Shown here piece by piece: positions 1-64,000 of a DNA stretch of 64,000 bases (within the stretch, counting starts at the first letter, position 1; every line of letters starts with the position of its first letter). The translations under genes and the position numbers were made by a program. The stretch lies in assembly GCA_963668175.1 (NCBI GenBank), contig OY764159.1, forward strand, positions 1,312,001-1,376,000, written 5' to 3'. Source of the stretch: Syntrophales bacterium (GTDB lineage Bacteria; Desulfobacterota; Syntrophia; Syntrophales; PHBD01). Under the pieces are notes generated by a model. The model did not search any database, was not told the DNA's origin, and saw only the letters and a list, made by a program, of their open reading frames with translations.

Positions 1-493
1 GCTCAGGATGCCCTTCTATGCCGTGGCGACCAATATTCAAACCGGCGAGGAGGTCGTCTTCGGAACGGGCAATACGGGCATGGCCGTCCAGGCGAGCTGT
101 TCCGTCCCCGGCATCTTCCAGCCGGCGCGATTCTCCGGCAGCACATACGTGGACGGCGGCGTGGTCAGCCCTGTGGCGGTCGATGTCGCCAGGCGGTACG
201 GGGCCGATGTCGTCATCGCCGTGGATATCTCCGCCGGCATCGACCGCCTGATACCGACGACGACGGCGGAAACCCTTCTGAAATCGGTGGACATCATGTA
301 CGAAAAGATGTCCCTGCCGCAGGTCGGCAGGGCCGACGTGGTCATCCGGCCGCGGGTGGCCGGTGTGGGTTCGGCCGATTTTTCGAAACGGCACGAAGCC
401 ATCCTGGAAGGCGAAAGGGCGGCACTGGAAGCTCTCCCGCGACTGCAGGCGGTCGTCAACAAACTCCGGGACGAGGGGAGGCTCCCCCGCTGA
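1..493 (+). CDS. Patatin-like phospholipase/esterase, C-terminal part (5' end outside window)
   Basis: PFYAVAT, ASCSVPGIF and the DGG motif (YVDGGVV) typical of patatin/RssA; frame is open from the window start. Confidence 0.85.
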   Translation, partial: LRMPFYAVATNIQTGEEVVFGTGNTGMAVQASCSVPGIFQPARFSGSTYVDGGVVSPVAVDVARRYGADVVIAVDISAGIDRLIPTTTAETLLKSVDIMYEKMSLPQVGRADVVIRPRVAGVGSADFSKRHEAILEGERAALEALPRLQAVVNKLRDEGRLPR

Positions 494-515
494 GCCGGAA
501 CGAAGCTAATAAATA

Positions 516-733
516 TTCGGCAATCCTGTGATATGGATCACGGCAACAACCTTCAGGGTATGCGATCATCGCTGCCAGTGATCCTCCTGATCCGTCTACC
601 GGACGGCATATATCTCACGGGGCAACAGGGACATGGCAGCTTGCTCGGGAAGCCGCCAAGCCGGCATCGGCCGGGATGCCGGCTTGCCCATGAGATATGA
701 CCTTGCCGAGGTTGCCGGTAACGGATTGCCGGG
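516..733. other. Highly structured intergenic element (candidate ncRNA, cis-regulatory RNA or repeat); family not recognised
   Basis: Nested complementary segments: 518-526/723-731, 542-547/711-716, 610-617/691-698, plus several internal hairpins. Confidence 0.5.
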
Positions 734-742
734 GAGCATGCC

Positions 743-1060
743 ATGGCAAAAAAGAGCAACACCACAATCATAAGAATTGTCCTCAAGGTCATCCTCGTCC
801 TTATTCCCCTCGTTATCGTCGTCTTATGGGCCGGATGGGCCTATTACAACAGCGATGAGGCCGTCAAGAAAAGGGAAAAGACGGCCCGACGCGATGCCTG
901 TTATGCCGACGTCAAGGAACGATACGAGAATCGTCTCCGCGATTATGCGCAGAAACAGAGTGACGGATCCTATCAAATCTCCGAACAGGTGAAGGAAAAG
1001 CTCGGCTATATCCGCAAGGAAGAGTTCCGGAGCTGCACGGAACTGTTTCCTGTGGACTGA
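743..1060 (+). CDS. Hypothetical membrane-anchored protein with two Cys
   Basis: GGGGAG RBS; basic N-terminus, one hydrophobic TM segment, charged C-terminal domain. Confidence 0.7.
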   Translation: MAKKSNTTIIRIVLKVILVLIPLVIVVLWAGWAYYNSDEAVKKREKTARRDACYADVKERYENRLRDYAQKQSDGSYQISEQVKEKLGYIRKEEFRSCTELFPVD

Positions 1061-1087
1061 GCGGTTCCAAGGACGAAAATCGCTTCG

Positions 1088-2092
1088 TCAGGGGCTGTTC
1101 GCGGTGATGGCGGCCTTGAAGGCGTCGGCCTTCCCTTTGGGGATGCGCAGCCGGTGATGGCCCGGAGGGATGATGTCCTGTTTCAATTCCGGGTTCATCT
1201 CCCTGATGGCCTTGAAGGTCGTATCGCAGGCCTGAGCGACGGCCTTGATGGGGATGTCCTTGGCCGTGCTGAATTCCGCCGTGTCGTAGTCGAAGGGCGG
1301 GTAGCGTTGTTCGGGGGCTATCCTGTAGCCGTAGAACTCCGGGCGGGAAAGGATGGTCTTGATGGCCAGGAGGCGAAAGACGTAGAATTCCGTCTCCAGG
1401 GGGAGATCGAGGTCGTAGTAGTTCTTCACTTCCTGGCTGTTCAGACTGCGGACGACTTTGTTCTCGCCGCAGTTGTACGCCGCGACCGCCAGCGTCCAGC
1501 TTTTATACATGTTGTAAAGGTCCGTCAGATACTGGAGGGCGGCATCCGTGGAGCGTTCGAAATTCTGCCGCTGGTCGATCCATTTATCCACCCGAAGACC
1601 GTATCGTTTAGCCGTTCCGGCGACGAACTGCCAGGGTCCAACGGCCTTGGCCGATGAGACGGCGTAGGTTTTGAGGCTGCTTTCCGCCACGACGACATAC
1701 TTCAGGTCGTCCGGAAGGTTCTTTTCTTTCAGCTTCTTCTCGATGTAGGGGAAATACCGGTTGGCCCGCTTGATCCAGAGGATGACCTGGGGGTGGTTGT
1801 AGACGGACCCGATCATCGCCTGATCCATCAATTCCCGCACATCCTGCCTTTCGAGAGGGACACGCTCCCCGCAAAAATTCAAAGCCGATGGGATATCGAA
1901 GACCGGCACCGTCGGTGCCGGACCGGGTTGGGCCGCAGCGGCATAGGGTGAAAGAAACAGACAACCTACCGCCAGACAGAAGAGGAGGGAGCCGAACAGT
2001 ACCTGTAAAATCGCCGCGGGGAAGGGACGCGGCAACTGCCCTTCCCCGCGAATGTCATGACCGACGATGCTGCTTGTGTAATGAATCATCAT
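1088..2092 (-). CDS. Lytic transglycosylase (SLT domain, MltD-like) with C-terminal LysM-like segment
   Basis: AES..., AVGPWQF, AAYNCGE motifs; N-terminal hydrophobic signal; start uncertain. Confidence 0.88.
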   Translation of the reverse strand: MMIHYTSSIVGHDIRGEGQLPRPFPAAILQVLFGSLLFCLAVGCLFLSPYAAAAQPGPAPTVPVFDIPSALNFCGERVPLERQDVRELMDQAMIGSVYNHPQVILWIKRANRYFPYIEKKLKEKNLPDDLKYVVVAESSLKTYAVSSAKAVGPWQFVAGTAKRYGLRVDKWIDQRQNFERSTDAALQYLTDLYNMYKSWTLAVAAYNCGENKVVRSLNSQEVKNYYDLDLPLETEFYVFRLLAIKTILSRPEFYGYRIAPEQRYPPFDYDTAEFSTAKDIPIKAVAQACDTTFKAIREMNPELKQDIIPPGHHRLRIPKGKADAFKAAITANSP

Positions 2093-2109
2093 GGCGTTCC
2101 GTTTAACCG

Positions 2110-2694
2110 TCAGGCTTTCTTCCCGTAGAGCTGCTTCATGAGCCAGGCCATGTTCTTGCCGAGGTCTTTCATGGTCTGTACGCCTTCCGCATCGTTATTG
2201 ACCTCCCCGGGATCCCTGCCGATGCCCAGGCTCCAATAGCTCGAACCGGGCATGACCATCTGCATGTAGTGGAGAAAGAGGTTCATGGAGCTGAAGGCCG
2301 GTATCGCCCCGGCGCGCCGCACGGCAACGACGGACGCCCCGACCTTCCTCTTGAACATGTAGTCGTTGGCGCGGCCGACGAAACCGCACCGCTCGATGAA
2401 GGCCCTCATGTTCGACGAGACGTCGGAAAAATAGGTGGGCGAGCCGAGGAGAATGCCTTCGGCGCCTTCCATCTTCTCGATGATTTCGTTGAGTAGATCG
2501 TCCTTCATGATGCAGCGGCGGTCTTTGTTCTTGAAACATTTGTAGCAGGCCCTGCAGCCCGCAAGCTGTTTCCCCCCGAGCTGGATCATTTCCGTCTCGA
2601 TGCCTTCCTGCTTCAGTTCGTCCATGACCAAATTGAGCAAAATGGCCGTGTTGCCGTCCTTCCTCGCACTTGCGTTTAAAGCCACAACCTTCAT
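2110..2694 (-). CDS. Iron-sulfur flavoprotein / NADPH-dependent FMN reductase (flavodoxin-like)
   Basis: SARKDGNT FMN loop, CxxCxxC-x7-C cluster motif, GSPTYF. Confidence 0.9.
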   Translation of the reverse strand: MKVVALNASARKDGNTAILLNLVMDELKQEGIETEMIQLGGKQLAGCRACYKCFKNKDRRCIMKDDLLNEIIEKMEGAEGILLGSPTYFSDVSSNMRAFIERCGFVGRANDYMFKRKVGASVVAVRRAGAIPAFSSMNLFLHYMQMVMPGSSYWSLGIGRDPGEVNNDAEGVQTMKDLGKNMAWLMKQLYGKKA

Positions 2695-2774
2695 GCGTCG
2701 TTTCCTCCTGTGATAGTAGTGACACGGTCATTCCGTGCCTGGATGATATGATGAACGCTCTCCGCTGCTATTAC

Positions 2775-3305
2775 TTACACCAGTTTCTTCAATTCCTGCA
2801 AGAAGACGTCGTATGTCTTTTGATCGAAGAGCACGAACCGGATGGTCTTGATGTCGCCGTGTTCCTTCAGGTAATCAACGGCCGTCTTCAGGGCGATGTG
2901 TGCCGCTTCGTCCAGTGGGTAGCCGTAGGCGCCGGTGCTGATAGAAGGGAAGGCGACACTTTTGAGCCCCCGGGCGGATGCCAGCTTCAGGCTTTCCCGG
3001 TAGGCGCTTTTCAGAAGTGTCGCTTCGCCGGCCGTGCCGCCGCGGTAGATCGGTCCGACCGTGTGGATGACGAAGCCGGCCTTGAGGTTGCCGCCGGTGG
3101 TAATGACGGCCTGCCCGGTGGGGCAATAGCCGATCTGCCGGCAGGCGGCCATGATGGCTGGTCCCCCGGCCCTGTGAATGGCGCCGTCCACGCCGCCGCC
3201 GCCGCGAAGGCCTTCATTGGCCGCGTTGACGATGGCGTCCGTCTCTTCCTGCGTGATATCCCCGACAACGAGGGAAAGGGTCCCTCCGGCAATTCCGATG
3301 TCCAT
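2775..3305 (-). CDS. Macrodomain protein, O-acetyl-ADP-ribose deacetylase (YmdB-like)
   Basis: GDIT, IVNAAN, GGGGVDGAIHRAGG, SISTGAYGYP; start after GGAG RBS at MDIGIA. Confidence 0.92.
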   Translation of the reverse strand: MDIGIAGGTLSLVVGDITQEETDAIVNAANEGLRGGGGVDGAIHRAGGPAIMAACRQIGYCPTGQAVITTGGNLKAGFVIHTVGPIYRGGTAGEATLLKSAYRESLKLASARGLKSVAFPSISTGAYGYPLDEAAHIALKTAVDYLKEHGDIKTIRFVLFDQKTYDVFLQELKKLV

Positions 3306-3354
3306 CCTTATCTCTCCTTTCCGCCTGAAAGAAGGCGGCGGTCCTGCCGCACGG

Positions 3355-4938
3355 TTATGCGTCTTCCGCCACGGGGATGCCGTCCCCATAGACGAGCATG
3401 CGATACGTCTTTTCGATGCGGTCCCAGTTCTCTTCCCGGTCCATCGACCAGTACCGGCCGATCACCGAGACGACCCGGCCCAGTTTCATCTCGGCGCATT
3501 TCTTCTCGATCTCCCGGATATAAATGGCGCCGCTTTCCGGCTGCTCCCCCCTCCTGCCCAGCATGGCGTGAATGAAGAGTTCCTCGACGCCTTCCCGTTT
3601 CGCCATGTCCATCAGGGCGAAGAGATGGCGGATGGAACCGTGGGAGCTGAAGAAAGAGACGATGCCCATGAGATGGAGGGCTTTTCCCGATCTTTTGGCT
3701 TTGTTCATGGCGTAGAGGAAGGCCTCGTTCCGGAAAAAAGATCCGTCGGCGATGGCCCGGTCGATCTGTACCCGGTCCGAATAGATTCTCCTGCCGGCAC
3801 CGATGTGGAGGTGTCCGGCTTCCGAGTTGCCCACCGTTCCCGGAGGCAGGCCGACCGCTTCGCCCGATGCGGCAAGCTTGGCTGCCGGATGCGTTTGATA
3901 GAACCGGTCGAAATTCGGCGTCCCGGCCTCGGCGATGAGATTGCCCTCGGCCGCTTCGTTGATGCCCCATCCATCCAGGAGCAGGACAAGAATCCGGGGT
4001 GCGGTCAACTCCGCTGCCGTGCCTTCGATAAGGGATGTGCCCGTCATGGCGGCGGGTCTGGGAAGTCCGAGGAGATGCAGGACCGTAGGCGCGACGTCCG
4101 TCAGCTCCCCGTTGCCGCGGAGGGAAGCGGTGCAGTGCGGGTGGATGAGAATGAACGGCACGGGGCTGTCCGTATGGCCCGTATCGACCACCCCGTCGGG
4201 AAACAGCCAACGCTCGGCAGTGCCGTGGTCGGCCGTGACGATGGCCGTCAGGCCGGCCTCTTCCGCCTCCGCGACGATCCGTCCCGCCTGCCTGTCGACG
4301 GCCTCGACGGCCCGGATGACGGCTCCTTTGTTCTCAATGTGGCCTACGACGTCCACATTCGGGAGATTGGCGAAGATAAATCCGCATTCGGGATCGTGGA
4401 TCTTCGCAATGACGGCGTCGGCGATGGCCTCGACGGACATCTCCGGGGCCTCGTCGAAAAGGGCGACGTCCTTCCTGGTCGGAACGACAATCCGCTCTTC
4501 CCCCGGGAGGTTTTCCTGTTTCTTGCCGTTGAGAAAGAAACCGACATGGACCGCCTTTTCGGCTTCCGTTATCTTGACCTGCTTCATGCCATGCGCCGCC
4601 AGGACGTCGCAAAGGGTCTCCCCGATGACGTCTTCCTGGGGAAAGGCCACACGGACGTTCAAGCCCTTCCTGTATTCGATCATGGTGGCGAAGGCGCCCG
4701 GCAGGTCCTTATCGACGGGAAATTCATCGAAATCCGGGCCGGTAAGGCTCTCTGTCAGTTCGATCTCCCGTTCCCCGCGTATGTTGTAGAAGATGACGGA
4801 ATCGCCCCTGCTGATTCTGCCCGCCGGTGATCCCTCCCGCGTCGTCAGCACATGCGGTTCGAGGGTTTCGTCTTCCTTGCCGTTCAGATAGGCCGTTTTT
4901 ACGGCCCGGGACAAGGGGTAAGGATCTGAAGACGGCAT
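3355..4938 (-). CDS. gpmI: 2,3-bisphosphoglycerate-independent phosphoglycerate mutase-like protein, circularly permuted
   Basis: All iPGM motifs present (LDGWG, GNSEAGH, RYWSMDR, NxRxER, EKxxHV, NxDxVGH, TADHG, HT), but the canonical C-terminal half comes first; AAGGAG RBS. Confidence 0.85.
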   Translation of the reverse strand: MPSSDPYPLSRAVKTAYLNGKEDETLEPHVLTTREGSPAGRISRGDSVIFYNIRGEREIELTESLTGPDFDEFPVDKDLPGAFATMIEYRKGLNVRVAFPQEDVIGETLCDVLAAHGMKQVKITEAEKAVHVGFFLNGKKQENLPGEERIVVPTRKDVALFDEAPEMSVEAIADAVIAKIHDPECGFIFANLPNVDVVGHIENKGAVIRAVEAVDRQAGRIVAEAEEAGLTAIVTADHGTAERWLFPDGVVDTGHTDSPVPFILIHPHCTASLRGNGELTDVAPTVLHLLGLPRPAAMTGTSLIEGTAAELTAPRILVLLLDGWGINEAAEGNLIAEAGTPNFDRFYQTHPAAKLAASGEAVGLPPGTVGNSEAGHLHIGAGRRIYSDRVQIDRAIADGSFFRNEAFLYAMNKAKRSGKALHLMGIVSFFSSHGSIRHLFALMDMAKREGVEELFIHAMLGRRGEQPESGAIYIREIEKKCAEMKLGRVVSVIGRYWSMDREENWDRIEKTYRMLVYGDGIPVAEDA

Positions 4939-5142
4939 GGGTATCTCCTTTGCTTCGTATGAGAGTATGTTCCCGATCTGTATGGCCGGGGACGTAAGAC
5001 CATTTTTCTAACCAAATTGGCGGTGGCTGTAAAGAGAAACTTTCAGCGCAGGGCGGCATTCGCTGGCTTTTCAGTTGAAAACACGGCCTTTACATGTTAG
5101 ACGGTAAGGTTAGAAATTGTTTCGCAAAGGCCTCCGGGAGCG

Positions 5143-5553
5143 ATGCCCGAGAGGCCGGAATGTCTGGACAAGAGCGTGACGCTGGAAGCTAAAAAGACGC
5201 CGGAAAACGTCCTGCAGGAGGAACTCCTCAAAGAGAGGGCGGAAGTCCTCTGCCGTGCCGGAGAACGTCTGGCCGAGGCCCTGGAGAAGGTCCATGCGGC
5301 GGGAAAACGGATTGAGGACCTGCTGAGGGATCTCGATCGGGCGGCTGAGGAACGGGGTTCTCGGGCGAAGAAGGATGCCCTGGATGCCGTGAACCGGGAG
5401 ATCAGGGCCTATAACACGGCCCGGGACCATGCCAAGCTCCGCTACTACTATATGATCGTGACCAGGGAGGCCCTCGGTATGCGCCGCCACCACTGGGTGG
5501 ACGAGTTTTACCGGATACCCCCCAAGAAAAAACTGCTGCGGGAAGAAAGATGA
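5143..5553 (+). CDS. Hypothetical coiled-coil protein translationally coupled to pcm
   Basis: Helical charged ORF; ATGA overlap with pcm. Confidence 0.7.
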
Positions 5554-6203
5554 CGAGATACCAGAAACAGCGCGCCAAGATGGTCGAATCCCAGTTGAAG
5601 GCCCGGGGGATCAAAGACAGCCGGGTCCTGAAGGCCATGGAGACCATCCCCAGGCATCTCTTCGTCGACGAGGCGCTCATGGACCAGGCTTACAACGACA
5701 GCCCTCTCCCCATCGACGAACGCCAGACCATCTCACAGCCCTATATCGTCGCCCTGATGACGGAGGCCCTGGGCCTTGGCGGCAGGGAAAAGGTGCTGGA
5801 AATCGGCACCGGTTCCGGTTATCAGACGGCGATCCTCGCCGCACTTGCCGACCGGGTTTTCTCCATCGAGCGCATCGCCTCCCTGGCCAACCGGGCCAGG
5901 AATATCCTGGACGCCCTCAATTTCTACAATGTGGCCATCCGGGTGGGCGATGGAACGTACGGCTGGAGGGAGGAGTCCCCGTTTGACGGCATCATTGTCA
6001 CAGCAGGTGCGCCGCGTATTCCCGAGACGTTTACGGCCCAATTGGCCGTCGGCGGCAGGCTCGTCATCCCGGTGGGCAGCCGCATATCCCAGGACCTGTT
6101 CCGGGTCACCCGCCTTTCGGAGGATGTCAACGATCTGAAGACGGAAAACCTGGGCGGGTGTCGTTTTGTGGATCTCATCGGCGAGCACGGATGGGAGAAT
6201 TGA
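5550..6203 (+). CDS. pcm: Protein-L-isoaspartate O-methyltransferase
   Basis: [29 protein letters not shown] motifs. Confidence 0.96.
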
Positions 6204-7228
6204 AGGATCATTCCTGCCTGCGTCGCCTGCAGGCGGACAACTTGAGAATTGCCCCGGTCGGAAAAGGACTCTTGTTCCTCGCCGCCGTTCTTCTTTTCGT
6301 CGCCGCGATTCCGGCCTCTGCCTTCTGTGCCGCTCCGTCCAAAGCCTCCTCAGCAAAAGGCGTCTATCACCGGGTGAAGAACGGGGAAACGCTGACCGGC
6401 ATCGCCCGGGCTTACGGGATTCCGGTACAGACCATTGCCGAGGCCAACCGTATCAAAATAACGGCGCGTGTCGAAAAGGACAGCGTTATCTTCATCCCCG
6501 GGGCCAAGCGCGTCATCGAGAATACGACGCCGCTGGGCCTTGCAAAACGCGAAAAGGCGAAAGCGGCGGCTGAAAAAAGCGAGAAGAAGGGAAAAGACAA
6601 GGCCAGACCCCAGGCAAAGCGAACGGAACGGGACGAGAAGAAGGCAGCCGGGCGGGGAGTCGAGGACAGGAAGAAGGGGCCCGCCGTAACGAAAAAAGCG
6701 CCGCCGGAGGACGGAGACGACAAGCCGGTAGCCAAGGCAAAGGACAAGCAACCATCCGGCGACGAAAAGAGAATCGTTCGGAAGGATAAGAAGGACCCGC
6801 CGCAAAGAATCCGCCCCGCAGCCAAGCCGGACGATGTCCGGACCGCGCCGCCGGCGGGCGCGCGGTTCGTCTGGCCCGTGAAGGGACGGGTCGTTTCGAA
6901 ATTCGGCCTCCAGCCCGGCGGCATGTTCTATAACGGGATAAAGATTGCCGGCCGTCCGGACCGGTCCATCGTGGCCGTCGCCCCGGGCGTCGTGATCTAC
7001 TCGTCGGCCCTGAAGGATTACGGGGAAACGGTGATCGTCAAGCACGCCGGGCAGTTCGCCACGGTCTACACGAACCTGGGCGAAAGGTCTGTCGCCGTCG
7101 ACAGCCGGGTTAAACAGGGGGGCAAGATCGGGCTGATGGGCGTGATCGAAGGGAAGAACGAGGGATTCATGACTTTTGAGGTCCGCTACAAGAACAAGGC
7201 GGTGAATCCGCTCCGCTATCTGAAATAA
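6191..7228 (+). CDS. nlpD: LysM + degenerate M23 (LytM) domain protein, NlpD-like
   Basis: LysM ([18 protein letters not shown]), Lys-rich linker, [13 protein letters not shown]23 domain lacking Zn-binding His; follows pcm; start uncertain. Confidence 0.8.
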
Positions 7229-7287
7229 ATGCGTTGCCCGGTCTGCGGACGGCGCCGGGCGGCGATCAATGAACGAGGAGAAAATGC

Positions 7288-8436
7288 ATGTCGTATTCGT
7301 ATGAACAGGGGCCCATCAGGCCGCCCAGCGAAGCCAAAAGTCTCCTGATCCGGGCCACCAGGAATTGTCCGTGGAACAAATGCGCCTTTTGCCATACCTA
7401 CCGGGGGACGAAATTCGAGCTGAGAAGCATCGAGGAAATCAAGAAGGACATCGACAAGGCCCGCGAGATCGCCGAGGCGATCAAAGCCCTGTCCTGGAAA
7501 ATAGGGGCCGGCGGCCGGGTGACGGATGCCGTGATTACCGCCATCTACGACGGGGACGACTTCTACGACGACGGCTACAAATCCGTCGGGGCCTGGCTCT
7601 ATTTCGGCGGCGAGTCGGTCTTCCTCCAGGACGCCAATACGATCATCATGAAGACGCCCGATCTGGTCGAGGTTCTCACGTATATTCGGGAACAGTTTCC
7701 GCAGGTCACGCGGATCACGTCCTACGGCCGGTCCCACACCGCCGCCAGGAAATCGGTAGAGGATTTCAAGGCCTTGAAGGCCGCCGGGCTCTCCCGCATC
7801 CATATCGGCATGGAGAGCGGATACGATCCCGTCCTCGAATTCATCCGGAAGGGTGTGACCGCCGCCGACCATATCGAGGGCGGCCGGAGGATCGTCGCCT
7901 CGGGTCTGTCCCTGAGCGAGTATATCATCCCCGGCCTCGGGGGCACACGCTGGACGAAGGAGCACGCCGTCGAAACGGCCCGCGTGATCAACGCCATCAA
8001 CCCCCGGTATGTCCGGCTGCGTTCCCTTCACGCCGTCCGGGGCTCGAAGCTGCACGAGATGATGGTGAACGGGGAATTCGAACCGCTTCCCGACGAGGAC
8101 GTGCTGCGCGAAATCAGGCTGTTCATCGAAAACCTCGACGGCATTACCACGACCATCGTCAGCGACCACATCCTGAACCTTCTGGAAGAACTGGAAGGGG
8201 AACTCCCCGGGGCCAAACCGCGCCTTCTCGCCACGATCGACCGCTTCTTCGCCATGCCGGATAAGGAACGGCTGATTTTCCGCCTGGGCAGGCGCAAGGG
8301 CATCTACCGCCGCCTCGACGACCTAAAAGACAGGTTCACGTACGGCCGGCTGGAGGCTGTCGTCGACCAGTATGCCGCCGGCGACGCCGGCCAGTTGGAC
8401 CGTGACCTGGCCCGGATCATGAACGGGTATATTTGA
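7288..8436 (+). CDS. Radical SAM protein
   Basis: GPIRPPSEA N-terminus, CPWNKCAFC cluster motif, IGMESG. Confidence 0.9.
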   Translation: MSYSYEQGPIRPPSEAKSLLIRATRNCPWNKCAFCHTYRGTKFELRSIEEIKKDIDKAREIAEAIKALSWKIGAGGRVTDAVITAIYDGDDFYDDGYKSVGAWLYFGGESVFLQDANTIIMKTPDLVEVLTYIREQFPQVTRITSYGRSHTAARKSVEDFKALKAAGLSRIHIGMESGYDPVLEFIRKGVTAADHIEGGRRIVASGLSLSEYIIPGLGGTRWTKEHAVETARVINAINPRYVRLRSLHAVRGSKLHEMMVNGEFEPLPDEDVLREIRLFIENLDGITTTIVSDHILNLLEELEGELPGAKPRLLATIDRFFAMPDKERLIFRLGRRKGIYRRLDDLKDRFTYGRLEAVVDQYAAGDAGQLDRDLARIMNGYI

Positions 8437-8475
8437 GCCCTTTTTCCGCACGAGCGGCCGCAATATAAAGGTTCT

Positions 8476-9948
8476 ATGACCAGCATCATCACCCTGAATA
8501 AAGTGACGGTCCGCCTCGGCGACCGTTTTCTCCTGCCCGACACCGACTGGGAGATCCGGTCCGGGGAGAACTGGGCCGTCCTGGGTCCCAACGGTGCCGG
8601 CAAGTCCACGCTGGTCCGGGCCCTGACCGGCGATGTGCCCTGTGTCCGGGGCAGTTTGACCCGCCGCGGTCCCCTGGTCGACGGGGGGAGTATCGGTTAC
8701 GTCTCCTGGGAAGAGCAGGAAAGGCTTATCGCCCGTGAGCGGGCCAGGGACGATGCCCGCGATTTTTCGCAGGAGCCGGAAGGTTATGAAACGGCGCAGG
8801 CGGCCATCCTGTCAGGCGCCGGGGAAAACGGCTGCGATCGCCCGGACCTGGAAAAAGTCGCCATCATGACCGGCGCCAAGGAACTTCTCGACAGGCCCCT
8901 TCGCTATCTCTCCACCGGCGAGATGCGCAAGGTTCTCCTGGCGCGCGCCCTCCTGAAATCGCCGCAACTCCTCGTCCTCGACGAGCCGTTCGGCGGCATC
9001 GACGCCGAAACAAGGGCTTCGCTCATGGACACGATCCAGTCCCTTGCCGCCGCCGGGATGCCCATCGTGCTCGTCACCCATCGCCCGGAAGAGCTGCTGC
9101 CGGCCATTTCCCACGTCCTTCTCCTCAGGGAAGGCCGTGTCGTGAAGCAGGGAAAGCGGGATGACGTTTTAAAACCGGAGGTTTTGGACAATCTTTATGC
9201 AAGAGAGGCGAAACCGGAACCGGCCGGGGAGGCGCTTCCCGGAACGGCTGTGCCAAGGGCCAACGGCCGAGAAGTCCTGATCGAGCTTAAGGGCGTGACG
9301 GTCCGGTACGGCGAGGCCCTGATCCTGGACAGGCTGAACTGGACGGTTCGGCGGGGCGAGAACTGGGCCGTGGCCGGACCCAACGGCGCGGGCAAGACGA
9401 CGCTCCTTCGCCTGATCACCGGGGACCACCTCCAGGCCTATGCCAACGACATCCGGATATTCGGCAAGGCCAGGGGCTCCGGGGAAAGCATCTGGGAGAT
9501 CAGGGAGAAAATGGGCGTCGTCTCCTCGGAGGTGCAGCTCAAGTACCGCAAGGGGATCAAGGTCGAGGACGTCGTGGCCTCGGGACTGTTCGACTCCGTC
9601 GGCCTCTACCGGCTTCTGACGCCGGAACAGAAAGGACAGGTGGAGCATTGCCTCCATTCGCTGGGGCTCGCCGCCATGGCAGGGCGGCTCTTCACCCGGC
9701 TTTCGTATGGGGAGCGGCGGATGGCGCTCTTGGCCCGGGCGATGGTGAAATCGCCCCAGGTCCTCGTTCTGGACGAGCCGTGCCAGGGGCTCGACCGGGA
9801 CAACCGGCGGTTCATCCTCGGCATGATCGACGACATCGGAAGCCGTACGGCGACCCAGCTCTTGTATGTAACCCACTACCCGGAAGAACTCCCCGCCTGT
9901 ATCCATCAGGTCCTACGACTGGAGAAGGCGCAAGAGGAGAAAGCTTAA
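8476..9948 (+). CDS. modF: Dual-ATPase ABC protein, ModF-like
   Basis: Two GPNGAGKS/T Walker A motifs, LSTGE/LSYGE signatures, LDEP Walker B; GSGESIWEI segment typical of ModF. Confidence 0.75.
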   Translation: MTSIITLNKVTVRLGDRFLLPDTDWEIRSGENWAVLGPNGAGKSTLVRALTGDVPCVRGSLTRRGPLVDGGSIGYVSWEEQERLIARERARDDARDFSQEPEGYETAQAAILSGAGENGCDRPDLEKVAIMTGAKELLDRPLRYLSTGEMRKVLLARALLKSPQLLVLDEPFGGIDAETRASLMDTIQSLAAAGMPIVLVTHRPEELLPAISHVLLLREGRVVKQGKRDDVLKPEVLDNLYAREAKPEPAGEALPGTAVPRANGREVLIELKGVTVRYGEALILDRLNWTVRRGENWAVAGPNGAGKTTLLRLITGDHLQAYANDIRIFGKARGSGESIWEIREKMGVVSSEVQLKYRKGIKVEDVVASGLFDSVGLYRLLTPEQKGQVEHCLHSLGLAAMAGRLFTRLSYGERRMALLARAMVKSPQVLVLDEPCQGLDRDNRRFILGMIDDIGSRTATQLLYVTHYPEELPACIHQVLRLEKAQEEKA

Positions 9949-10071
9949 AGACAAGCGAAGTAGGTACACGGGGGCACACGCAGTCAGGGACCGCGACACA
10001 GGAGCTTTCAGGGGACCGCAGGGTACATCGATGGGAAAATAGCCGTGGGAAGCATATAGGCGGAGAAACGT

Positions 10072-10230
10072 CTGGCGGCTCGTCGAAAAACGCCATTTTG
10101 AATAGGCCGTGCCCCCCGCATGGGGGGTGTTCAAAAATGTCCAGATGCAAGGCGTGCAGCGCAACATCACCTAAAGGTGATAAATCACCTGAAGGTGACA
10201 AGCAGCAGATGGGCATTTTTCAACAGCCTG

Positions 10231-10233
<3 letters not shown>
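10072..10233. mobile_element. Non-autonomous MITE/REP-like element, copy 1
   Basis: Imperfect ~25-bp terminal inverted repeats (TGGCGGCTCGTCGAAAAACGCCAT ... ATGGGCATTTTTCAACAGCCTGCTA); internal palindromes; related copy at 35520-35748. Confidence 0.7.
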
Positions 10234-10935
<702 letters not shown>

Positions 10936-11649
10936 ATTTCTGCCCAAAATAGGCCTCGATGACCTTTTCGTTGACGATGACTTCGGCCGGCGTCCCCTCG
11001 GCGATCTTCTCTCCCGAGTCGAGGACCACCACCCGGTTGGCGATCGGCATGATGCCTTCCATGACGTGTTCCACGAGAACAAGCGATATGCCCATGTCCC
11101 GGAGTTTCAGGACGAGTTCGACGGTCTCCCGCACTTCGTTGATGTTCAGACCGGCCATCATCTCGTCCAGGAGCATGATTTCCGGTTCCGTCGTGAAAAC
11201 CTTGGCGACCTCCAGCCGCTTCTGTTCCGAGATGGTGAGCGATACGGCGGGCAGGTCTAGCCTGTCCGCAAAGCCGAAAATCTCCGCGGCCTGGCGGGCC
11301 TTGGCCTCGGCCTTACGGCGCTGGGGATAGCGGAGGAACGCCCCGATCATGATATTCTCCAGGACGGTCATGTCCTTGAAGGTCCTGACGATCTGGAAGG
11401 TCCTGCCGATGCCGAGGCGGCAGATGGTTTCCGGGTCCTTCCTCGTAATGTCCGTGCCCTTGTAGGTGATCCTGCCTTCGTTGGCATTGTAATAACACGA
11501 AATGCAGTTGAACAGCGTCGATTTTCCCGCCCCGTTGGGACCGATGAGGCCGATGATCTCGCCTTTATTCATGGAAAAGGAGATATTCTGGTTGGCCGTC
11601 AGGCCTCCGAAACGCTTCGTCACATTTTCCACGATCAGGATGTCGCCGC

Positions 11650-12594
11650 TCATTTCGCCCTCCTTGCCAGCAGGGCCCAGAGTCCATGCGGACGCCAAAT
11701 GGCCAGGATGATGATGAGAAGTGCGTAGATGATCATATCGATCCCCTGGCCTTCGCTGCCGAGATAGACCCGGGTCAGTTCCGTCAGGGGGATGAAGACG
11801 AAGGCCCCCACGATGGGACCGAAGAGGGTGCCGATGCCGCCGATCAGACAGATGATGCAGAGGTGGATCGACATCATGAGGTCCATCGTGCTCGACGGGT
11901 GGATATACAGGACGTACTGGGCGTAAAACGTGCCGCAGATGGCCGTCAGGACGGCCGATATGGAGAAGGCGATCATCTTGTATTTTTGAATGTCGATGCC
12001 CAGGCTCCTGGCCCCGTCCGCATCGTCCTTGATCGCCCGCAGGTAATAGCCGATCCGGCTCTTTTCCACGGCGTAGGAGACGCCGAGGGCGACGATCATC
12101 ATGGCCATAATGATGTAGTAATAGGGTATTTTCGTCGTGTGGAATTCAAAGTTCTTCACCGATTCGTCCAGGATGGGGATGTAGATTCCCACCGCGGCGC
12201 CGACGTAATCCCAGTTGGTGAAGATGACCAGCATGATTTCGCCGACGGCGATTGTGGCAATGGCGAAATAGTGGCCCTGCAGGCGGAAACAGGGATAGCC
12301 TACGATGAGGGCGAGAAGGACGGAGAAGAAACAGCCTGCCAGCATGCCGATCCAGGGGTTCAGGCCGAAATTGACCAGCAGCACCGCCGTTGCATAGGCG
12401 CCGATGCCGAAGAATGCAGCGTTGCCAAAAGAGACCTGCCCGGTGTAGCCGCCGATGATGTTCCATCCGACGCTCATGGTGGCGTAAAGCATGATCATGA
12501 TCATGAGGTGACGGGGGAACGGATCCGTAAAGAAGACGGGAAATGCGGCCAGGATGAAGATGAAGGCGGCAAATATCAGGAATCCTTTTTTCAT
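11650..12594 (-). CDS. livM: LIV-type ABC transporter permease
   Basis: WNIIGGYTGQVSFG, LQGHYFAIAT, GGIGTLFGP. Confidence 0.92.
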   Translation of the reverse strand: MKKGFLIFAAFIFILAAFPVFFTDPFPRHLMIMIMLYATMSVGWNIIGGYTGQVSFGNAAFFGIGAYATAVLLVNFGLNPWIGMLAGCFFSVLLALIVGYPCFRLQGHYFAIATIAVGEIMLVIFTNWDYVGAAVGIYIPILDESVKNFEFHTTKIPYYYIIMAMMIVALGVSYAVEKSRIGYYLRAIKDDADGARSLGIDIQKYKMIAFSISAVLTAICGTFYAQYVLYIHPSSTMDLMMSIHLCIICLIGGIGTLFGPIVGAFVFIPLTELTRVYLGSEGQGIDMIIYALLIIILAIWRPHGLWALLARRAK

Positions 12595-12601
12595 ATCGCC
12601 C

Positions 12602-13465
12602 TCACTTGCTTCCCAGCAGGCCCTGGGGTCTGATAAAGACCACGGCCAGATAGAGCATCAATACGAACATGAACTTGAGGGAGGGGTCGATCAGGTAACC
12701 GCTGATGACCTCCACCATCCCCACGATGATGCCGGCGATAAAGGCACCGGCGACGCTGCCGAAACCGCCCAGGGCGACTACGACGAAGGTGATCACCCCG
12801 AAATTCGCGCCGACTTCCGGGAAGACGTAATAGAAGCTGGAAAGCAATGCCCCGGCCACGCCGACCGTGGCGATGCCGATGCCCCACGCCAGGGCGAACA
12901 TCCGGTCGCTGTTGATGCCCATCAGCCGGGCCGATTCCTTGTCTTCCGAGACGGCCTCAAGCGCCATGCCCAATTTCGTGGATTTGAGAAACCAGAAGAT
13001 CAGGCCGTTGCAGAGGATGGCTCCCCCGGCGGCAACCAGCTGCGGTACGCCGATGTAGACGTCCAATACGTTGATGTTGCCGGAGAGGATGGTTTGCGGG
13101 ATCATGCGGTAATCGACCTTCCACAGGAACTGGGCCAGGCCTCTCAGCAGGATCAGAACCCCGAAGGTCACGAAGATCTGGGACAGCATCGGGGCATTGA
13201 TGATGGGCTTGATCAGGATATAGTAGGTGACGATTCCCAGAATGAAAAGCGCAATCGTAACGACAGGGAGGGACTGGAGGGGGTCCCAGGCGAACAGGAT
13301 GAAGAACCAGTAGGCGAAATACATGGCCACCATGAGGTAATCGCCGTGGGCGAAATTCACGATTTCCATCATGCCGAAGATCATCGTCAGGCCGACGGCG
13401 ATCAGGGCGTAAACGAATCCGATCAACAGGCCACTGACCAGCGTTTGTACGAAGACCCCCTCCAT
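12602..13465 (-). CDS. livH: LIV-type ABC transporter permease
   Basis: YALIAVGLTMIFG, VNFAHG, VALGGFGS. Confidence 0.92.
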   Translation of the reverse strand: MEGVFVQTLVSGLLIGFVYALIAVGLTMIFGMMEIVNFAHGDYLMVAMYFAYWFFILFAWDPLQSLPVVTIALFILGIVTYYILIKPIINAPMLSQIFVTFGVLILLRGLAQFLWKVDYRMIPQTILSGNINVLDVYIGVPQLVAAGGAILCNGLIFWFLKSTKLGMALEAVSEDKESARLMGINSDRMFALAWGIGIATVGVAGALLSSFYYVFPEVGANFGVITFVVVALGGFGSVAGAFIAGIIVGMVEVISGYLIDPSLKFMFVLMLYLAVVFIRPQGLLGSK

Positions 13466-13477
13466 GCGTCAACCATC

Positions 13478-14737
13478 CTATCGTTTAACATTCCATTGCG
13501 GAAACGGCCACACAACGTCCTTGGTCGCCAGGTTGAAGGGCCATACGGTGTAGCGTTCCCCGTTGTAGATCTGAACGATGATGCCCTTGCCGAGGACGTT
13601 CTGGTGGGATTTCGGGTCGAAGCGGACGCCGTCCCAGGGCATAATCAACTGGTCGGGTTTGATGTTCGTTTCGAGAAGCGCCTTCTGGATCTTTGCCGGC
13701 TCCGTCGAGCCCGCCCGGTTGATGGCGTCCGCAAGCACGATCATGCCCGTGAAGGAGCGTGCGTAATCGCCCGACATCGGTTTTCCCGCCTGTTTCTCGA
13801 ACCGGTCAGCGATCGTCTTGATCATCGGCTTTTTGGCTCCCAGGTCCTTGGACCAGACTTCCCGGCTGAGGATGTAGTTGGCATCATTGCCGAGCGATTT
13901 GGTAAACTCCGGATCGTTGAAACCGGCGTTGTTGGCCAGGAGGGCCGTCGGCGCGAAGTTGAGCTCCTTGTAAGTTTTGACCGACAAAATGGCATCGGCC
14001 ACATAGGAGGTCTGCATGATGATGGCCGGGTTGTAGCTTCTCAGCTTCTGGATTTCCGACGTCAACTGGGTGCTCTTGGCGGGATAGAGAACGACGCCGC
14101 TGATGTTGTAGCCGTACTGCTTGGCGTACTTTTCCTGGAATTTCCTGGAGTCGACGCCGAAGAGCGTGTTTTCGTTGAAGAGGGCGATCGTCCCCATGGC
14201 GACCTTCTTTTTCTTCTTCACGTCGTTCAGGAAATGGAAGAAGTTTTCGCTCAGAAGGTCGTCGTTCGGCGTAGTCCGGAAGAACCACTTGAAACCCCTC
14301 TCGGTCAAGCTGGGGGATGTGGAGCTGTCATTCAAAAACGGGATTCCGTATCTTTCCGCCGCCTGGGAGGCCGTTGCCGTCACGGCGCTGTTGTAGCAGC
14401 CCATAATCGCAACGACTTTTTCCTGGGTGATCAGGCGTTCGGCTTCCGCCATGCCGACCTCGGGTTTACCTTGGTGGTCCCCCGGGATGATCTTGATCTT
14501 CGCGCCTTTGAGATTGGGCAGGCCCGCGCTTTTGGCCAGCGGCATATTCAGGTTGTTCTTATTGTTGATGATGTCGGCCGCCAGCTTGACGCCTTCGAGG
14601 AGTCCCTGGCCCGTGCTGGCCAACGGTCCCGTCAGCGGGAAGATGACGCCGATCCGGATCTCGTTCTCGGCAAAGCCTGTGGAAGTAAACGAAAGAATGA
14701 GAACCGATAAAAACAGAGCCATAAAAATTCTTTTCAT
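13478..14737 (-). CDS. livK: LIV-type ABC transporter periplasmic substrate-binding protein
   Basis: Signal peptide, IGVIFPLTG, DHQGKP, GCYNSAVT, LTERGFKWFFRT. Confidence 0.88.
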   Translation of the reverse strand: MKRIFMALFLSVLILSFTSTGFAENEIRIGVIFPLTGPLASTGQGLLEGVKLAADIINNKNNLNMPLAKSAGLPNLKGAKIKIIPGDHQGKPEVGMAEAERLITQEKVVAIMGCYNSAVTATASQAAERYGIPFLNDSSTSPSLTERGFKWFFRTTPNDDLLSENFFHFLNDVKKKKKVAMGTIALFNENTLFGVDSRKFQEKYAKQYGYNISGVVLYPAKSTQLTSEIQKLRSYNPAIIMQTSYVADAILSVKTYKELNFAPTALLANNAGFNDPEFTKSLGNDANYILSREVWSKDLGAKKPMIKTIADRFEKQAGKPMSGDYARSFTGMIVLADAINRAGSTEPAKIQKALLETNIKPDQLIMPWDGVRFDPKSHQNVLGKGIIVQIYNGERYTVWPFNLATKDVVWPFPQWNVKR

Positions 14738-15690
14738 GCCGACCTCCTTAGGTAATGATTTAGTTCCTCCATCTTGTCTGATTTTTCCTTCCAGAGGGCT
14801 TCCGCTTCCTCCAGACCGATCATCTCGAACCAGGCGTCGTCAGCCGGTTTCAGATGGGCCAGAGCGTCCTGATCCGCCCTGACCACGGTGGCTACCCTCG
14901 CGTAGCCGCCGATCGTACGCTCATACAGGATGACGATGGGCATACCGTCGCCGGGTATTTGAACCGTACCAGGCATGACGCCCTCGGATACAATGCTTTT
15001 ATCCCGGGAATCCTTGAAAATAAGCGGGTCGCCTTCGAGCCGGATTCCTGCCCGGTTCGAGTTGACCGATACGGTGTAGACGGTTTTTAATCTTTTTTCA
15101 ACAAATCTTTTCATCGAATCGTCGGTGAAAAAATCCGCTTCGGGGCCCGCAACCATTCTCAGCCGGTGGGGAGGGTGCATCCTCGGGATGAAGTGTTCCG
15201 GAACCATGCCAGGGTTTGCAACCGGGCTTCCCGCCGGCCGTAACTTGTCCCCGGCCTTCAATGCCCTGCCCTGATAGCCGCCGAACCGGCATTCCAGGTT
15301 GGTTGTCCGGCTGCCCATAATGGGTTCGATGTCGATACCGCCTGCGAAACCGACATAATAGCGGAACCCCTCCGTAATATTTGTTACCTTGAGGACGCTT
15401 CCCCGGGAGGCGTTGACGGCCGTCCAGGGACGGATATTCTGGTTATCCAGCGTTGCCGCTACTCTGGCCCCGGTGATGGCGAACGTCGTATCCACCTGAA
15501 ACCTGACGCTGAAATAGGCGCCGATGACTTCAACGACAGCGGCGGACTCGTCGCTTCCCGTCAGCCGGTTCAGGATTTTGTAAGCAAACTGGTCGAGGGC
15601 CGAAGAGACGGGGACGCCGATCGCGCTGTATCCGAACCGGCCCCTGTCGACGATAACGGCATGCATGCCCGGATTAACCACTTCGATCAT
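14734..15690 (-). CDS. pxpC: 5-oxoprolinase subunit C (allophanate hydrolase subunit 2 family)
   Basis: DRGRFGY, GSRTT, GPEADFF, SNRAGIRL, GTVQIPGDG, TIGGY. Confidence 0.88.
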   Translation of the reverse strand: MIEVVNPGMHAVIVDRGRFGYSAIGVPVSSALDQFAYKILNRLTGSDESAAVVEVIGAYFSVRFQVDTTFAITGARVAATLDNQNIRPWTAVNASRGSVLKVTNITEGFRYYVGFAGGIDIEPIMGSRTTNLECRFGGYQGRALKAGDKLRPAGSPVANPGMVPEHFIPRMHPPHRLRMVAGPEADFFTDDSMKRFVEKRLKTVYTVSVNSNRAGIRLEGDPLIFKDSRDKSIVSEGVMPGTVQIPGDGMPIVILYERTIGGYARVATVVRADQDALAHLKPADDAWFEMIGLEEAEALWKEKSDKMEELNHYLRRSA

Positions 15691-16328
15691 AGGCCGACAA
15701 ACCTCACCGTATCTCCGATTTGCATGCGGCTGTAAGGCGCTGTTTCATGATTGAAAAGCCTGACGTCTGTTCTGCCTATGATCCTCCAGCCGCCGGGCGA
15801 GTCGAACGGGTAGATGCCGGTCTGCAGCTGGGTTATGCCGACGGACCCCTGGGGGACCCTGACTCGCGGCGTCTCCAGGCGCGGGACGTTCAGCCTCGCG
15901 TCCAGCACGCCGAGGTAGACGAATCCCGGGATGAACCCGACCGTGAAGACGCTGTAAAGAACCGATTGATGGACCGCGACGACCTCCGCCTCGCTGAGGC
16001 CTGTCTGCGTGCAGACTGCGGCCATGTCCGGCCCATCCGCACCCCCGTACCGGACGGGAATTTCATGGGTGGCCGGTTCGGGGATGGTCATCGACGCGAT
16101 GGCCCCGCTGCTCTCGGACAGGATGGCCGCAAGCGATTCAAAGCCGGTCTTGTTTCCGTCGAAATGGAGCAGGCAGGCATTGAAAGAAGGGGTGATGTCA
16201 ACAATCCCCTCGTGTCGAAGATTCTTGACAAAGTGATAGAATCGCAGAACTGCGGCATGGGATGTCATGTCGACAGCCGTTCCGAACTGCACCCGGAGTG
16301 CATTTTCACCGTATCGGGAGATGATCAT
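15687..16328 (-). CDS. pxpB: 5-oxoprolinase subunit B (KipI family)
   Basis: IPVRYGG..GPD, GFIPGFVYL, PRLETPR, GIYP.DSPGGW.IIG. Confidence 0.9.
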   Translation of the reverse strand: MIISRYGENALRVQFGTAVDMTSHAAVLRFYHFVKNLRHEGIVDITPSFNACLLHFDGNKTGFESLAAILSESSGAIASMTIPEPATHEIPVRYGGADGPDMAAVCTQTGLSEAEVVAVHQSVLYSVFTVGFIPGFVYLGVLDARLNVPRLETPRVRVPQGSVGITQLQTGIYPFDSPGGWRIIGRTDVRLFNHETAPYSRMQIGDTVRFVGL

Positions 16329-16487
16329 GGGGTCCTGATCGCGCTTGATCTTCAAAAAGACGGTCCATCCACCGTCTCGTTTCACACCGGGGCTTGACTC
16401 GCGATGAGCTGTATCCGGTCGCGGATCTCCCGACGCCAGGGAACATGTGAAGGCTTGCGGGAGTTTCCGTATTCATATGGCGACACC

Positions 16488-17270
16488 TCAGGCCGGCGCG
16501 GCCAGAGGCCTCGTCAGGATCTTTTCCTTTTTAAAAAGGCCGTGTATCTTTTTCGCCGCCGCAATGCTCTCCACATTGTCTCCGTGGAGGCACAAGGTGT
16601 CGATATCCATGTCGATCCAGCGGCCGCTGACGCTTTCGATACCCTGTTCCTTTACCATCGTGACGGCCCGTCGGGCGATGACGTCGGGGTCATGAAGGAC
16701 GGCCTGCCGATGCGACCGGGACAGGAGCTCCCCGTCGTCCGTATACATGCGGTCGGGAAAGGCCTCCAGGGCCAGGCGCAGTCCTTTCTTGCGGCAGGTC
16801 TTTTTCAAACTCGCGGTCCTGTGGGTGCCGAGGGCGAGCAGGACGGGATTGCCGAAGGCGTCTTTTATCGCTGCGGCGATTTCGATGAACCGCGCCTCCT
16901 GGTTCACCATAAAATTATAGAGCGCGCCGTGGAATTTCACATGCTGCAGCGTCAGCCCGTGCAGATGGAGAAAACCTGTGAGGGCGCCGACCTGGTAAAC
17001 GATATCGTTGATCAGGTCCTTCTGGTCCATCTCCATCTGCCTCCTGCCGAAGCCGACGATATCCCGGTATCCCGGATGGGCGCCGGGCATGACTTTATAT
17101 TGCCGGCAAAGCGAGACGGTTTCGGCCATGACGGTGGGATCGGAGGCGTGGAAGCCGCAGGCAATATTGGCTGATGTGATATAGCGAATGATTTCGCGGT
17201 CATTGCCGATCTGGTAGGCGCCGAAAGATTCACCCATATCACAGTTGAGATCGATAATGAATTCCTTCAT
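16488..17270 (-). CDS. pxpA: 5-oxoprolinase subunit A (LamB/YcsF family)
   Basis: IDLNCDMGESFG, SANIACGFHA, HVKFHGALYN, TLCLHGD. Confidence 0.93.
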   Translation of the reverse strand: MKEFIIDLNCDMGESFGAYQIGNDREIIRYITSANIACGFHASDPTVMAETVSLCRQYKVMPGAHPGYRDIVGFGRRQMEMDQKDLINDIVYQVGALTGFLHLHGLTLQHVKFHGALYNFMVNQEARFIEIAAAIKDAFGNPVLLALGTHRTASLKKTCRKKGLRLALEAFPDRMYTDDGELLSRSHRQAVLHDPDVIARRAVTMVKEQGIESVSGRWIDMDIDTLCLHGDNVESIAAAKKIHGLFKKEKILTRPLAAPA

Positions 17271-17525
17271 GATATCGGCAATCTTTCACAGCACCCCCCG
17301 GCTGTCAAGCAGAAATTCGCCCGACAAAGGAAAAACGCAGTCATGGAGGATGGTTACGGATACGGGCCTGTCCGGAATTCCGGACTGTGCCCCGGAAAGG
17401 GTCTGCACCCTCGACATTTTTTACTTCGTGATGCCGGAACGGTATAAGGCTGCATCCGGGATTCCTCACGTTTTTCGCGAGAAATTCCTTGACAGGGCAG
17501 GGTGCATCTGCTAGGTGACGCCTAA

Positions 17526-17556
17526 CCGCTTGGATCCGGCAGACGGACTGGGACGG
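17526..17556 (+). promoter_or_regulatory. pan RNA motif-like hairpin in the panC-panD leader
   Basis: CCGCTTGG-A-TCC...GGACTGGG-A-CGG hairpin with bulged A's; near-identical copy upstream of panG-panB. Confidence 0.8.
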
Positions 17557-17589
17557 GAGGAAAGGCAAGCTTCTATATGCGAACGCAAT

Positions 17590-17619
17590 GCCCCCCGTCC
17601 GACAACGGGGGGCTTTTTT
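17590..17619 (+). terminator. Intrinsic terminator (attenuator) in the panC leader
   Basis: GCCCCCCG stem ... CGGGGGGC followed by a T6 run, 16 nt before the panC GTG. Confidence 0.85.
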
Positions 17620-17635
17620 GTTTGTGGGGGTGGCC

Positions 17636-18493
17636 GTGAAGATCATCGAAACAGTCAAAGAGATGCAGGCGTTTTCCGAAGCGCTCCGGAATCGGGGCAA
17701 AAAGATCGCCTTTGTCCCGACGATGGGTTTTTTCCATGAGGGGCATTTGAACCTCATGAGGGAGGGACGGAAACGCGGCGACTGTGTCGTCGTCAGTATC
17801 TACGTCAATCCCACCCAGTTCGGCCCGAACGAAGATTTTTCCCGCTACCCCCGGGATTTCGAACGGGACCGTAAGCTGGCCGAGGGCGTCGGCGTCGATG
17901 TCATCTTCTATCCGTCCAACGAGGAGATGTATCCCGAGCATTACCAGACTTACGTTACCGTGGAAGGCGTGACGGATAATCTCTGCGGCCTTTCGCGCCC
18001 GGGTCATTTTCGCGGCGTCGCCACGGTATGCGCCAAACTGTTCAACATGGTCAAACCCCATGTTGCCATTTTCGGCCAAAAGGATTTCCAGCAGCTAACC
18101 GTCATCAAGCGCATGGTCCAGGATCTTAATATGGACCTGGAAATCGTCGGCATGCCGACGACCAGGGAAACGGACGGGCTGGCCATGAGCTCCCGGAACA
18201 CCTATCTTTCGAGTGAGGAGCGGTCGTCCGCCCTCAGTCTCAGCCGTTCTCTGAAGATGGCGAAGGCGTCGTACGAAGGGGGCGAAAGGGACGCCTTGAA
18301 GATTGTCGCTTCGGCCTGTGCCTTCATTGAAGGGCATCCGCATGCCGCGATCGATTACGTCAAGATATGCGATATAAAAACGATGCAGGACATCAGCCGC
18401 ATGGAGGGTCCGTGCGTGATGGCCCTTGCCGTAAAGGTCGGAAAGACCAGACTGATTGATAATTATGTTTTCGGGGAGTCGTTGGACATCTGA
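17636..18493 (+). CDS. panC: Pantoate--beta-alanine ligase
   Basis: FVPTMG..HEGH, VNPTQF, RPGHFRGV, FGQKD, GLAMSSRN, RLIDN; GTG start. Confidence 0.97.
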   Translation: MKIIETVKEMQAFSEALRNRGKKIAFVPTMGFFHEGHLNLMREGRKRGDCVVVSIYVNPTQFGPNEDFSRYPRDFERDRKLAEGVGVDVIFYPSNEEMYPEHYQTYVTVEGVTDNLCGLSRPGHFRGVATVCAKLFNMVKPHVAIFGQKDFQQLTVIKRMVQDLNMDLEIVGMPTTRETDGLAMSSRNTYLSSEERSSALSLSRSLKMAKASYEGGERDALKIVASACAFIEGHPHAAIDYVKICDIKTMQDISRMEGPCVMALAVKVGKTRLIDNYVFGESLDI

Positions 18494-18522
18494 TCAGCCG
18501 TCGACCCCGGGGAGGTGAAAAC

Positions 18523-18873
18523 ATGCAGAGATATATGCTGAAATCGAAGCTTCATCGTGCCACGGTGACCGATGCCGACCTTCACTATGAGGGAAGCGTC
18601 ACGATCGACACGAAACTCATGGAGGCGGCCGATATCCTGCCTTACGAAAAGGTAGCAATCTATAACGTCTCCAACGGGGAGAGATTCACCACCTATGCCA
18701 TCGAGGGAAAGGGCGGCAGCGGAACGATATGCCTCAACGGCGCGGCAGCCCGCAAGGCATCCAAAGACGACGTGATCATCATCGCGACGTATGTCGCCGT
18801 CGACGAGAAGGACACCAGGGGATGGAAGCCCAAGTGCGTTCTCCTCGACAAGAACAATCGCATCAAAAAATAG
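18523..18873 (+). CDS. panD: Aspartate 1-decarboxylase
   Basis: KSKLHRATVT, YEG/SVTID cleavage site, NGERF.TY, LNGAAA. Confidence 0.97.
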   Translation: MQRYMLKSKLHRATVTDADLHYEGSVTIDTKLMEAADILPYEKVAIYNVSNGERFTTYAIEGKGGSGTICLNGAAARKASKDDVIIIATYVAVDEKDTRGWKPKCVLLDKNNRIKK

Positions 18874-18952
18874 ATGGTGTCCCGGAAATTCGACCGATCG
18901 TTCGGGGTGCGGCTTGCCGTGCCCCTTTTGTGCTTTATGGAGGCCGATCCCT

Positions 18953-19612
18953 ATGATGACGTTTATTCTGCCCTGCCGGAACCGGGAGGACCTCGTTCGC
19001 AGGCAACTGGAAACAGTTACCGGCAGAGTCATTTCTCTCACATTGACCGACAACGCCACGTCCCTTATATCCGTCAAGCCGGCGGGGAGACGCCTGGATG
19101 TGCGCCTGCACAGAATGTTTCTCGGAGCAGGTCAGGACGTTCTGGAAGAGATTGGACGCTTTCTCTTGTACCGCAGGGGAAGGACGCCGCTGATCCGTGA
19201 TTATATCAGGAGCCATGCCCATGAACTGCCCGTCAAGAAACCTCGTCACGAACAGCTTCGGGCCGCCGGGCGGTATTTCGACCTGGAGGAGATCTTCGGC
19301 GAACTCAACCGGATCTATTTTCAGGGCTGTGTCACGGCGGCCGTCACATGGGGCAACAAGAGGAGAGGTGCCGTCAGGAAGAAGGTCCTGGGAAGTTACA
19401 GCAGCCAGACCAATATTATCCGCATCAGTCCCGAGCTGGACAGAAAGACAACCCCCCGCTACGTTGTCGAGCATGTCATCCACCATGAAATGCTGCATGC
19501 CCACCTGGGAGCGAGAATCATCAACGGGCGGAAATGCTACCATTTCAGGGAATTCCGTGAACAGGAGCGGTGCTTTAAGGATTACGAAAAGGCTATGGCC
19601 TGGTGCGGCTGA
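18953..19612 (+). CDS. SprT-like zinc metallopeptidase domain protein
   Basis: LNRIYF, LGSY, HHEMLH zincin motif, HFREF. Confidence 0.75.
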   Translation: MMTFILPCRNREDLVRRQLETVTGRVISLTLTDNATSLISVKPAGRRLDVRLHRMFLGAGQDVLEEIGRFLLYRRGRTPLIRDYIRSHAHELPVKKPRHEQLRAAGRYFDLEEIFGELNRIYFQGCVTAAVTWGNKRRGAVRKKVLGSYSSQTNIIRISPELDRKTTPRYVVEHVIHHEMLHAHLGARIINGRKCYHFREFREQERCFKDYEKAMAWCG

Positions 19613-19642
19613 CGATCCCATGCCCGCAGCATTGACCGGGGA

Positions 19643-20020
19643 CTAGGGGGCGTCAGGGGGACCCAGCAATTCCCGGACGGCCGACAGAAGCTGATTGAGG
19701 CTGAAGGGTTTGGCAAACGTCCTGGCCGCCCCGAGTTTGTCGGCCAGATCGAGATATTCCGCCGAATCGATGTGTCCGCCTCCGGAGATGGCGATGATTT
19801 TAGCCTGGGGATAGTTCTCCCTGAACGTGATGATCGTGTCGATGCCCTCCATCTCGGGCATGATGATGTCCGTGATAATGAGGTCGGCGGGGTTTTTCTC
19901 CTGCATGTTCAATGCTTCTCTGCCATTGGCGGCTTCGGTTGCCTCGTAACCCGCCTTGACGAGCAGGCGTATCAACATCGTCCGTGTGGGCTGGTCGTCA
20001 TCGATAATTAAAATACGCAA
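19643..20020 (-). CDS. Single-domain response regulator
   Basis: ILIIDDD, TDIIMP (phospho-Asp), AISGG, KPF. Confidence 0.92.
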   Translation of the reverse strand: MRILIIDDDQPTRTMLIRLLVKAGYEATEAANGREALNMQEKNPADLIITDIIMPEMEGIDTIITFRENYPQAKIIAISGGGHIDSAEYLDLADKLGAARTFAKPFSLNQLLSAVRELLGPPDAP

Positions 20021-20084
20021 GTTTTCGTAATTCTCCGCTTGAAGGTTGCGTGGGGCCGCCGTTTCATCCCTGTCCGGCCCGAAT

Positions 20085-20882
20085 TCAGAAGCGCCAATAT
20101 CTCCTGTTGTGCTGTCGCAGTTTTTCGAATATCGCTTCCATCTGACGGGGCGTCAGAATACGCTGTTCGACGAAATAGAGGCCGATGCGCGGCTGGAGCA
20201 ATCGTTGTCTTCCCAAAAGAAGAGTAAGCTGGTAGCGGTTAAGATAACCCCTGCGTAAGGCGCATTCGCCGAATTTTTCGCTGGGTCTCCTCTGCGAAAG
20301 GATCTTCAGGATATCGCCATGGTCGAGCCAGTACCATTGCACGGCGATCATACCCACGGCGGGGCGCTGCCTCTTCTGCCAGACGACCGCTTCGATGAGA
20401 GTCCTGCTCGAAATGATGCCGCTGTAATAGAGGAAACGTCCAATCGGCAGTTTTTTCTTGGGGACGTCGCATTGCCAGAAATGTTCCCGGAAGCCGCGAA
20501 ACGCGTCCTGCTGGCTGAATCCGCCGGCGTTCCCCGGCCTGGGACTTGCCGCCGGTTTTCTCTTCTTCCAGACCGGGGACGGCGAGGGCCTCCGCACAGG
20601 TTCGGGTTCTTCCAGGGAAAATCGCCAGGGGCTTTCGACGAACTCGATCAGTCGGGAGTAGGCAAGATTGACTTCCTTGAATCGCTCTTCCAGGCTTACC
20701 GGCTGCTCCGCCAGGGCTGCGGCCCTGTCCGGGTGCGTTTCGAAGGCCTTCTTCCTATAGGCCGCCTTCAGACCGGAAAGCTTGAGATACTTCAGGAAAT
20801 CGACGCCGATATTGACCTCACTGCCGAAGAGAACGGAGCAGGCGTTGATAAGCTCGTTTCTCGTGACAGTATTTTCTTGCAT
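20085..20882 (-). CDS. J-domain (DnaJ-like) protein with C-terminal GspE/MshEN-like repeats
   Basis: AYRKKAFETHPD J-domain; repeated IG..../FGE..LRRGYL..QL..LL.RQ units. Confidence 0.8.
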   Translation of the reverse strand: MQENTVTRNELINACSVLFGSEVNIGVDFLKYLKLSGLKAAYRKKAFETHPDRAAALAEQPVSLEERFKEVNLAYSRLIEFVESPWRFSLEEPEPVRRPSPSPVWKKRKPAASPRPGNAGGFSQQDAFRGFREHFWQCDVPKKKLPIGRFLYYSGIISSRTLIEAVVWQKRQRPAVGMIAVQWYWLDHGDILKILSQRRPSEKFGECALRRGYLNRYQLTLLLGRQRLLQPRIGLYFVEQRILTPRQMEAIFEKLRQHNRRYWRF

Positions 20883-20922
20883 GGATGGCTCTCCTATTGC
20901 CGTCTTACGAATGAATGGATAT

Positions 20923-20940
20923 TAGCAAGAAAAATGCCTG
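20923..20940 (-). promoter_or_regulatory. Candidate sigma54 (-24/-12) promoter of the J-domain gene
   Basis: Minus strand CAGGCATTTTTCTTGCTA = GG-N10-GC with TTGC, 40 bp before the ATG; long upstream intergenic region. Confidence 0.55.
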
Positions 20941-21498
20941 TCCATGGAATCGTGAAGCAATTATTTTACGGGCATAAATGTCCCATAATGTATAACATGC
21001 AGGACCGGAAAAGAGCAAGAATCTAAATGGACAGCGATGCCTTGGTCGGCCGATGGGCATGTCCGGCGTCTCAATATACAAGTTATTGAATATGTTTTCT
21101 ATTTGTGTGGCCAAGGGGGGGAGACGGGAGAAGAAAACGCCGGGTGTCGCTTTCAATCGGGCGGACGGCATTGGGACCCGGCCGGCCGCGCCGGAATCGT
21201 ATCCGCCACGGCGTGAGGTACCGGGAACGTCAGGGAGCCGACACTTTGCATAATTTTCTGACGGTGCCGGCAACCGTTCCATCTTCGTGGTGAAATGTAT
21301 ACACGATGCCATCGGAAGGCATCGGACATTCCGGCATCGGCTTTCCGGAGAGGCCGAACCTACCGTCCGATCAAACCGGACAAAACTTGAGATAGAACAG
21401 TTAAATATGTAACGATTACAGCAAGTTTATTCGTCATGCGCGTGGGCATAACTCTTCGCCTATCGCATCTTGGAATGTGTTTGGACGGATTTCCCTCC

Positions 21499-21783
21499 TT
21501 AAATCATATCCCATTCCGTATCGGGTGAGGCGAAATCCCGAAGCTGATCCCGTCTTTTCTTGTGCTGGAGTTTCTTTAGGGCCTTGGCCTCTATCTGCCG
21601 GATTCTTTCCCGCGTTACGCCCATCATTTCACCCACTTCTTCCAGGGTGAAGGGGCCGTAATTGCAGGCCACCCATGTACAGTTTAGAAATGATTCATTA
21701 TTTAAACGCCACTCACAACTTGTCTCCAGGCAAACCTCGCTGATCAGGTTTCCCTTCTTCTTGCAGCGATATGTATTGATCAA
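21499..21783 (-). CDS. Stand-alone sigma70 region-4 HTH protein with Cys-rich N-terminus (94 aa)
   Basis: [30 protein letters not shown] closely matches RpoD region 4.2; AAGGAG RBS 9 nt before TTG at 21783 (ORF track starts at 21807). Confidence 0.85.
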
Positions 21784-21818
21784 GGGGTCGGTCTCCTTTT
21801 CCGTCAAATATTGTCATT

Positions 21819-21850
21819 AGACTAAACATTGACATCCCGTTTGTCAATGT
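21819..21850 (-). promoter_or_regulatory. Sigma70 promoter with an overlapping TTGACA inverted-repeat operator
   Basis: Minus strand TTGACA-17-TAGTCT; perfect IR ACATTGACA-N7-TGTCAATGT at 21826-21850. Confidence 0.7.
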
Positions 21851-21861
21851 CAGGCACACGA

Positions 21862-23169
21862 TTATTTGAGGCGCGATAAACGTTCCTCCAGACGTCGTTT
21901 TCGATATTCGAGTCCATGCTTTTCGTCGTCGGTCAGCCGTCCGGGACGCTCAAGAATACCCTCGACCAGGGCGAGGGCGTTTTCCGCCTTCCGGCAGCGG
22001 TGCTCGTACCATTTGGCGAGTTCGACGGCGGCGAAGACGTCGCCCGGATTGTCCGCCAGCATCTTTTCCCAGACGGAGACGGCCTTATGCCATTCGCCGG
22101 CGCGTTTGTAAAGGATGGAAAGCATTTGGCCGGCCTCGGCGGCAACGCCGTAACGCTCCGATTCCATGAGATAAACAAGCAACTTTCTTGTGCCTTCCCC
22201 GTCGGCGCGGGCCGCCCGCAGTTTTGCGGCTGCCAGAAGATCCCGATGATCGGCCGCGGCCGGTCCCAAGGGGGCGGCAATCAGTTCCGTGAGATGGAGC
22301 GTGAGCCCGGCCATCGAAATGACGTCGAGACGGTTGTGTTCGAAGACGTCCTTCATGATCCTCGGGTCCCGTCTTCTGAGCCAGTCGAAATAGCGCTGGG
22401 GGATTTCGCTGCCCGGGATGTCGTTTTCCCGGTAGAGTCCGAGGATATGGGGCTCGATGGTGGCCAGGCGGCTGTTATCCAGGCGGTGACCCACGAGCCT
22501 GCGGGCGGGGTGGAGGAGATCCAAGTGGGGCAGGCCGGCGAGCGGGTCCCGCAGTCGGTTCATGATGAAACGGGTGGTCAGGAGGCCGACGTCGAATGCC
22601 TTGCCGTTGAACGTGACGAGAAAGCCTTTCGTCCCCGAGATATCGGCCAGGAATGAGAGACAGGCCTTCTCCTCGGAGAAGTCCCTGGCGAAAATCTGCC
22701 TGGTGACGAAGGTTTTTCCTTCAAACCACCCGAGCCCGATCAGGAAAGCCACCGTTCCCGTGCCGCCCGCGAGGCCGGTCGTTTCCGTATCGAGAAAGAG
22801 GGCGTCGCTCCAGGCAAAGCCGGCAAGTGCGCTTTCCCCCGAAAGGAACGCCGCAGCCGCCATATCGACGGCGGCGTATTCGCCTATCGACCGGTGGCCG
22901 TGCCGGTCATGCTCTTCATGAACATCGTGGGAGACGAAGAGTCTGCCGTGGGGCGAATCCATCTCCCGGCCGTTAACCAAGGCATCGAGGGGAGGGGTAT
23001 GCCTGCCGGCCGCAGGCCTTGTGCCGGCAGCCGGTTTCGAGGCGGGGCGGCGGTTCATGATTTCCTCGACCCGCCGGCGAAGCTCGCTCAGCTGATCCGA
23101 GCGGGCCGGCGGCTTTTTCGCTTCGGTCTCTTCCCCTGTCAGTCTTTTGAGGCGCTTGGTGACGCTCAT
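21862..23169 (-). CDS. mrfB: RNase H-like (DEDD) exonuclease with TPR, YprB/MrfB-like
   Basis: FLDTETTGL, TFNGKAFD, HLDLLH..RR, HNRLDV; C-terminal TPR helices; follows the helicase. Confidence 0.8.
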   Translation of the reverse strand: MSVTKRLKRLTGEETEAKKPPARSDQLSELRRRVEEIMNRRPASKPAAGTRPAAGRHTPPLDALVNGREMDSPHGRLFVSHDVHEEHDRHGHRSIGEYAAVDMAAAAFLSGESALAGFAWSDALFLDTETTGLAGGTGTVAFLIGLGWFEGKTFVTRQIFARDFSEEKACLSFLADISGTKGFLVTFNGKAFDVGLLTTRFIMNRLRDPLAGLPHLDLLHPARRLVGHRLDNSRLATIEPHILGLYRENDIPGSEIPQRYFDWLRRRDPRIMKDVFEHNRLDVISMAGLTLHLTELIAAPLGPAAADHRDLLAAAKLRAARADGEGTRKLLVYLMESERYGVAAEAGQMLSILYKRAGEWHKAVSVWEKMLADNPGDVFAAVELAKWYEHRCRKAENALALVEGILERPGRLTDDEKHGLEYRKRRLEERLSRLK

Positions 23170-23198
23170 AATCTGCTCGCGTGCTTTAACTCCCGCGT

Positions 23199-25565
23199 TT
23201 ATTCCCCGATCAGGTCGATCATGGCCAGGGCGACGTCCTTGGCCGCCGTTCCCACCTCCAGGGTGGGACCGACGCAACTCGGGCATCCGTGGCTGCAGGG
23301 GCAGGAGACGATAAGATTCCTGGCCGATTCGAGCAGCCTGTCGTGCTGCTGGTAAAGCAGTTCCGAAAAGCCGATGCCGCCCGGATAGGCATCGAACAGG
23401 AAGACCGTCGGATCGAAGGCGTCGACCTGCACCTGGTTCGTCTCGCCGTTTTTGCCCGGCGTCGCGGTGATTGTGCGGCCGCCGGCGCCGTGGCGGACGA
23501 ACCATTCGCCGCTCTTGTCGCCGATGCTCCGGTCGAGATCGCGGAGATCGGCCATCAGGATCATCGCCGCCAGGTGGTGCAGCCCGTAAGCAAGCCCCGA
23601 CAGGCCGTCGATGATCTCGGCGCGGGTGAAAGGCAGACTGTCCAGAAGGTCCTTCGGAATCGTGAACCAGTAGCTCGTCGTATGCATGTCCTTTTCGGGG
23701 AGATTGACCTCGCCGTAGCCCAGGTTTTCCGATGTGTAGAACTTGATTTTCTTATAACCCACCACCTTCCGGACGACCTGGACCTCGCCGTGCTCGACCA
23801 TGATCCGCCGCGCCTGCTTGCTCGCGAAGGAGTCGATGACCCGGACGTTCGTGTAGGTCATGGCGTCCGTGTAGTAGTCCACCTCGACCTTGCGGACATA
23901 GGCCTTGTTCGCGTTGAGATCGAGCCTGTCCACGTGATACGGCTGCGATTCCAGCATGTAAATGGCGTTTTCGTGGACGGTCGTGAAGGCGCTGTCCCAG
24001 TCGACCTCGGCGATGACCCTGGGGGTGCCCGTTTCCGTTGCATCCACGACCACGACGTTTTCCGGGTTGATGCTGCGGAGATTGACCTCGTCGGCGGGGT
24101 AGCTTTCCGCCGACCAGTGCCAGCGGGAGTCCACGCGGTGGAGGACGCCTTTGTCTTCCAGGTAAGTGAGCAGCTCTTCCAGGTCCTCGCCCCCGAAGCA
24201 TTCGCCGGCCTCGAAGGGAAGCTCGAAGGCGGCGCTTTTCAGGTGGTGGAGCAGGATGAGGAGATTGTCGGGGTTGATACGGCAGTGCTCCGGCGAGCGC
24301 GAGAAGAAGTAATCGGGATTGTCGACGATGAACTGGTCCATGGGGTTGCTGCGGGCGATGAGGACGGCGAGGCTTTGTCCCATGCGCCTTCCCGCCCGGC
24401 CAGACTGCTGCCATGTCGCGGCGATCGATCCCGGGTAGCCGCACATGATGCAGGCCTCCAGGTTTCCAATGTCGATGCCCAGCTCCAGGGCGTTGGTGCT
24501 GACGACGCCCATCACGTCGCGGTTGCGCAGGCCCCCTTCGATCTGGCGCCGCAGGTTGGGGAGGTAGCCTCCCCGGTAGCCGCTGACGAAACGATCGTCC
24601 ACCGGCTTCTTCCTGTCGAACTGGTCTTTCAGATACCGCGTCAGGACCTCGACGGTGAGGCGGCTCGTCGTGAAGACGATGGTCTGGATGTCGTTGGCGA
24701 TCAGTTGCCCGGCGAGCTTCCGGGCCGGCGTCAGGGCCGACTGGCGGATGCCCAGCTCGCGGTTGACGATGGGCGGGTTGTAGAGGATGAACGTCTTGGC
24801 CGCCGTCGGCGCCCCGCTTTCGGCGATCGGCGTGATCGGCCTCTCAACGATGCGCTCCGCGTGTTCCTGTGGGTTGGCCACGGTCGCGGAGCAGCAGATG
24901 AAGACCGGGTCCTGCCCGTAGAAGGCGGCGATCCTCTTCAGGCGGCGGATAACGTTGGCCAGGTGGGAGCCGAAAACGCCCCGATAGACGTGGAGTTCGT
25001 CGATCACGACATATTTCAGGTTGGCGAAGAGCTTTTGCCACTTCGTATGATGCGGGAGGATGCCCGCGTGGAGCATGTCGGGATTGGTGATCACCACGTG
25101 GCCCTGCTTGCGGATGGCCTGGCGGGCGTCGTCGGGCGTGTCGCCGTCGTAGGTGTATGTCTTGATGCCGGCCTTGAGCCTGTCGATCAGGCCTTGCATC
25201 TCGTGCATCTGGTCCTGGGCCAGGGCCTTGGTCGGGAACATATACAACGCCCTCGTCTCCGGTTCTTCCAGGATGCCCTGGAGGACCGGCAGGTTGTAGC
25301 AGAGGGTCTTGCCGCTGGCCGTCGGCGTCACGAGGACGATGTCCCGTCCCGCCCGCACGTGCCCGACCGCTTCGGCCTGGTGACTGTACAGCCGGTCGAT
25401 GCCTTCGTCCTTGAGGACGCCGCGGATGCGGGAATCGACCCAGTCGGGGTAGGGGACGAGGTGCCCGGCGGAGGCTGGAATGCGCTTCAGGGCCTTGACA
25501 TTCTCCATGAAACGGCGGTTGTTTTCCAGCCGCGAGAGCCATTCTTCAAGGGTGAGCTTGGGCAT
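23199..25565 (-). CDS. mrfA: DEAD/DEAH-box helicase with DUF1998 Cys4 C-terminus, YprA/MrfA-like
   Basis: LYSHQ, TPTASGKT, PTKALAQDQ, DELH, SAT, LELGIDIG, QQSGRAGR, CPC..GCPSC; start MPKLTL. Confidence 0.85.
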   Translation of the reverse strand: MPKLTLEEWLSRLENNRRFMENVKALKRIPASAGHLVPYPDWVDSRIRGVLKDEGIDRLYSHQAEAVGHVRAGRDIVLVTPTASGKTLCYNLPVLQGILEEPETRALYMFPTKALAQDQMHEMQGLIDRLKAGIKTYTYDGDTPDDARQAIRKQGHVVITNPDMLHAGILPHHTKWQKLFANLKYVVIDELHVYRGVFGSHLANVIRRLKRIAAFYGQDPVFICCSATVANPQEHAERIVERPITPIAESGAPTAAKTFILYNPPIVNRELGIRQSALTPARKLAGQLIANDIQTIVFTTSRLTVEVLTRYLKDQFDRKKPVDDRFVSGYRGGYLPNLRRQIEGGLRNRDVMGVVSTNALELGIDIGNLEACIMCGYPGSIAATWQQSGRAGRRMGQSLAVLIARSNPMDQFIVDNPDYFFSRSPEHCRINPDNLLILLHHLKSAAFELPFEAGECFGGEDLEELLTYLEDKGVLHRVDSRWHWSAESYPADEVNLRSINPENVVVVDATETGTPRVIAEVDWDSAFTTVHENAIYMLESQPYHVDRLDLNANKAYVRKVEVDYYTDAMTYTNVRVIDSFASKQARRIMVEHGEVQVVRKVVGYKKIKFYTSENLGYGEVNLPEKDMHTTSYWFTIPKDLLDSLPFTRAEIIDGLSGLAYGLHHLAAMILMADLRDLDRSIGDKSGEWFVRHGAGGRTITATPGKNGETNQVQVDAFDPTVFLFDAYPGGIGFSELLYQQHDRLLESARNLIVSCPCSHGCPSCVGPTLEVGTAAKDVALAMIDLIGE

Positions 25566-25736
25566 GAAAAGGTATTCCTCGTTAAGTTGGCGAAGTATAG
25601 AAAGTCGCTTACGGCGTGTCAAGAGAGAAAAGCGGACGGCAATATCCGTTGACTTATAGCCGGCTTGTGCTATCTTGCGAACCGGCGGGGCGATGCGCCC
25701 TTTGGTCCCAATGAATTGAGAATCGGGGAGGATGCG

Positions 25737-27242
25737 ATGAAAATTACCGTCAGGAAGGAAAATCCGTCCGGGCTGGCCTGCGAGGCGGTCCTGGCGTTTC
25801 ATTTCGAAGACCGGAAGAAGCCGTTCGGTCTTGCCGCCATCCTTGACAGGCTGAGCGGCGGGGCGATCTCTGACCTTATTGCCGCCGGAGACTTTGAAGG
25901 CAAACTGAACCAGGTCGCGGTTGTCTATCCCTCCCGGCCCGTGCCGGCCAAGAGAATCGTCCTCGTCGGACTGGGGAAGAAGAAGGACTTGAACCTCGAT
26001 AAATTGAGGGGCGCCTTTGCTTACGGAGCCCGTCAGGTAAGGGGCCTCAAGGTCAAACGTTTCGCCGCGGCCGTCGAAAGCGGATTTTCCGGCGAGCCCT
26101 TGGCTGCGCTTACGGAGGCGGCCGTCGAAGGGGCGGTGCTCGGCCTCTACCAATTCACGCCTTACAAGACGATCGACCGCGACAAGATCAGGGCGGTCGA
26201 AGAAATGATCATCGCCGAGGATGATCCGGACAAGTATCGGACGATCCGTGACGCGGCAAAGACGGCGGAGGCCGTCGCGGCGGCGGTCTGTTTCGCCCGG
26301 GACATGGTTTCCGCCCCCGGCAACGAGATGACGCCGACCGTTATGGCCCAAAAGGCCAGGGAGGTAGCCGCCGACAAGGCGGTCAAGTGTAAAGTCCTCG
26401 ACAGGGAGGCCATGGCGAAACTGGGGATGAATGCCCTTCTGGGTGTGGCCCAGGGAAGCGGCCAGCCGCCCAAGCTCATCATCCTCGAATACATGGGCGG
26501 CAAGAGAGGCGAGGCCCCCGTCGTCCTCGTCGGCAAGGGCCTTACCTTCGACAGCGGCGGCATCTGCCTGAAGCCGGCCGAGAAGATGGACGAGATGAAG
26601 ACGGACATGTCCGGCGGGGCCGCCGTACTGGGCGCCGTGAAGGCCGTCTCGGCCCTCAAGCTGCCGCTGAACGTCGTCGGCCTGGTCCCGGCTTCGGAGA
26701 ACCTGCCGGACGGCATGGCCTACAAGCCCGGCGACATCCTGAAATCGCTGTCGGGGCAGACCATCGAAGTGATCAATACGGACGCCGAAGGCCGGCTGAT
26801 CCTGGCGGACGCCCTGACCTACTCGGCCCGCTACAAACCCGCGGCAATCGTCGACCTGGCCACGCTGACCGGTGCCTGCATCATCGCCCTCGGCGACTAC
26901 GTTACGGGCATGATGGGCACGTCGGACCGCCTGAAGGAAGACGTGCGGAAGGCTTCAGAGGCCACGGGGGAGCGCGTGTGGGAACTGCCCCTCTGGGAGG
27001 AGTACCACGAGCAGATCAAGAGCACGATAGCCGATTTTAAAAATACCGGCGGCAGGGCGGCCGGGACGATTACCGCGGCGGCCTTCCTGAGCAAGTTCGT
27101 CGGGGACTATCCCTGGGTGCATCTGGACATTGCCGGTCCGGCCTGGCTCGCGACGGACAAGCCCTACATCCCCAAAGGTGCCTCGGGCGTCGGGGTCCGG
27201 CTCCTGGTCCGGCTTCTTCGCAACCGCCTTAAGACGACATAG
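25737..27242 (+). CDS. pepA: Leucyl aminopeptidase (M17)
   Basis: [37 protein letters not shown]. Confidence 0.96.
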
Positions 27243-27272
27243 GCCGGCACTTCGCGGGCGATCCTGTTACGT

Positions 27273-28244
27273 ATGGCGCACATTCTGGAGATAAGAGGAT
27301 TAAGGACGCATTTCGAAACGGCGGCGGGCACGGTCCGGGCCGTGGACGGCGTCGATCTGACCGTCGGCAGGGGGGACACCCTGGGGATCGTCGGAGAATC
27401 GGGCAGCGGCAAGACGGTCCTGGCCCTGTCCATCATGCGCCTTGTCCCCAGCCCGCCGGGCAGGATCGTTTCGGGAAGCATCCTCTTCGAAGGCACCGAT
27501 CTTCTGGGACTGGACGAGAAGGCTATGCAGCGCGTCCGCGGCAAGGACATCTCCATGATATTCCAGGAGCCGATGACGTCCCTGAATCCCGTCTTCAAGA
27601 TCGGCGACCAGGTGGCGGAGGTGATCCGGCTCCATCAAGGCCTTTCCGGAAAGGATGCGCGTGAGCGGGCCGTGGAGATGTTCCGGCTGGTCGGCATGCC
27701 CGATCCCGGGCGACGTGTCGACGATTATCCCCACCAGATCAGCGGCGGCATGAGGCAGCGGGTGATGATCGCCATGGCCGTCAGCTGCAACCCCCGCCTG
27801 ATGCTGGCGGACGAGCCGACCACGGCGCTCGACGTCACGATCCAGGCCCAGATCCTCGAATTGATCGACCGGCTGAAGGAGGAAACCGGGACCTCGGTCG
27901 TCCTGATTACCCACGACCTGGGGCTCATCGCCGAAAGCGCCCGGTACGTAATCGTCATGTACGCAGGGACCGTCTTCGAATACGCTGCGGTTCAGTCCGT
28001 TTTTGCTTCGCCGTGCCATCCCTATACGATCGGCCTCATGGCCTCGATGCCCAGGCTGGACGGCAAGGCGAATAAGTCCGCACGCCTTTCGACCATCGCC
28101 GGCACCGTTCCGCCGCTCTATTCGCTGCCGGAGGGATGCCGCTTTCACGACCGCTGCCCCGTGGCCATGGATATCTGCCGCCGGGAGGAGCCGGCCCTCA
28201 GGGAAACGGCGCCCGGACATTACGCACGCTGCTGGAAATGCTGA
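27273..28244 (+). CDS. oppD: Oligo/dipeptide ABC transporter ATPase
   Basis: [31 protein letters not shown]-terminal Cys motif. Confidence 0.9.
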
Positions 28245-28292
28245 GGCCGTGATGCCTCGATCCGACCGTCCGGATTGCGACGGGCGGCGGAG

Positions 28293-29285
28293 ATGGGAAC
28301 GCATGTGAATAACGCACTGCTGAAAACAGAGGGTTTGAAAAAGTACTTCACCGTGACGGAGGGCTTCCTTTCGGGACGCCGCAGCCTGGTCAGGGCCGTG
28401 GACGGTGTCGACCTGGAAATCATGCCGGGTGAGACATTGGGACTCGTGGGCGAGAGCGGATGCGGCAAATCGACGCTGGGCCGTCTGATCCTGAGGCTGG
28501 AGGAGTCCACGGAAGGCCGGGTCTGGTTCGGCGGGGAAGACGTCCTGGCCTATGAAGGCAAGAATCTCAAGGAATACCGGAAGAAGGTGCAGATCATTTT
28601 CCAGGACCCTTATTCGTCCCTCAATCCGAGGATGTCCGTAGGCAACATCATCGGCGAGCCGCTTCTGATCCACGGTGATTCCGACGGCAAGCCGCGCGAC
28701 GCTCGCGTGACGGAGCTGATGGAGATCGTGGGCTTAAGCAGGGAACAGATGGGGCGGTATCCCCATGAATTCAGCGGCGGGCAGAGGCAGCGTATCGGCA
28801 TTGCCCGGGCCATCGCCCTGAAGCCGCAGTTGATCATCGCCGACGAACCGGTGTCGGCCCTGGATGTCTCCATCCAGGCCCAGATCCTCAATCTCCTGAA
28901 AGATCTCCAGCGGGATTTCGGCTTGACGTACCTTTTCATTACCCACGATCTGGCCGTCGTCCGCCACGTCAGCGACCGGATCGCCGTCATGTACCTCGGC
29001 AAGATCGTCGAGATCGCCGACAGCGCCGATCTGTACGATGCTCCCCTGCATCCCTATACCCAGGCCCTGTTGTCCGCCGTCCCTACGGCCGATCCGGACC
29101 GGAAAAAGGCGAGAATCCTGCTCGCCGGCGATATGCCGAGTCCCTATGCCGTTCCGCCGGGCTGTGCCTTTCATTCCCGTTGTCCATACCGCATGGATGT
29201 TTGCGAGAAGGTCATCCCGGTTCTGCTAACGTGCAAACCCCGCCATGACGCGGCCTGTCATCTCTTAAGTCAGAGGGCGTCCTGA
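28293..29285 (+). CDS. oppF: Oligo/dipeptide ABC transporter ATPase
   Basis: [39 protein letters not shown]. Confidence 0.9.
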
Positions 29286-29607
29286 AAAGATGATTATTCA
29301 GAAGAGGTTGGGGCTACGCCCGTTCCGCTGGCAATATATGAAATCAATAGCAGGAAAAAAACAAAAAATACTTGCAATTGGAAAAAAGTAGTGATATGCG
29401 ATCTTATCCCGCCGGGATAGCGTTGCCGGCCGTTGCTGGTGCGTAGAATGCGAAGGGCGGCGGGAGGGGATCAGTTGGTAATCGTTATTCTGCTGTATGA
29501 CAAGTAGCCACTTGCGATCCAAGACGGGTATCTTGGGTCGAGGTGGTTTTTTTGTTTTTGCGGAAGACGGGCCAACGGTGAATTTTTTTCGAAAGGAGGG
29601 TACGATT

Positions 29608-29808
29608 TTGGCTGAAGGTAAAGTAAAATGGTTCAATGAAAAGAAGGGGTTTGGTTTTATCGAAAACGATGATGGTGGTGATGTGTTCGTTCATTTCAGT
29701 GCGATTCAGGGAACGGGATTCAGGACATTACATGAGGGGCAGAGGATTCGCTTTGATGTCGAGCAAGGCAAAAAAGGTCCCGCGGCAGTGAATGTGCAGC
29801 CATTATAA
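29608..29808 (+). CDS. cspA: Cold-shock protein
   Basis: GKVKWFN..KGFGFI (RNP1), VFVHFSAI (RNP2); TTG start after AGGAGG. Confidence 0.95.
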
Positions 29809-29835
29809 TCAAACCAATTAACAATGTATAACGCG

Positions 29836-29874
29836 CCCCCGGCAAGAGGCCCAGTCTTTGCCGGGGGTTTTTTT
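29836..29874 (+). terminator. Intrinsic terminator after cspA
   Basis: CCCCCGGCAA...TTGCCGGGGG followed by T7. Confidence 0.88.
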
Positions 29875-30133
29875 CGTGTCGTTCCCTCACTTTCCGGAGC
29901 TGTCATCTTCTTTTCAGCCATGAAAATATAACGGAAAGACCTCTCCCATAGAAACCGGCTTGGCCGTTCGCGCGCAGCTAAACCTGAAAACAGACACAAG
30001 CCGATGGACGTACATCGGCCGGGGAGGGGGGATTCTTATCGGCCGCGGCCTTGCCAAGCGAGGGCAAAGTTGCTAACATGCCCGGCCGAAATACAGCATA
30101 TTATATCATGTTTCCTGTTTTGGAAGGGATTTG

Positions 30134-31051
30134 ATGGGCCATAATCTTGTCGTGATACTGGGGCCGACGGCCTCCGGAAAGACGGGGCTCGCCGTCCGTC
30201 TGGCCCGCGCCATGGGTTCGGAGGTGATCTCTGCCGATTCCCGCCAGGTCTACCGCGGCATGGATATCGGGACGGGAAAAGACCTGGACGAATACCGCCG
30301 GGGAGGCTCCCCCGTTCCCTATCATTTGATCGATATCGTCGATCCGCGGGAGGAATTCAATGTCTTCGAGTTTCAGCGGCGCTTTTACGGCTGCTTCTCC
30401 CGCCTGAGAGCACGGGGCATCGTTCCGGTCCTGGTCGGCGGTACGGGGCTCTATATCGAATCGGTGCTCAAGGAATACGAGATGCTTGAGGTTCCCGAAA
30501 ACGCGGCCCTGCGGGGGGAATTGGCGGACCAGGATGAGGATGCCCTGACGAAGCGTCTCATGACGGCCGGTCCCCGCCTCCATAATACGACGGACCTCTC
30601 GGACCGCAGACGCCTGATCCGGGCCATCGAGATTGCCGAATTTACGAAGGAGAACCGGGGCCGGAACGAAAGTCACGTCCGGCCGGATATCGCGCCGCTG
30701 GTTATCGGCGTCCGCTTCGAACGGGCGGAACTGCGACGGCGGATCACCCGCCGCCTGGAGGAGAGAATCGCTGCAGGACTGATCGAGGAGGTTGCAGGGC
30801 TCCATGCGGGGGGGATAAGCTGGGAGAGGATGGACGCCTTCGGCCTGGAATATCGTTATGTCGGCCTCCATCTCCGGGGGCTGCTCGATAAAAAGCAGAT
30901 GTTCGCGGAACTCAACACACGCATCCACCAGTTCGCCAAGCGTCAGGAGACATGGTTCCGGAAAATGGAGAGACAGGGCATTCCCATCCATTGGATTTCC
31001 GGTGGCGACTACGACGCTCTGCAACGACTGGCCGCGGAGCTTATATCATGA
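30134..31051 (+). CDS. miaA: tRNA dimethylallyltransferase family protein
   Basis: GPTASGKT, SADSRQVYRGMDIGTGK, VGGTGLY, FAKRQETW. Confidence 0.92.
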   Translation: MGHNLVVILGPTASGKTGLAVRLARAMGSEVISADSRQVYRGMDIGTGKDLDEYRRGGSPVPYHLIDIVDPREEFNVFEFQRRFYGCFSRLRARGIVPVLVGGTGLYIESVLKEYEMLEVPENAALRGELADQDEDALTKRLMTAGPRLHNTTDLSDRRRLIRAIEIAEFTKENRGRNESHVRPDIAPLVIGVRFERAELRRRITRRLEERIAAGLIEEVAGLHAGGISWERMDAFGLEYRYVGLHLRGLLDKKQMFAELNTRIHQFAKRQETWFRKMERQGIPIHWISGGDYDALQRLAAELIS

Positions 31052-32406
31052 CAGGTTCGGGAAAGAACGTCGCCGGATATCTCGCCCGCCATGCCGAACC
31101 CGATAATCGACCGTTTCATGCCGGGTCCCTGGAAGGCATAGAGCGTGCGGTCGTCATTCCGGCCCTCGCCGAGTTCGACTCGCTTTTTGACACGCTGGCC
31201 TCTCTCGCGCTAAATCCGTCGGAGGATCTTTCCCGGACGCTCGTTATCTGCGTCGTCAACAACAGGAGGCGGGAGGTGTGCGATCCCGCCGATTATCGGA
31301 ACAACCAGGCCACCCTGGCCCTGCTTTCCGCCCTGATTCGCGGAGAAGATGTGAGAAGTGCTGCGGACCCGACGGCGGATCTTCGCCTCATCCGGGAGAG
31401 CGGTCTGCGTCTGGCCTGTGTCGATGCGTCGTCGGAAGGGTGTGAGCTGCCCGACAAGGATGCCGGAGTAGGACTGGCCAGGAAAATCGGTATGGACAAG
31501 GCTTTGCGGCTCTTCGGCCCTGATGGCTGGGCGAAACTGGTCTGTTGCCTGGATGCCGATACAAAGGTGGCGGCCGATTATCTGCCTCAAGTCACAAGGG
31601 GCTTTGCTCGGGCGAACAGGCCGGCGGCCGCCGCCGTAGCCTATGCCCACGAAAGGCCCGCCGATCCTGAGTTTGCAGCGGCCATCCTGAATTATGAGAT
31701 ATATCTCCGTTATTACGTTTGCGGCCTTCAGTACGCAGGCTCGCCCTATGCCTTTCACTCGATCGGCTCGGCGATGGCCGTAACGGCCGGTGCTTACGCC
31801 TCCGTCAGGGGGATCAACAGACTGGAAGCCGCTGAGGATTTCTACTTTTTAAACAAGCTGGCCAAGGTCGGCCCCGTTGCGAGGATCGATACGACGCGAG
31901 TCTATCCCGCCGCCAGAGTGTCCGCGCGGGTCCCTTTCGGGACGGGGCGGCGCATGATCCGATCCCTCGCGGGCGACCATGACGGAAGCCGGCTTTATCA
32001 TCCCCGTATCTTTCTCATTCTGGCGCAGTGGCTGGCCGCAGTCGCCGGCGATCCCGACCGGAGCGGCAGCCTCATTTGCGCCGAGGCTGCAGGCATCCAC
32101 CAAACCCTGTCCGATTTTCTCTCTGCGCGGGCCTTTCCCGACACCTGGGAAAAGATCAGAAGGAACAGCCGGAATGTCGCTTTCCTCAATCGCCAGTTCC
32201 ACGCCTGGTTTGACGGCTTTTTGACGCTGAAGCTGATTCATTGGCTGAACGATCACGCCTTTCCGCCAGTAGCCATGGAAGAAGGACTGCGGGATCTCTT
32301 CGAGGCGATGGGCGTGACGCCGCCCGCCCCCTTGCGGTTCGGCAGGACCGTCTCCGGCGATAAGGGATGGGCGATGCTGCAAATGCTGCGGCGTCTTGCG
32401 CCCTGA
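31048..32406 (+). CDS. Putative GT-A fold glycosyltransferase
   Basis: VVIPA, GVGLARKIGMD, LDAD (DxD), HSIGS, AAEDFYFL, R.S.RVPFGTG; ATGA overlap with miaA. Confidence 0.7.
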   Translation: MTGSGKNVAGYLARHAEPDNRPFHAGSLEGIERAVVIPALAEFDSLFDTLASLALNPSEDLSRTLVICVVNNRRREVCDPADYRNNQATLALLSALIRGEDVRSAADPTADLRLIRESGLRLACVDASSEGCELPDKDAGVGLARKIGMDKALRLFGPDGWAKLVCCLDADTKVAADYLPQVTRGFARANRPAAAAVAYAHERPADPEFAAAILNYEIYLRYYVCGLQYAGSPYAFHSIGSAMAVTAGAYASVRGINRLEAAEDFYFLNKLAKVGPVARIDTTRVYPAARVSARVPFGTGRRMIRSLAGDHDGSRLYHPRIFLILAQWLAAVAGDPDRSGSLICAEAAGIHQTLSDFLSARAFPDTWEKIRRNSRNVAFLNRQFHAWFDGFLTLKLIHWLNDHAFPPVAMEEGLRDLFEAMGVTPPAPLRFGRTVSGDKGWAMLQMLRRLAP

Positions 32407-32609
32407 GCATTTCCGGCCACGACGAACGATTTATGTCCTTGACGAAGCAGTATCTTTTGAATATAAGATGATGAATTGAATAAGTCATCTGCCAACGAAG
32501 CCATGCACCGTTGCCTTTGTCTCGGAGGCAGCGTATTTTTCCGGCCGCGTCTCATGATCGCGGTCTTGCTGCATATGAGGCGGCCGGATCTATCCCCGGG
32601 AGGATTAAG

Positions 32610-33758
32610 ATGAAAAAGCGGAACACGTTCCGTCTTGCAGTTGCGGTGTTGAGTCTGTGTTTAATATTGCTCGGAGGTTGCGGCAAGGAAGATGCGCCCA
32701 AGGTCGCCGACGCGCCGAAGACAGAGGTCCCTCAACCGTTGCCCTTGACGACGAATCCGGCGGCCGGACAGGTCGCAGCAACGACGCCGGCAGGAACGAC
32801 ACCGGTGGGAACGACACCGGCGGGGACCACTCCGACGGCTGCTGCCAAGCCGGCGAATATGTCCGAAGTCATCCTGGAAATCGACGGCACCAAGCTGACG
32901 CGGGGCCGGATTGAGAGCGACCTCAAGAAGAAGCTGGCCGCCGTCAAGGAACGGATTCCGGCCAACCAGATGGAGCAGGCGAAGACGACCTTGAGGAAAC
33001 GCGTGGTTGAGGACTTCATTATTCGGACTCTGCTTTCCGACGAGATCAAGCGGAAAAAGATTACGGCGACGGAGAAAGAAGTTGCGGAAGGCCTGGAGTC
33101 CATCAAGAAAGGCCTGCCGCCCGGTGCGACCCTGGAAGATATGATGCAGAAGAATCAGGTTACGAAGGAGCAGATGAACGAGGAAATCGCCATGGGCATC
33201 AAGGTCAAGAAACTCGTTCTTGCATCCATGGCCGGCAAGAAGAAGCCGACGAACAAAGAGATCACCGATTTCTACAAGAAGAACAAGGACAAATTCATGA
33301 CGCCGGAGACGGCCCGGGCCAGCCATATTCTCATTCAGGTGGAACCCGGCGACGACGCAAAGGTGAAGGCGGAAAAGAAGGCGAGGGCGGAAGACCTGCG
33401 CAAACAGTTGTTAGCCGGTGCGAATTTCGAGGAACTGGCAGCGAAATACTCCAATTGCCCCAGCGCCAAAAACGGGGGTGATCTCGGCGTTTTCGCCCGC
33501 GGTCAGATGGTCAAGCCCTTCGACGATGTTGCCTTCTCACAGAAGATCGGCGAGATCAGCCCCGTCGTCCAAACGGAATTCGGCTATCATATCATCAAAG
33601 TGAAGGAGCGAAGTGCTCCGAAGCTGATGCCGCTGGACAAGGACAACAGGGCAAAAATTGCCGCTTTCCTGGAAGGCCAGAGGCAGCAGGAGGCGTTCGG
33701 GGCATTGATCAAAAGTCTGCGGGAAAAGTCGAACATCGTTGTTTACAAGGAACCCTGA
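32610..33758 (+). CDS. Parvulin/PpiC-type peptidyl-prolyl isomerase lipoprotein (SurA/PrsA-like)
   Basis: Lipobox LLGGC, ASHILI, FEELAAKYS, GGDLG.F.RGQMV.PF, TEFGYHII. Confidence 0.92.
   Translation: MKKRNTFRLAVAVLSLCLILLGGCGKEDAPKVADAPKTEVPQPLPLTTNPAAGQVAATTPAGTTPVGTTPAGTTPTAAAKPANMSEVILEIDGTKLTRGRIESDLKKKLAAVKERIPANQMEQAKTTLRKRVVEDFIIRTLLSDEIKRKKITATEKEVAEGLESIKKGLPPGATLEDMMQKNQVTKEQMNEEIAMGIKVKKLVLASMAGKKKPTNKEITDFYKKNKDKFMTPETARASHILIQVEPGDDAKVKAEKKARAEDLRKQLLAGANFEELAAKYSNCPSAKNGGDLGVFARGQMVKPFDDVAFSQKIGEISPVVQTEFGYHIIKVKERSAPKLMPLDKDNRAKIAAFLEGQRQQEAFGALIKSLREKSNIVVYKEP
32781..32840 (+). repeat. Intragenic 15-bp tandem repeat x4 (TTPAG/TTPVG linker)
   Basis: ACGACGCCGGCAGGA / ACGACACCGGTGGGA / ACGACACCGGCGGGG / ACCACTCCGACGGCT. 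Confidence 0.85.
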
Positions 33759-33778
33759 CGTGCAGGAGGTAACGGCGA

Positions 33779-35054
<1,276 letters not shown>

Positions 35055-35150
35055 TGCGTTCTGTAAAGTCGCAGCTCCCGCGCAACAGAGGCGTTGAAAT
35101 TTGACGATCGGCTCGCACAGGGATATCGAAAAATCATTCAGGAGATGAAG

Positions 35151-35528
35151 ATGACAAACGAAGAAGAGTCAGGAAAGCAGAAGGTCAAGATCAACCTGCA
35201 GAATCTTTTTATGGAAGAGGTCTTTACCGATTTGAGGGTGGCCAATATCCGCAGGCTCACACCGGTCAAACCGAACGGGGAGGCCGACAAAACACGGGAG
35301 GTCATGTACATAGGCCAGACGCAGCTGATGTCGCCCCACGGGCCCGTACCCATTTCCTTCCCGATTGAAGCCAAAAGCCTTCAGCAGGCCATCGAAAAGT
35401 TTCCCGCCGTCATGGAGCAGTTTGTGGATAAGATCATGGCGGAGGCAAGGGAGATGCAGCGCCAGGAACAATCACGGATCATCGTTCCCGAGGCGGGTGT
35501 CGGCGACAGCGGCCTTATCCTGAAATAA
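35151..35528 (+). CDS. Conserved hypothetical cytoplasmic protein
   Basis: NLF.EEVFTDL.V..IRRLTPV, GQTQLMSP.GPVPI.FPIEA, SRIIVP; GGAG RBS. Confidence 0.75.
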   Translation: MTNEEESGKQKVKINLQNLFMEEVFTDLRVANIRRLTPVKPNGEADKTREVMYIGQTQLMSPHGPVPISFPIEAKSLQQAIEKFPAVMEQFVDKIMAEAREMQRQEQSRIIVPEAGVGDSGLILK

Positions 35529-35748
35529 CAGGAATCTGCGCTGCGTTTGGCGGCAGGGTCCGGCCAAATGAAGGGTCGCGGCCGTCTTCAGCCCGGGGCT
35601 GCGGCCCCCTATGCAGGGGGCGGCACCTGAAGGTGATAAACAGCGGGGAATGAGGCATACATAGAAGTATGTCTTGACTGCGCTTGCCCCCTATGCAGGG
35701 GGCGCAGCGGCGCAACGCGACAGATGGGCGTTTTTCAATAGTCTGCTA
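35520..35748. mobile_element. Non-autonomous MITE/REP-like element, copy 2
   Basis: Right end CAGATGGGCGTTTTTCAATAGTCTGCTA matches copy 1; shares CACCTGAAGGTGA; GCCCCCTATGCAGGGGGC occurs twice; left boundary approximate. Confidence 0.65.
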
Positions 35749-36120
35749 GGCGTATCCGAGTTCGTGCAGCCTTTCTTCGCTGATCCCGAGGAAGTGGGCG
35801 ATTTCATGCACCACTGTGATTTCGATCTGTTCTTCCAAATCCTCCAGGGTATCGCAGAAGTCTTCCAGGGGTTCCTGAAAGATAAAAATGGTGTTGGGGT
35901 AAAGCGGGGGATAGGTTTCCGTATAATCCAGACGGGAGTTTCCCCAGAAAAGGCCCAGCGGCAGTTCGCCGGCAGGCATCTGCATGCTGCGCAGCATCTC
36001 CCGGGATGGCCGCTTCCTGACGGTAATCATCGTGTTGTCCAGATGCTGGCGGATTTCATCGGGAATGCGGCGGATCGCGCGTCTGACCGCCTTATCGAAC
36101 GCTTTTTCGCTCAGTTTCAT
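35746..36120 (-). CDS. Zincin-like metallopeptidase (DUF1025 type)
   Basis: LGLFWG, I.IFQ.PL, TVVHEIAHFLGI.E.RL.ELGY. Confidence 0.85.
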   Translation of the reverse strand: MKLSEKAFDKAVRRAIRRIPDEIRQHLDNTMITVRKRPSREMLRSMQMPAGELPLGLFWGNSRLDYTETYPPLYPNTIFIFQEPLEDFCDTLEDLEEQIEITVVHEIAHFLGISEERLHELGYA

Positions 36121-36178
36121 CGCTGCCGGAATCCTCGCCGTCATAAACGGCGGCCAAGCCCGGATCGGTGCTTCAATC

Positions 36179-36481
36179 CTACGCCTTCTGCAGGAACATG
36201 GGCGGCACCTGGGCGGGAAAAACCTCGATTTTCTGCCACACATTCCCGATCACGTAAGGCTCCGTTTTGAGCCAGGCATCGACGTCATTGCGGGAAGGAA
36301 AATCGACGACCATGAGCGAGCCGATCATCTTCCCCTGCTCGCTGAGCATGGCGACGCCGTAAATGGCCTTGCCTTCGGCCTTCATCTTGACGACCCCGGC
36401 GAGGTGGTTTTCCCGTACCGCCATCCGTCTTTCCTGGGCCTTGTCGTCCGACCCGTCATAACCGATTACGAGAAATTGCAT
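36179..36481 (-). CDS. YciI-family protein
   Basis: R..VR.NHL, GSL.VVDF, W...EPY...VW; GAGG RBS. Confidence 0.85.
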   Translation of the reverse strand: MQFLVIGYDGSDDKAQERRMAVRENHLAGVVKMKAEGKAIYGVAMLSEQGKMIGSLMVVDFPSRNDVDAWLKTEPYVIGNVWQKIEVFPAQVPPMFLQKA

Positions 36482-36869
36482 GAAGCCCCTCCTTGAATGA
36501 ATCTTCTTTATTAATAGCACTTTTCCGTTTAAAAGAACACGTAGAAAAAGGCTTGCTGCCTTCATGAGCCCACCCGCGGACCCGGTTGACGGCGGGGTGT
36601 CCGGACGAATGGTCTCTTGTACGGTGCCGATACAAGCTTTTTTTATGTTCATGATGGAAATCTTGATAAAAATAGTGTAGAGATGCCCCCATACAATGAC
36701 CAGATTGTCTGCAATTGTCTGCAAACGGTTTCGAGGTTGGTAGAACAACATCTTCAAGGCAATAGGGGGGTAGACACGCCGCAAGGTGTGTCCCTGAGGG
36801 TACGGACCGAAGCTTCAGCCTTCTGGACAGGTCGCTGGGATCAAATGAATTTGATGGAGGGAGGTCCGC

Positions 36870-37961
36870 ATGAGGCGCCATATGCCCAAAGACTTAGTGG
36901 CCCATGTAGCGAAAAACGTCCTTGTTGCCCTTGCCGAACGTAAGATTCCGCTGTATCCGGAAAATTACCTGGTCTGGTTCGATTACTATCTCGGCATCAA
37001 CAGGGACCTCGTCGAGGATGTCAATCTGCACCTTGAGAAAGGGATTCCCTTTTCTGAGGAAATCAACAAGGAACTCTATCTCAAGCATTTCGGGTCGGAG
37101 AAGAACGCGGAGCTTCTGGAAAGCGCGCAAAAGGAAATCCAGCAGCTTCTAAAAGATGTCCTCGATGAAATCCTCTATACCCAGAATTTTACTTCTGAAT
37201 ACCGGGAAAAACTCAAACAGGTAACAATTGAGATCGAGGTGGCCAAAGAGATGTCGGAGATCCGCAAGATCGTCTCCGACTTGATGCACGCAACCGTGGA
37301 AGTTATTCAGGCCAGCGAATACCTCAAGGAGCGGCTGGAAGATACCACGCGTAAATCGGAAGTCCTCCAGAGGGAGCTGAACAAGGCTCAACAGGAGAAT
37401 CTCTTCGATCAACTGACCAACCTATACAACCGCAAGGCTTTCGAGAAGAGGATACGGGAATATCTGAAGACCTTCAAAAGCGGTGGCAAGCTATTCTCGG
37501 TTGTCATGTTCGATATCGATCATTTCAAGCAATTCAACGATCAGCACGGGCATCAGTTGGGCGACCAAGTGCTCCGGTTCGTCGGGGCCTTCCTGAACAA
37601 GGAATTGAAAGGAAAGGATTTTGCCGCGCGCTACGGCGGCGAGGAATTCGTCATCCTCCTTGTGGGTACGGCGGCGGACAAGGCCGTCCTCGTCGCCAAC
37701 AACATCCGCAAAAGCCTGTCCGATGTCCAGCTCCGTCACGTCAAAACGGGCACGGTCCTGGGCCGGGTAACCATCAGCGCCGGCGTATCGGCTGTCCGCG
37801 AAGACGACGCGGTGGAATCCCTGGTGAAGAGAGCCGACGACGCCTTGTATCTTGCGAAGCAGAGCGGGCGGAACAACGTTAAAGCAGAGATGGACCTTTC
37901 CCCCGAATATGCCGTTCCGGAGGCCGTCAACCCGTTTATGGTCGAATTCCTGAAGGCCTGA
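36870..37961 (+). CDS. Diguanylate cyclase (GGDEF domain)
   Basis: DQLTNLYNR, DIDHFKQFND.HGH..GD, ARYGGEEF, ADDALY.AK..GRN. Confidence 0.93.
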   Translation: MRRHMPKDLVAHVAKNVLVALAERKIPLYPENYLVWFDYYLGINRDLVEDVNLHLEKGIPFSEEINKELYLKHFGSEKNAELLESAQKEIQQLLKDVLDEILYTQNFTSEYREKLKQVTIEIEVAKEMSEIRKIVSDLMHATVEVIQASEYLKERLEDTTRKSEVLQRELNKAQQENLFDQLTNLYNRKAFEKRIREYLKTFKSGGKLFSVVMFDIDHFKQFNDQHGHQLGDQVLRFVGAFLNKELKGKDFAARYGGEEFVILLVGTAADKAVLVANNIRKSLSDVQLRHVKTGTVLGRVTISAGVSAVREDDAVESLVKRADDALYLAKQSGRNNVKAEMDLSPEYAVPEAVNPFMVEFLKA

Positions 37962-37989
37962 GCTTTCCGCATCGCGGATGCGGATACCC

Positions 37990-38262
37990 TTACAGTCGCT
38001 TCTTGCTCCGCCGGTCGAGGGCTTCGGCGATAACGGGGAGGAGCAGGATGCCGAAGGGCATGACGGCGACAGCGAGAACAGGGATGTAGAATGACAAGCG
38101 GAACAGATGGGACTTGAGTTTACGGATTTCTTCGGCCGTCCATCTTTCCCCCGTGTTTCTCTGTTTCATCAATAGGTTGTAGAAATCCTGCATGCGGCCG
38201 GCCTCTTCGTGGACCAGAGACCGGTTCTTCGAGACCTGTTTTCTTATCAACTCGGCAAACAC
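37990..38262 (-). CDS. Hypothetical small membrane-associated protein
   Basis: LLMKQRNTG.RWT.EE motif plus hydrophobic C-terminal segment; AGGA RBS. Confidence 0.7.
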   Translation of the reverse strand: MFAELIRKQVSKNRSLVHEEAGRMQDFYNLLMKQRNTGERWTAEEIRKLKSHLFRLSFYIPVLAVAVMPFGILLLPVIAEALDRRSKKRL

Positions 38263-38475
38263 TGACGGTCGTTTCCTTCCTGACCCGATCTATTAGAAGC
38301 CAAGATGCGCGACGGCGCATGCGATTCGTTTCTATCTATTCCACCTTCCCGGGTGTGACGTTCGGCAATCCCAGGATTCGGGAAGTCTTCCGGGGCGGCT
38401 GGTCCTGCAGCGGCACCTTGTCCGGCATTCTGCCGCCTGTCCGAGAACAGCTGCGAATAGATCCGTATCTACCTA

Positions 38476-40503
38476 TTACGGTTGGCAGTAGATGCGGTAA
38501 TCCACAACGGAGACTCCTTTTTCGTAGACCAGGACCGGGTTGAGGTCGATCTGCTCGATCTCCGGATGGTCTTGGATCAGCCGGGATAGCGATTTCATCA
38601 GGGCGATGAGCGCCGCCTCGTCCTTGGGTTTGCTTCCCCTGATGCCTGCCAGCAGCGGGTATCCCTTGACGGCCCGGATCATCTGCCGGAATTCCTTCTC
38701 CGATGCCGGCAACAGGCAGAACTGGACGTCCCGGTATACTTCCGTGAAAATTCCTCCCATCCCGAACATGAGCGTGGGACCGTACTGCGGGTCCTTGTTC
38801 ATGCCGAGGATGATCTCGACGGCGCCCGGTTTGGCCATGGGCGATACCGTGACCCCGTCGAGCGCCGCCTTCGGCAGGTGTTTCTTCACGCTTTTCATGA
38901 TCTGCGAGTATGCGTCGCGTACCGCCTTCTGCCCCGCGAGATTCAGGACGACCCCGCCGACGTCGCTCTTGTGGGAGATGTCGCCGGAGGCGATCTTCAG
39001 GGCGACGGGCTTGCCGTATCTTTTGGCCAGATCCGCCGCTTCCTTGGCCGTGACGGCCATCTTGGCCTCCAAGGCGGGTATGGCATAACGTTTCAGAAGA
39101 GCGACGGCCTTCCCGTACGGCATTAATTGGAGGGTCGTGACTGCGGCATGGGCGGCCGATGCTTTCCTTGTCCGTGCCGGTTCGTTGAAACGGACCATCT
39201 GGTAGAGGGCCCGGATGCCCCGTTCCGGCGTGGGATAGACGGGTATGCCCTTTTCGTGCATCTTTTTGGTTTCCTCCCGCTCCACGTCGGCCCCGCCGCA
39301 GTAGACGATCACCTCTCCCCGGCCCGTAACGATGTCCGAGGCCCCGTGGATTGGATCGCCGAAGATGACGACGCTGACGTCGTAATCGGATTTGGCCGCC
39401 GCGATGACCCTGGAATAGAGGCTGGGGTCGGAGATGGCGTCGCCCGTAAGGTCGATGGGGTTGCTCACGCCGCAGTGGGCCGGCAGAAACGCCCGCAGGC
39501 GTTCCTTGAGCGCCGGGGAGGGGGCCGGGTTCGTGAACCCCAGCTTTTCCGCTTCATCTATGGCGAGTATCGCCGCGCCGCCGGAACTGGAGATGTTCAA
39601 GAGCCGCCTGCCGGGCGGTTTTTCCATGTAAGCCAGGGCTTTCGCGAAGTCGTAAAGCTCTTCAAGGCTGTCGGCCCGGTGGATCTTGTATTTCCTGAAG
39701 ATGGCCTCGTAGACGGCGTCCGCGCCGGCCATCGACTTGGTATGACTCTCGGCCGCGACTCGTCCGCGGGGGGTCCGTCCGGCCTTCATGATCACGATGG
39801 GCTTATCCGCTTTGGCCAGGCAGTCGAGAAAGACGGCGGGCCTTTTAACGCCTTCAATATAGAGGGCGATGACTTTCGTGTTCGGATCATCGTTGAAGTA
39901 GCGGATACAGTCCGATTCGTCCACGTCGGCCCTGTTTCCCAGGCTGACAAAGACGCTGAAACCCAGGCGGTCCTGTCCCGCCCAGTCGATGAGGGCGGCG
40001 CCGACCGTGCCGCTCTGAGAGATGAAGGCGATTTTGCCTCGCTCGGTGATGAGCGGCCATGAGGCGCAGAGACGGGCGTGAGGGTGGTTGACACCCTGGC
40101 AGTTGGGGCCGATCAGCCGCACGCCGTACCGGCCGGCGACGTGGGCCAGTTCCTTCTGGAGCTTCTCCCCTTCGTCCCCGGCTTCGGCGAATCCGCCGGT
40201 GACGATGACGGCGGACTTGATCCCGATCTTGCCGCATTCGGCGATGGCGTCAGGGACCATCCGTGCGGGAATGACGATGACAGCCATGTCGGGCGGAGAG
40301 GGGAGGGAGGCGATATCCTTGAACGCGGGCAGTCCCAGGATTTCATCGGCCTTGGGATTGACCGGGTAGATCGGTCCCGTAAATCCGGCGTTGACCAGGT
40401 TGTACAGGATGTCGTAACCGAGCTTTCCCGGCGTGGCCGAGGCCCCGATCATGGCAACGCTTTTCGGTTGAAAAACAGCATCGAGACTATTCTTCGACTT
40501 CAT
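38476..40503 (-). CDS. ADP-forming acetate/acyl-CoA ligase, alpha-beta fusion
   Basis: CoA-binding domain (IGAS..PGK.G, GPNC.G, SQSG), SHT phospho-His, NPIDLTG, ATP-grasp (HKSDVGGV, DPQYGP, DLNP). Confidence 0.9.
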   Translation of the reverse strand: MKSKNSLDAVFQPKSVAMIGASATPGKLGYDILYNLVNAGFTGPIYPVNPKADEILGLPAFKDIASLPSPPDMAVIVIPARMVPDAIAECGKIGIKSAVIVTGGFAEAGDEGEKLQKELAHVAGRYGVRLIGPNCQGVNHPHARLCASWPLITERGKIAFISQSGTVGAALIDWAGQDRLGFSVFVSLGNRADVDESDCIRYFNDDPNTKVIALYIEGVKRPAVFLDCLAKADKPIVIMKAGRTPRGRVAAESHTKSMAGADAVYEAIFRKYKIHRADSLEELYDFAKALAYMEKPPGRRLLNISSSGGAAILAIDEAEKLGFTNPAPSPALKERLRAFLPAHCGVSNPIDLTGDAISDPSLYSRVIAAAKSDYDVSVVIFGDPIHGASDIVTGRGEVIVYCGGADVEREETKKMHEKGIPVYPTPERGIRALYQMVRFNEPARTRKASAAHAAVTTLQLMPYGKAVALLKRYAIPALEAKMAVTAKEAADLAKRYGKPVALKIASGDISHKSDVGGVVLNLAGQKAVRDAYSQIMKSVKKHLPKAALDGVTVSPMAKPGAVEIILGMNKDPQYGPTLMFGMGGIFTEVYRDVQFCLLPASEKEFRQMIRAVKGYPLLAGIRGSKPKDEAALIALMKSLSRLIQDHPEIEQIDLNPVLVYEKGVSVVDYRIYCQP

Positions 40504-40660
40504 ATCTCCTCCTTATTAAGGGTTATGGCGGGAAGCGAATAGAGTTTGATGCTTGTAGACGGAGATGCATCCTATCACAGGGCGACGTCATTTTCTACGG
40601 GAAATAAAGGGGAATCGGCCATTACGGCGGCGGAAGCAGGATTATGGGATAACAGCAGGC

Positions 40661-40690
40661 GCAGGACCGGCGGCTAGACGCCGGTCCTGC
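40661..40690 (-). terminator. Hairpin downstream of panB (probable terminator)
   Basis: Perfect 12-bp stem GCAGGACCGGCG/CGCCGGTCCTGC; weak U tract. Confidence 0.55.
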
Positions 40691-40710
40691 ATCCGTGCCG
40701 TTTCATATGT

Positions 40711-41529
40711 TCAGGCGAAGGAATGTTCCTTGTCGGGGAAGATGCCCTTTTTGACTTCGTCGATGTAGCCGGAGACCGCCGCCTGCATTTGAACGTTAAT
40801 CTGCCCGTACTTCTTGACGAACTTCGGAGTGAACCGGTCGAACATCCCCAGCATGTCGTGGAGGACGAGGACCTGCCCGTCGCAGTCGACGCCGCCCCCG
40901 ATGCCGATCGTCGGGATGGAGAGCGATTCGCTGATCTCCCTGCCGAGGCCGGAAGGAATGCATTCGAGGACGACGGAGAAGGCTCCGGCTTCCTCCAGGA
41001 TCTTGGCGTCCTCTTTTATCCGGGTCGCCGCTGCCGCCTCCTTGCCTTGCACCTTGTAACCGCCCAGTTGATGGACGGATTGGGGCGTCAGTCCCAGGTG
41101 GGCCATGACGGGAATCCCCGCCGCGGCAATCCGACGGGTCACTTCCGCAACCTCCCGGCCGCCCTCCAGCTTGACCGCCTGAGCCCCGGCCTCTTTGAGG
41201 AACCGGCCGGCGTTGCTCACCGCTTCGTCGACGGAACACTGGTAAGACATGAAGGGCATGTCCCCGATGACCAGGGCGCGCCGGGCCGCCCGGCAGACGG
41301 CTTTCGTATGATGGATCATGTCCTCCATCGTGACGGGGATCGTGCTGTCGTAGCCGAGGACGACCATCCCCAGGGAATCGCCTACCAGGATCATGTCCAC
41401 GCCCGCCTCGTCGACGATGGCTGCTGTGGGGTAGTCGTAAGCGGTCAACATCGTGATTTTCTCGCCCCGCTTCTTCATGTCGCGGACGGCTGCCGTCGTG
41501 ACCCTTGTGATCTTTACCTGTGTGCTCAT
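40711..41529 (-). CDS. panB: 3-methyl-2-oxobutanoate hydroxymethyltransferase
   Basis: MLTAYD, LVGDSLG, DMPF.SY, VKLEGG, HLGLTPQ, DGQVLV.HD. Confidence 0.97.
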
Positions 41530-41533
41530 GCTA

Positions 41534-42424
41534 TTACCTCCCCCGGATTAATTTCAGAATTTGGGCCGCCCCCTCGGCGGACAGGCTTTTCTTTTCCAGA
41601 GCGATGCCGACCGTCAGCTCTCCAAGGACGCAATAGGCCTCAAGAAGATCGGGCAATTCGCTTCGGAGCGTTCGGATATGCTTCCTCACCGTTTCCACAT
41701 CGCCCCGGGCGATGGGGCCCGTCAGGGATTGAACGGTTCCTTTCGTTTCGATATTTTGCAGCGTACCGTGGAGAAGCGGCCGGATGGCCCGGACGGCGCT
41801 CTCCCGGTCCAGTCCGAAATGGCCGTACATGGTTTCCACGGTATGGATGAGGGTCGTGAGATAATTGGAGGCCATGCAGGCTGCGGCATGGTAGAGGGGC
41901 TTGTCCTTCTCGGCGATGAAGATGGGCGTGCCCTTCAGGTTTCTGACGAACGCGACGGCCCAGTCTCTGATCGCATCGTCGGCCGTCACCCCGAAGGTGC
42001 TGCCGGGGATATTTGCAACGGCTCCCTCGACGTCGGCGAAGGTCTGGATGGGATGGATGCTCGCCACGGCGCAGCCGCACTCCCTGGCTGCAGCCAGGAG
42101 ATCGAGCCCGCCGGCTCCGCTCATGTGGATGACCTTGCGGCCTGCCGCGAATCCCCCTTCTTCCGCAATGGTCCGGCAGACGGGCGCGATGGAGTCGTCT
42201 GCCGTCGTGATCAGTACGGTATCGGCGTCCCCGGCGGCTTCGGCGGCGCTTCGCGCCCGGCGGCCTCCCGTATAGCGGATGTGCTCTTCCATGGCCGACG
42301 GCAGCGGGTCGAAGACGGCGGTAATCTGGTATCCGGCTTCTTTCAGGAGATGACCCACGGCGGTGCCGACCTTTCCCAGGCCGACGATGGCAATCCTTTC
42401 TTTGTCGGAGTGTCGCTCCGTCAT
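41534..42424 (-). CDS. panG: Rossmann-like + DUF2520 protein, probable PanG-type ketopantoate reductase
   Basis: [35 protein letters not shown]; immediately upstream of panB under a pan leader. Confidence 0.8.
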
Positions 42425-42454
42425 GACCTTACCAGCCTCGTATCGAATGTAAAT

Positions 42455-42484
42455 AAAAAGCCTTCCGGACGCACGACGGAAGGC
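42455..42484 (-). terminator. Intrinsic terminator (attenuator) in the panG-panB leader
   Basis: Minus strand GCCTTCCG...CGGAAGGC followed by TTTTT. Confidence 0.85.
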
Positions 42485-42523
42485 CTCGAAGACGAAGTAT
42501 GGTTCAGCAGCAGGTTGGCCGTT

Positions 42524-42553
42524 CCGTCCCGGTCCGGTTAGAGATCCAGGCGG
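42524..42553 (-). promoter_or_regulatory. pan RNA motif-like hairpin in the panG-panB leader
   Basis: Minus strand CCGCCTGG-A-TC...GGACCGGG-A-CGG, homologous to 17526-17556. Confidence 0.8.
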
Positions 42554-42615
42554 ACTTTCCCGTTAACATATGCCTTCGGCTTCCGTCAACAGAAAACGCG
42601 GTAAATCCGCATCGG

Positions 42616-43428
42616 TCAGTCGTGGCGATGAATCAGATGGTGAGGATGGAGGTGGCTGTGGATCTCGCGGCCGTGATAATGGACATGCTCGTGGATGAGA
42701 TTGACCTTGAGGAGGAGATCGAGATCGTGGAGGATGTCGTCGGCGCTTCCTATGGCTTCCAGGCGGTGCTCTTCGGAAAGGACCGCCACGCGGCATTGAA
42801 GCTCGCTCACCAGCGACAGATCGTGCGTGGCGATCACGACGGTCTTTCCCGCTTCGCTGAGGGCGACGAGAAGTCCCATGAGGAAGCTCCTCGTCCGCGG
42901 GTCGAGACCGCCCGTCGGTTCGTCCAGAAGGAGGATGTCGGGATTCATCGTGAGCACCGAGGCGATGGCCACACGCTTCTTCTCGCCCCCGGAAAGCATG
43001 AAGGAGGGCCGGTCGGCGAGATGTCCTATCTCAAGCAGGGCCATGATATCAGAAACCCTTTGCTGTCTTTCCTGTTCGTCCATTTCGAGCTGCAGCGGCC
43101 CGAAGAGAAGTTCGTCCCTCACCGTGGGGCAGAAGAGCTGGACGTCCGAGTCCTGGAACAGGAATCCCATGCTGCTGCGGCAGTGTTTCAGGAACGCCCC
43201 GTCGCTTAAGTTTCCTTCCGTCAATTCCCGGCCCCGGAAGAAGACCCGGCCGCGGGAAGGTTTCAGCAAGCCGTTCATGATCTTGAGCAGGGAGGATTTA
43301 CCCGTGCCGTTGGAGCCGATGACGGCGAAACGGTCTCCCTCGCCGATGCTCAGGCTGATATCGTCGAGGGCGGGTATCAGGTCGCTGTAGCCGAAACGGA
43401 TCCCTTCCACTTTGATGATGTCCTTCAT
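42616..43428 (-). CDS. nikO: Ni/Co ECF transporter ATPase with His-rich tail
   Basis: GSNGTGKS, FQDSDVQLF, LSGGEKKR, LDEPT; C-terminal HEHVHYH...; start 43428 or 43434. Confidence 0.85.
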   Translation of the reverse strand: MKDIIKVEGIRFGYSDLIPALDDISLSIGEGDRFAVIGSNGTGKSSLLKIMNGLLKPSRGRVFFRGRELTEGNLSDGAFLKHCRSSMGFLFQDSDVQLFCPTVRDELLFGPLQLEMDEQERQQRVSDIMALLEIGHLADRPSFMLSGGEKKRVAIASVLTMNPDILLLDEPTGGLDPRTRSFLMGLLVALSEAGKTVVIATHDLSLVSELQCRVAVLSEEHRLEAIGSADDILHDLDLLLKVNLIHEHVHYHGREIHSHLHPHHLIHRHD

Positions 43429-44351
43429 ATCCATAGTAAAACAAACCCCGCCGTAAGAAATATGCAGCCGAAAAGCAGGCTGGGAACATCCGGGCGACCG
43501 AAGGCGCTGAGTTTCACTTCGTCGCGGAAGCCCCTGGACTGCATGGCCCGGAAAATCTCCTCGTAGCGCACCCGGCTCCTGCGGAACAGTGTGCCCAGCC
43601 TCCCGGCGACCCACGCTCTGGCCTCGACGTCGTCCGCGGCACCGGCCAGCCGGCTCTTCCGGGCGAGAAACATGTCGTCGATCGTCCTGGCCAGGATGAA
43701 GATATATTTGTGCGACAGCGTGACGATGAGGAGGAGCGTCTCCGGCACCTTAAAGACCTTCAGGGCTTTCACGAGGTCGCTGAAAGGCGTCGTCTGGACA
43801 ATAAGCGAGGCCGCCGCGATGGAGTTCAGTATCCGCAAATTCAGGAGGCATACGCCCTGCAGGCCCTGGGAGGTAATGCCGATTTCCCGGGGGAAGTGGT
43901 AAAGCCACCACTGGTGCGGTCTTGCGAGCTCGATTACGGGCAGAAGCATGTCGCCGGGGGTGACGACGTTGAACATGGCGGGGAAGGTCACAAGGAGGCC
44001 GAACAGAAGCGTGTATCGGAGAACACGGCCGTAGAAGCGGACAACACCGACGCCGGAGAAAACGGCCAGGACGGCAAGGGCGGCCGTGATGGCCAGTTCC
44101 GATACGATCTGCGTCTTGATGCTGACGAGAACGATGAAAAAGGCAAGGAACGCCACCTTGACCCGGGCATCGATCTTCTGGAGCCAGCCTCTCCCGGACA
44201 GACAGGACGGGTCGAAAAAACACTTCCCGATCATGGCGGAGACGCCGGCGATTCCGCGTTCGAGATAGGCATACCGGATGCGTCCACGGCCGCCTCCGAC
44301 AGCGGCAGGGCTGTTCTTTTCCAGGAGAAACGAGGGAAGGTTAACGTTCAC
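43425..44351 (-). CDS. nikQ: Ni/Co ECF transporter T component
   Basis: IDARVK, TTPF..L..AL, ARKSR, AMQSRGF. Confidence 0.85.
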   Translation of the reverse strand: MNVNLPSFLLEKNSPAAVGGGRGRIRYAYLERGIAGVSAMIGKCFFDPSCLSGRGWLQKIDARVKVAFLAFFIVLVSIKTQIVSELAITAALAVLAVFSGVGVVRFYGRVLRYTLLFGLLVTFPAMFNVVTPGDMLLPVIELARPHQWWLYHFPREIGITSQGLQGVCLLNLRILNSIAAASLIVQTTPFSDLVKALKVFKVPETLLLIVTLSHKYIFILARTIDDMFLARKSRLAGAADDVEARAWVAGRLGTLFRRSRVRYEEIFRAMQSRGFRDEVKLSAFGRPDVPSLLFGCIFLTAGFVLLWI

Positions 44352-44676
44352 GGTTTTTCAGCACCTTTGCGATGATCACGGCAAATCCGCCGACGAGAAG
44401 GATGCCCAGGAGTCCCGACAGGATGTAACTTGCCGTCTGGACCGTTCCGGAGGCCTTCTCCCCCCAGAACTGGTAGTCGGCAACGGGGGCCTTCCAAAGC
44501 TCGGCCGTCCGTTTCAGGCCTTCCGGGACATAGCCGAGCATCTTCTCCAGGGTCTCGGTCCCCCATTCGCCCCAGGCGTCGCCGCTGCCGCACCATTGCG
44601 GAAGGACGAGGCCGATGGGGGATAACAGGGCCATCGCGAAAAGTCCGCCCAAAAGTTTTTTGTGAAATGGCTTCAT
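44341..44676 (-). CDS. nikN: Ni ECF accessory membrane protein (NikN/PDGLE-like)
   Basis: LSPIGL..P, AWGEWG, P.GL, AP..DY, two TM segments. Confidence 0.75.
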   Translation of the reverse strand: MKPFHKKLLGGLFAMALLSPIGLVLPQWCGSGDAWGEWGTETLEKMLGYVPEGLKRTAELWKAPVADYQFWGEKASGTVQTASYILSGLLGILLVGGFAVIIAKVLKNRER

Positions 44677-44679
44677 GTT

Positions 44680-45360
44680 TCAGGTCCCTTTCAGGGCGTA
44701 AACGGCGCCGGGTTCGTTCTTCAGGAAATACCGGATCAGGAGGGCCGTCACGAGCCCTTCGATGATGCTGAAAAGGAAAAGGTGTTCCGCCGCCATCACC
44801 GGCAGAGCGATAGAAAGCGGATAGGGTGCGTAAAGGGGCCTTCCGTCCGGGCCGCCGGCAATAACGGGCTGAATGCCGAACAGAAAGGCCGCACCGATGG
44901 CGGCTACGAGGAGGCTGACATAGCCGGCAATAAAAGCGGCGGTCACGGTTCTCTTTGCGGTCCGGTTTCCGCCCCCGATCAGGCGGAAAAGCCATGACGC
45001 CGTAAAAGGCATGACGACGGCCATGGTGAGGATGTTGGCCCCGATGGCCGTGATGCCCCCATCCCCGAAGACGAAGGCCTGGATGATGAGGACCACCGAC
45101 ATGGCCACAACGGCCGTCCACGGGCCGAGAAGAAGGGCTACGACGGCCGCGCCGACGGCGTGGCCTGTAGTACCCCCCGGAATCGGAATATTGAACATCT
45201 GGATGAGGAAGGCAAAAGCAGCCGCCATGGCGAAATAGGGTACCTGCCCCGACGAAACCTCGGTGCGTATCTTCTTCAGTCCGATACCGAGGAATGCCGC
45301 TGCGCCGATATAGCAGGGTACGTAGGTTTGCGGGCTCAGGTAGCCGTCGGGAATGTGCAT
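44680..45360 (-). CDS. nikM: Ni/Co ECF transporter S component
   Basis: MHIPDGYL N-terminus, PIPGGTTGH, FGDGG.TAIGAN. Confidence 0.9.
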   Translation of the reverse strand: MHIPDGYLSPQTYVPCYIGAAAFLGIGLKKIRTEVSSGQVPYFAMAAAFAFLIQMFNIPIPGGTTGHAVGAAVVALLLGPWTAVVAMSVVLIIQAFVFGDGGITAIGANILTMAVVMPFTASWLFRLIGGGNRTAKRTVTAAFIAGYVSLLVAAIGAAFLFGIQPVIAGGPDGRPLYAPYPLSIALPVMAAEHLFLFSIIEGLVTALLIRYFLKNEPGAVYALKGT

Positions 45361-45375
45361 TTTTCTTTTTCCTCT

Positions 45376-45402
45376 GTGTTACATTGGATATATTCGTGTT
45401 AC
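45376..45402. promoter_or_regulatory. Candidate NikR operator upstream of nikM
   Basis: GTGTTAC-N13-GTGTTAC, two GT-N3-AC half-sites, between nikR and nikM. Confidence 0.7.
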
Positions 45403-45418
45403 TTCACGGGCAAAAAAA

Positions 45419-45835
45419 TTATTCGATCTCCTTGCCCGTGCTGGACATGCTGAGGGAGCCGTGCCGGATGCCTTTGACGGCAGTGAGCATGTCGGAGAGC
45501 CGCTTGACCTCCTTGGCCCTTCCTCTTACGGCGACGATTTCCAGACAATTGTCGTGGTCCAGGTGAATATGCTGGGTCGAAATGATCAGTTTTTGGAAGT
45601 CGTGCTGGATGTCGGTGATTTTATTAAGCAAATCTCTTTGGTGGTGATCGAAGATAAATGTAATGGCCCCGGCCACCTCCCGGTTTTCCTGCCATTCCTT
45701 TCTGACCAGTTCCTGGCGGATCAGGTCGCGGAAGGCCTCGGAGCGGCTTGCGTATCTCTTTTCCCGGATCAGGCGGTCGAAGCGGTCGAGCAGCACCTTG
45801 TCCAGGGAGACGCCGAATCTCACAATTTCGGACAT
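45419..45835 (-). CDS. nikR: Nickel-responsive regulator
   Basis: RFGVSL ribbon-helix-helix, SRSEAFRDLIR, HH, IQHD, HIHLDH.NCLE. Confidence 0.96.
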   Translation of the reverse strand: MSEIVRFGVSLDKVLLDRFDRLIREKRYASRSEAFRDLIRQELVRKEWQENREVAGAITFIFDHHQRDLLNKITDIQHDFQKLIISTQHIHLDHDNCLEIVAVRGRAKEVKRLSDMLTAVKGIRHGSLSMSSTGKEIE

Positions 45836-45848
45836 CGGGCACCATCCC

Positions 45849-45876
45849 GTAACACGTATTTGACTACTAATAACAC
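45849..45876. promoter_or_regulatory. Candidate NikR autoregulatory operator
   Basis: GTAACAC-N14-ATAACAC, an inverted near-copy of the nikM site including the CCTCT flank. Confidence 0.55.
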
Positions 45877-45991
45877 AGAGGAAATACCCTGTCCAGCAAA
45901 AAAAGACTACCCATCGTTACAATGACTGTGATATGATCCCGCAATTCCTGATGAATTCATGGAATGGAACGAGGTGCTGCAAGAATAAGCC

Positions 45992-46399
45992 ATGAGATGT
46001 CTCATTGTCGAGGATGACGCGGTCTGCAGTAAAATGATGTGGGGCCTGCTCGAACCTTATGCCCGGTGCGATATCGCCGTTACCGGGAAAGAAGCTGTCG
46101 CCGCTTTTCGCTCGGCCATTGAGGAGAAGAGTCCCTATCATCTGATGCTCCTCGACATCATGATGCCGGAGATGGACGGGCACGAGACCATACGGCAGAT
46201 CAGGAAGATCGAAGAGTACGAACTCAGCCGGATTTACCCCAAGGGCATCAAGATCATCATGACGACGGCCCTCGACGACCTGGAAAACGTCCGGCGCGCC
46301 TTCCGGTCCCTTTGCGACTCCTATCTCGTCAAGCCGATCGACGAGGAGACGCTGTTCAGCGAAATCCGTACCATGTACCCCTGCTTCGCCCTGCCCTGA
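45992..46399 (+). CDS. Single-domain response regulator (CheY-like)
   Basis: LIVEDD, LLDIMMP.MDG, MTTA, YLVKP. Confidence 0.9.
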   Translation: MRCLIVEDDAVCSKMMWGLLEPYARCDIAVTGKEAVAAFRSAIEEKSPYHLMLLDIMMPEMDGHETIRQIRKIEEYELSRIYPKGIKIIMTTALDDLENVRRAFRSLCDSYLVKPIDEETLFSEIRTMYPCFALP

Positions 46400-46525
46400 A
46401 GAACGCCCGCCGGAAACGCCATTTTCTTCCGAAGACCCAGAATCTTAGAAGGACTGCCCCGTCTTCTTTTTCCCGTAATTCAGATTGACTTACCTCCCCC
46501 ATTATTATATGACGCGCATGCACCA

Positions 46526-46658
46526 TGTGACAAAAATGACATATGTCTGATCCGGCATAACCGTTTCGCGTGGAAAAGCCTTATTTATCAGGCAAATAAA
46601 GACATGCAACGTTCGGCTTGCGCATAGACCGGGGTTGTTATATGTTAAATTTAATATA
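46526..46658. promoter_or_regulatory. Two candidate 18-bp palindromic operators upstream of modBC
   Basis: TGTGAC-N6-GACATA (46526-46543) and TATGTT-N6-AATATA (46641-46658); similar pair upstream of fdnG. Confidence 0.5.
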
Positions 46659-46880
46659 GATCTGGTATGATGGAAAGGGCCGTGGCGATGCAGACTGTTG
46701 ACGGCGCCTCCATTTTTTCATGCCGGAGATGAGCGGTTTCCTGTCGAACCCGTAACGATGCGTCGTGGTGAACAGGCGACAGCCTGTCGCGCGTGGGTTC
46801 CAGCAGTAATCGGGACATGTATCAGCGTTACGATCCTCGCGCCTGAGGTTCCGAGGATTAAGAGGGAGGATAACGGCGAA

Positions 46881-47531
46881 ATGGATTACCTCTCGCTTTT
46901 CGTTTCGTTCAAACTGGCCGTCGTTACGACGGTTCTGCTCATGGTCCTGGCAGCACCCCTGGCCTATTTTCTGGCCTATACCCGTTTTCCCGGGAAAGCG
47001 ATGGTCGAGGCCCTGATGAACCTGCCCCTGGTCTTGCCCCCGACGGTTCTCGGCTTTTATCTGCTCGTGCTGATGGGGCCCCGCGGCTGGGGAGGACGCC
47101 TGTGGGATGCCGCGGGCGGCGGTCCTCTCCTTTTCACGTTCAGCGGTATCGTCGTTGCCTCTCTTCTTTACAGCGTTCCATTCGCCATTCAGCCGATGAA
47201 GGCCGCCTTTGAGAAGATCGACCGCCGCTTACTCGAAAATGCCTATGTCCTGGGGCTTTCACGGACGAAAGCCTTTCTTCGCGTTATTATCCCCAACAGC
47301 ATAAGCGGTATCGCTGCCAGTGCGATTCTCGTCTTTCTGCACAGTCTCGGTGCCTTCGGCGTTCTTCTGATGGTGGGGGGCAGTATCCCGGGAGAGACGA
47401 AGGTCGCGTCGATTGCGATCTACGAGGCCGTGGAGACCATGAAATACAACGAGGCTGCCATGATGTCCCTCTGCTTTATTCCCATAAGTTACGGTTTTCT
47501 TCTCTTGATGAACAGACTGAACCGGGAGTAG
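46881..47531 (+). CDS. modB: Molybdate ABC transporter permease
   Basis: LPLVLPPTVLGFYLL, YS.PF..QP, LG.FG..LMVGGSIPGET. Confidence 0.92.
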   Translation: MDYLSLFVSFKLAVVTTVLLMVLAAPLAYFLAYTRFPGKAMVEALMNLPLVLPPTVLGFYLLVLMGPRGWGGRLWDAAGGGPLLFTFSGIVVASLLYSVPFAIQPMKAAFEKIDRRLLENAYVLGLSRTKAFLRVIIPNSISGIAASAILVFLHSLGAFGVLLMVGGSIPGETKVASIAIYEAVETMKYNEAAMMSLCFIPISYGFLLLMNRLNRE

Positions 47532-47534
47532 TGC

Positions 47535-48248
47535 ATGATACTGCAAGTTGTTTTGAAGAAAAAACGGGAATATATCGATATCGACATGTCCTTCTCCTGC
47601 GGCGAAGAGAGCCTGCTGGTCCTGATCGGACCCTCGGGCGGGGGCAAGTCGTCCATCATCCGCATGATATCGGGATTGGACAAGCCGGATTCGGGGAGCA
47701 TCACCTTCGGCGGCGAGACCTGGTACGATTTCGACCGCCGGGTATTCGTGCCGCCGCAGAAGCGGCGCCTGGGTTATGTTTTCCAGGATTATACGCTTTT
47801 TCCCCATCTCACGCTTTATGAAAACGCCGCCTTTGCCGCCGTCGACAGGAATGAAGTGGAAGGGCTTCTGGAATTCTTCGGCATCGCCCATCTCCGCGGC
47901 CAAAAGCCCCAAAATGTTTCCGGGGGGGAGCGTCAGCGCTGCGCCATCTGTCAGGCCCTGGCCCGGAAACCCCAGGTGCTGCTTCTTGACGAGCCCTTTT
48001 CCGCCCTGGACGTCATTACGCGCCGGTTCCTGCGTGAGGAACTGAAGCGCATGAAAGATAAGCTGTCCATCCCCTTTGTGTATGTGACGCATGATATCGG
48101 CGAGGCGCTTTTTCTCGCCGATGAAATCCTGCCCATCGTCGACGGCAGGATAGACAAAGGCTGGATGCAACGGACCATCACCCGTGAAACCGCTGCGGGC
48201 GTATCGGCAAAGGCAACCCGGGAGCCGCGTCTCTCCCTGGTCTATTGA
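47535..48248 (+). CDS. modC: Molybdate ABC transporter ATPase (no TOBE domain)
   Basis: GPSGGGKS, PPQKRRLGYVFQDY.LFPHL, SGGERQR, LLDEPFSALD. Confidence 0.88.
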   Translation: MILQVVLKKKREYIDIDMSFSCGEESLLVLIGPSGGGKSSIIRMISGLDKPDSGSITFGGETWYDFDRRVFVPPQKRRLGYVFQDYTLFPHLTLYENAAFAAVDRNEVEGLLEFFGIAHLRGQKPQNVSGGERQRCAICQALARKPQVLLLDEPFSALDVITRRFLREELKRMKDKLSIPFVYVTHDIGEALFLADEILPIVDGRIDKGWMQRTITRETAAGVSAKATREPRLSLVY

Positions 48249-48258
48249 AGCATAGGAG

Positions 48259-48861
48259 ATGCAACGAACTATGAATATCGGTACCTATTCCTACGAAGAG
48301 TATGTCCATCTCGTAAAATCGTTTCACGGCAGCCTGGCACCGGGGCTTGTCATCGGCGGTTTCATGGTCGATCTCGCCTTGAAGAACCTGCCCGACGGGG
48401 AGTTCTTCGACGCCATCTGCGAGACGTCGGTCTGTCTTCCCGATGCCGTCCAGTTGTTGACGCCTTGCACGACCGGCAACGGCTGGCTGAAGGTCCTCGA
48501 TTTCGGCCGTTTTGCCGTCACCCTGTACGACAAGGCCGGCGGCCGGGGCATCCGGGTTTACCTGGATATGGGCAAACTGGCGGCATGGTCGGAAGTCAAG
48601 GCCTGGTTCATGAAGCAGAAGACGAAGAAGGAGCAGGATTTCGATTTGCTGATGAGCCAGATCAAGGAAGCCGGGCACGGGATGTTCAGCATACAGACGG
48701 TATACGTGGAGCCGCAGAAACTGGCGCGGCCGAGACTGGGACCGGTAGTAATCTGTCCTTCCTGCGGGGAGGCCTATCCCGCGAGGGACGGCGGACGCTG
48801 CCGCGCCTGCGCCGGCGAATCGCCCTTCATCGAACCCGCCAGCCGGCGGCAGGCACTTTAA
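48259..48861 (+). CDS. FmdE-family protein with C-terminal zinc finger
   Basis: FHGS.APG..IG, ET..CLPDAVQLLTPCT.GNG, CPSCGE...CRAC. Confidence 0.85.
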   Translation: MQRTMNIGTYSYEEYVHLVKSFHGSLAPGLVIGGFMVDLALKNLPDGEFFDAICETSVCLPDAVQLLTPCTTGNGWLKVLDFGRFAVTLYDKAGGRGIRVYLDMGKLAAWSEVKAWFMKQKTKKEQDFDLLMSQIKEAGHGMFSIQTVYVEPQKLARPRLGPVVICPSCGEAYPARDGGRCRACAGESPFIEPASRRQAL

Positions 48862-49748
48862 GCGAAGACGTTCCAGATCATATCCGTCATCGGCTGAAAG
48901 CCTTTGTCCTGCATGATCATGTCCAGATGGATCAGGGCGAGGGCCGCAACCTCAACGTCGTAATCGTTGAGATTGTCGGAACGGTTCAGCGTGATCAGGT
49001 ACTTCTTGCAGTGATCGCAACTGAAGGCCGATTCCTGGCTCCTGTCGTCGATGTAAAAGAAGTCCATGCCGGCGGGGGACTCTTTTTCGCAGAAGGGGCA
49101 GATGACCCTGCTGAAGCGCCATTCGTAGGCGCACCTTGAGCAATGAAGCCAGCGCTGTCCTTCTTTATCCTTTATCACAGCCACCGCGGGCAGGGAACCG
49201 CAGATCGGGCAGTACCCCTTTTCCCAGGTGAATTCTTTCAATAAAGCGGAGGTCTCCTCCGCCCGCCTCTGCAGGATGACCGCGGCCGTGTATCTGAAAA
49301 GGAGGTGGACGACCGCCGGCGCCGTCCCGCATGCTTCCGCTTCCCGCTCAGCCGTTTCGAGGGGTTGCCGGCAATAGGCACGAAGCGTTTCGATAAGCTT
49401 CATTCCTTCGCTTCCGATCTCCTTTTCCAATACGTCCAACTCATCGGTAAGTTGAGGCATCCCTTCCCGTATTGCCGCAATGAGGGTCAGGGCCGCTGAC
49501 GCCGCCTGATTCCCGACATCAAAGAGATCGCACTGGGAAACGACCGGCACACCGCCGTAAAGCCTTTCCCTCTCGATACCGGTGCAGTCCGCCGCCGGCA
49601 GCGAAAGCTTTGCCAGAAGACGAGCTTTCTCAATCAGAATGGGTTTAAAGGCGGTGATGATCGCCCTTGCCTGGGGGATCTTTTCGGCGGCCTGGTCGAT
49701 GATCCTCTCTAGCCTCGCGGCCGCTTCATCGGTATGATGCGTGTTCAT
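48858..49748 (-). CDS. fdhE: Formate dehydrogenase accessory protein
   Basis: CPICGS.P, R.LHCS.C..EW...R..CPFC, CDHC..YL; follows fdnI. Confidence 0.9.
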   Translation of the reverse strand: MNTHHTDEAAARLERIIDQAAEKIPQARAIITAFKPILIEKARLLAKLSLPAADCTGIERERLYGGVPVVSQCDLFDVGNQAASAALTLIAAIREGMPQLTDELDVLEKEIGSEGMKLIETLRAYCRQPLETAEREAEACGTAPAVVHLLFRYTAAVILQRRAEETSALLKEFTWEKGYCPICGSLPAVAVIKDKEGQRWLHCSRCAYEWRFSRVICPFCEKESPAGMDFFYIDDRSQESAFSCDHCKKYLITLNRSDNLNDYDVEVAALALIHLDMIMQDKGFQPMTDMIWNVFA

Positions 49749-49794
49749 CCTTTTTCGCCTCTCCGGCGCCTGGAGGGTATTTGACCGCTCCGGC

Positions 49795-49830
49795 AAAAAG
49801 ATACCCCCGGCGACGTTTTGTCGCCGGGGG
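49795..49830 (-). terminator. Intrinsic terminator between fdnI and fdhE
   Basis: CCCCCGGCGAC/GTCGCCGGGGG stem with a T run on the minus strand. Confidence 0.7.
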
Positions 49831-49890
49831 AGAGATCGTTTCTAACATCTATAACGCGGATGCATGCAAATGACAAGGCCTGTCATCCGC

Positions 49891-50556
49891 CTAGTGGCCG
49901 TGGGCCGATTTCTTCTCTTCGCCGTAGACGACAAGCTTCCCTTCGTGCTCCATCTCCTTCAACCACTTGGGGTGCTGCTTGGCAAGCCACGCCCGCGTCA
50001 CCCAGCCCGTCAGCATCGCCGGCAACGATCCCGGCGATCCCACCGTCCCCAGGTACAGATGGACGAAGAAAAAGGCAAAGACCGCCACGAATCCCAGCGC
50101 ATGGAGCACGAACAGCCACCTTACCAGCCATGACGGAAAGCTCAAGGGAAACCACATGACGAGGCCCGTCAGCACCATGACCACGCCGAAGCCCGCCACC
50201 ACCAGGAAGAACATCTTCTGACCCGGATTGTACTTCCCCACTTCCGGAACCTTGTCCACATGCCAGACGTACCCGCCCCCGCACATGATCCAGTCCAGGT
50301 CCTCGGGCATCGAAAAAATGCCCGCCTCCTTCCACCACATCCCGATCGTGAACGCCAGGGCAAAGGCGAAAAAGACCCCCGTAAAGTTGTGAACGTACTT
50401 CAACGATTTCAACCCGCCCATGATGTCGCCGATGAAGTTCAGCGAATGGAACATCATCCCCAGTCCCGTAATGCACAGGATCAGGCAGGAAGCGGCCAAA
50501 GACCAGTGGACGATCCTTTCAAAGGCGTCCGTTACCTGAATAAGTCCTTTTCTCAT
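49891..50556 (-). CDS. fdnI: Formate dehydrogenase cytochrome b (gamma) subunit
   Basis: ERIVHW, HNFTG, GKYNPGQK, LHA....VHLY, AM.TG.V...W...HP.W. Confidence 0.92.
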   Translation of the reverse strand: MRKGLIQVTDAFERIVHWSLAASCLILCITGLGMMFHSLNFIGDIMGGLKSLKYVHNFTGVFFAFALAFTIGMWWKEAGIFSMPEDLDWIMCGGGYVWHVDKVPEVGKYNPGQKMFFLVVAGFGVVMVLTGLVMWFPLSFPSWLVRWLFVLHALGFVAVFAFFFVHLYLGTVGSPGSLPAMLTGWVTRAWLAKQHPKWLKEMEHEGKLVVYGEEKKSAHGH

Positions 50557-50558
50557 GG

Positions 50559-51371
50559 TTATTCACCTCCTTTGCCGTTGTCTCGGGGCTCTTCGTCGGG
50601 CAGTTTCGGCCCGTGGATGATGTAATGCAGGAACGAGCCCGCTATCACGCCGCCCGCCGCAATCAAGCTGAGCGGCTTCAGGAAGTCCTTCCAGAGAACG
50701 ACCGCCAGCGGCACCGACGGGCTCGTCGGCAGCTTGTCGTACACGGACGGCTTCTCGTCCAGGACGTACATCACGTGCGTCCCCTTGACGAACTTGTCCC
50801 CGTATACGTTCGCGTCCTCACGCCCCTGGCTTTTCAGCTCTTCCACGCGCTTGTAAGCCTTCTTGATCATGCCATCCTTGCCGCCGATGGTGAGTGCGCC
50901 CGTCGGACAAGATTTGACGCAGGCCGGGGTGAGGCCTTCCATGAGCCGGTTATAACAGAGGTCGCATTTATAGATTCTATCGGTTGTCCGGTCGTACTTC
51001 GGGACTTCGAAGGGGCAGGCGGATGTACATTCCTTGCAGCCGATGCACAGATCCTTTTTGAGGCCTACCGTTCCGAAGTCCGTGTGGTAAAGGGCGCCGC
51101 TCGGACAGACCTTGACGCAGGCGGCGTCGGTGCAGTGCATGCAGCCGTCCTTTCGGAAGAGCCACTTGAAGGCGCCTTTGCTGTCTTCGTACTCCTGAAA
51201 GCGGATCAGCGTCCATGTATTCCACTGCAGGTCGGGCGGATTCTGATAACTGCCCCACTGACGTGTCCGGAGGCCCGGCATTTCGTTCCACTGCTTGCAG
51301 GCGACCTGACAGCCGCGGCAGGCAGTGCACTTTGTCGTATCGATCAGTTTTACAAGTTCGGTTCCTTTCAT
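50559..51371 (-). CDS. fdnH: Formate dehydrogenase iron-sulfur (beta) subunit
   Basis: Four 4Fe-4S motifs (CTACRGCQVAC, CMHC..AACVKVCP, CIGCKEC..ACP, CDLC..CVKSCP); C-terminal TM followed by HY...GP. Confidence 0.93.
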   Translation of the reverse strand: MKGTELVKLIDTTKCTACRGCQVACKQWNEMPGLRTRQWGSYQNPPDLQWNTWTLIRFQEYEDSKGAFKWLFRKDGCMHCTDAACVKVCPSGALYHTDFGTVGLKKDLCIGCKECTSACPFEVPKYDRTTDRIYKCDLCYNRLMEGLTPACVKSCPTGALTIGGKDGMIKKAYKRVEELKSQGREDANVYGDKFVKGTHVMYVLDEKPSVYDKLPTSPSVPLAVVLWKDFLKPLSLIAAGGVIAGSFLHYIIHGPKLPDEEPRDNGKGGE

Positions 51372-51382
51372 AGCCTCTTCTC

Positions 51383-54300
51383 CTATATCTTGGTCACGTT
51401 GACCATGAACGCCTTGTATTCAGGGCAGAAGGTGTTCGCGTCGCCGACGGTCGGCGTCAGGAAGTTTGTGCTGTCGCCGCCGTCCTTCGGGAAGAGCCAG
51501 CCGTAGTTGAAGGGCAGGCCGACCTGGTGAACGGTTTTGCCTTCTACGGTGAAAGGCTTGAAGCGTTTGGTCACCATGGCCACGCACTGCACTTCGCCCC
51601 GGGCTGAGGATACCTTAACGCGCTGGCCGTTGGCGATGCCTTTCTCCTGGGCCAGCTTGTCGCCGATTTCGACATACAGCTCCGGCTGCATTTCCAGGAG
51701 CCACATCTGCCACCGGGTCAGTGCCCCGGAGCACCAGTGCTCCGTGCAGGAATAGGTCGTGCAGACATAGGGGAATTTCTCGTTGGCATTGGCTACCTTG
51801 TCCAGATCGCTCTTGAAGATCTTGATGGCCGGATTGATGAGCTGTCCGGACAACGGATTCTTGGCGAGCGGTCCTTCCAGGGGTTCGTAATGTTCCGGGA
51901 ACGGTCCCTCGACCATGCCGGGTCCGAACAAGGCGCCGAGGCCGTCCTGTTTCATGATGAAAGGGTACTTGCCTTTCTCTTTGTTCGCCATGGGCGGCCA
52001 GGGGCCGTCAGGGACGTCCCCGACCCATTTGTCTCCCGTCCATTCCAGGAGCTTGCGCTTGGGGTTGTATGGTTTGCCGTTGACGTCGCACGAGGCGCGG
52101 TTGTAAATGATCCTCCGGTTGACGGGCCAGGCGTAGGACCAGTTGGGATAGAGGCCGAGCCCGGTCGGGTCTTCCTTGCCGCGCTTCATCATCTTGTTGT
52201 CGCCGTCGGCCGTGAAGCTTCCCGCCATGACCCAGTTGCCGCTTGACGTCGCTCCGTCGTCCTGGAGATTGCCGAAGGTCGGGACGAGCTGCCCCTTCTT
52301 GAACTCCGTCTTCGTCTTCTTCTCTTTATCCTCGATGACCGTGTCTTTGATGAAGTAGCCGTTAATCTGCTTGGAGACCTTCAGTGCGTCGAACCGGCCT
52401 TTGGCATCCGTATAGTCCCATTTGAGGTTGAGGATGGGTTCGGGGTGGACGCCGCCCTCCTTGGCGTAGAGGGCCTTGACGGCCGCCATGATCTTGATCG
52501 TGATCTCGCCGACGGGGATACCGTCGCCCGGGGCTTCCGCTGCCTTGTATTTCCACTGCACCCAGCGTCCGCTGTTGCTCTGGCTCCCTTCCTTCTCCAT
52601 GGAGGCGGAGGCGGGCAGGAGGAAGACCTCCGTTTGTATCTTCTTGGGGTCGACGCCGGGACCTCTCCAGAATTGGTAGGTTTCGTTGTCAAAGATGTTT
52701 TCTCCGACGAGCCATTCCAGCTTTTCCAGGGCCTTGCGGACCTTCGTCGTGTTCGGTGAGCTGACGGCCGGGTCCGTGCCGACGGCGACGAGCCCCTTAA
52801 TCTTGCCCTCATACATCTTGTCGAAGAGGTGCATGAGGGAATAGTGGGCGCCTTCGTCGAGCTTCGGCAGCCAGGAATAACCGAAATCGTTTTCCTTTGT
52901 CACCCTGTCGTGGAACATGGCTGTGAGGAAACTGACGAAGAACTTCGGGTAGTTCTGATAGTAGTTCGCCGACTGGGGGTCCTTCGATTCCGGCGTGCAT
53001 TTGTGGAGATATTTCTCAAGCGTATCCAGAGAGCCCGAGGGCATCTTCAGGTATCCGGGCAGAATGTTGTATAGAATGGCATGGTCGGTCGAGCCCTGGA
53101 CGTTGGGTTCGCCGCGCAGCGCGTTGACGCCGCCGCCGCATATTCCCATGTTGCCCAGCAGGAGCTGGATGATGGACATGGTCCGGATAATCTGGCTTCC
53201 CGTCGTGTGGTGCGTCCATCCCAGGGCGTAGCATTCCGTTCCCGACTTGTCGGGAACGCCGGTGGCGCTGTAAGCCTTGTAGACTTTGAGCAGGTTCTCC
53301 TTGCTGACGCCCGTGATGCTGGATACCTTGTCCAGCGTGTAGCGGGAATAATGCTTCTTCATCATCTGGAAGACGCAGCGGGAGTCCTTCAGGGACATGT
53401 CGCGTTTGGGTATGCCCTTGCCGTCTTTCTCGATAACCCAGGTGTCCTTGTTGTACTTCCGGGTTTTTTCGTCGTAGCCCGAAAAGAGACCGTCTTTGAA
53501 ATGGAAGTCCGCGCCGACGATGAATGAAGCGTTGGTGTAGTTGAGGACGTAGTCTTTGAAATACTTGTCGTTCTCAAGAATGTAATTGATCATTCGCCCA
53601 GGAAGGCGATGTCCGTGCCGGAACGTAGGGGGACATGGAAGTCGCACCGTGCGGATGTCCTGGTATAGCGGGGATCGACGTGAATCAGAGTCGCCCCGTT
53701 CTGTTCCTTGGCCCGCAGAATCCACTTGAAGGCGATGGGATGGTGCTCTGCGGCATTGCTGCCCATAATAAGAATGCAATCGCTGTTCTTTAAATCGATA
53801 TAGTGGTTCGTCATCGAACCGCGTCCGAACGACTCTCCCAGAGCCGCTACAGAGGGACTGTGTCAGACCCTGGCCTGGTGGTCGATGTAGACCATGCCCA
53901 GGGCCCTGCACTTGACGCTCATGAGCCAGCATTCTTCATTGTCGACATTGGAACTGCCCAGATGGGCGATGGTTTCCAGGCGGTTGACCACCTCTCCCTT
54001 GTCGTTCTTCTTGACAAAACTCTTGTCCCGCTCGGTTTTTATGAGGCGGGCGATGCGGTCGATGGCCCAGTTCCAGTCCTTTTCCTCCCAGTCGGTGCCT
54101 CCCGGGGCCCGGTAGAGGACCTTTTTCAGGCGGTACTTGTTGGCCTCCGTCAGATCGAAGAACCCGGCGCCCTTGGCGCACAGCGAGCCTTCGTTGATCG
54201 GATGGTCGGCATCGCCCTCGATGTTGAAAATCTTGCCTGTGGTCTTGTCCACGCTGCAGATGAGGCCGCAGCCAACGGAGCAGTAGCAGCAGGTGGTGAT

Positions 54301-54450
54301 GACCTGCTTGGCGAGCTTAATGCGGTGCATCTTGTTGAGCTCATCCGCGTAAGCCCTCATGGGTCTCAGGTCAATGCCCAGGGTCGACAACGCAATTCCC
54401 GAGCCGACAGCCCCGGACAGGCCCAAGAAACCTCTCCTGGTAATTTCCAT
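51383..54450 (-). CDS. fdnG: Formate dehydrogenase-N alpha subunit, selenocysteine-containing; 1-nt frameshift near 53595 (pseudogene or sequence error)
   Basis: Tat signal TRRGFL, CCYCSVGC, HQARV-UGA-HS; continuation ends at TDIAFLGE* and resumes in another frame at MINYIL...; LRGEPNVQG, C-terminal CPEYKAF. Confidence 0.92.
53828..53865 (-). promoter_or_regulatory. Selenocysteine UGA codon (53863-53865) with downstream SECIS-like stem-loop
   Basis: UGA at the catalytic position (codon 196) followed by CAC AGT CCC TCT GTA GCG GCT CTG GGA GAG, which can form a hairpin. Confidence 0.8.
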
Positions 54451-54466
54451 AGATGCCTCCTTGCCT

Positions 54467-54582
54467 TATGTCATAAATGATATGAATCGGATGTGGCATG
54501 CATATGCATTTTTTCGGCGGGCGTCAAGAGAAAAAAGGATAATTTGCAATAAATTCCAATATGTTATGGTAAATTTAACATA
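54467..54582. promoter_or_regulatory. fdnG promoter region with two 18-bp palindromic operator candidates
   Basis: TATGTC-N6-GATATG (54467-54484) and TATGGT-N6-AACATA (54565-54582) flank a minus-strand TTGACG -35 box. Confidence 0.5.
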
Positions 54583-54784
54583 GGTTATATTAAACATCAC
54601 GGAACGCCGGAAATAACGGGGATTTCAGTTCGGGCAGGTTGTCTTATTGGGCAAGAGATGGTCGCCGGCAGCTTGCAGAGGGAAGGCGGATTCCCTCATG
54701 CCGGAAAGGATGGCGGAGCGGCGTCTCTATCCGGGGCTTCTCCTCTGCCGGCGAGACGCCGTCCTGTTTCCGAAATCACACGAA

Positions 54785-55798
54785 TCAGCAGATGCGCGGC
54801 ACCAGTTCGCCCGTGGGGAGGTCGACGATCCTTGTGCCGCCGATAAGGGTCTTCATCACGAGACGTCCTGCGCCCTTCTCCTTCACGGTACCGATGACGG
54901 CCGCCTGCCTGCCGTAGGGGTGGCGGGACATGACATCGAGGACCGCCCTCACCTCGCTTTGCGGGCAGAAGAGGGCAAACTTCCCCTCGTTGGCGAGAAA
55001 GAGGGGATCGAGGCCAAGAATCTCGCAGATGCCTTTGACCGCTTCGTTGACCGGGATAGCCGCCTCGTCGACGGCGATGTCCAGTTGCGACTGGGCGCTG
55101 ATCTCGGCCAGGATGGCCCCGAGTCCGCCACGCGTGGCATCCCGCAGGCAGTGAATCTCCGGGGATACCTGGAGAATCTCCCGGACGATGCCGTTCAGCG
55201 GCTGCGAATCGGACAGGATTCCCGAATCGAAGCCCAGGTTCTCCCGCGCGCAGAGGACCGCCGCGCCGTGGTCGCCGATGGGGCCGTTCAGGATGACTGC
55301 ATCCCCCGGCCGGATGCTCTGGACCGATATTTCCCGGCCGTAGCGGACGACCCCGAGGCCCGACGTATTAATGAAGACGCCGTCGGCAGCGCCGCGGGCG
55401 ACGACTTTCGTATCGCCGGTGACGATCTGGACGCCTGCTTTCACGGCGGCGTCCGCCATGGAACGTGTGATCTCCCGGAGGGTTTCGAGGGAAAACCCTT
55501 CCTCCAGGATGAATCCGGCCGTGAGATAAAGGGGCGTCGCCCCGCACATGGCGAGATCGTTGACCGTGCCGTGGACGGCAAGCGATCCGATATCGCCCCC
55601 GGGGAAGAACAGGGGGTGGACCACGAAGGAGTCGGTCGTCAGACAGAGGCGCAGCCCTTCAACCGTGAAGACGGCCCCATCCTCCAGGCGTTCGAGGGTC
55701 GCGTTTTTGAAGGCGGGCACGAAGACCGATTCCACCAGTTCGTGGGAGAGGCGGCCCCCGCCGCCGTGTTCCAGGACAATCTGTTTCTGTTCCATCAT
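54785..55798 (-). CDS. hypE: Hydrogenase maturation protein HypE
   Basis: HGGGG, TTDSFVV.PLFFPGGDIG.LAV.GTVND, RDATRGG, C-terminal PRIC. Confidence 0.96.
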   Translation of the reverse strand: MMEQKQIVLEHGGGGRLSHELVESVFVPAFKNATLERLEDGAVFTVEGLRLCLTTDSFVVHPLFFPGGDIGSLAVHGTVNDLAMCGATPLYLTAGFILEEGFSLETLREITRSMADAAVKAGVQIVTGDTKVVARGAADGVFINTSGLGVVRYGREISVQSIRPGDAVILNGPIGDHGAAVLCARENLGFDSGILSDSQPLNGIVREILQVSPEIHCLRDATRGGLGAILAEISAQSQLDIAVDEAAIPVNEAVKGICEILGLDPLFLANEGKFALFCPQSEVRAVLDVMSRHPYGRQAAVIGTVKEKGAGRLVMKTLIGGTRIVDLPTGELVPRIC

Positions 55799-55801
55799 CG
55801 T

Positions 55802-58117
55802 TCAACCCTTTCCTTTTCTGGCAATATTTGCGGCGCAGACGGCCTGCCCCAGTGCGATGCCGCCGTCGTTGGTCGGTATCCGGCTGTGGGAAAAGACCTC
55901 GAAGCCCTGCCGGGAAAGCTCCCGGTGGCACGCCGTGAGGAGCATTCTGTTCTGGAAGCAGCCGCCGCCTAGGACGACGCGGTGGAGCCCCGACTTTTCT
56001 CTGATCCGCACGGCCATGGCCGCAAAGGCCACGGGCAGTGTCGCCTGGAAGGCCGCGGCCATGTCAATCACCGTAACGCCCTGACGCCGCATATCCACGA
56101 CGGCCTTCACAGCGCCGGTAAAATCAAGGATCAGTTTCTCTTCCTCTTCGGCAAGGGCGAAGGGAAGGAGGCCGGCAGAGCCTTTCTCTGCGCAGGCTTC
56201 CAGTTCCATCGCCGCCTGGCCCTCGTAACTGACACGTGTTCGCAGGCCGATCAGGGCGGCAAACCCGTCATACAACCTTCCCAGGCTCGATGTCCAGGGG
56301 CTGTTGAGACCCGTCTCCACCATCCTCTTTAAAATCGCCCCGGTCCCAGCGCCCAAGCCCATGTCCATTTCCTGTGGCAGGAGACCGAGTTCCGCGGCGG
56401 TATCCGGCCATGAATCTCCGCAGGCCGTGAAAAGGAGGCTGACGGCAATCCGCCAGGGCTCCCGGATGGCCGCCTCGCCGCCGGGGAGGCGGTAGTAGCG
56501 CAGATGGCCGGCCCGGGTGAAGGACATCTCGTCCGCCGTCAGGAATTCCCCTCCCCAGACCTGCCCGTCGGTCCCGTAGCCCGTCCCGTCCATGGCCAGG
56601 CCGATGACCTGCCCCGAGAGGCCATGCTCGGCCATACAGCCGACAATGTGGGCGTGGTGGTGCTGGACCGGAATGATGCGCACTCCCTCCATTCCTCCGG
56701 CGTACCGGGTGGTGTAATAACCCGGGTGAAGGTCGCAGGCGACAATCGAAGGCCTTCGCTCCGTGAGCTTGTACATGAGCCGGACGGATTCGTCGAAGAA
56801 ACGGCGCGCCTCCGGCGTGTCGAGGTCGCCGATATGGGGGCTCAGGAAGGCCTCGCTGCCGCGGATGATGCAGGCCGTCGCCTTCATCTGGCCCCCCAGG
56901 GCCAGGGTGTCCGGCAGGGGTGCGGCCAGCTGAAACGGCCGGGGAACGAAGCCGCGGGATCGCCTGAGCAGCCTGATCTGTTGGTCCGCAACCATGGCGA
57001 TGGAGTCGTCGCAACGGACGAGGATATCGCGGTTGTGTGTCAGGAAGACGTCGGCGATGCCCGCCAGGCGCGTTACGGCCTCGCGGTTGCCGATGCAGAT
57101 GGGTTCGTCCGTCTGGTTGGCGCTGGTCATGACCAGCGCCTGGAGAAAGCCGCCGTCGGCCGCCGGTGTGCTGAAGAGAAGATGATGCAGGGGGGCGTAA
57201 GGCAGCATGATGCCCATATTGGGAACGCCCGGGGCCACGGCGGGAGCGATGGACGACGCCTTTTTCGTCAGAAGGACAATGGGCGCCTCTGCAGCCAGGA
57301 GCAGGGCCTCTTCACGCTCGTCGATCTCGGCGATGTCCTTCGCAATCGCAAGGCTGCGCGCCATGATGGCGAGGGGTTTTTCCTCCCTGAATTTTCGGGT
57401 TTTCAGCCGTTCGACGGCCGGTCCGTTCATGGCGTCGACAGCCAGATGGAAGCCCCCGATGCCTTTGATCGCCACGATGTCGCCCGACGCCAGCAATTCG
57501 ACGGCCTGCCGGACGGGATCGCTGCCGGAAACCGGGTTCCCCTCCGCGTCCAAAAGCGTCAGGGCCGGACCGCATACGGGACAGGCGTTGGGCTCGGCAT
57601 GGAATCTCCGGTCGAGGGGGTTTTCGTATTCGGCGGCGCAATCGGGGCATAAGGGGAAGCAGGCCATGGACGTGTTGGCGCGGTCGTAGGGAACGTCCCG
57701 GACGATGGTGAGCCTGGGGCCGCAGTTGGTACAGTTGGTGAACGGATAGCGATGGCGCCGGTCGTCGGGATCGGTCAGTTCCGCCAGGCAATCGCGGCAG
57801 GCGGCGGCGTCGGGGGAGGTTAGCACCTCCTTCTTTCCCTGCAGGGAACTGCCGGCAATCGTGAAAGTGCTTTCTCCGGCCGGGGCGATTTCTTCTTCCT
57901 TAACACCCGTCAGATCGGCGAGGGGGGGCAGACTGTTCCTGACGCCGTCGATGAAGTGGTTTATGGATTCTTTCGGACCCTCCACTTCAACGATAACGCC
58001 GTCAGGGCTGTTGCGGACGAAGCCGGCAAGGCCATGCTGTGTCGCCAGGCGGTAGACGAACGGCCTGAATCCTACACCCTGCACCGTTCCCGTCAGGAGA
58101 TATCGCATGCGCTTCAT
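55802..58117 (-). CDS. hypF: Carbamoyltransferase HypF
   Basis: GTVQGVGFRP acylphosphatase domain, two Zn fingers, KGIGGFHL, QHHHAH, DG.GYG.DG..WGGE, NDGGIALGQ. Confidence 0.96.
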   Translation of the reverse strand: MKRMRYLLTGTVQGVGFRPFVYRLATQHGLAGFVRNSPDGVIVEVEGPKESINHFIDGVRNSLPPLADLTGVKEEEIAPAGESTFTIAGSSLQGKKEVLTSPDAAACRDCLAELTDPDDRRHRYPFTNCTNCGPRLTIVRDVPYDRANTSMACFPLCPDCAAEYENPLDRRFHAEPNACPVCGPALTLLDAEGNPVSGSDPVRQAVELLASGDIVAIKGIGGFHLAVDAMNGPAVERLKTRKFREEKPLAIMARSLAIAKDIAEIDEREEALLLAAEAPIVLLTKKASSIAPAVAPGVPNMGIMLPYAPLHHLLFSTPAADGGFLQALVMTSANQTDEPICIGNREAVTRLAGIADVFLTHNRDILVRCDDSIAMVADQQIRLLRRSRGFVPRPFQLAAPLPDTLALGGQMKATACIIRGSEAFLSPHIGDLDTPEARRFFDESVRLMYKLTERRPSIVACDLHPGYYTTRYAGGMEGVRIIPVQHHHAHIVGCMAEHGLSGQVIGLAMDGTGYGTDGQVWGGEFLTADEMSFTRAGHLRYYRLPGGEAAIREPWRIAVSLLFTACGDSWPDTAAELGLLPQEMDMGLGAGTGAILKRMVETGLNSPWTSSLGRLYDGFAALIGLRTRVSYEGQAAMELEACAEKGSAGLLPFALAEEEEKLILDFTGAVKAVVDMRRQGVTVIDMAAAFQATLPVAFAAMAVRIREKSGLHRVVLGGGCFQNRMLLTACHRELSRQGFEVFSHSRIPTNDGGIALGQAVCAANIARKGKG

Positions 58118-58233
58118 GACGAAAGGACTCCCGACGAATTGTGACGGAAGGACCGGCCGCGATATGCCTTCCAGGCGGCGCCCGTGATCATCATGCCGCT
58201 TCACCTGCCTTACCTTGTTTGCTCCGAGGAGGG

Positions 58234-58896
58234 CTATCGTCCCTTCTTGAAAGCCTCGATTCTATCCGTGAGCCACTCGTACCAGGCGTCAAGGCCCTCG
58301 CCGGTCTTGCAGGACACTTCGATGATCCTGAGCTTGTTGTTCAGGGCCAGGGCGTCGCGCCGGGCCTTGGGCAGATCGAAATCGACGTACGGAATGAGGT
58401 CTGTCTTGTTGATGATGAGGACGGACGATTCCTGGAACATGAGCGGGTACTTCGACGGCTTGTCGGCCCCTTCCGGCGTACTCAGGATCATGGCTTTGAC
58501 GTTCTCCCCGATCTTGAATTCGGCGGGGCAGACCAGGTTGCCGACGTTCTCGGTGATGAGGAGATCGAGTTTGTCCAGGTCGAAGGCCGGCAGCGTCTCG
58601 CGGATCATGTTGCCGTCGATGTGGCAGGCGCCGCCGGTGTTGATCTGGACGACCGGGATGCCCAGTTTGGCGATCCGGTCGGCGTCGTACGTGTCCTGGA
58701 TGTCGCCTTCGATCACGCCGATATTGTATTTGCTTTTCAATGCGGCGATCGTCTTTTCCAGGAGCGTCGTCTTGCCGGCGCCCGGCGAGCTCATGAGATT
58801 GATGGCGTATACCCCTTTTTCGTCGAAAAGGGCCCTGTTCTCTACGGCAATCCTGTCGTTGGCGTCCAGGATGTTCTTGACCACTTGAATCTTCAT
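58234..58896 (-). CDS. hypB: Hydrogenase nickel incorporation GTPase HypB
   Basis: SSPGAGKT, IEGD, GACH, ENVGNLVCP, EG.DKP.KYP, NKTD. Confidence 0.96.
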   Translation of the reverse strand: MKIQVVKNILDANDRIAVENRALFDEKGVYAINLMSSPGAGKTTLLEKTIAALKSKYNIGVIEGDIQDTYDADRIAKLGIPVVQINTGGACHIDGNMIRETLPAFDLDKLDLLITENVGNLVCPAEFKIGENVKAMILSTPEGADKPSKYPLMFQESSVLIINKTDLIPYVDFDLPKARRDALALNNKLRIIEVSCKTGEGLDAWYEWLTDRIEAFKKGR

Positions 58897-58912
58897 AATA
58901 TCGCTTCCTCCA

Positions 58913-60007
58913 TCATGAATATTTGTAGTAGGCGGCACATGTCCCTTCCGAGGAAACCATGCAGGGGCCTATGGGGTTCTGCGGCTGGCAAATGACCTTG
59001 TACAGGGGGCAGTCGCCCGGGGCGGCGATGCCCCGCAGGATGTCCCCGCACCGGCATTTACTCACATCGCTCGACTGCATCTCCGGGATGTCGAAACGGC
59101 GGAGGGCATTCAGATCGTCGAATTCTTCTTTCAGAACGAGACCGCTGTCCGGAATGGCGCCAAGTCCCCGCCATTCGGAGGAGACGGCGTCGAATACCTC
59201 CCCCAGGAGCGCTTTGGCCCGCTCGTTGCCCTGTGGACGGACCGCCCGGGTGTACTGGGTCTCTACGCGGGGGGCGTTCTCCCGGACCTGCCGGACGACC
59301 ATCAGAATGCCCTCCAGGATGTCGACGGGTTCGAAGCCGGTCACGACGGCCGCCCGTCCCGCGCGGGCGAGAAAGACATAGGCGTCGGCGCCGATGACGA
59401 TGCTGACGTGTCCCGGGCAGAGAAAACCGTCGACGTTCAGCTCGGGATCGTCGATGAGGACCTTCATGGCCGGGGGTATCGTCTTGTGCGAAGAGATGAC
59501 GGAGAGGTTGCCGATCCCCTTTTTGCGGCAGGTGCGGATCAAAGAAGCGGTGATCGGCGAGGTCGTCTCGAATCCGATACCCATGAAGACGACCTGTTTG
59601 TCCGCGTTGGCTTCGGCAATCTCGATGACGTCCATCCCGGAGGCGATGACCCGCACATCCGCCCCCGCCGCCCTGGCCTTCTGCAGGGTGGCCCCCTTGG
59701 TGCCGGGGACGCGGATCATGTCGCCGAAGGTCGTGAAAATGACGTCCTTGAGGCCCGCGAGATAGAGGGCACGGTCGATATCGCCGATGGCCGTTACGCA
59801 GACGGGACAGCCCGGTCCGGAGATGAGCCTGATGTTGTCGGGCAGAAGGCCCCTGATCCCGTAACGCCCGATGGCCATGGTATGGCTTCCGCACACCTCC
59901 ATGATCGTCATGGGTCTGTCAAGGCCGGCCGCCTCCGCCTTGATCCGGGCAAGCAGGGCGGTCGCCAGCTTGGGATCGCGGTATTCGTCAATATATTTCA
60001 TTTTCAA
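58913..60007 (-). CDS. hypD: Hydrogenase formation protein HypD
   Basis: MEVCGSHT, GPGCPVC, GFETT, PGHVS, GFEP, GPCMVSSEG.CAAYY. Confidence 0.97.
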   Translation of the reverse strand: MKMKYIDEYRDPKLATALLARIKAEAAGLDRPMTIMEVCGSHTMAIGRYGIRGLLPDNIRLISGPGCPVCVTAIGDIDRALYLAGLKDVIFTTFGDMIRVPGTKGATLQKARAAGADVRVIASGMDVIEIAEANADKQVVFMGIGFETTSPITASLIRTCRKKGIGNLSVISSHKTIPPAMKVLIDDPELNVDGFLCPGHVSIVIGADAYVFLARAGRAAVVTGFEPVDILEGILMVVRQVRENAPRVETQYTRAVRPQGNERAKALLGEVFDAVSSEWRGLGAIPDSGLVLKEEFDDLNALRRFDIPEMQSSDVSKCRCGDILRGIAAPGDCPLYKVICQPQNPIGPCMVSSEGTCAAYYKYS

Positions 60008-60218
60008 TCAATTCTTTAAGGAGGTCGAGCTTCTCCTTTGCCGATTCCTCGTCCACCTTCTGCATGGCATAGCCCGCGTGGGATATGACATAGTCGCCGA
60101 TGACGACCGCCTCGTCGACGAGGTCCAGACAGACTTCCCGGCGGGTGCCGCCGATGTCGACGATGGCGAAATTGTCCTGGTCGATGGAAAGGATCTTTCC
60201 CGGAAAGGCAATGCACAT
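59988..60218 (-). CDS. hypC: Hydrogenase chaperone HypC
   Basis: MCIAFPG, GDYVI.HAGYA. Confidence 0.95.
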   Translation of the reverse strand: MCIAFPGKILSIDQDNFAIVDIGGTRREVCLDLVDEAVVIGDYVISHAGYAMQKVDEESAKEKLDLLKELIENEIY

Positions 60219-60233
60219 GATACACCTCTTCCT

Positions 60234-60578
60234 TTACTCCACGTCCATCTCCATGAGCCGGAGCTCCTCCGTGCCGCCGGTGACCATCACCTCCTCGCCC
60301 CCGCATTGGGGACAGACGGCGGAGTAGGACGTCAGTTTACTCTCTTTCTGGCATTTAAAACAATAGATCACGATGGGGTGGACGTCGAAGGCAAGCTTAG
60401 CCCCTTCGGCCCGCGTGCCCGCGGATTGGATCTCGAAGGAGAAGGTCAGCGCCTTCGGATCGATGCAGGACATGCGACCGTATGAAAGCTTCAATGAGCG
60501 CACCCGGTCGAATCCGTGCGTTTTGGCGTAGTCTTCGACGATGGCGAGGATGGACATGGTCAGGGACAGTTCATGCAT
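60234..60578 (-). CDS. hypA: Hydrogenase nickel metallochaperone HypA
   Basis: MHELS, CxxC...CPxCG, G.EEL. Confidence 0.95.
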   Translation of the reverse strand: MHELSLTMSILAIVEDYAKTHGFDRVRSLKLSYGRMSCIDPKALTFSFEIQSAGTRAEGAKLAFDVHPIVIYCFKCQKESKLTSYSAVCPQCGGEEVMVTGGTEELRLMEMDVE

Positions 60579-61053
60579 GGCCGGTCTTTTCCACCCGGAG
60601 GCCGTGGCGGGCAATCTCGGCGATCAGGAGTTCCGCCATCTTGGGGAAAGCGGCCGTCATGACCGGGCTCATCTCCAGGTTCATCTCGCTGTATTTTTCG
60701 GGCACGATGCAGAGGAAGACCATCGGCGGCTCTTCGCCCATCATTTCCAGCTTGCAGATGACGTCGGCGAATTTGACCTCGTGCGCCGATGTCGGCGGCG
60801 GCATATGGATCTCCATCTCCTCGCGGGTGAACCGGTAAATCGACCCGGGCCGATCGTTGAGTTTGATCACGTCGATAATGATGGCTTCCTCGCAGCCGCC
60901 GAGGATGTCCAGGAGCATGTAGCCCAAGGTGCCCCCGTCAGTCGCCGTCACGTTCTCGGGCAGACGGTACGCTTCGGAAAACCAGCGGATGAAGTGAACG
61001 CCGAACCCCTCGTCCTGAAGCAGGATATTGCCCAATCCCAGAATTTGAATCAA
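60571..61053 (-). CDS. Hydrogenase maturation endopeptidase (HyaD/HybD family)
   Basis: LGLGNILL.DEGFG, DGGTLG, SAHE; TTG start. Confidence 0.92.
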   Translation of the reverse strand: MIQILGLGNILLQDEGFGVHFIRWFSEAYRLPENVTATDGGTLGYMLLDILGGCEEAIIIDVIKLNDRPGSIYRFTREEMEIHMPPPTSAHEVKFADVICKLEMMGEEPPMVFLCIVPEKYSEMNLEMSPVMTAAFPKMAELLIAEIARHGLRVEKTGHA

Positions 61054-61266
61054 TTAGACCCCGCCCGGCTGCCGCAAAGCATCCCGATCGTTCCGCAAGT
61101 ATATTCGGACCGATCCCGGCCTGCGCAACCGGTTCTCAAATGTTGTCGCGGGCGGCGGCCGCAATGTGGCCGCCGCTCAGAAAGTCTTTACCATATCGGG
61201 AACGAATTTCCCAAAACTATCATCGTCCGGTAAATCCGGACCCGGCCCGCCATGAGCCATGATGAC

Positions 61267-61295
61267 AAAAAGGGGAGATATTAACCTCCCCTTTT
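61267..61295 (-). terminator. Intrinsic terminator after the hydrogenase structural genes
   Basis: AAAAAGGGGAG...CTCCCCTTTT hairpin with T runs on both strands. Confidence 0.75.
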
Positions 61296-61326
61296 CGCTT
61301 TATAAACTTCTACATGTGCCTGATCT

Positions 61327-61992
61327 CTATTTATGCTCTTTCCTGAACACAAGTCCCGAAATCATCGACGACACGGTACCTTCCTTGAAGATGACATCAT
61401 ACCAGAAGGCCATGTAGACATGGACGACGATGAACAGGACAAAACACCACGTCAGGATATGATGGACCAAACGCACGATGGCGAGTCCGCCCATCATGGT
61501 CTCTACAGGCTTCAGGATCTTGTAGAAAATACCCGTGAGCCCTCCGTGATAGCCCGCCGCCCCGGTCAGGATGAGGCCGGTGACGACGATGAGGAAGACC
61601 ATCGCCAGAAGGCCGCCGTAGGCCAGGGATTGCAGCGGTCCATACAGGTGCGTATGTTCCGGCGGTTCCTTGGAAATCAGCAGGTAAAACTTGATCTGCT
61701 TGATGAAGTTCTTGATGTTGGTGAAGGCGAAAAAATCCTTCCAGTCGGCGTGAAACCTCGAGAAGAACATGAGGTATACCCGCCAGATAAAGACATAAAC
61801 CAGAAACAGGCCGAAGAGGATATGCAGGAAAAGCATAACCGTCATTTCCCGGACGTCCGCTTCGTTGCTCAGGGGAATGCCTTCCGCAATATAGAAGCCC
61901 GTGGCGATCAGGACGAAGATGAGAACCGCCATGATCCAGTGGTTGTATCTGATGGCCACCGACCACTCTTTCTTGGGTGTAATCTGCTCCAT
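61327..61992 (-). CDS. Ni/Fe-hydrogenase b-type cytochrome subunit
   Basis: R.NHW, TGFYI, LH, Y.PLQ..AY, R..HH...W...FI.VHVY, SSMISG. Confidence 0.92.
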   Translation of the reverse strand: MEQITPKKEWSVAIRYNHWIMAVLIFVLIATGFYIAEGIPLSNEADVREMTVMLFLHILFGLFLVYVFIWRVYLMFFSRFHADWKDFFAFTNIKNFIKQIKFYLLISKEPPEHTHLYGPLQSLAYGGLLAMVFLIVVTGLILTGAAGYHGGLTGIFYKILKPVETMMGGLAIVRLVHHILTWCFVLFIVVHVYMAFWYDVIFKEGTVSSMISGLVFRKEHK

Positions 61993-62009
61993 AACTGCCT
62001 CCTTGTCGG

Positions 62010-63689
62010 CTATGCCACTTTGAATTCACTGATCCGGTTGGTCTTCGGGTCAATGATATGGACGGCGCAGGCCATGCAGGGATCGAAGGAATGGATCGTC
62101 CTTATGATTTCCAGCGGCTGGTCCGCTTTGGCCAGTTTGGTGCCGATGAGCGATTCCTCATAGGGCCCTCTCAGGCCTGCCTTGTCACGCGGCGAGCAGT
62201 TCCAGGTCGAGGGGACGACCGCCTGGTAATTGGCGATCACCTTGTTTTCGATCCGGATCCAGTGTCCGAGGGCGCCGCGCGGCGGCTCGGTGAGCCCGCG
62301 TCCTTCGCCCTTGTCCGGAACGTCGCAGCGGGTCCAGGTCCGGGTATCGCCGGCCTTGATGTTCTTGACCAGTTCGTTGACCCAATCCTCGATGTGGTCG
62401 CCGACATACTTGGTTTCGAGGGCCCTTGCCGCCGTCCTTCCGAGGGTGGAGAAAAGAACGGTCGCGGGGAGTCCCGTAGCCTTCAGGGTCTGGTCCACGA
62501 GGGGTTTGATCTCCTTGTGTCCCTGGGCATAGGCGACGATGAAACGCGCCAGGGGGCCGACTTCGTAGGGCTGGGATTCGTAGCGAGGCGCTTTGCACCA
62601 GGAGTACTTTTCGTTGCCCTTCAGGTTGCCGTTGGCGTCGTAGCCCGTGTATTCCGGATCGGTCGTTCCCTTGTAGGGATGCTGCGGTTCGGAACCCTTG
62701 TACCACGAATGGGTTGCCTCTTCGGTGATCTTGGTGTCGTCCATCTTCAGAGGCTTGGCCAGGTCTCTTCCTTTGACGATGCCCCTGGGGAAGAGGAGGT
62801 TGTTCCACTCGTCGTCGAGGGGGAAGCCGCCGTAGGCGAGATAATTTTTGACGCCGCCGCCGACACCTTCGAGGCCTTCACCCTTGTAGTAGGTGGCCGC
62901 CAGGAGGACGTCGGGGATGTAGGCCGTTTCGACGAAGTTCTTCAGCTCTTTCAGCCGGAAAAGGTATTCGCCGATGCGGGAGACGTCGAAGGCGTCCATG
63001 GCGCAAGTGACGCCGCCGACGACCAGCGTCTGCGGATGGGGGTTCTTGCCGCCGAAGATCGCCATCATCTGGGCGCCGAGCTTGGAGACCTGCAGGGCGT
63101 CGAGGTAATGGGAAACGATGATGAGGTTGGCTTCCGGCGGAAGCTTGTAGGAGGGGTTCCCCCAGTAAGCATTGGCGAACGGCCCCAGGCGCCCCTGCTT
63201 GACGAACTTGGTGAGGCGGTCCTGCACGGCCTTGTAGTGGGTCGCCGAGCAGTTGTACGGATTAGCGCAGTAGCCTTTGGCCATGTCCACGGCCTTCTTG
63301 GGATCGGCCGACAGGGCGCTGACGATGTCCACCCAGTCCAGACCGTGCAGGTGGTAGAAATGCATGATGTGGTCGTAAAGATACTGGGCGCCGTTGATGA
63401 GGTTTCTTACGATACGGGCATTGGGCGGCGGTTTGATCTTGAAGGCGTCTTCGCAGGCCAGGATGGCCGCTTCGTAATGGGCGTAAGTACAGACGCCGCA
63501 GAATCTCTGCACCATGAGGCCTGCATCCCTGGGGTCCCTGCCCTTGAGGATGGTCTCGATGCCGCGCCACAAGGTGATGCTGCTCCATGCATCCTTGATG
63601 ACGTTGTTGTTGTCAAGTTCGACTTCTATCCTTAAATGTCCTTCGATTCTGGTAATCGGATCGACAATGATTCTCTTTGACATGCTCAT
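62010..63689 (-). CDS. Group 1 membrane-bound [NiFe] hydrogenase large subunit
   Basis: DPITRIEGHL, L1 QRFCGVC, PRGALGHW, L2 FDPCMACAVH plus cleavable C-terminal extension; Cys rather than Sec in L2. Confidence 0.96.
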   Translation of the reverse strand: MSMSKRIIVDPITRIEGHLRIEVELDNNNVIKDAWSSITLWRGIETILKGRDPRDAGLMVQRFCGVCTYAHYEAAILACEDAFKIKPPPNARIVRNLINGAQYLYDHIMHFYHLHGLDWVDIVSALSADPKKAVDMAKGYCANPYNCSATHYKAVQDRLTKFVKQGRLGPFANAYWGNPSYKLPPEANLIIVSHYLDALQVSKLGAQMMAIFGGKNPHPQTLVVGGVTCAMDAFDVSRIGEYLFRLKELKNFVETAYIPDVLLAATYYKGEGLEGVGGGVKNYLAYGGFPLDDEWNNLLFPRGIVKGRDLAKPLKMDDTKITEEATHSWYKGSEPQHPYKGTTDPEYTGYDANGNLKGNEKYSWCKAPRYESQPYEVGPLARFIVAYAQGHKEIKPLVDQTLKATGLPATVLFSTLGRTAARALETKYVGDHIEDWVNELVKNIKAGDTRTWTRCDVPDKGEGRGLTEPPRGALGHWIRIENKVIANYQAVVPSTWNCSPRDKAGLRGPYEESLIGTKLAKADQPLEIIRTIHSFDPCMACAVHIIDPKTNRISEFKVA

Positions 63690-63704
63690 TCCTCCCCGGA
63701 ACTG

Positions 63705-64000
63705 TTATTCCTTTTGTGTGGTCTCTTCTTTTTCGCCATTGCCGTCTTTATGGCGGATGGCCGTCAGTCCGGCATGAGCGGCGACACCTACGGCCGTGAC
63801 ACCCAGCAGGGCGGCCCCGATCGTGTCTAACGTGCGCCCGCCGCCACCAAACGTATCCTCGTGGATCGGCTTCTCCAGCGGAGCCATCGTATCCCAGAAT
63901 GCGGGCTCCGTGCAGCCGATGCAGCCGTGACCGGCCATGACCGGCCAGGAAATGGCGTCGTTGAAGCGTACCTTGCTGCAATTGGCGAAGGTGTAAGGAC
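63705..64000 (-). CDS. [NiFe] hydrogenase small subunit, C-terminal part (5' end outside window)
   Basis: GPYTFANC...FN...[17 protein letters not shown]-terminal TM anchor with conserved His. Confidence 0.92.

Follow-up and report, generated by a model that had tools for sequence, protein, structure and literature searches.

A circularly permuted phosphoglycerate mutase with swapped halves, apparently a working enzyme, from a large protein family in anaerobic bacteria

Cofactor-independent phosphoglycerate mutase (iPGM), a textbook example of an enzyme with two domains, belongs to central carbon metabolism and serves as a drug target in parasites. In its canonical form, the transferase domain is inserted within the phosphatase domain, and the chain thus begins in the phosphatase domain, passes through the transferase domain and ends in the phosphatase domain again. 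Circular permutants are known among other natural enzymes and have been explained by a model of duplication and truncation. Our literature searches, none of which was aimed at enzyme assays of permutants, found no paper describing a permuted iPGM. Here, we analyze an iPGM gene with swapped halves in a 64,000-nucleotide stretch of DNA from a Syntrophales bacterium (hereafter, the window). The gene is one intact open reading frame with a ribosome-binding site, as a preliminary description of the sequence had stated, and it is accompanied by a co-oriented macrodomain gene and two divergent neighbors. The features are as follows, with residue numbers referring to the window protein (P0001) and the 80 loci being those of the genome scan described below:

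3355..4938, minus strand: coding sequence of the circularly permuted iPGM, one uninterrupted frame encoding 527 aa (P0001)
4945..4950, minus strand: ribosome-binding site AAGGAG, 6 nt 5' of the ATG at 4938-4936, read from the sequence
4027..4905, minus strand: segment A, residues 12-304, equivalent to canonical iPGM residues 219-509 (alignment of 195.2 bits); hinge 2, preceded by the final third of the transferase domain and followed by the C-terminal phosphatase part, with residues R54, R57, K128, D196, H200, D237, H238 and H255
3994..4026, minus strand: linker EGTAAELTAPR, residues 305-315, between the aligned stretches, joining the former C-terminus to the former N-terminus
3376..3993, minus strand: segment B, residues 316-521, equivalent to canonical iPGM residues 6-211 (gapless, 211.3 bits); N-terminal part of the phosphatase domain, hinge 1 and first two thirds of the transferase domain, with phosphatase residues D322 (nt 3975-3973), S372 and H376 and transferase residues H433, R463, G464 (replacing Asp154), R495 and R501
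2775..3305, minus strand: MacroD/YmdB-type macrodomain gene, 176 aa, downstream and co-oriented; likely start at ATG 3305-3303, behind AAGGAGAGATAAGG, 49 nt past the iPGM stop
5143..6203, plus strand: conserved pair of divergent neighbors, consisting of the next two genes
5143-5553, plus strand: unnamed ORF of 136 aa with no Pfam or NCBIfam match, upstream in 69 of the 80 loci
5550-6203, plus strand: protein-L-isoaspartate O-methyltransferase gene (Pfam PCMT, 1.3e-61), upstream in 72 of the 80 loci

A phmmer search against PDB chains aligned P0001 with the iPGM of Bacillus stearothermophilus (1ejj) in two stretches of swapped order (E 6.8e-120), 1ejj residues 6-211 matching query residues 316-521 (i-E 1.7e-61) and residues 219-509 matching 12-304 (i-E 1.4e-56). 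The two reversed and non-overlapping alignments span nearly all of P0001 and of the 511-residue 1ejj. The pattern was the same for the 10 further solved iPGM sequences listed, and the canonical collinear order of phosphatase-N, transferase and phosphatase-C is absent from P0001. The Pfam profiles iPGM_N (1.9e-55; 188.2 bits against a cutoff of 27) and Metalloenzyme (8.4e-55; 186.4 bits against 24.3) were each split over two stretches, with iPGM_N positions 1-129 mapping to the C-terminal residues 392-520. When P0001 was compared by BLASTP with 271 proteins, 133 were collinear with it and 132 had the canonical order and gave swapped HSPs. P0001 also scored above the cutoff of the iPGM equivalog model TIGR01307 (473.4 bits; cutoff 330.65) and below that of a second one, NF003897 (378.8; cutoff 862). 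The swapped order relative to iPGM is far above chance.

These results bear out the central claim of the preliminary description, that the gene is a circular permutant of iPGM for which a comparison with the Bacillus enzyme should give two swapped matches. Its further claims that a short linker, 11 residues in length, joins the old termini and that the new termini fall inside the transferase (iPGM_N) domain agree with the alignments, which place the latter between canonical residues ~211 and 219. The iPGM motifs that it listed were all found at the residues expected: DETLEP (23-28), FYNIRGER (50-57), EAEKAVHV (125-132), NVDVVGH (194-200), TADHG (235-239), GHT (254-256), DVAPT (281-285) and MTGTSLI (298-304) in segment A, and LDGWG (321-325), GNSEAGH (370-376) and RYWSMDR (495-501) in segment B. 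The last of these had been located at the very end of the protein; it does lie in the C-terminal half but stops 26 residues short of the C-terminus.

The AlphaFold2 model of P0001 is confident (pLDDT 93.2, pTM 0.88), with the pLDDT falling to 82 at residue block 301-310, around the linker. All 17 PDB matches listed by Foldseek at E <= 1e-11 were iPGM structures. As Foldseek aligns sequentially and covers only ~300 columns, with one half per alignment (TMq 0.36-0.51), the match of the whole fold is deduced from the two halves and not measured. In sequence, the connectivity is inverted: the two ancestral termini, each of which belongs to the phosphatase domain, are fused through the linker of ~11 residues, and the chain opens instead within a transferase-domain loop (canonical residues ~211 to 219), with both interdomain hinges preserved. 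With its termini at these positions, the permuted chain carries the phosphatase domain as one contiguous block, which we take to comprise about residues 103-387, between two pieces of the transferase domain.

To describe the spread of the permuted order, we searched databases for relatives, and the figures given here are for the 120 best matches listed. These were 64-92% identical to P0001, covered 97-100% of the query and had the same segment order; among them is P0098, from the finished 3,179,300-bp genome of Syntrophus aciditrophicus SB. A genome scan found 118 stretches encoding a relative, 80 of which were retained as loci, all from one order or near it. The order was permuted in 80 of 80, including the complete genome of S. 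buswellii DM-2 and closed MAG chromosomes. A second permuted group, around P0128, gave 120 listed matches, 116 of them newly found, and its permuted members span 95-100% of P0128. This group probably belongs to Chloroflexota, a placement based on one source name (P0476, Anaerolineaceae) and an Atlas entry reading "commonest Chloroflexota." None of 242 aligned proteins (120 from Syntrophales and 122 from the P0128 group, the latter including P0392 and P0393, whose architecture goes beyond a simple permutation) failed the collinearity comparison. The termini agree within a few residues across all three permutant groups, and the linker is variable in sequence and 8-19 residues long, most often 12 among the Syntrophales permutants and 10 among those of the P0128 group. 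The permutation is real and fixed in a large family with hundreds of relatives in anaerobic bacteria, and the earlier proposal of a natural permutant family thus holds for Syntrophales and the P0128 group alike.

We then aligned the active site residue by residue, using the numbering of B. stearothermophilus iPGM. We take the metal-site and nucleophile set to consist of D12, S62, D444 and H445 together with D403, H407 and H462, and the substrate-binding set of the transferase domain to be H123, R153, D154, R185, R191, R261, R264 and K336. P0001 has the Ser nucleophile, the complete set of seven metal ligands and, of the eight presumed substrate-binding residues, all but one. The C. elegans equivalents of the metal-site residues are named as metal ligands by Yu et al. 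2017. Across the family, the equivalents of D12, S62, H66, H123, R185, R191, R261, R264, K336, D403, D444, H445 and H462 are present in 120/120 of the Syntrophales matches listed and in 122/122 of the P0128 group; for H407 the counts are 119/120 and 122/122, and for R153 they are 120/120 and 118/122. Asp154, found in 127 of 130 canonical representatives, is replaced by Gly in all 120 Syntrophales permutants listed and by Ser in 118 of the 122 proteins of the P0128 group. Ser124 has changed to Gly in both groups, and in the Syntrophales permutants Asp151-Gly152 has become Gly-Arg. The glycerate pocket thus differs from its canonical counterpart. Glu465, next to Gly464 in P0001, is a candidate for a compensating acidic side chain and may take this role.

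The preliminary description had spoken of altered substrate-binding motifs. The motif changes are real, but they mostly spare the functional residues: VHSH has become SHGS with His123 retained, NFRxDR has become NIRGER with Arg261 and Arg264 retained, and ETEKY has become EAEKA with Lys336 retained. In the change from DGRD to GRRG, Arg153 is kept and Asp151 and Asp154 are lost, the latter being the one presumed pocket residue that has changed.

Given these patterns, our preferred reading, to which we assign a probability of roughly 0.7, is that P0001 is a permutant of the bacterial-type, Mn-dependent GpmI/iPGM with an inverted domain-insertion topology and a single permutation origin, predicted from its sequence to be a working 2PG/3PG mutase. 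Ser372, at the binuclear metal site, would accept the phosphate of 3-PG or 2-PG while the Arg/Lys cluster of the transferase domain holds the glycerate, and would then give the phosphate back to the other hydroxyl. In Syntrophales, such an enzyme would serve gluconeogenesis. For S. aciditrophicus SB, Foster et al. 2010 (supplementary file 3) gave 0 matches to dPGM, 1 match to the iPGM of E. coli and 3 to the archaeal enzyme, the last being three archaeal-type iPGM homologues; by these counts the strain has no other bacterial-type PGM. A 532-aa "Phosphoglycerate mutase" (SYN_01002/Q2LUU2), which we equate with P0098 by organism, name and length alone, was detected by 2 peptides in the proteome of the species (Muroski et al. 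2022, supplementary file 6). The archaeal-type homologues gave 39, 6 and 4 PSMs in comparison with 2 for SYN_01002 (Muroski et al. 2022), and the permutant need therefore not be the main PGM.

A different view of the same residues is that the main permuted clade has changed function, keeping the phospho-serine and two-metal chemistry but acting on or preferring another substrate, perhaps one linked to the MacroD-type hydrolase of ADP-ribose derivatives whose gene comes next. We consider this unlikely. It would fit the loss of Asp154 and the change of Ser124 to Gly throughout the Syntrophales and P0128 groups, and the motif change is specific to one clade: the permutants P0125, P0130 and P0133 keep all canonical motifs, and the motif change is thus separable from the permutation. 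S. aciditrophicus has three other iPGM-like genes, and the related archaeal-type family offers a precedent in HomK, an apgM homologue that the GapMind 2026 preprint describes as a homoserine phosphotransferase set apart by one Lys-to-Glu change. On the other hand, the permutants retain all three Arg pairs as well as Lys336, a set suited to a substrate that is small and doubly anionic, and P0001 passes TIGR01307.

The neighboring macrodomain gene bears on the same question. Its product matches Pfam Macro (3.4e-44) and the NCBIfam model NF001664 for O-acetyl-ADP-ribose deacetylase (218.3 bits; cutoff 200), and 70 of the 80 loci carry the gene downstream in the same orientation, a linkage that would favor a shared pathway. 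In the remaining 10 loci it is absent downstream, and as all macro-linked loci come from one order or near it, shared ancestry explains the linkage equally well; it may be inherited gene order. We know of no reaction that connects MacroD enzymes with an iPGM-type mutase. The earlier suggestion of another substrate tied to the macrodomain gene is thus not sustained by the gene neighborhood. A related scenario, which seems improbable to us, is that the glycerate pocket of the Syntrophales and Chloroflexota-like clade was remodeled after the permutation through the loss of Asp154 and the change of Ser124 to Gly, the iPGM phospho-serine machinery now working with a different phospho-substrate, directionality or regulation in a MacroD-type pathway and the archaeal-type paralogues carrying the PGM flux. 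Under that scenario, a pathway shared with the MacroD-type hydrolase may hold in Syntrophales, where the two genes are putatively co-transcribed.

Returning to the preferred reading of a permuted mutase with a single origin, we infer that the permutation arose once and that Asp154 was lost later, giving Gly in Syntrophales and Ser in the Chloroflexota-like group. A tree constrained to keep all 17 permutants together had a log-likelihood 48.8 above that of the quick free tree, and a single origin is not rejected by the AU test (p-AU 0.919); the quick free search had therefore missed a better, single-clade tree. This result stands against repeated origin or reversion, in which the Syntrophales/Chloroflexota-like clade would have been permuted once and P0125, P0130 and P0133 separately, a history that we find doubtful. 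That history draws on the FastTree topology, where the latter three group with the canonical P0163 and P0198 (support 97), apart from a 21-row permuted clade, on the quick IQ-TREE topology, where they and P0174 are unresolved among canonical rows, and on a tree of segment B only, which likewise sets the three apart. The breakpoints, however, match within a few residues in all groups and the starred branches of the quick IQ-TREE topology require one change only; P0130 and P0133 are of uncertain provenance and do not figure among the 120 matches listed in a separate database search.

P0392 (723 aa) and P0393 (719 aa), the two best-scoring P0128 matches, carry an extra N-terminal segment behind a canonical iPGM (B1-A-B2) and were considered as duplication intermediates. 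Their B2 segments are 100% identical and their B1 segments 58% identical, and in the segment tree B2 branches within the P0128 crown. We rejected them as intermediates and regard them as chimeras or secondary fusions; they were the only B-A-B proteins among the permutant relatives found, which contained no convincing duplication intermediate.

That the permuted order itself is an artefact, produced by misassembly near 4000-4030, by the fusion of two gene fragments or by pseudogene decay, is hardly credible: P0125, one of the distant permutants, is a "partial" ORF filling a 1,520-nt contig and P0392 and P0393 look chimeric, so such artefacts do occur in metagenome data, but permuted homologues are abundant elsewhere, including the complete or finished genomes of two cultured Syntrophus species, the window ORF is intact and has a ribosome-binding site, purifying selection on the catalytic residues is clear, AlphaFold2 predicts the structure with confidence (pLDDT 93.2) and the matching S. 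aciditrophicus protein was detected by mass spectrometry. On the strength of the complete-genome loci, the listed database matches and the proteome detection, we rejected this explanation.

The permuted iPGM is a novel form of a known enzyme, its halves swapped and apparently still working. A family in which the domain insertion is turned inside out provides a natural test of how chain connectivity relates to the open/closed domain motion of the mechanism, and it shows enzyme engineers where the iPGM fold accepts new termini. The family is also relevant for reconstructing gluconeogenesis in syntrophic degraders of benzoate and fatty acids, and the loss of the otherwise near-invariant Asp154 in one permuted clade is a concrete lead on a possible change of function. 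Database names within the family differ, some members being called "phosphoglycerate mutase" and others "alkaline phosphatase family protein," an inconsistency that the permutation accounts for.

Among described systems, the closest are the bacterial iPGMs (GpmI/GpmM; 1ejj, 1o98, 2ify and 4my4; TIGR01307), which are 39-46% identical to each half of P0001. They share with it both Pfam domains, the nucleophile Ser, the seven metal ligands, His123, five Arg residues and Lys336, as well as the predicted two-domain fold with its two hinges. They differ in that P0001 starts at canonical residue ~212-219, ends at ~211-217, has an 11-residue linker and carries Gly for Asp154, Gly for Ser124 and Gly-Arg for Asp151-Gly152; the phosphatase domain, split in the bacterial enzymes, is contiguous in P0001. 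The archaeal-type iPGM (ApgM) and HomK share the alkaline-phosphatase-like metalloenzyme core and the phospho-serine chemistry, but P0001 matches their models only weakly (TIGR00306, 32.7 bits, cutoff 320; TIGR02535, 12.2 bits, cutoff 446.3), and they have another cap domain, a length of about 400 aa and an unpermuted chain. In S. aciditrophicus, the ApgM type co-occurs with the permutant in three copies. In comparison with natural circular permutants of other enzymes, the permuted iPGM departs from the expectation of duplication and truncation in having no convincing intermediate among its relatives found, whereas it resembles them in its adjacent old termini, its variable linker, its new termini in a surface loop and its one breakpoint shared by the whole family.

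P0001, the 527-aa protein, is near certainly a circularly permuted version of a cofactor-independent phosphoglycerate mutase (iPGM). In a phmmer comparison with all PDB chains, the Bacillus stearothermophilus iPGM (1ejj) aligned as two stretches in reversed order, with residues 316–521 of P0001 matching chain residues 6–211 without gaps, residues 12–304 matching 219–509, and a whole-sequence E value of 6.8e-120; the same pattern was seen in ten other iPGM sequences among the PDB matches listed. The preliminary description had read the gene as a permuted iPGM and expected two stretches in swapped order against the Bacillus enzyme; 1ejj gave these, and the structural reading was right. Between the stretches sits the eleven-residue linker EGTAAELTAPR (residues 305–315), where the canonical chain has its last two residues and its first five. 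The Pfam domains iPGM_N (1.9e-55) and Metalloenzyme (8.4e-55) are each split into two stretches, positions 1–129 of the iPGM_N profile mapping to residues 392–520 at the C-terminal end. With the NCBIfam equivalogs for iPGM, P0001 scores 473.4 for TIGR01307 (cutoff 330.65) and 378.8 for NF003897 (cutoff 862).

Features of the mutase gene and its neighborhood
3355–4938, minus strand: permuted iPGM coding sequence, 527 aa, a single intact ORF
4945–4950, minus strand: ribosome-binding site AAGGAG, six bases 5′ of the P0001 ATG
ATG at 3305, minus strand: MacroD/YmdB-type macrodomain gene, 176 aa, 49 nt downstream of the mutase, with a good ribosome-binding site
Beyond the macro gene: FMN reductase-like gene, then lytic transglycosylase gene
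Upstream and divergent: 136-aa ORF, pcm, M23/LysM peptidase gene

Antisense to the mutase gene runs a slightly longer open frame, its mirror frame (3178–4830, plus strand; 550 aa, rich in Arg, Pro and Gly), which we take to result from a G+C content of 59%. A naive longest-ORF (greedy) gene call picks this frame over the real gene.

iPGM consists of two domains connected via two hinge peptides, according to Yu et al. (2017). The AlphaFold2 model of P0001, built on a 41-row alignment, has a mean pLDDT of 93.2 and a pTM of 0.88, with confidence dropping at the linker and both termini. Foldseek matched the model at E ≤ 1e-11 solely to iPGM structures in the PDB (17 rows listed); its sequential aligner covered about 300 columns (TMq 0.36–0.51) and gave no whole-fold superposition, and such partial coverage of a predicted model is what should be expected of a permutant.

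The order is shared by many proteins, as a search for others like it, proposed in the preliminary description, bore out in the best 120 matches, 80 genome loci and a second permuted group. The best 120 matches among 5.8 billion clustered proteins showed 64–92% identity over 97–100% of P0001, each in one single alignment, and include P0098 from the 3,179,300-bp genome of Syntrophus aciditrophicus SB. Their names in public records are inconsistent, some being called phosphoglycerate mutase and others, in newer NCBI MAG records, "alkaline phosphatase family protein"; the permuted order may explain the split. A one-genome-per-species scan found 118 stretches encoding a relative, and the eighty kept as loci have, with few exceptions, Syntrophales, Syntrophaceae, Smithella or Syntrophus in their titles, among them the complete genome of S. 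buswellii DM-2 and several closed MAG chromosomes. An artefactual order is excluded for practical purposes by its recurrence in finished or complete genomes and across the 80 loci. In two of these loci, L017 (6001–7722) and L034 (6001–7701), the tblastn match spans ~1,700–1,720 nt vs about 1,550–1,580 elsewhere, at 62% identity, a difference suggestive of a ~50-residue insert in certain lineages. Neither of the two has the macro gene downstream.

By BLASTP, 133 of 271 proteins were collinear with P0001 and 132 canonical with swapped HSPs, the rest being five partial matches and one fragment. The best 150 cluster representatives (50% identity) included 132 canonical proteins and 12 collinear with P0001 over the junction:
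P0123, P0124, P0125, P0128, P0130, P0133, P0150, P0154, P0157, P0174, P0180, P0190
One of them, P0174, is a giant predicted protein of 5027 aa, a length that put it outside the family scan. It carries a whole permuted iPGM segment at 3859–4371 (38% identity to P0001, Asp154 retained) and could stem from read-through in the gene call or from a genuine fusion of several domains. A profile built from six distant permutants retrieved at least 120 proteins, 116 of them new and four its own query rows, the matches listed covering 95–100% of P0128. The permuted family very likely spans two phyla, on thin labelling, because the sole taxon name among the matches listed is Anaerolineaceae (P0476) and the Atlas label for their nearest clusters is "commonest Chloroflexota".

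We aligned the junction in 120 Syntrophales matches, 122 proteins of the P0128 group (including P0392 and P0393) and three others. Every protein covered both sides, with 0 failures, and chain ends agreed within a few residues across the three groups: the modal number of residues is 11, 15 and 7 before the equivalent of A12; after that of I521 it is 5, 5 and 0, with 6 a close second in the first group. The linker varies in sequence and, across the family, in length from 8 to 19 residues. FastTree on concatenated segment alignments placed 21 permutants in one clade and grouped the distant permutants P0125, P0130 and P0133 alongside two proteins of canonical order. A quick IQ-TREE analysis (57 rows, 518 columns, LG+C20+F+G4 PMSF) recovered a 13-row permuted clade with support 98, leaving P0125, P0130, P0133 and P0174 without resolved placement; the best tree constrained to keep all 17 permutants together had a log-likelihood 48.8 units above the free quick tree (p-AU 0.919). 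Given this result and the shared breakpoints, one origin of the permutation is the simpler reading, not a proven one.

The two best-scoring profile matches, P0392 (723 aa) and P0393 (719 aa), are not simple permutants: a whole canonical iPGM (B1-A) is followed by a second N-terminal segment (B2). B1, 58% identical between them, carries the canonical motifs DGRD and VHS, and B2, 100% identical, the permuted-clade motifs DGRS and SHG. We rejected them as ancestral B-A-B duplication intermediates, as B2 is identical and nests inside the crown of the P0128 group, and treat them as probable assembly chimeras or natural, secondary fusions.

P0001 was put on Bacillus numbering by gap-free alignment and tabulated with 130 canonical representatives and 242 permutants, residues being given the roles that we presume for them. 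The nucleophile Ser62 (S372 in P0001), the metal ligands D12, D444, H445, D403, H407 and H462 together with H66, and H123, R153, R185, R191, R261, R264 and K336 are retained, and are invariant or nearly so across both permuted groups (n = 242). The altered substrate-binding motifs previously reported are thus mostly conservative, with functional residues kept; the one genuine exception is the loss of Asp154, present in 127 of 130 canonical proteins and replaced by Gly in 120/120 Syntrophales proteins and by Ser in 118/122 of the P0128 group. All 242 permutants have Gly for Ser124, and those of Syntrophales have Gly-Arg for Asp151-Gly152. P0125, P0130 and P0133 keep all canonical motifs, including DGRD and VHS, so the pocket change, as read from these alignments, is not a necessary consequence of permutation.

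Judged from sequence, P0001 is probably a functional iPGM whose chain is permuted (roughly 0.7 for the statement as a whole): in the permutant alignments the catalytic machinery and a phosphoglycerate-suited cationic cluster are under strong constraint, and S. aciditrophicus has no other bacterial-type PGM. The main rival, that the clade lacking Asp154 changed its substrate or role, perhaps in connection with the macro gene, appears unlikely. The macro gene does lie 3′ of the mutase on the same strand in 70 of 80 loci, but since these all belong to a single order or lie near it, the adjacency is conserved gene order and no independent sign of a functional link; pcm (72/80), the peptidase gene (71/80) and the 136-aa ORF (69/80) recur likewise. 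All ten loci without a macro match reach past the mutase gene, a radical SAM gene being next in three. The 136-aa ORF (5143–5553, plus strand), directly 5′ of pcm, had no match in Pfam or NCBIfam and shows 33–61% identity to its counterparts in the same position.

A working permuted iPGM would have company in Syntrophus. Foster et al. (2010) report three archaeal-type iPGMs in S. aciditrophicus (main text), with 0 matches for dPGM, 1 when E. coli iPGM was the query and 3 when the query came from Pyrococcus (supplementary file 3). The permutant is its sole bacterial-type PGM.

The four PGM-type proteins, all detected in the S. aciditrophicus proteome (Muroski et al. 2022, supplementary file 6)
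SYN_00891: 409 aa, 39 PSMs
SYN_02641: 402 aa, 6 PSMs
SYN_00621: 433 aa, 4 PSMs
SYN_01002: 532 aa, 2 peptides, 2 PSMs

Our identification of SYN_01002 as P0098, the permutant, relies solely on organism, name and length. Some archaeal-type homologues have other functions: in a GapMind 2026 preprint, BT2402 (HomK), a proposed phosphotransferase with a marker Glu instead of Lys, is confirmed by complementation to replace homoserine kinase. Syntrophus may therefore have fewer true PGMs than homologues.

No second PGM gene was found in the 64,000-nt window, whose other genes are those of an ordinary Syntrophales chromosome (genes for formate dehydrogenase, for NiFe hydrogenase and its maturation, for an acetyl-CoA synthetase (ADP-forming)-like protein and for ABC transporters). 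The formate dehydrogenase alpha-subunit gene (51383–54450, minus strand) has a TGA at 53863–53865 in its N-terminal frame that, read as U, gives ARVUHSPSV, a canonical selenocysteine context. The frame stays protein-like for ~90 residues past the TGA and degenerates near nt 53590, from where an 849-aa ORF in another frame encodes the molybdopterin domains; the gene thus pairs selenocysteine with an apparent frameshift, which could be put down to sequencing error, to pseudogene status or to recoding.

The permuted iPGM is a real finding and a variant form of a known enzyme, of moderate relevance to protein evolution, enzyme engineering and annotation. We found it described nowhere in the full-text literature searched, a collection in which most subscription journals are missing and whose silence is no proof of absence; "permut" does not occur in two evolutionary or structural iPGM surveys (Foster 2010; the PirC/iPGAM paper). 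For the domains of the Bacillus enzyme, we assume boundaries of 1–77 plus 311–511 (phosphatase) and 78–310 (transferase). On these, P0001 begins with the second transferase piece, which a hinge connects to the second phosphatase piece; the linker leads on to the first phosphatase piece, and the other hinge to the first transferase piece. Because of this order of pieces, the topology is inverted: whereas the transferase is inserted in the phosphatase in canonical iPGM, in P0001 the phosphatase domain (about 103–387) is contiguous and the transferase is split between both ends.

Follow-up and report, generated by a model that had tools for sequence, protein, structure and literature searches.

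Introduction

Few elements of bacterial transcription are as strongly conserved as region 4.2 of the primary sigma factor. Sigma factors composed of two polypeptides have been described as SigO-RsoA (YvrI-YvrHa) in B. subtilis, Sig7-Sig8 of Tn916, gp55/gp33 of phage T4, gp33/gp34 of phage SPO1 and the proposed pair MtvS1-MtvS2 of Francisella (bioRxiv 10.64898/2026.10.01.756105, 10.1101/2024.09.12.612765). In these factors one polypeptide serves the -10 side and the other the -35/flap side, and the known cases are alternative, mobile-element or phage factors that are cut between regions 2 and 4. In phage T4, AsiA and MotA provide a further case in which a separate small protein takes over the reading of an upstream element for sigma70. 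MotA binds F610/L611 of sigma70, and the phage remodels an intact host domain 4, changing its specificity (PMC6755090).

Here we describe a small protein, referred to as mini-protein, that is encoded in a 64,000-nucleotide stretch of a Syntrophales genome (the window). We consider it, with a probability of roughly 0.77, to be the -35-reading trans subunit of a naturally split primary sigma factor. In contrast to the known two-subunit factors, the larger partner would be the dnaG-linked group 1 sigma factor. The cut lies inside domain 4, between regions 4.1 and 4.2, and the small piece carries a four-cysteine domain, which sets it apart from the SigO-RsoA type. Whereas T4 remodels an intact domain, the host domain here appears to have been eroded genetically, with the TTGACA specificity kept. 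The literature as covered by titles, the opening parts of abstracts and few subscription papers contained no split primary sigma factor, no Syntrophales case and no description of the mini-protein family.

A mini-protein combining a cysteine domain with sigma region 4.2

The mini-protein gene occupies positions 21499–21783 on the minus strand of the window. As read from the open reading frame it begins with TTG and encodes 94 amino acids, and a Shine-Dalgarno sequence, AAGGAG (21793–21798, minus strand), lies nine bases before the start codon. The N-terminal part is a cysteine domain of the pattern C-x10-C-x4-C-x11-C(-x4-C), located at 21664–21765 (minus strand); the cysteines of the window's protein are C7-x10-C18-x4-C23-x11-C35-x4-C40. 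It is followed by the region 4.2 helix-turn-helix and the C-terminal helix (21532–21654, minus strand), equivalent to residues 570–610 of E. coli sigma70 in a structure-anchored alignment. Residues 44–84 align with this segment without gaps when compared to solved structures, and they are 66% identical to an outgroup RpoD. Pfam recognized Sigma70_r4 as the sole domain (E 1.9e-13), region 2 and region 3 being absent, which confirms the preliminary description of a cysteine-rich open reading frame of about 94 residues with a region 4.2 helix-turn-helix and neither of these regions. Region 4.1 is missing as well, the match being confined to 570–610 of sigma70. In comparison to group 1 sigma70 proteins such as E. 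coli RpoD and B. subtilis SigA, the mini-protein therefore lacks regions 1–4.1 and has a cysteine domain in front instead.

The equivalents of E585, R588, H600, R603, L607 and F610 are kept in all 92 distinct cellular proteins. We take E585 and R588 to be the -35-reading residues of sigma70, and R603 and L607 to be residues touching the flap. The role of F610 in MotA binding, the four-helix layout of domain 4 and its flap contact are described in PMC6755090 and PMC4598750; PMC9388147 describes R541C/L607P in a passage without mention of the flap. After the conserved His the mini-protein has lysines where sigma70 has Pro-Ser, and AlphaFold predicts one long helix.

Aligned without gaps, 20 cellular members and 34 from viral contigs have four invariant cysteines in common; the fifth occurs in 90 of 92 cellular proteins but in 0 of 33 phage proteins. 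The domain is probably a single metal site, with zinc as the presumed metal. Pfam offered no family for this domain in the window's member, and any weak match was common to at most 3 of 54 members. Among proteins of 166–2000 amino acids no longer fusion of the cysteine domain turned up, which is a weak test. The strong conservation of the N-terminus across homologues led us to reject a decayed rpoD fragment. Two family members depart from the common layout when inspected by eye: of P0132 and P0175, one has an extra C-terminal helix-turn-helix-like segment and the other apparently two tandem cysteine-HTH units.

WhiB-like (Wbl) Fe-S proteins also place a small cysteine-rich metal domain against region 4 of SigA. 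In contrast to these, the cysteine domain of the mini-protein is fused to region 4.2 and its cysteines are spaced differently; the WhiB Pfam model matched neither the mini-protein nor its family.

Distribution of the mini-protein gene

Close homologues are labeled Smithella, Syntrophales or Deltaproteobacteria, and the order was judged to be Syntrophales from such labels. Searching with the cysteine part alone, we found the gene in 144 of the order's 151 genomes and in all 62 genera, as a single copy in 140 genomes. The seven genomes in which it was missed all appear to have an assembly gap at the rpsA block, where relatives carry it: the flanking block stops at a contig edge in two of them and full-length rpsA is missing in the other five. 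As a control, full-length rpsA was found in the complete genome. Since members of one order are kin, the co-occurrence of the gene with the decayed RpoD described below is worth one or two evolutionary events and not 144. Second copies of the gene are present in G074, G135 and G088, as well as in G097; the three that were read (L068, L082, L118) have no upstream TTGACA.

Outside the order and a family described below (f26), a search of 193 genomes of the phylum gave no full-length mini-protein. In other bacterial lineages a degenerate pattern gave three matches in genome_contigs, none of which is a family member on translation; as the pattern excluded the Trp codon of the order and needed exact matches, this does not amount to absence elsewhere.

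RpoD of the Syntrophales lacks region 4.2

The genome of the window (G000) is complete in one contig and has a single group 1 sigma factor, encoded after dnaG and outside the window (G000:C1:146587-148362, 591 aa). Region 2 of this RpoD is intact, no Sigma70_r4 match is found and region 4.1 is followed by a decayed tail. The TIGR02393 cut-off (354 bits) is missed by both chains, RpoD scoring 343 and the mini-protein 51. The mini-protein is the only frame of the genome with the (T/S)RER(I/V)RQ(I/L) motif. RpoH of G000 has a near-canonical recognition helix with one I-to-A change, so the mini-protein is not strictly the sole possible reader of TTGACA. The distance between rpoD and the mini-protein gene is 1.19 Mb and other genes flank the latter in the loci read, whereas the genes of the sigO-rsoA and sig7-sig8 pairs are adjacent.

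An RpoD match was obtained in 142 genomes, and 67 of these provided 69 C-termini for comparison after one sequence cut by a contig end had been dropped. The recognition motif is kept in none of them. Conservation of the majority residue amounts to 94% over regions 3.2–4.1 and 30% over region 4.2. The tail is wholly gone in several sequences; in 37 of 69 the recognition helix persists at its end as a basic remnant, which could still touch DNA or the flap. The tails have no common replacement motif. The sigma piece of the mini-protein begins a few residues past the point where RpoD conservation ends. That the host RpoD has lost exactly the segment carried by the mini-protein indicates a positive and general role of the latter.

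In genomes of the order, searches for sigma region 4.2 gave a single match, the mini-protein gene, whereas in outgroups they led to long sigma frames. Taking the best match per genome in the phylum sample outside the order and f26, we found that it spans region 4.2 in 92 of 92 genomes with a match (E 6e-36 or better), four more genomes being unmatched. In the same phylum sample three genomes of the order and G152, a member of f26, scored far lower than the outgroups. This best-match survey is the fair control, since the intactness of 17 of 17 outgroup RpoDs is circular, these having been picked by the 4.2 profile. Sources of region 4.2 at E 1e-8 or better were evaluated in 61 genomes of the class: 55 had mini-protein genes only, four had in addition an extra sigma factor with intact region 4.2 that lies outside the RpoD clade of the order, and two had none. 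In a quick tree the 25 decayed RpoDs of the order that were tested formed one clade among intact primary sigma factors with a support of 100. Additional RpoD-like sigma factors with an intact region 4.2 (L367-L373), explicable by transfer or mis-binning, occur in a few of the order's genomes; the six included in the tree all fall outside the RpoD clade of the order.

The pattern is that of a split sigma factor: an RpoD with region 2 that has no apparent -35 reader, a region 4 reader that has no region 2, and the occurrence of both in the same genomes. The complementary loss in RpoD and retention in the mini-protein, as well as their co-occurrence, are established at the level of sequence. We infer binding of the mini-protein to the holoenzyme, to DNA and to metal, and also its essentiality.

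A decayed sigma factor in a second lineage

Family f26 belongs to another class of the phylum. Both of its genomes (G152 and G197) contain the mini-protein gene together with a 578-aa RpoD-like sigma factor with a decayed region 4.2, which is located away from dnaG (f26 sigma loci L364, L365 and L366). G197 also has an intact dnaG-linked RpoD in a short frame of 497 aa, which was not found in G152; the pair is therefore not the sole primary sigma factor in G197. Grouping of the decayed f26 sigma factor with the clade of the order was rejected only marginally in the quick tree (p-AU 0.049). Either a second origin or an intermediate that has been retained may account for it.

Promoters across the genome

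TTGACA is the most over-represented intergenic hexamer of G000 (z 8.6, fourth-order model). A TAnnnT element follows 115 of the 705 intergenic TTGACA sites at 17 nt, compared to 32 each at 16 and 18 nt and 6–34 at other spacings. Conversely, the top hexamer 17 nt before TAnnnT is TTGACA, with 112 occurrences versus 14.7 expected. The excess over a control spacing is also seen in G007 (114 vs 28) and G152 (41 vs 14). Judging by these promoters, -35 promoter use persists in the order. A strict TTGACA consensus was considered as a mark of the split sigma factor and rejected, as three outgroups with intact RpoD behave alike (73 vs 6, 40 vs 0 and 57 vs 14). TTGACA is found within 150 nt upstream of 20 of 41 leading tRNA or tmRNA genes in G000; a strict TAnnnT at 16–18 nt accompanies it at only four of these 41 genes, and no 16S promoter of the strict pattern lies within 600 nt. 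The second most over-represented intergenic hexamer pair of this genome is GGATCG/CGATCC (z 7.9).

These data bear on the idea that the mini-protein is a decoy or sponge that soaks up activators, anti-sigma factors or the flap, while RpoD works without -35 reading or TTGACA is read by RpoH or the decayed tail. In its favor, the mini-protein keeps the contact residues for activators and flap, the RpoH helix is near-canonical, and PMC4598750 describes the -35 element as dispensable at extended -10 promoters. The promoters are, however, rich in -35 elements and poor in extended -10 elements, a TG being present at only 7 of the 115 TTGACA-17-TAnnnT sites. TTGACA pairs with TAnnnT and not with a CCCCAT-type box; an RpoH-type pairing with CCCCAT was rejected, with 0–1 sites at every spacing. 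The DNA-reading residues of the mini-protein are invariant, which is needless for a pure decoy, and the RpoD tails share no motif that could replace them. We therefore regard a decoy as improbable and favor the split sigma factor.

The promoter, palindrome and neighbors of the mini-protein gene

A predicted promoter of the housekeeping type, TTGACA-17-TAGTCT, precedes the mini-protein gene (21819–21847, minus strand; -35 at 21847–21842, -10 at 21824–21819), although a consensus promoter scanner did not include it in its two listed sites. At 21826–21850 the sequence forms a perfect inverted repeat of 9 bp around a 7-nt loop, which is specific to this genome. Both elements, as well as the position of the gene directly downstream of mrfAB-like genes, had been correctly noted in the preliminary description, the latter being confirmed by Pfam domains: an mrfB-like exonuclease gene (RNase_H_2 and TPR) at 21862–23355 on the minus strand, which is a minority neighbor outside the system, and an mrfA-like gene (DEAD and MZB), also upstream. 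An operator of the MerR type was rejected, the spacer being 17 nt here as compared to 19 nt in MerR-type promoters.

From this arrangement the preliminary description had derived a sigma domain repurposed as a dimeric metal- or redox-sensing repressor, which binds head-to-head TTGACA hexamers at its own promoter and may be tied to DNA damage, or alternatively a decoy for the beta-flap, activators or anti-sigma factors. We evaluated 200 nt of upstream sequence from each of 94 homologous loci whose N-terminus matched; three duplicates had been left out. TTGACA lies within these 200 nt at 78 of 94 loci and is combined with TAnnnT at 16–18 nt in 74 of 94. A TTGACA facing TGTCAA, in contrast, was found at 1 of 94 loci, namely the query, and is missing even in its closest relative. 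If one mismatch in the partner is allowed, the query is still the only case among 84 upstream TTGACA boxes. Nor is there a palindrome regulon in this genome, as the TTGACA/TGTCAA palindrome has one copy in 4.57 Mb. Across 61 genomes of the order 17 sites compare to 5 of a reversed control, an excess in keeping with TTGACA itself being enriched 1.85-fold; in the 60 other genomes, not one of the 16 copies lies at a mini-protein gene.

A perfect palindrome over the gene's own -35 box, the conserved cysteines and the excess over the reversed control speak for an autorepressor in this genome, while the restriction to one locus and the failure to explain the decay of RpoD speak against it. The link to DNA damage fares no better: 25 of 94 loci have mrfB upstream, and in the commonest setting (70 of 94) the mini-protein gene is convergent on an rpsA-sppA-ihfB block, named by eye and with flanks of only 1.5 kb at 36 loci. 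What stands of the repurposed sigma domain is a conserved stand-alone region 4.2 protein with TTGACA-reading residues; autorepression through the palindrome is highly improbable. Perfect inverted repeats whose arms measure at least 9 and whose loops measure 3–12 number 198 in the intergenic DNA of this genome, which makes the one at the mini-protein gene ordinary. Its RNA fold reaches -12.3 kcal/mol (z -1.68), and 10 of 200 shuffles folded equally well. Since it begins just beyond the mrfB stop codon, a 3' hairpin or chance suffices as an explanation, and it possibly is a hairpin past that stop or a chance occurrence outside the conserved system.

Two further features of the surroundings were recorded. 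In the window, positions 20085–20882 (minus strand) encode a DnaJ-domain protein with an MshE-related c-di-GMP-binding motif (NF053729, 41.3 bits vs a cut-off of 38), followed by a stand-alone receiver gene at 19643–20020. At other loci a multicopy repeat of about 80–105 nt is found after rpsA (L112:735-840, L092:471-552), with many copies in G006, G149 and G082.

Structure and complex prediction

AlphaFold modeled residues 5–84 of the mini-protein with a mean pLDDT of 88.5. The cysteine domain modeled alone reached 54.7, from an alignment that differs from that of the former model. Searching with the mini-protein model, we found no PDB or BFVD match at E 0.001 or better. The best VIA Z was 5.0 and covered the helix-turn-helix only, the PDB matches likewise covering essentially this element; Wbl-SigA4 entries of the PDB appeared among the fold matches solely via their sigma chains.

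A complex of the mini-protein, the RpoD C-terminus and Zn was predicted with a score of 0.41 versus 0.00 for the best of three controls, which weakly supports an interaction in a model that does not extend to the flap. The mark for such scores is reached by 116 of 157 solved pairs and by 2 of 215 mismatched pairs, and it is reached at 0.60 or less by 18 of the 157 solved pairs and by both passing mismatches. Contact agreement between runs was at least 66%, and the pLDDT of the partner was 62 or higher. A likeness to, or memory of, the intact sigma-4 domain may account for the pass.

The mini-protein might alternatively be a free-standing global activator that binds TTGACA first and recruits or bridges to polymerase through contacts outside RpoD region 4.1 and the flap. 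The outcome would be the same as for a split sigma factor, but the protein would be a transcription factor and not a sigma subunit. In line with this, the mini-protein is predicted to fold well by itself, a confident prediction of the cysteine domain requires the attached helix-turn-helix (bearing in mind the differing alignments), and phage relatives are conserved despite having no C-terminal helix. However, residues of the C-terminal helix are invariant in cellular members, and region 4.1 of RpoD is invariant although it has no covalent partner. Isolated sigma-4 is moreover a weak binder of the hexamer. An activator thus appears unlikely, if somewhat less so than a decoy, and we retain the split sigma factor as the preferred explanation.

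Phage relatives

More distant family members were found by a profile search of 1.84 billion representatives. A pattern scan yielded 40 viral loci, 39 of which translate to family members (L301-L339, on contigs of up to 293 kb), while most of what the whole alignment retrieved from viruses was ordinary sigma-4. Neighbor clusters of the family in the ESM Atlas are 94–95% viral. The phage proteins share the helix-turn-helix and have a C-x10-C-x4-C-x11-C spacing identical to that of cellular members, whereas the recognition helix and the C-terminal helix differ. Equivalents of E585, R588, H600 and F610 are kept in 0 of 33 distinct phage-type proteins, with Met and Cys at the positions of E585 and R588, and the C-terminal helix is absent. 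R603, L607 and F610 equivalents occur together in 92 of 92 cellular but in 0 of 33 phage-type proteins. Each of the four loci scanned has a PhoH-like gene next to the phage-type gene, and two of them have a GroEL-like gene there. One viral contig (L215) has a copy of the cellular type beside an HU-like gene. Titles and opening parts of abstracts contained no function for small phage proteins annotated as 'Sigma70 region 4'.

A proposed two-piece housekeeping sigma factor and its implications

According to the mechanism we propose, the dnaG-linked RpoD would supply regions 1.1 to 4.1 and would read and melt the -10 box, while the mini-protein would supply the helix-turn-helix reading TTGACA. 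Its C-terminal helix would contact the tip of the beta-flap and activators. Stabilization of the helix-turn-helix would fall to the four-cysteine domain, probably with one metal bound. As to docking, we slightly favor that the piece packs on the region 4.1 helices of RpoD and so rebuilds domain 4; it could also sit on the flap as a self-contained domain.

A broader scenario is put forward tentatively, as one that we believe in less than we doubt. The order as a whole might depend for housekeeping transcription on a sigma70 in two pieces. In this view a four-cysteine sigma-4.2 module related to those of phages would have been domesticated, and the -35 reader of RpoD would then have decayed, perhaps twice in the phylum. 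Reading of the -35 element would then be the task of a separately expressed, possibly metal- or redox-gated subunit, which might switch transcription globally between a -35-dependent and a -35-independent mode in these energy-limited anaerobes. The phage relatives might be swap-in -35 readers that redirect the host polymerase.

If the split is real, a detachable -35 reader would offer a natural tool for promoter engineering, and a role would be suggested for a phage protein family. For the organisms themselves it would mean that a whole transcriptome can rely on a -35 reader provided in trans, that the amount or the metal state of a 94-aa subunit adds a point of control, and that a core 'hypothetical' gene of syntrophic degraders of fatty acids and aromatic compounds would receive a function.
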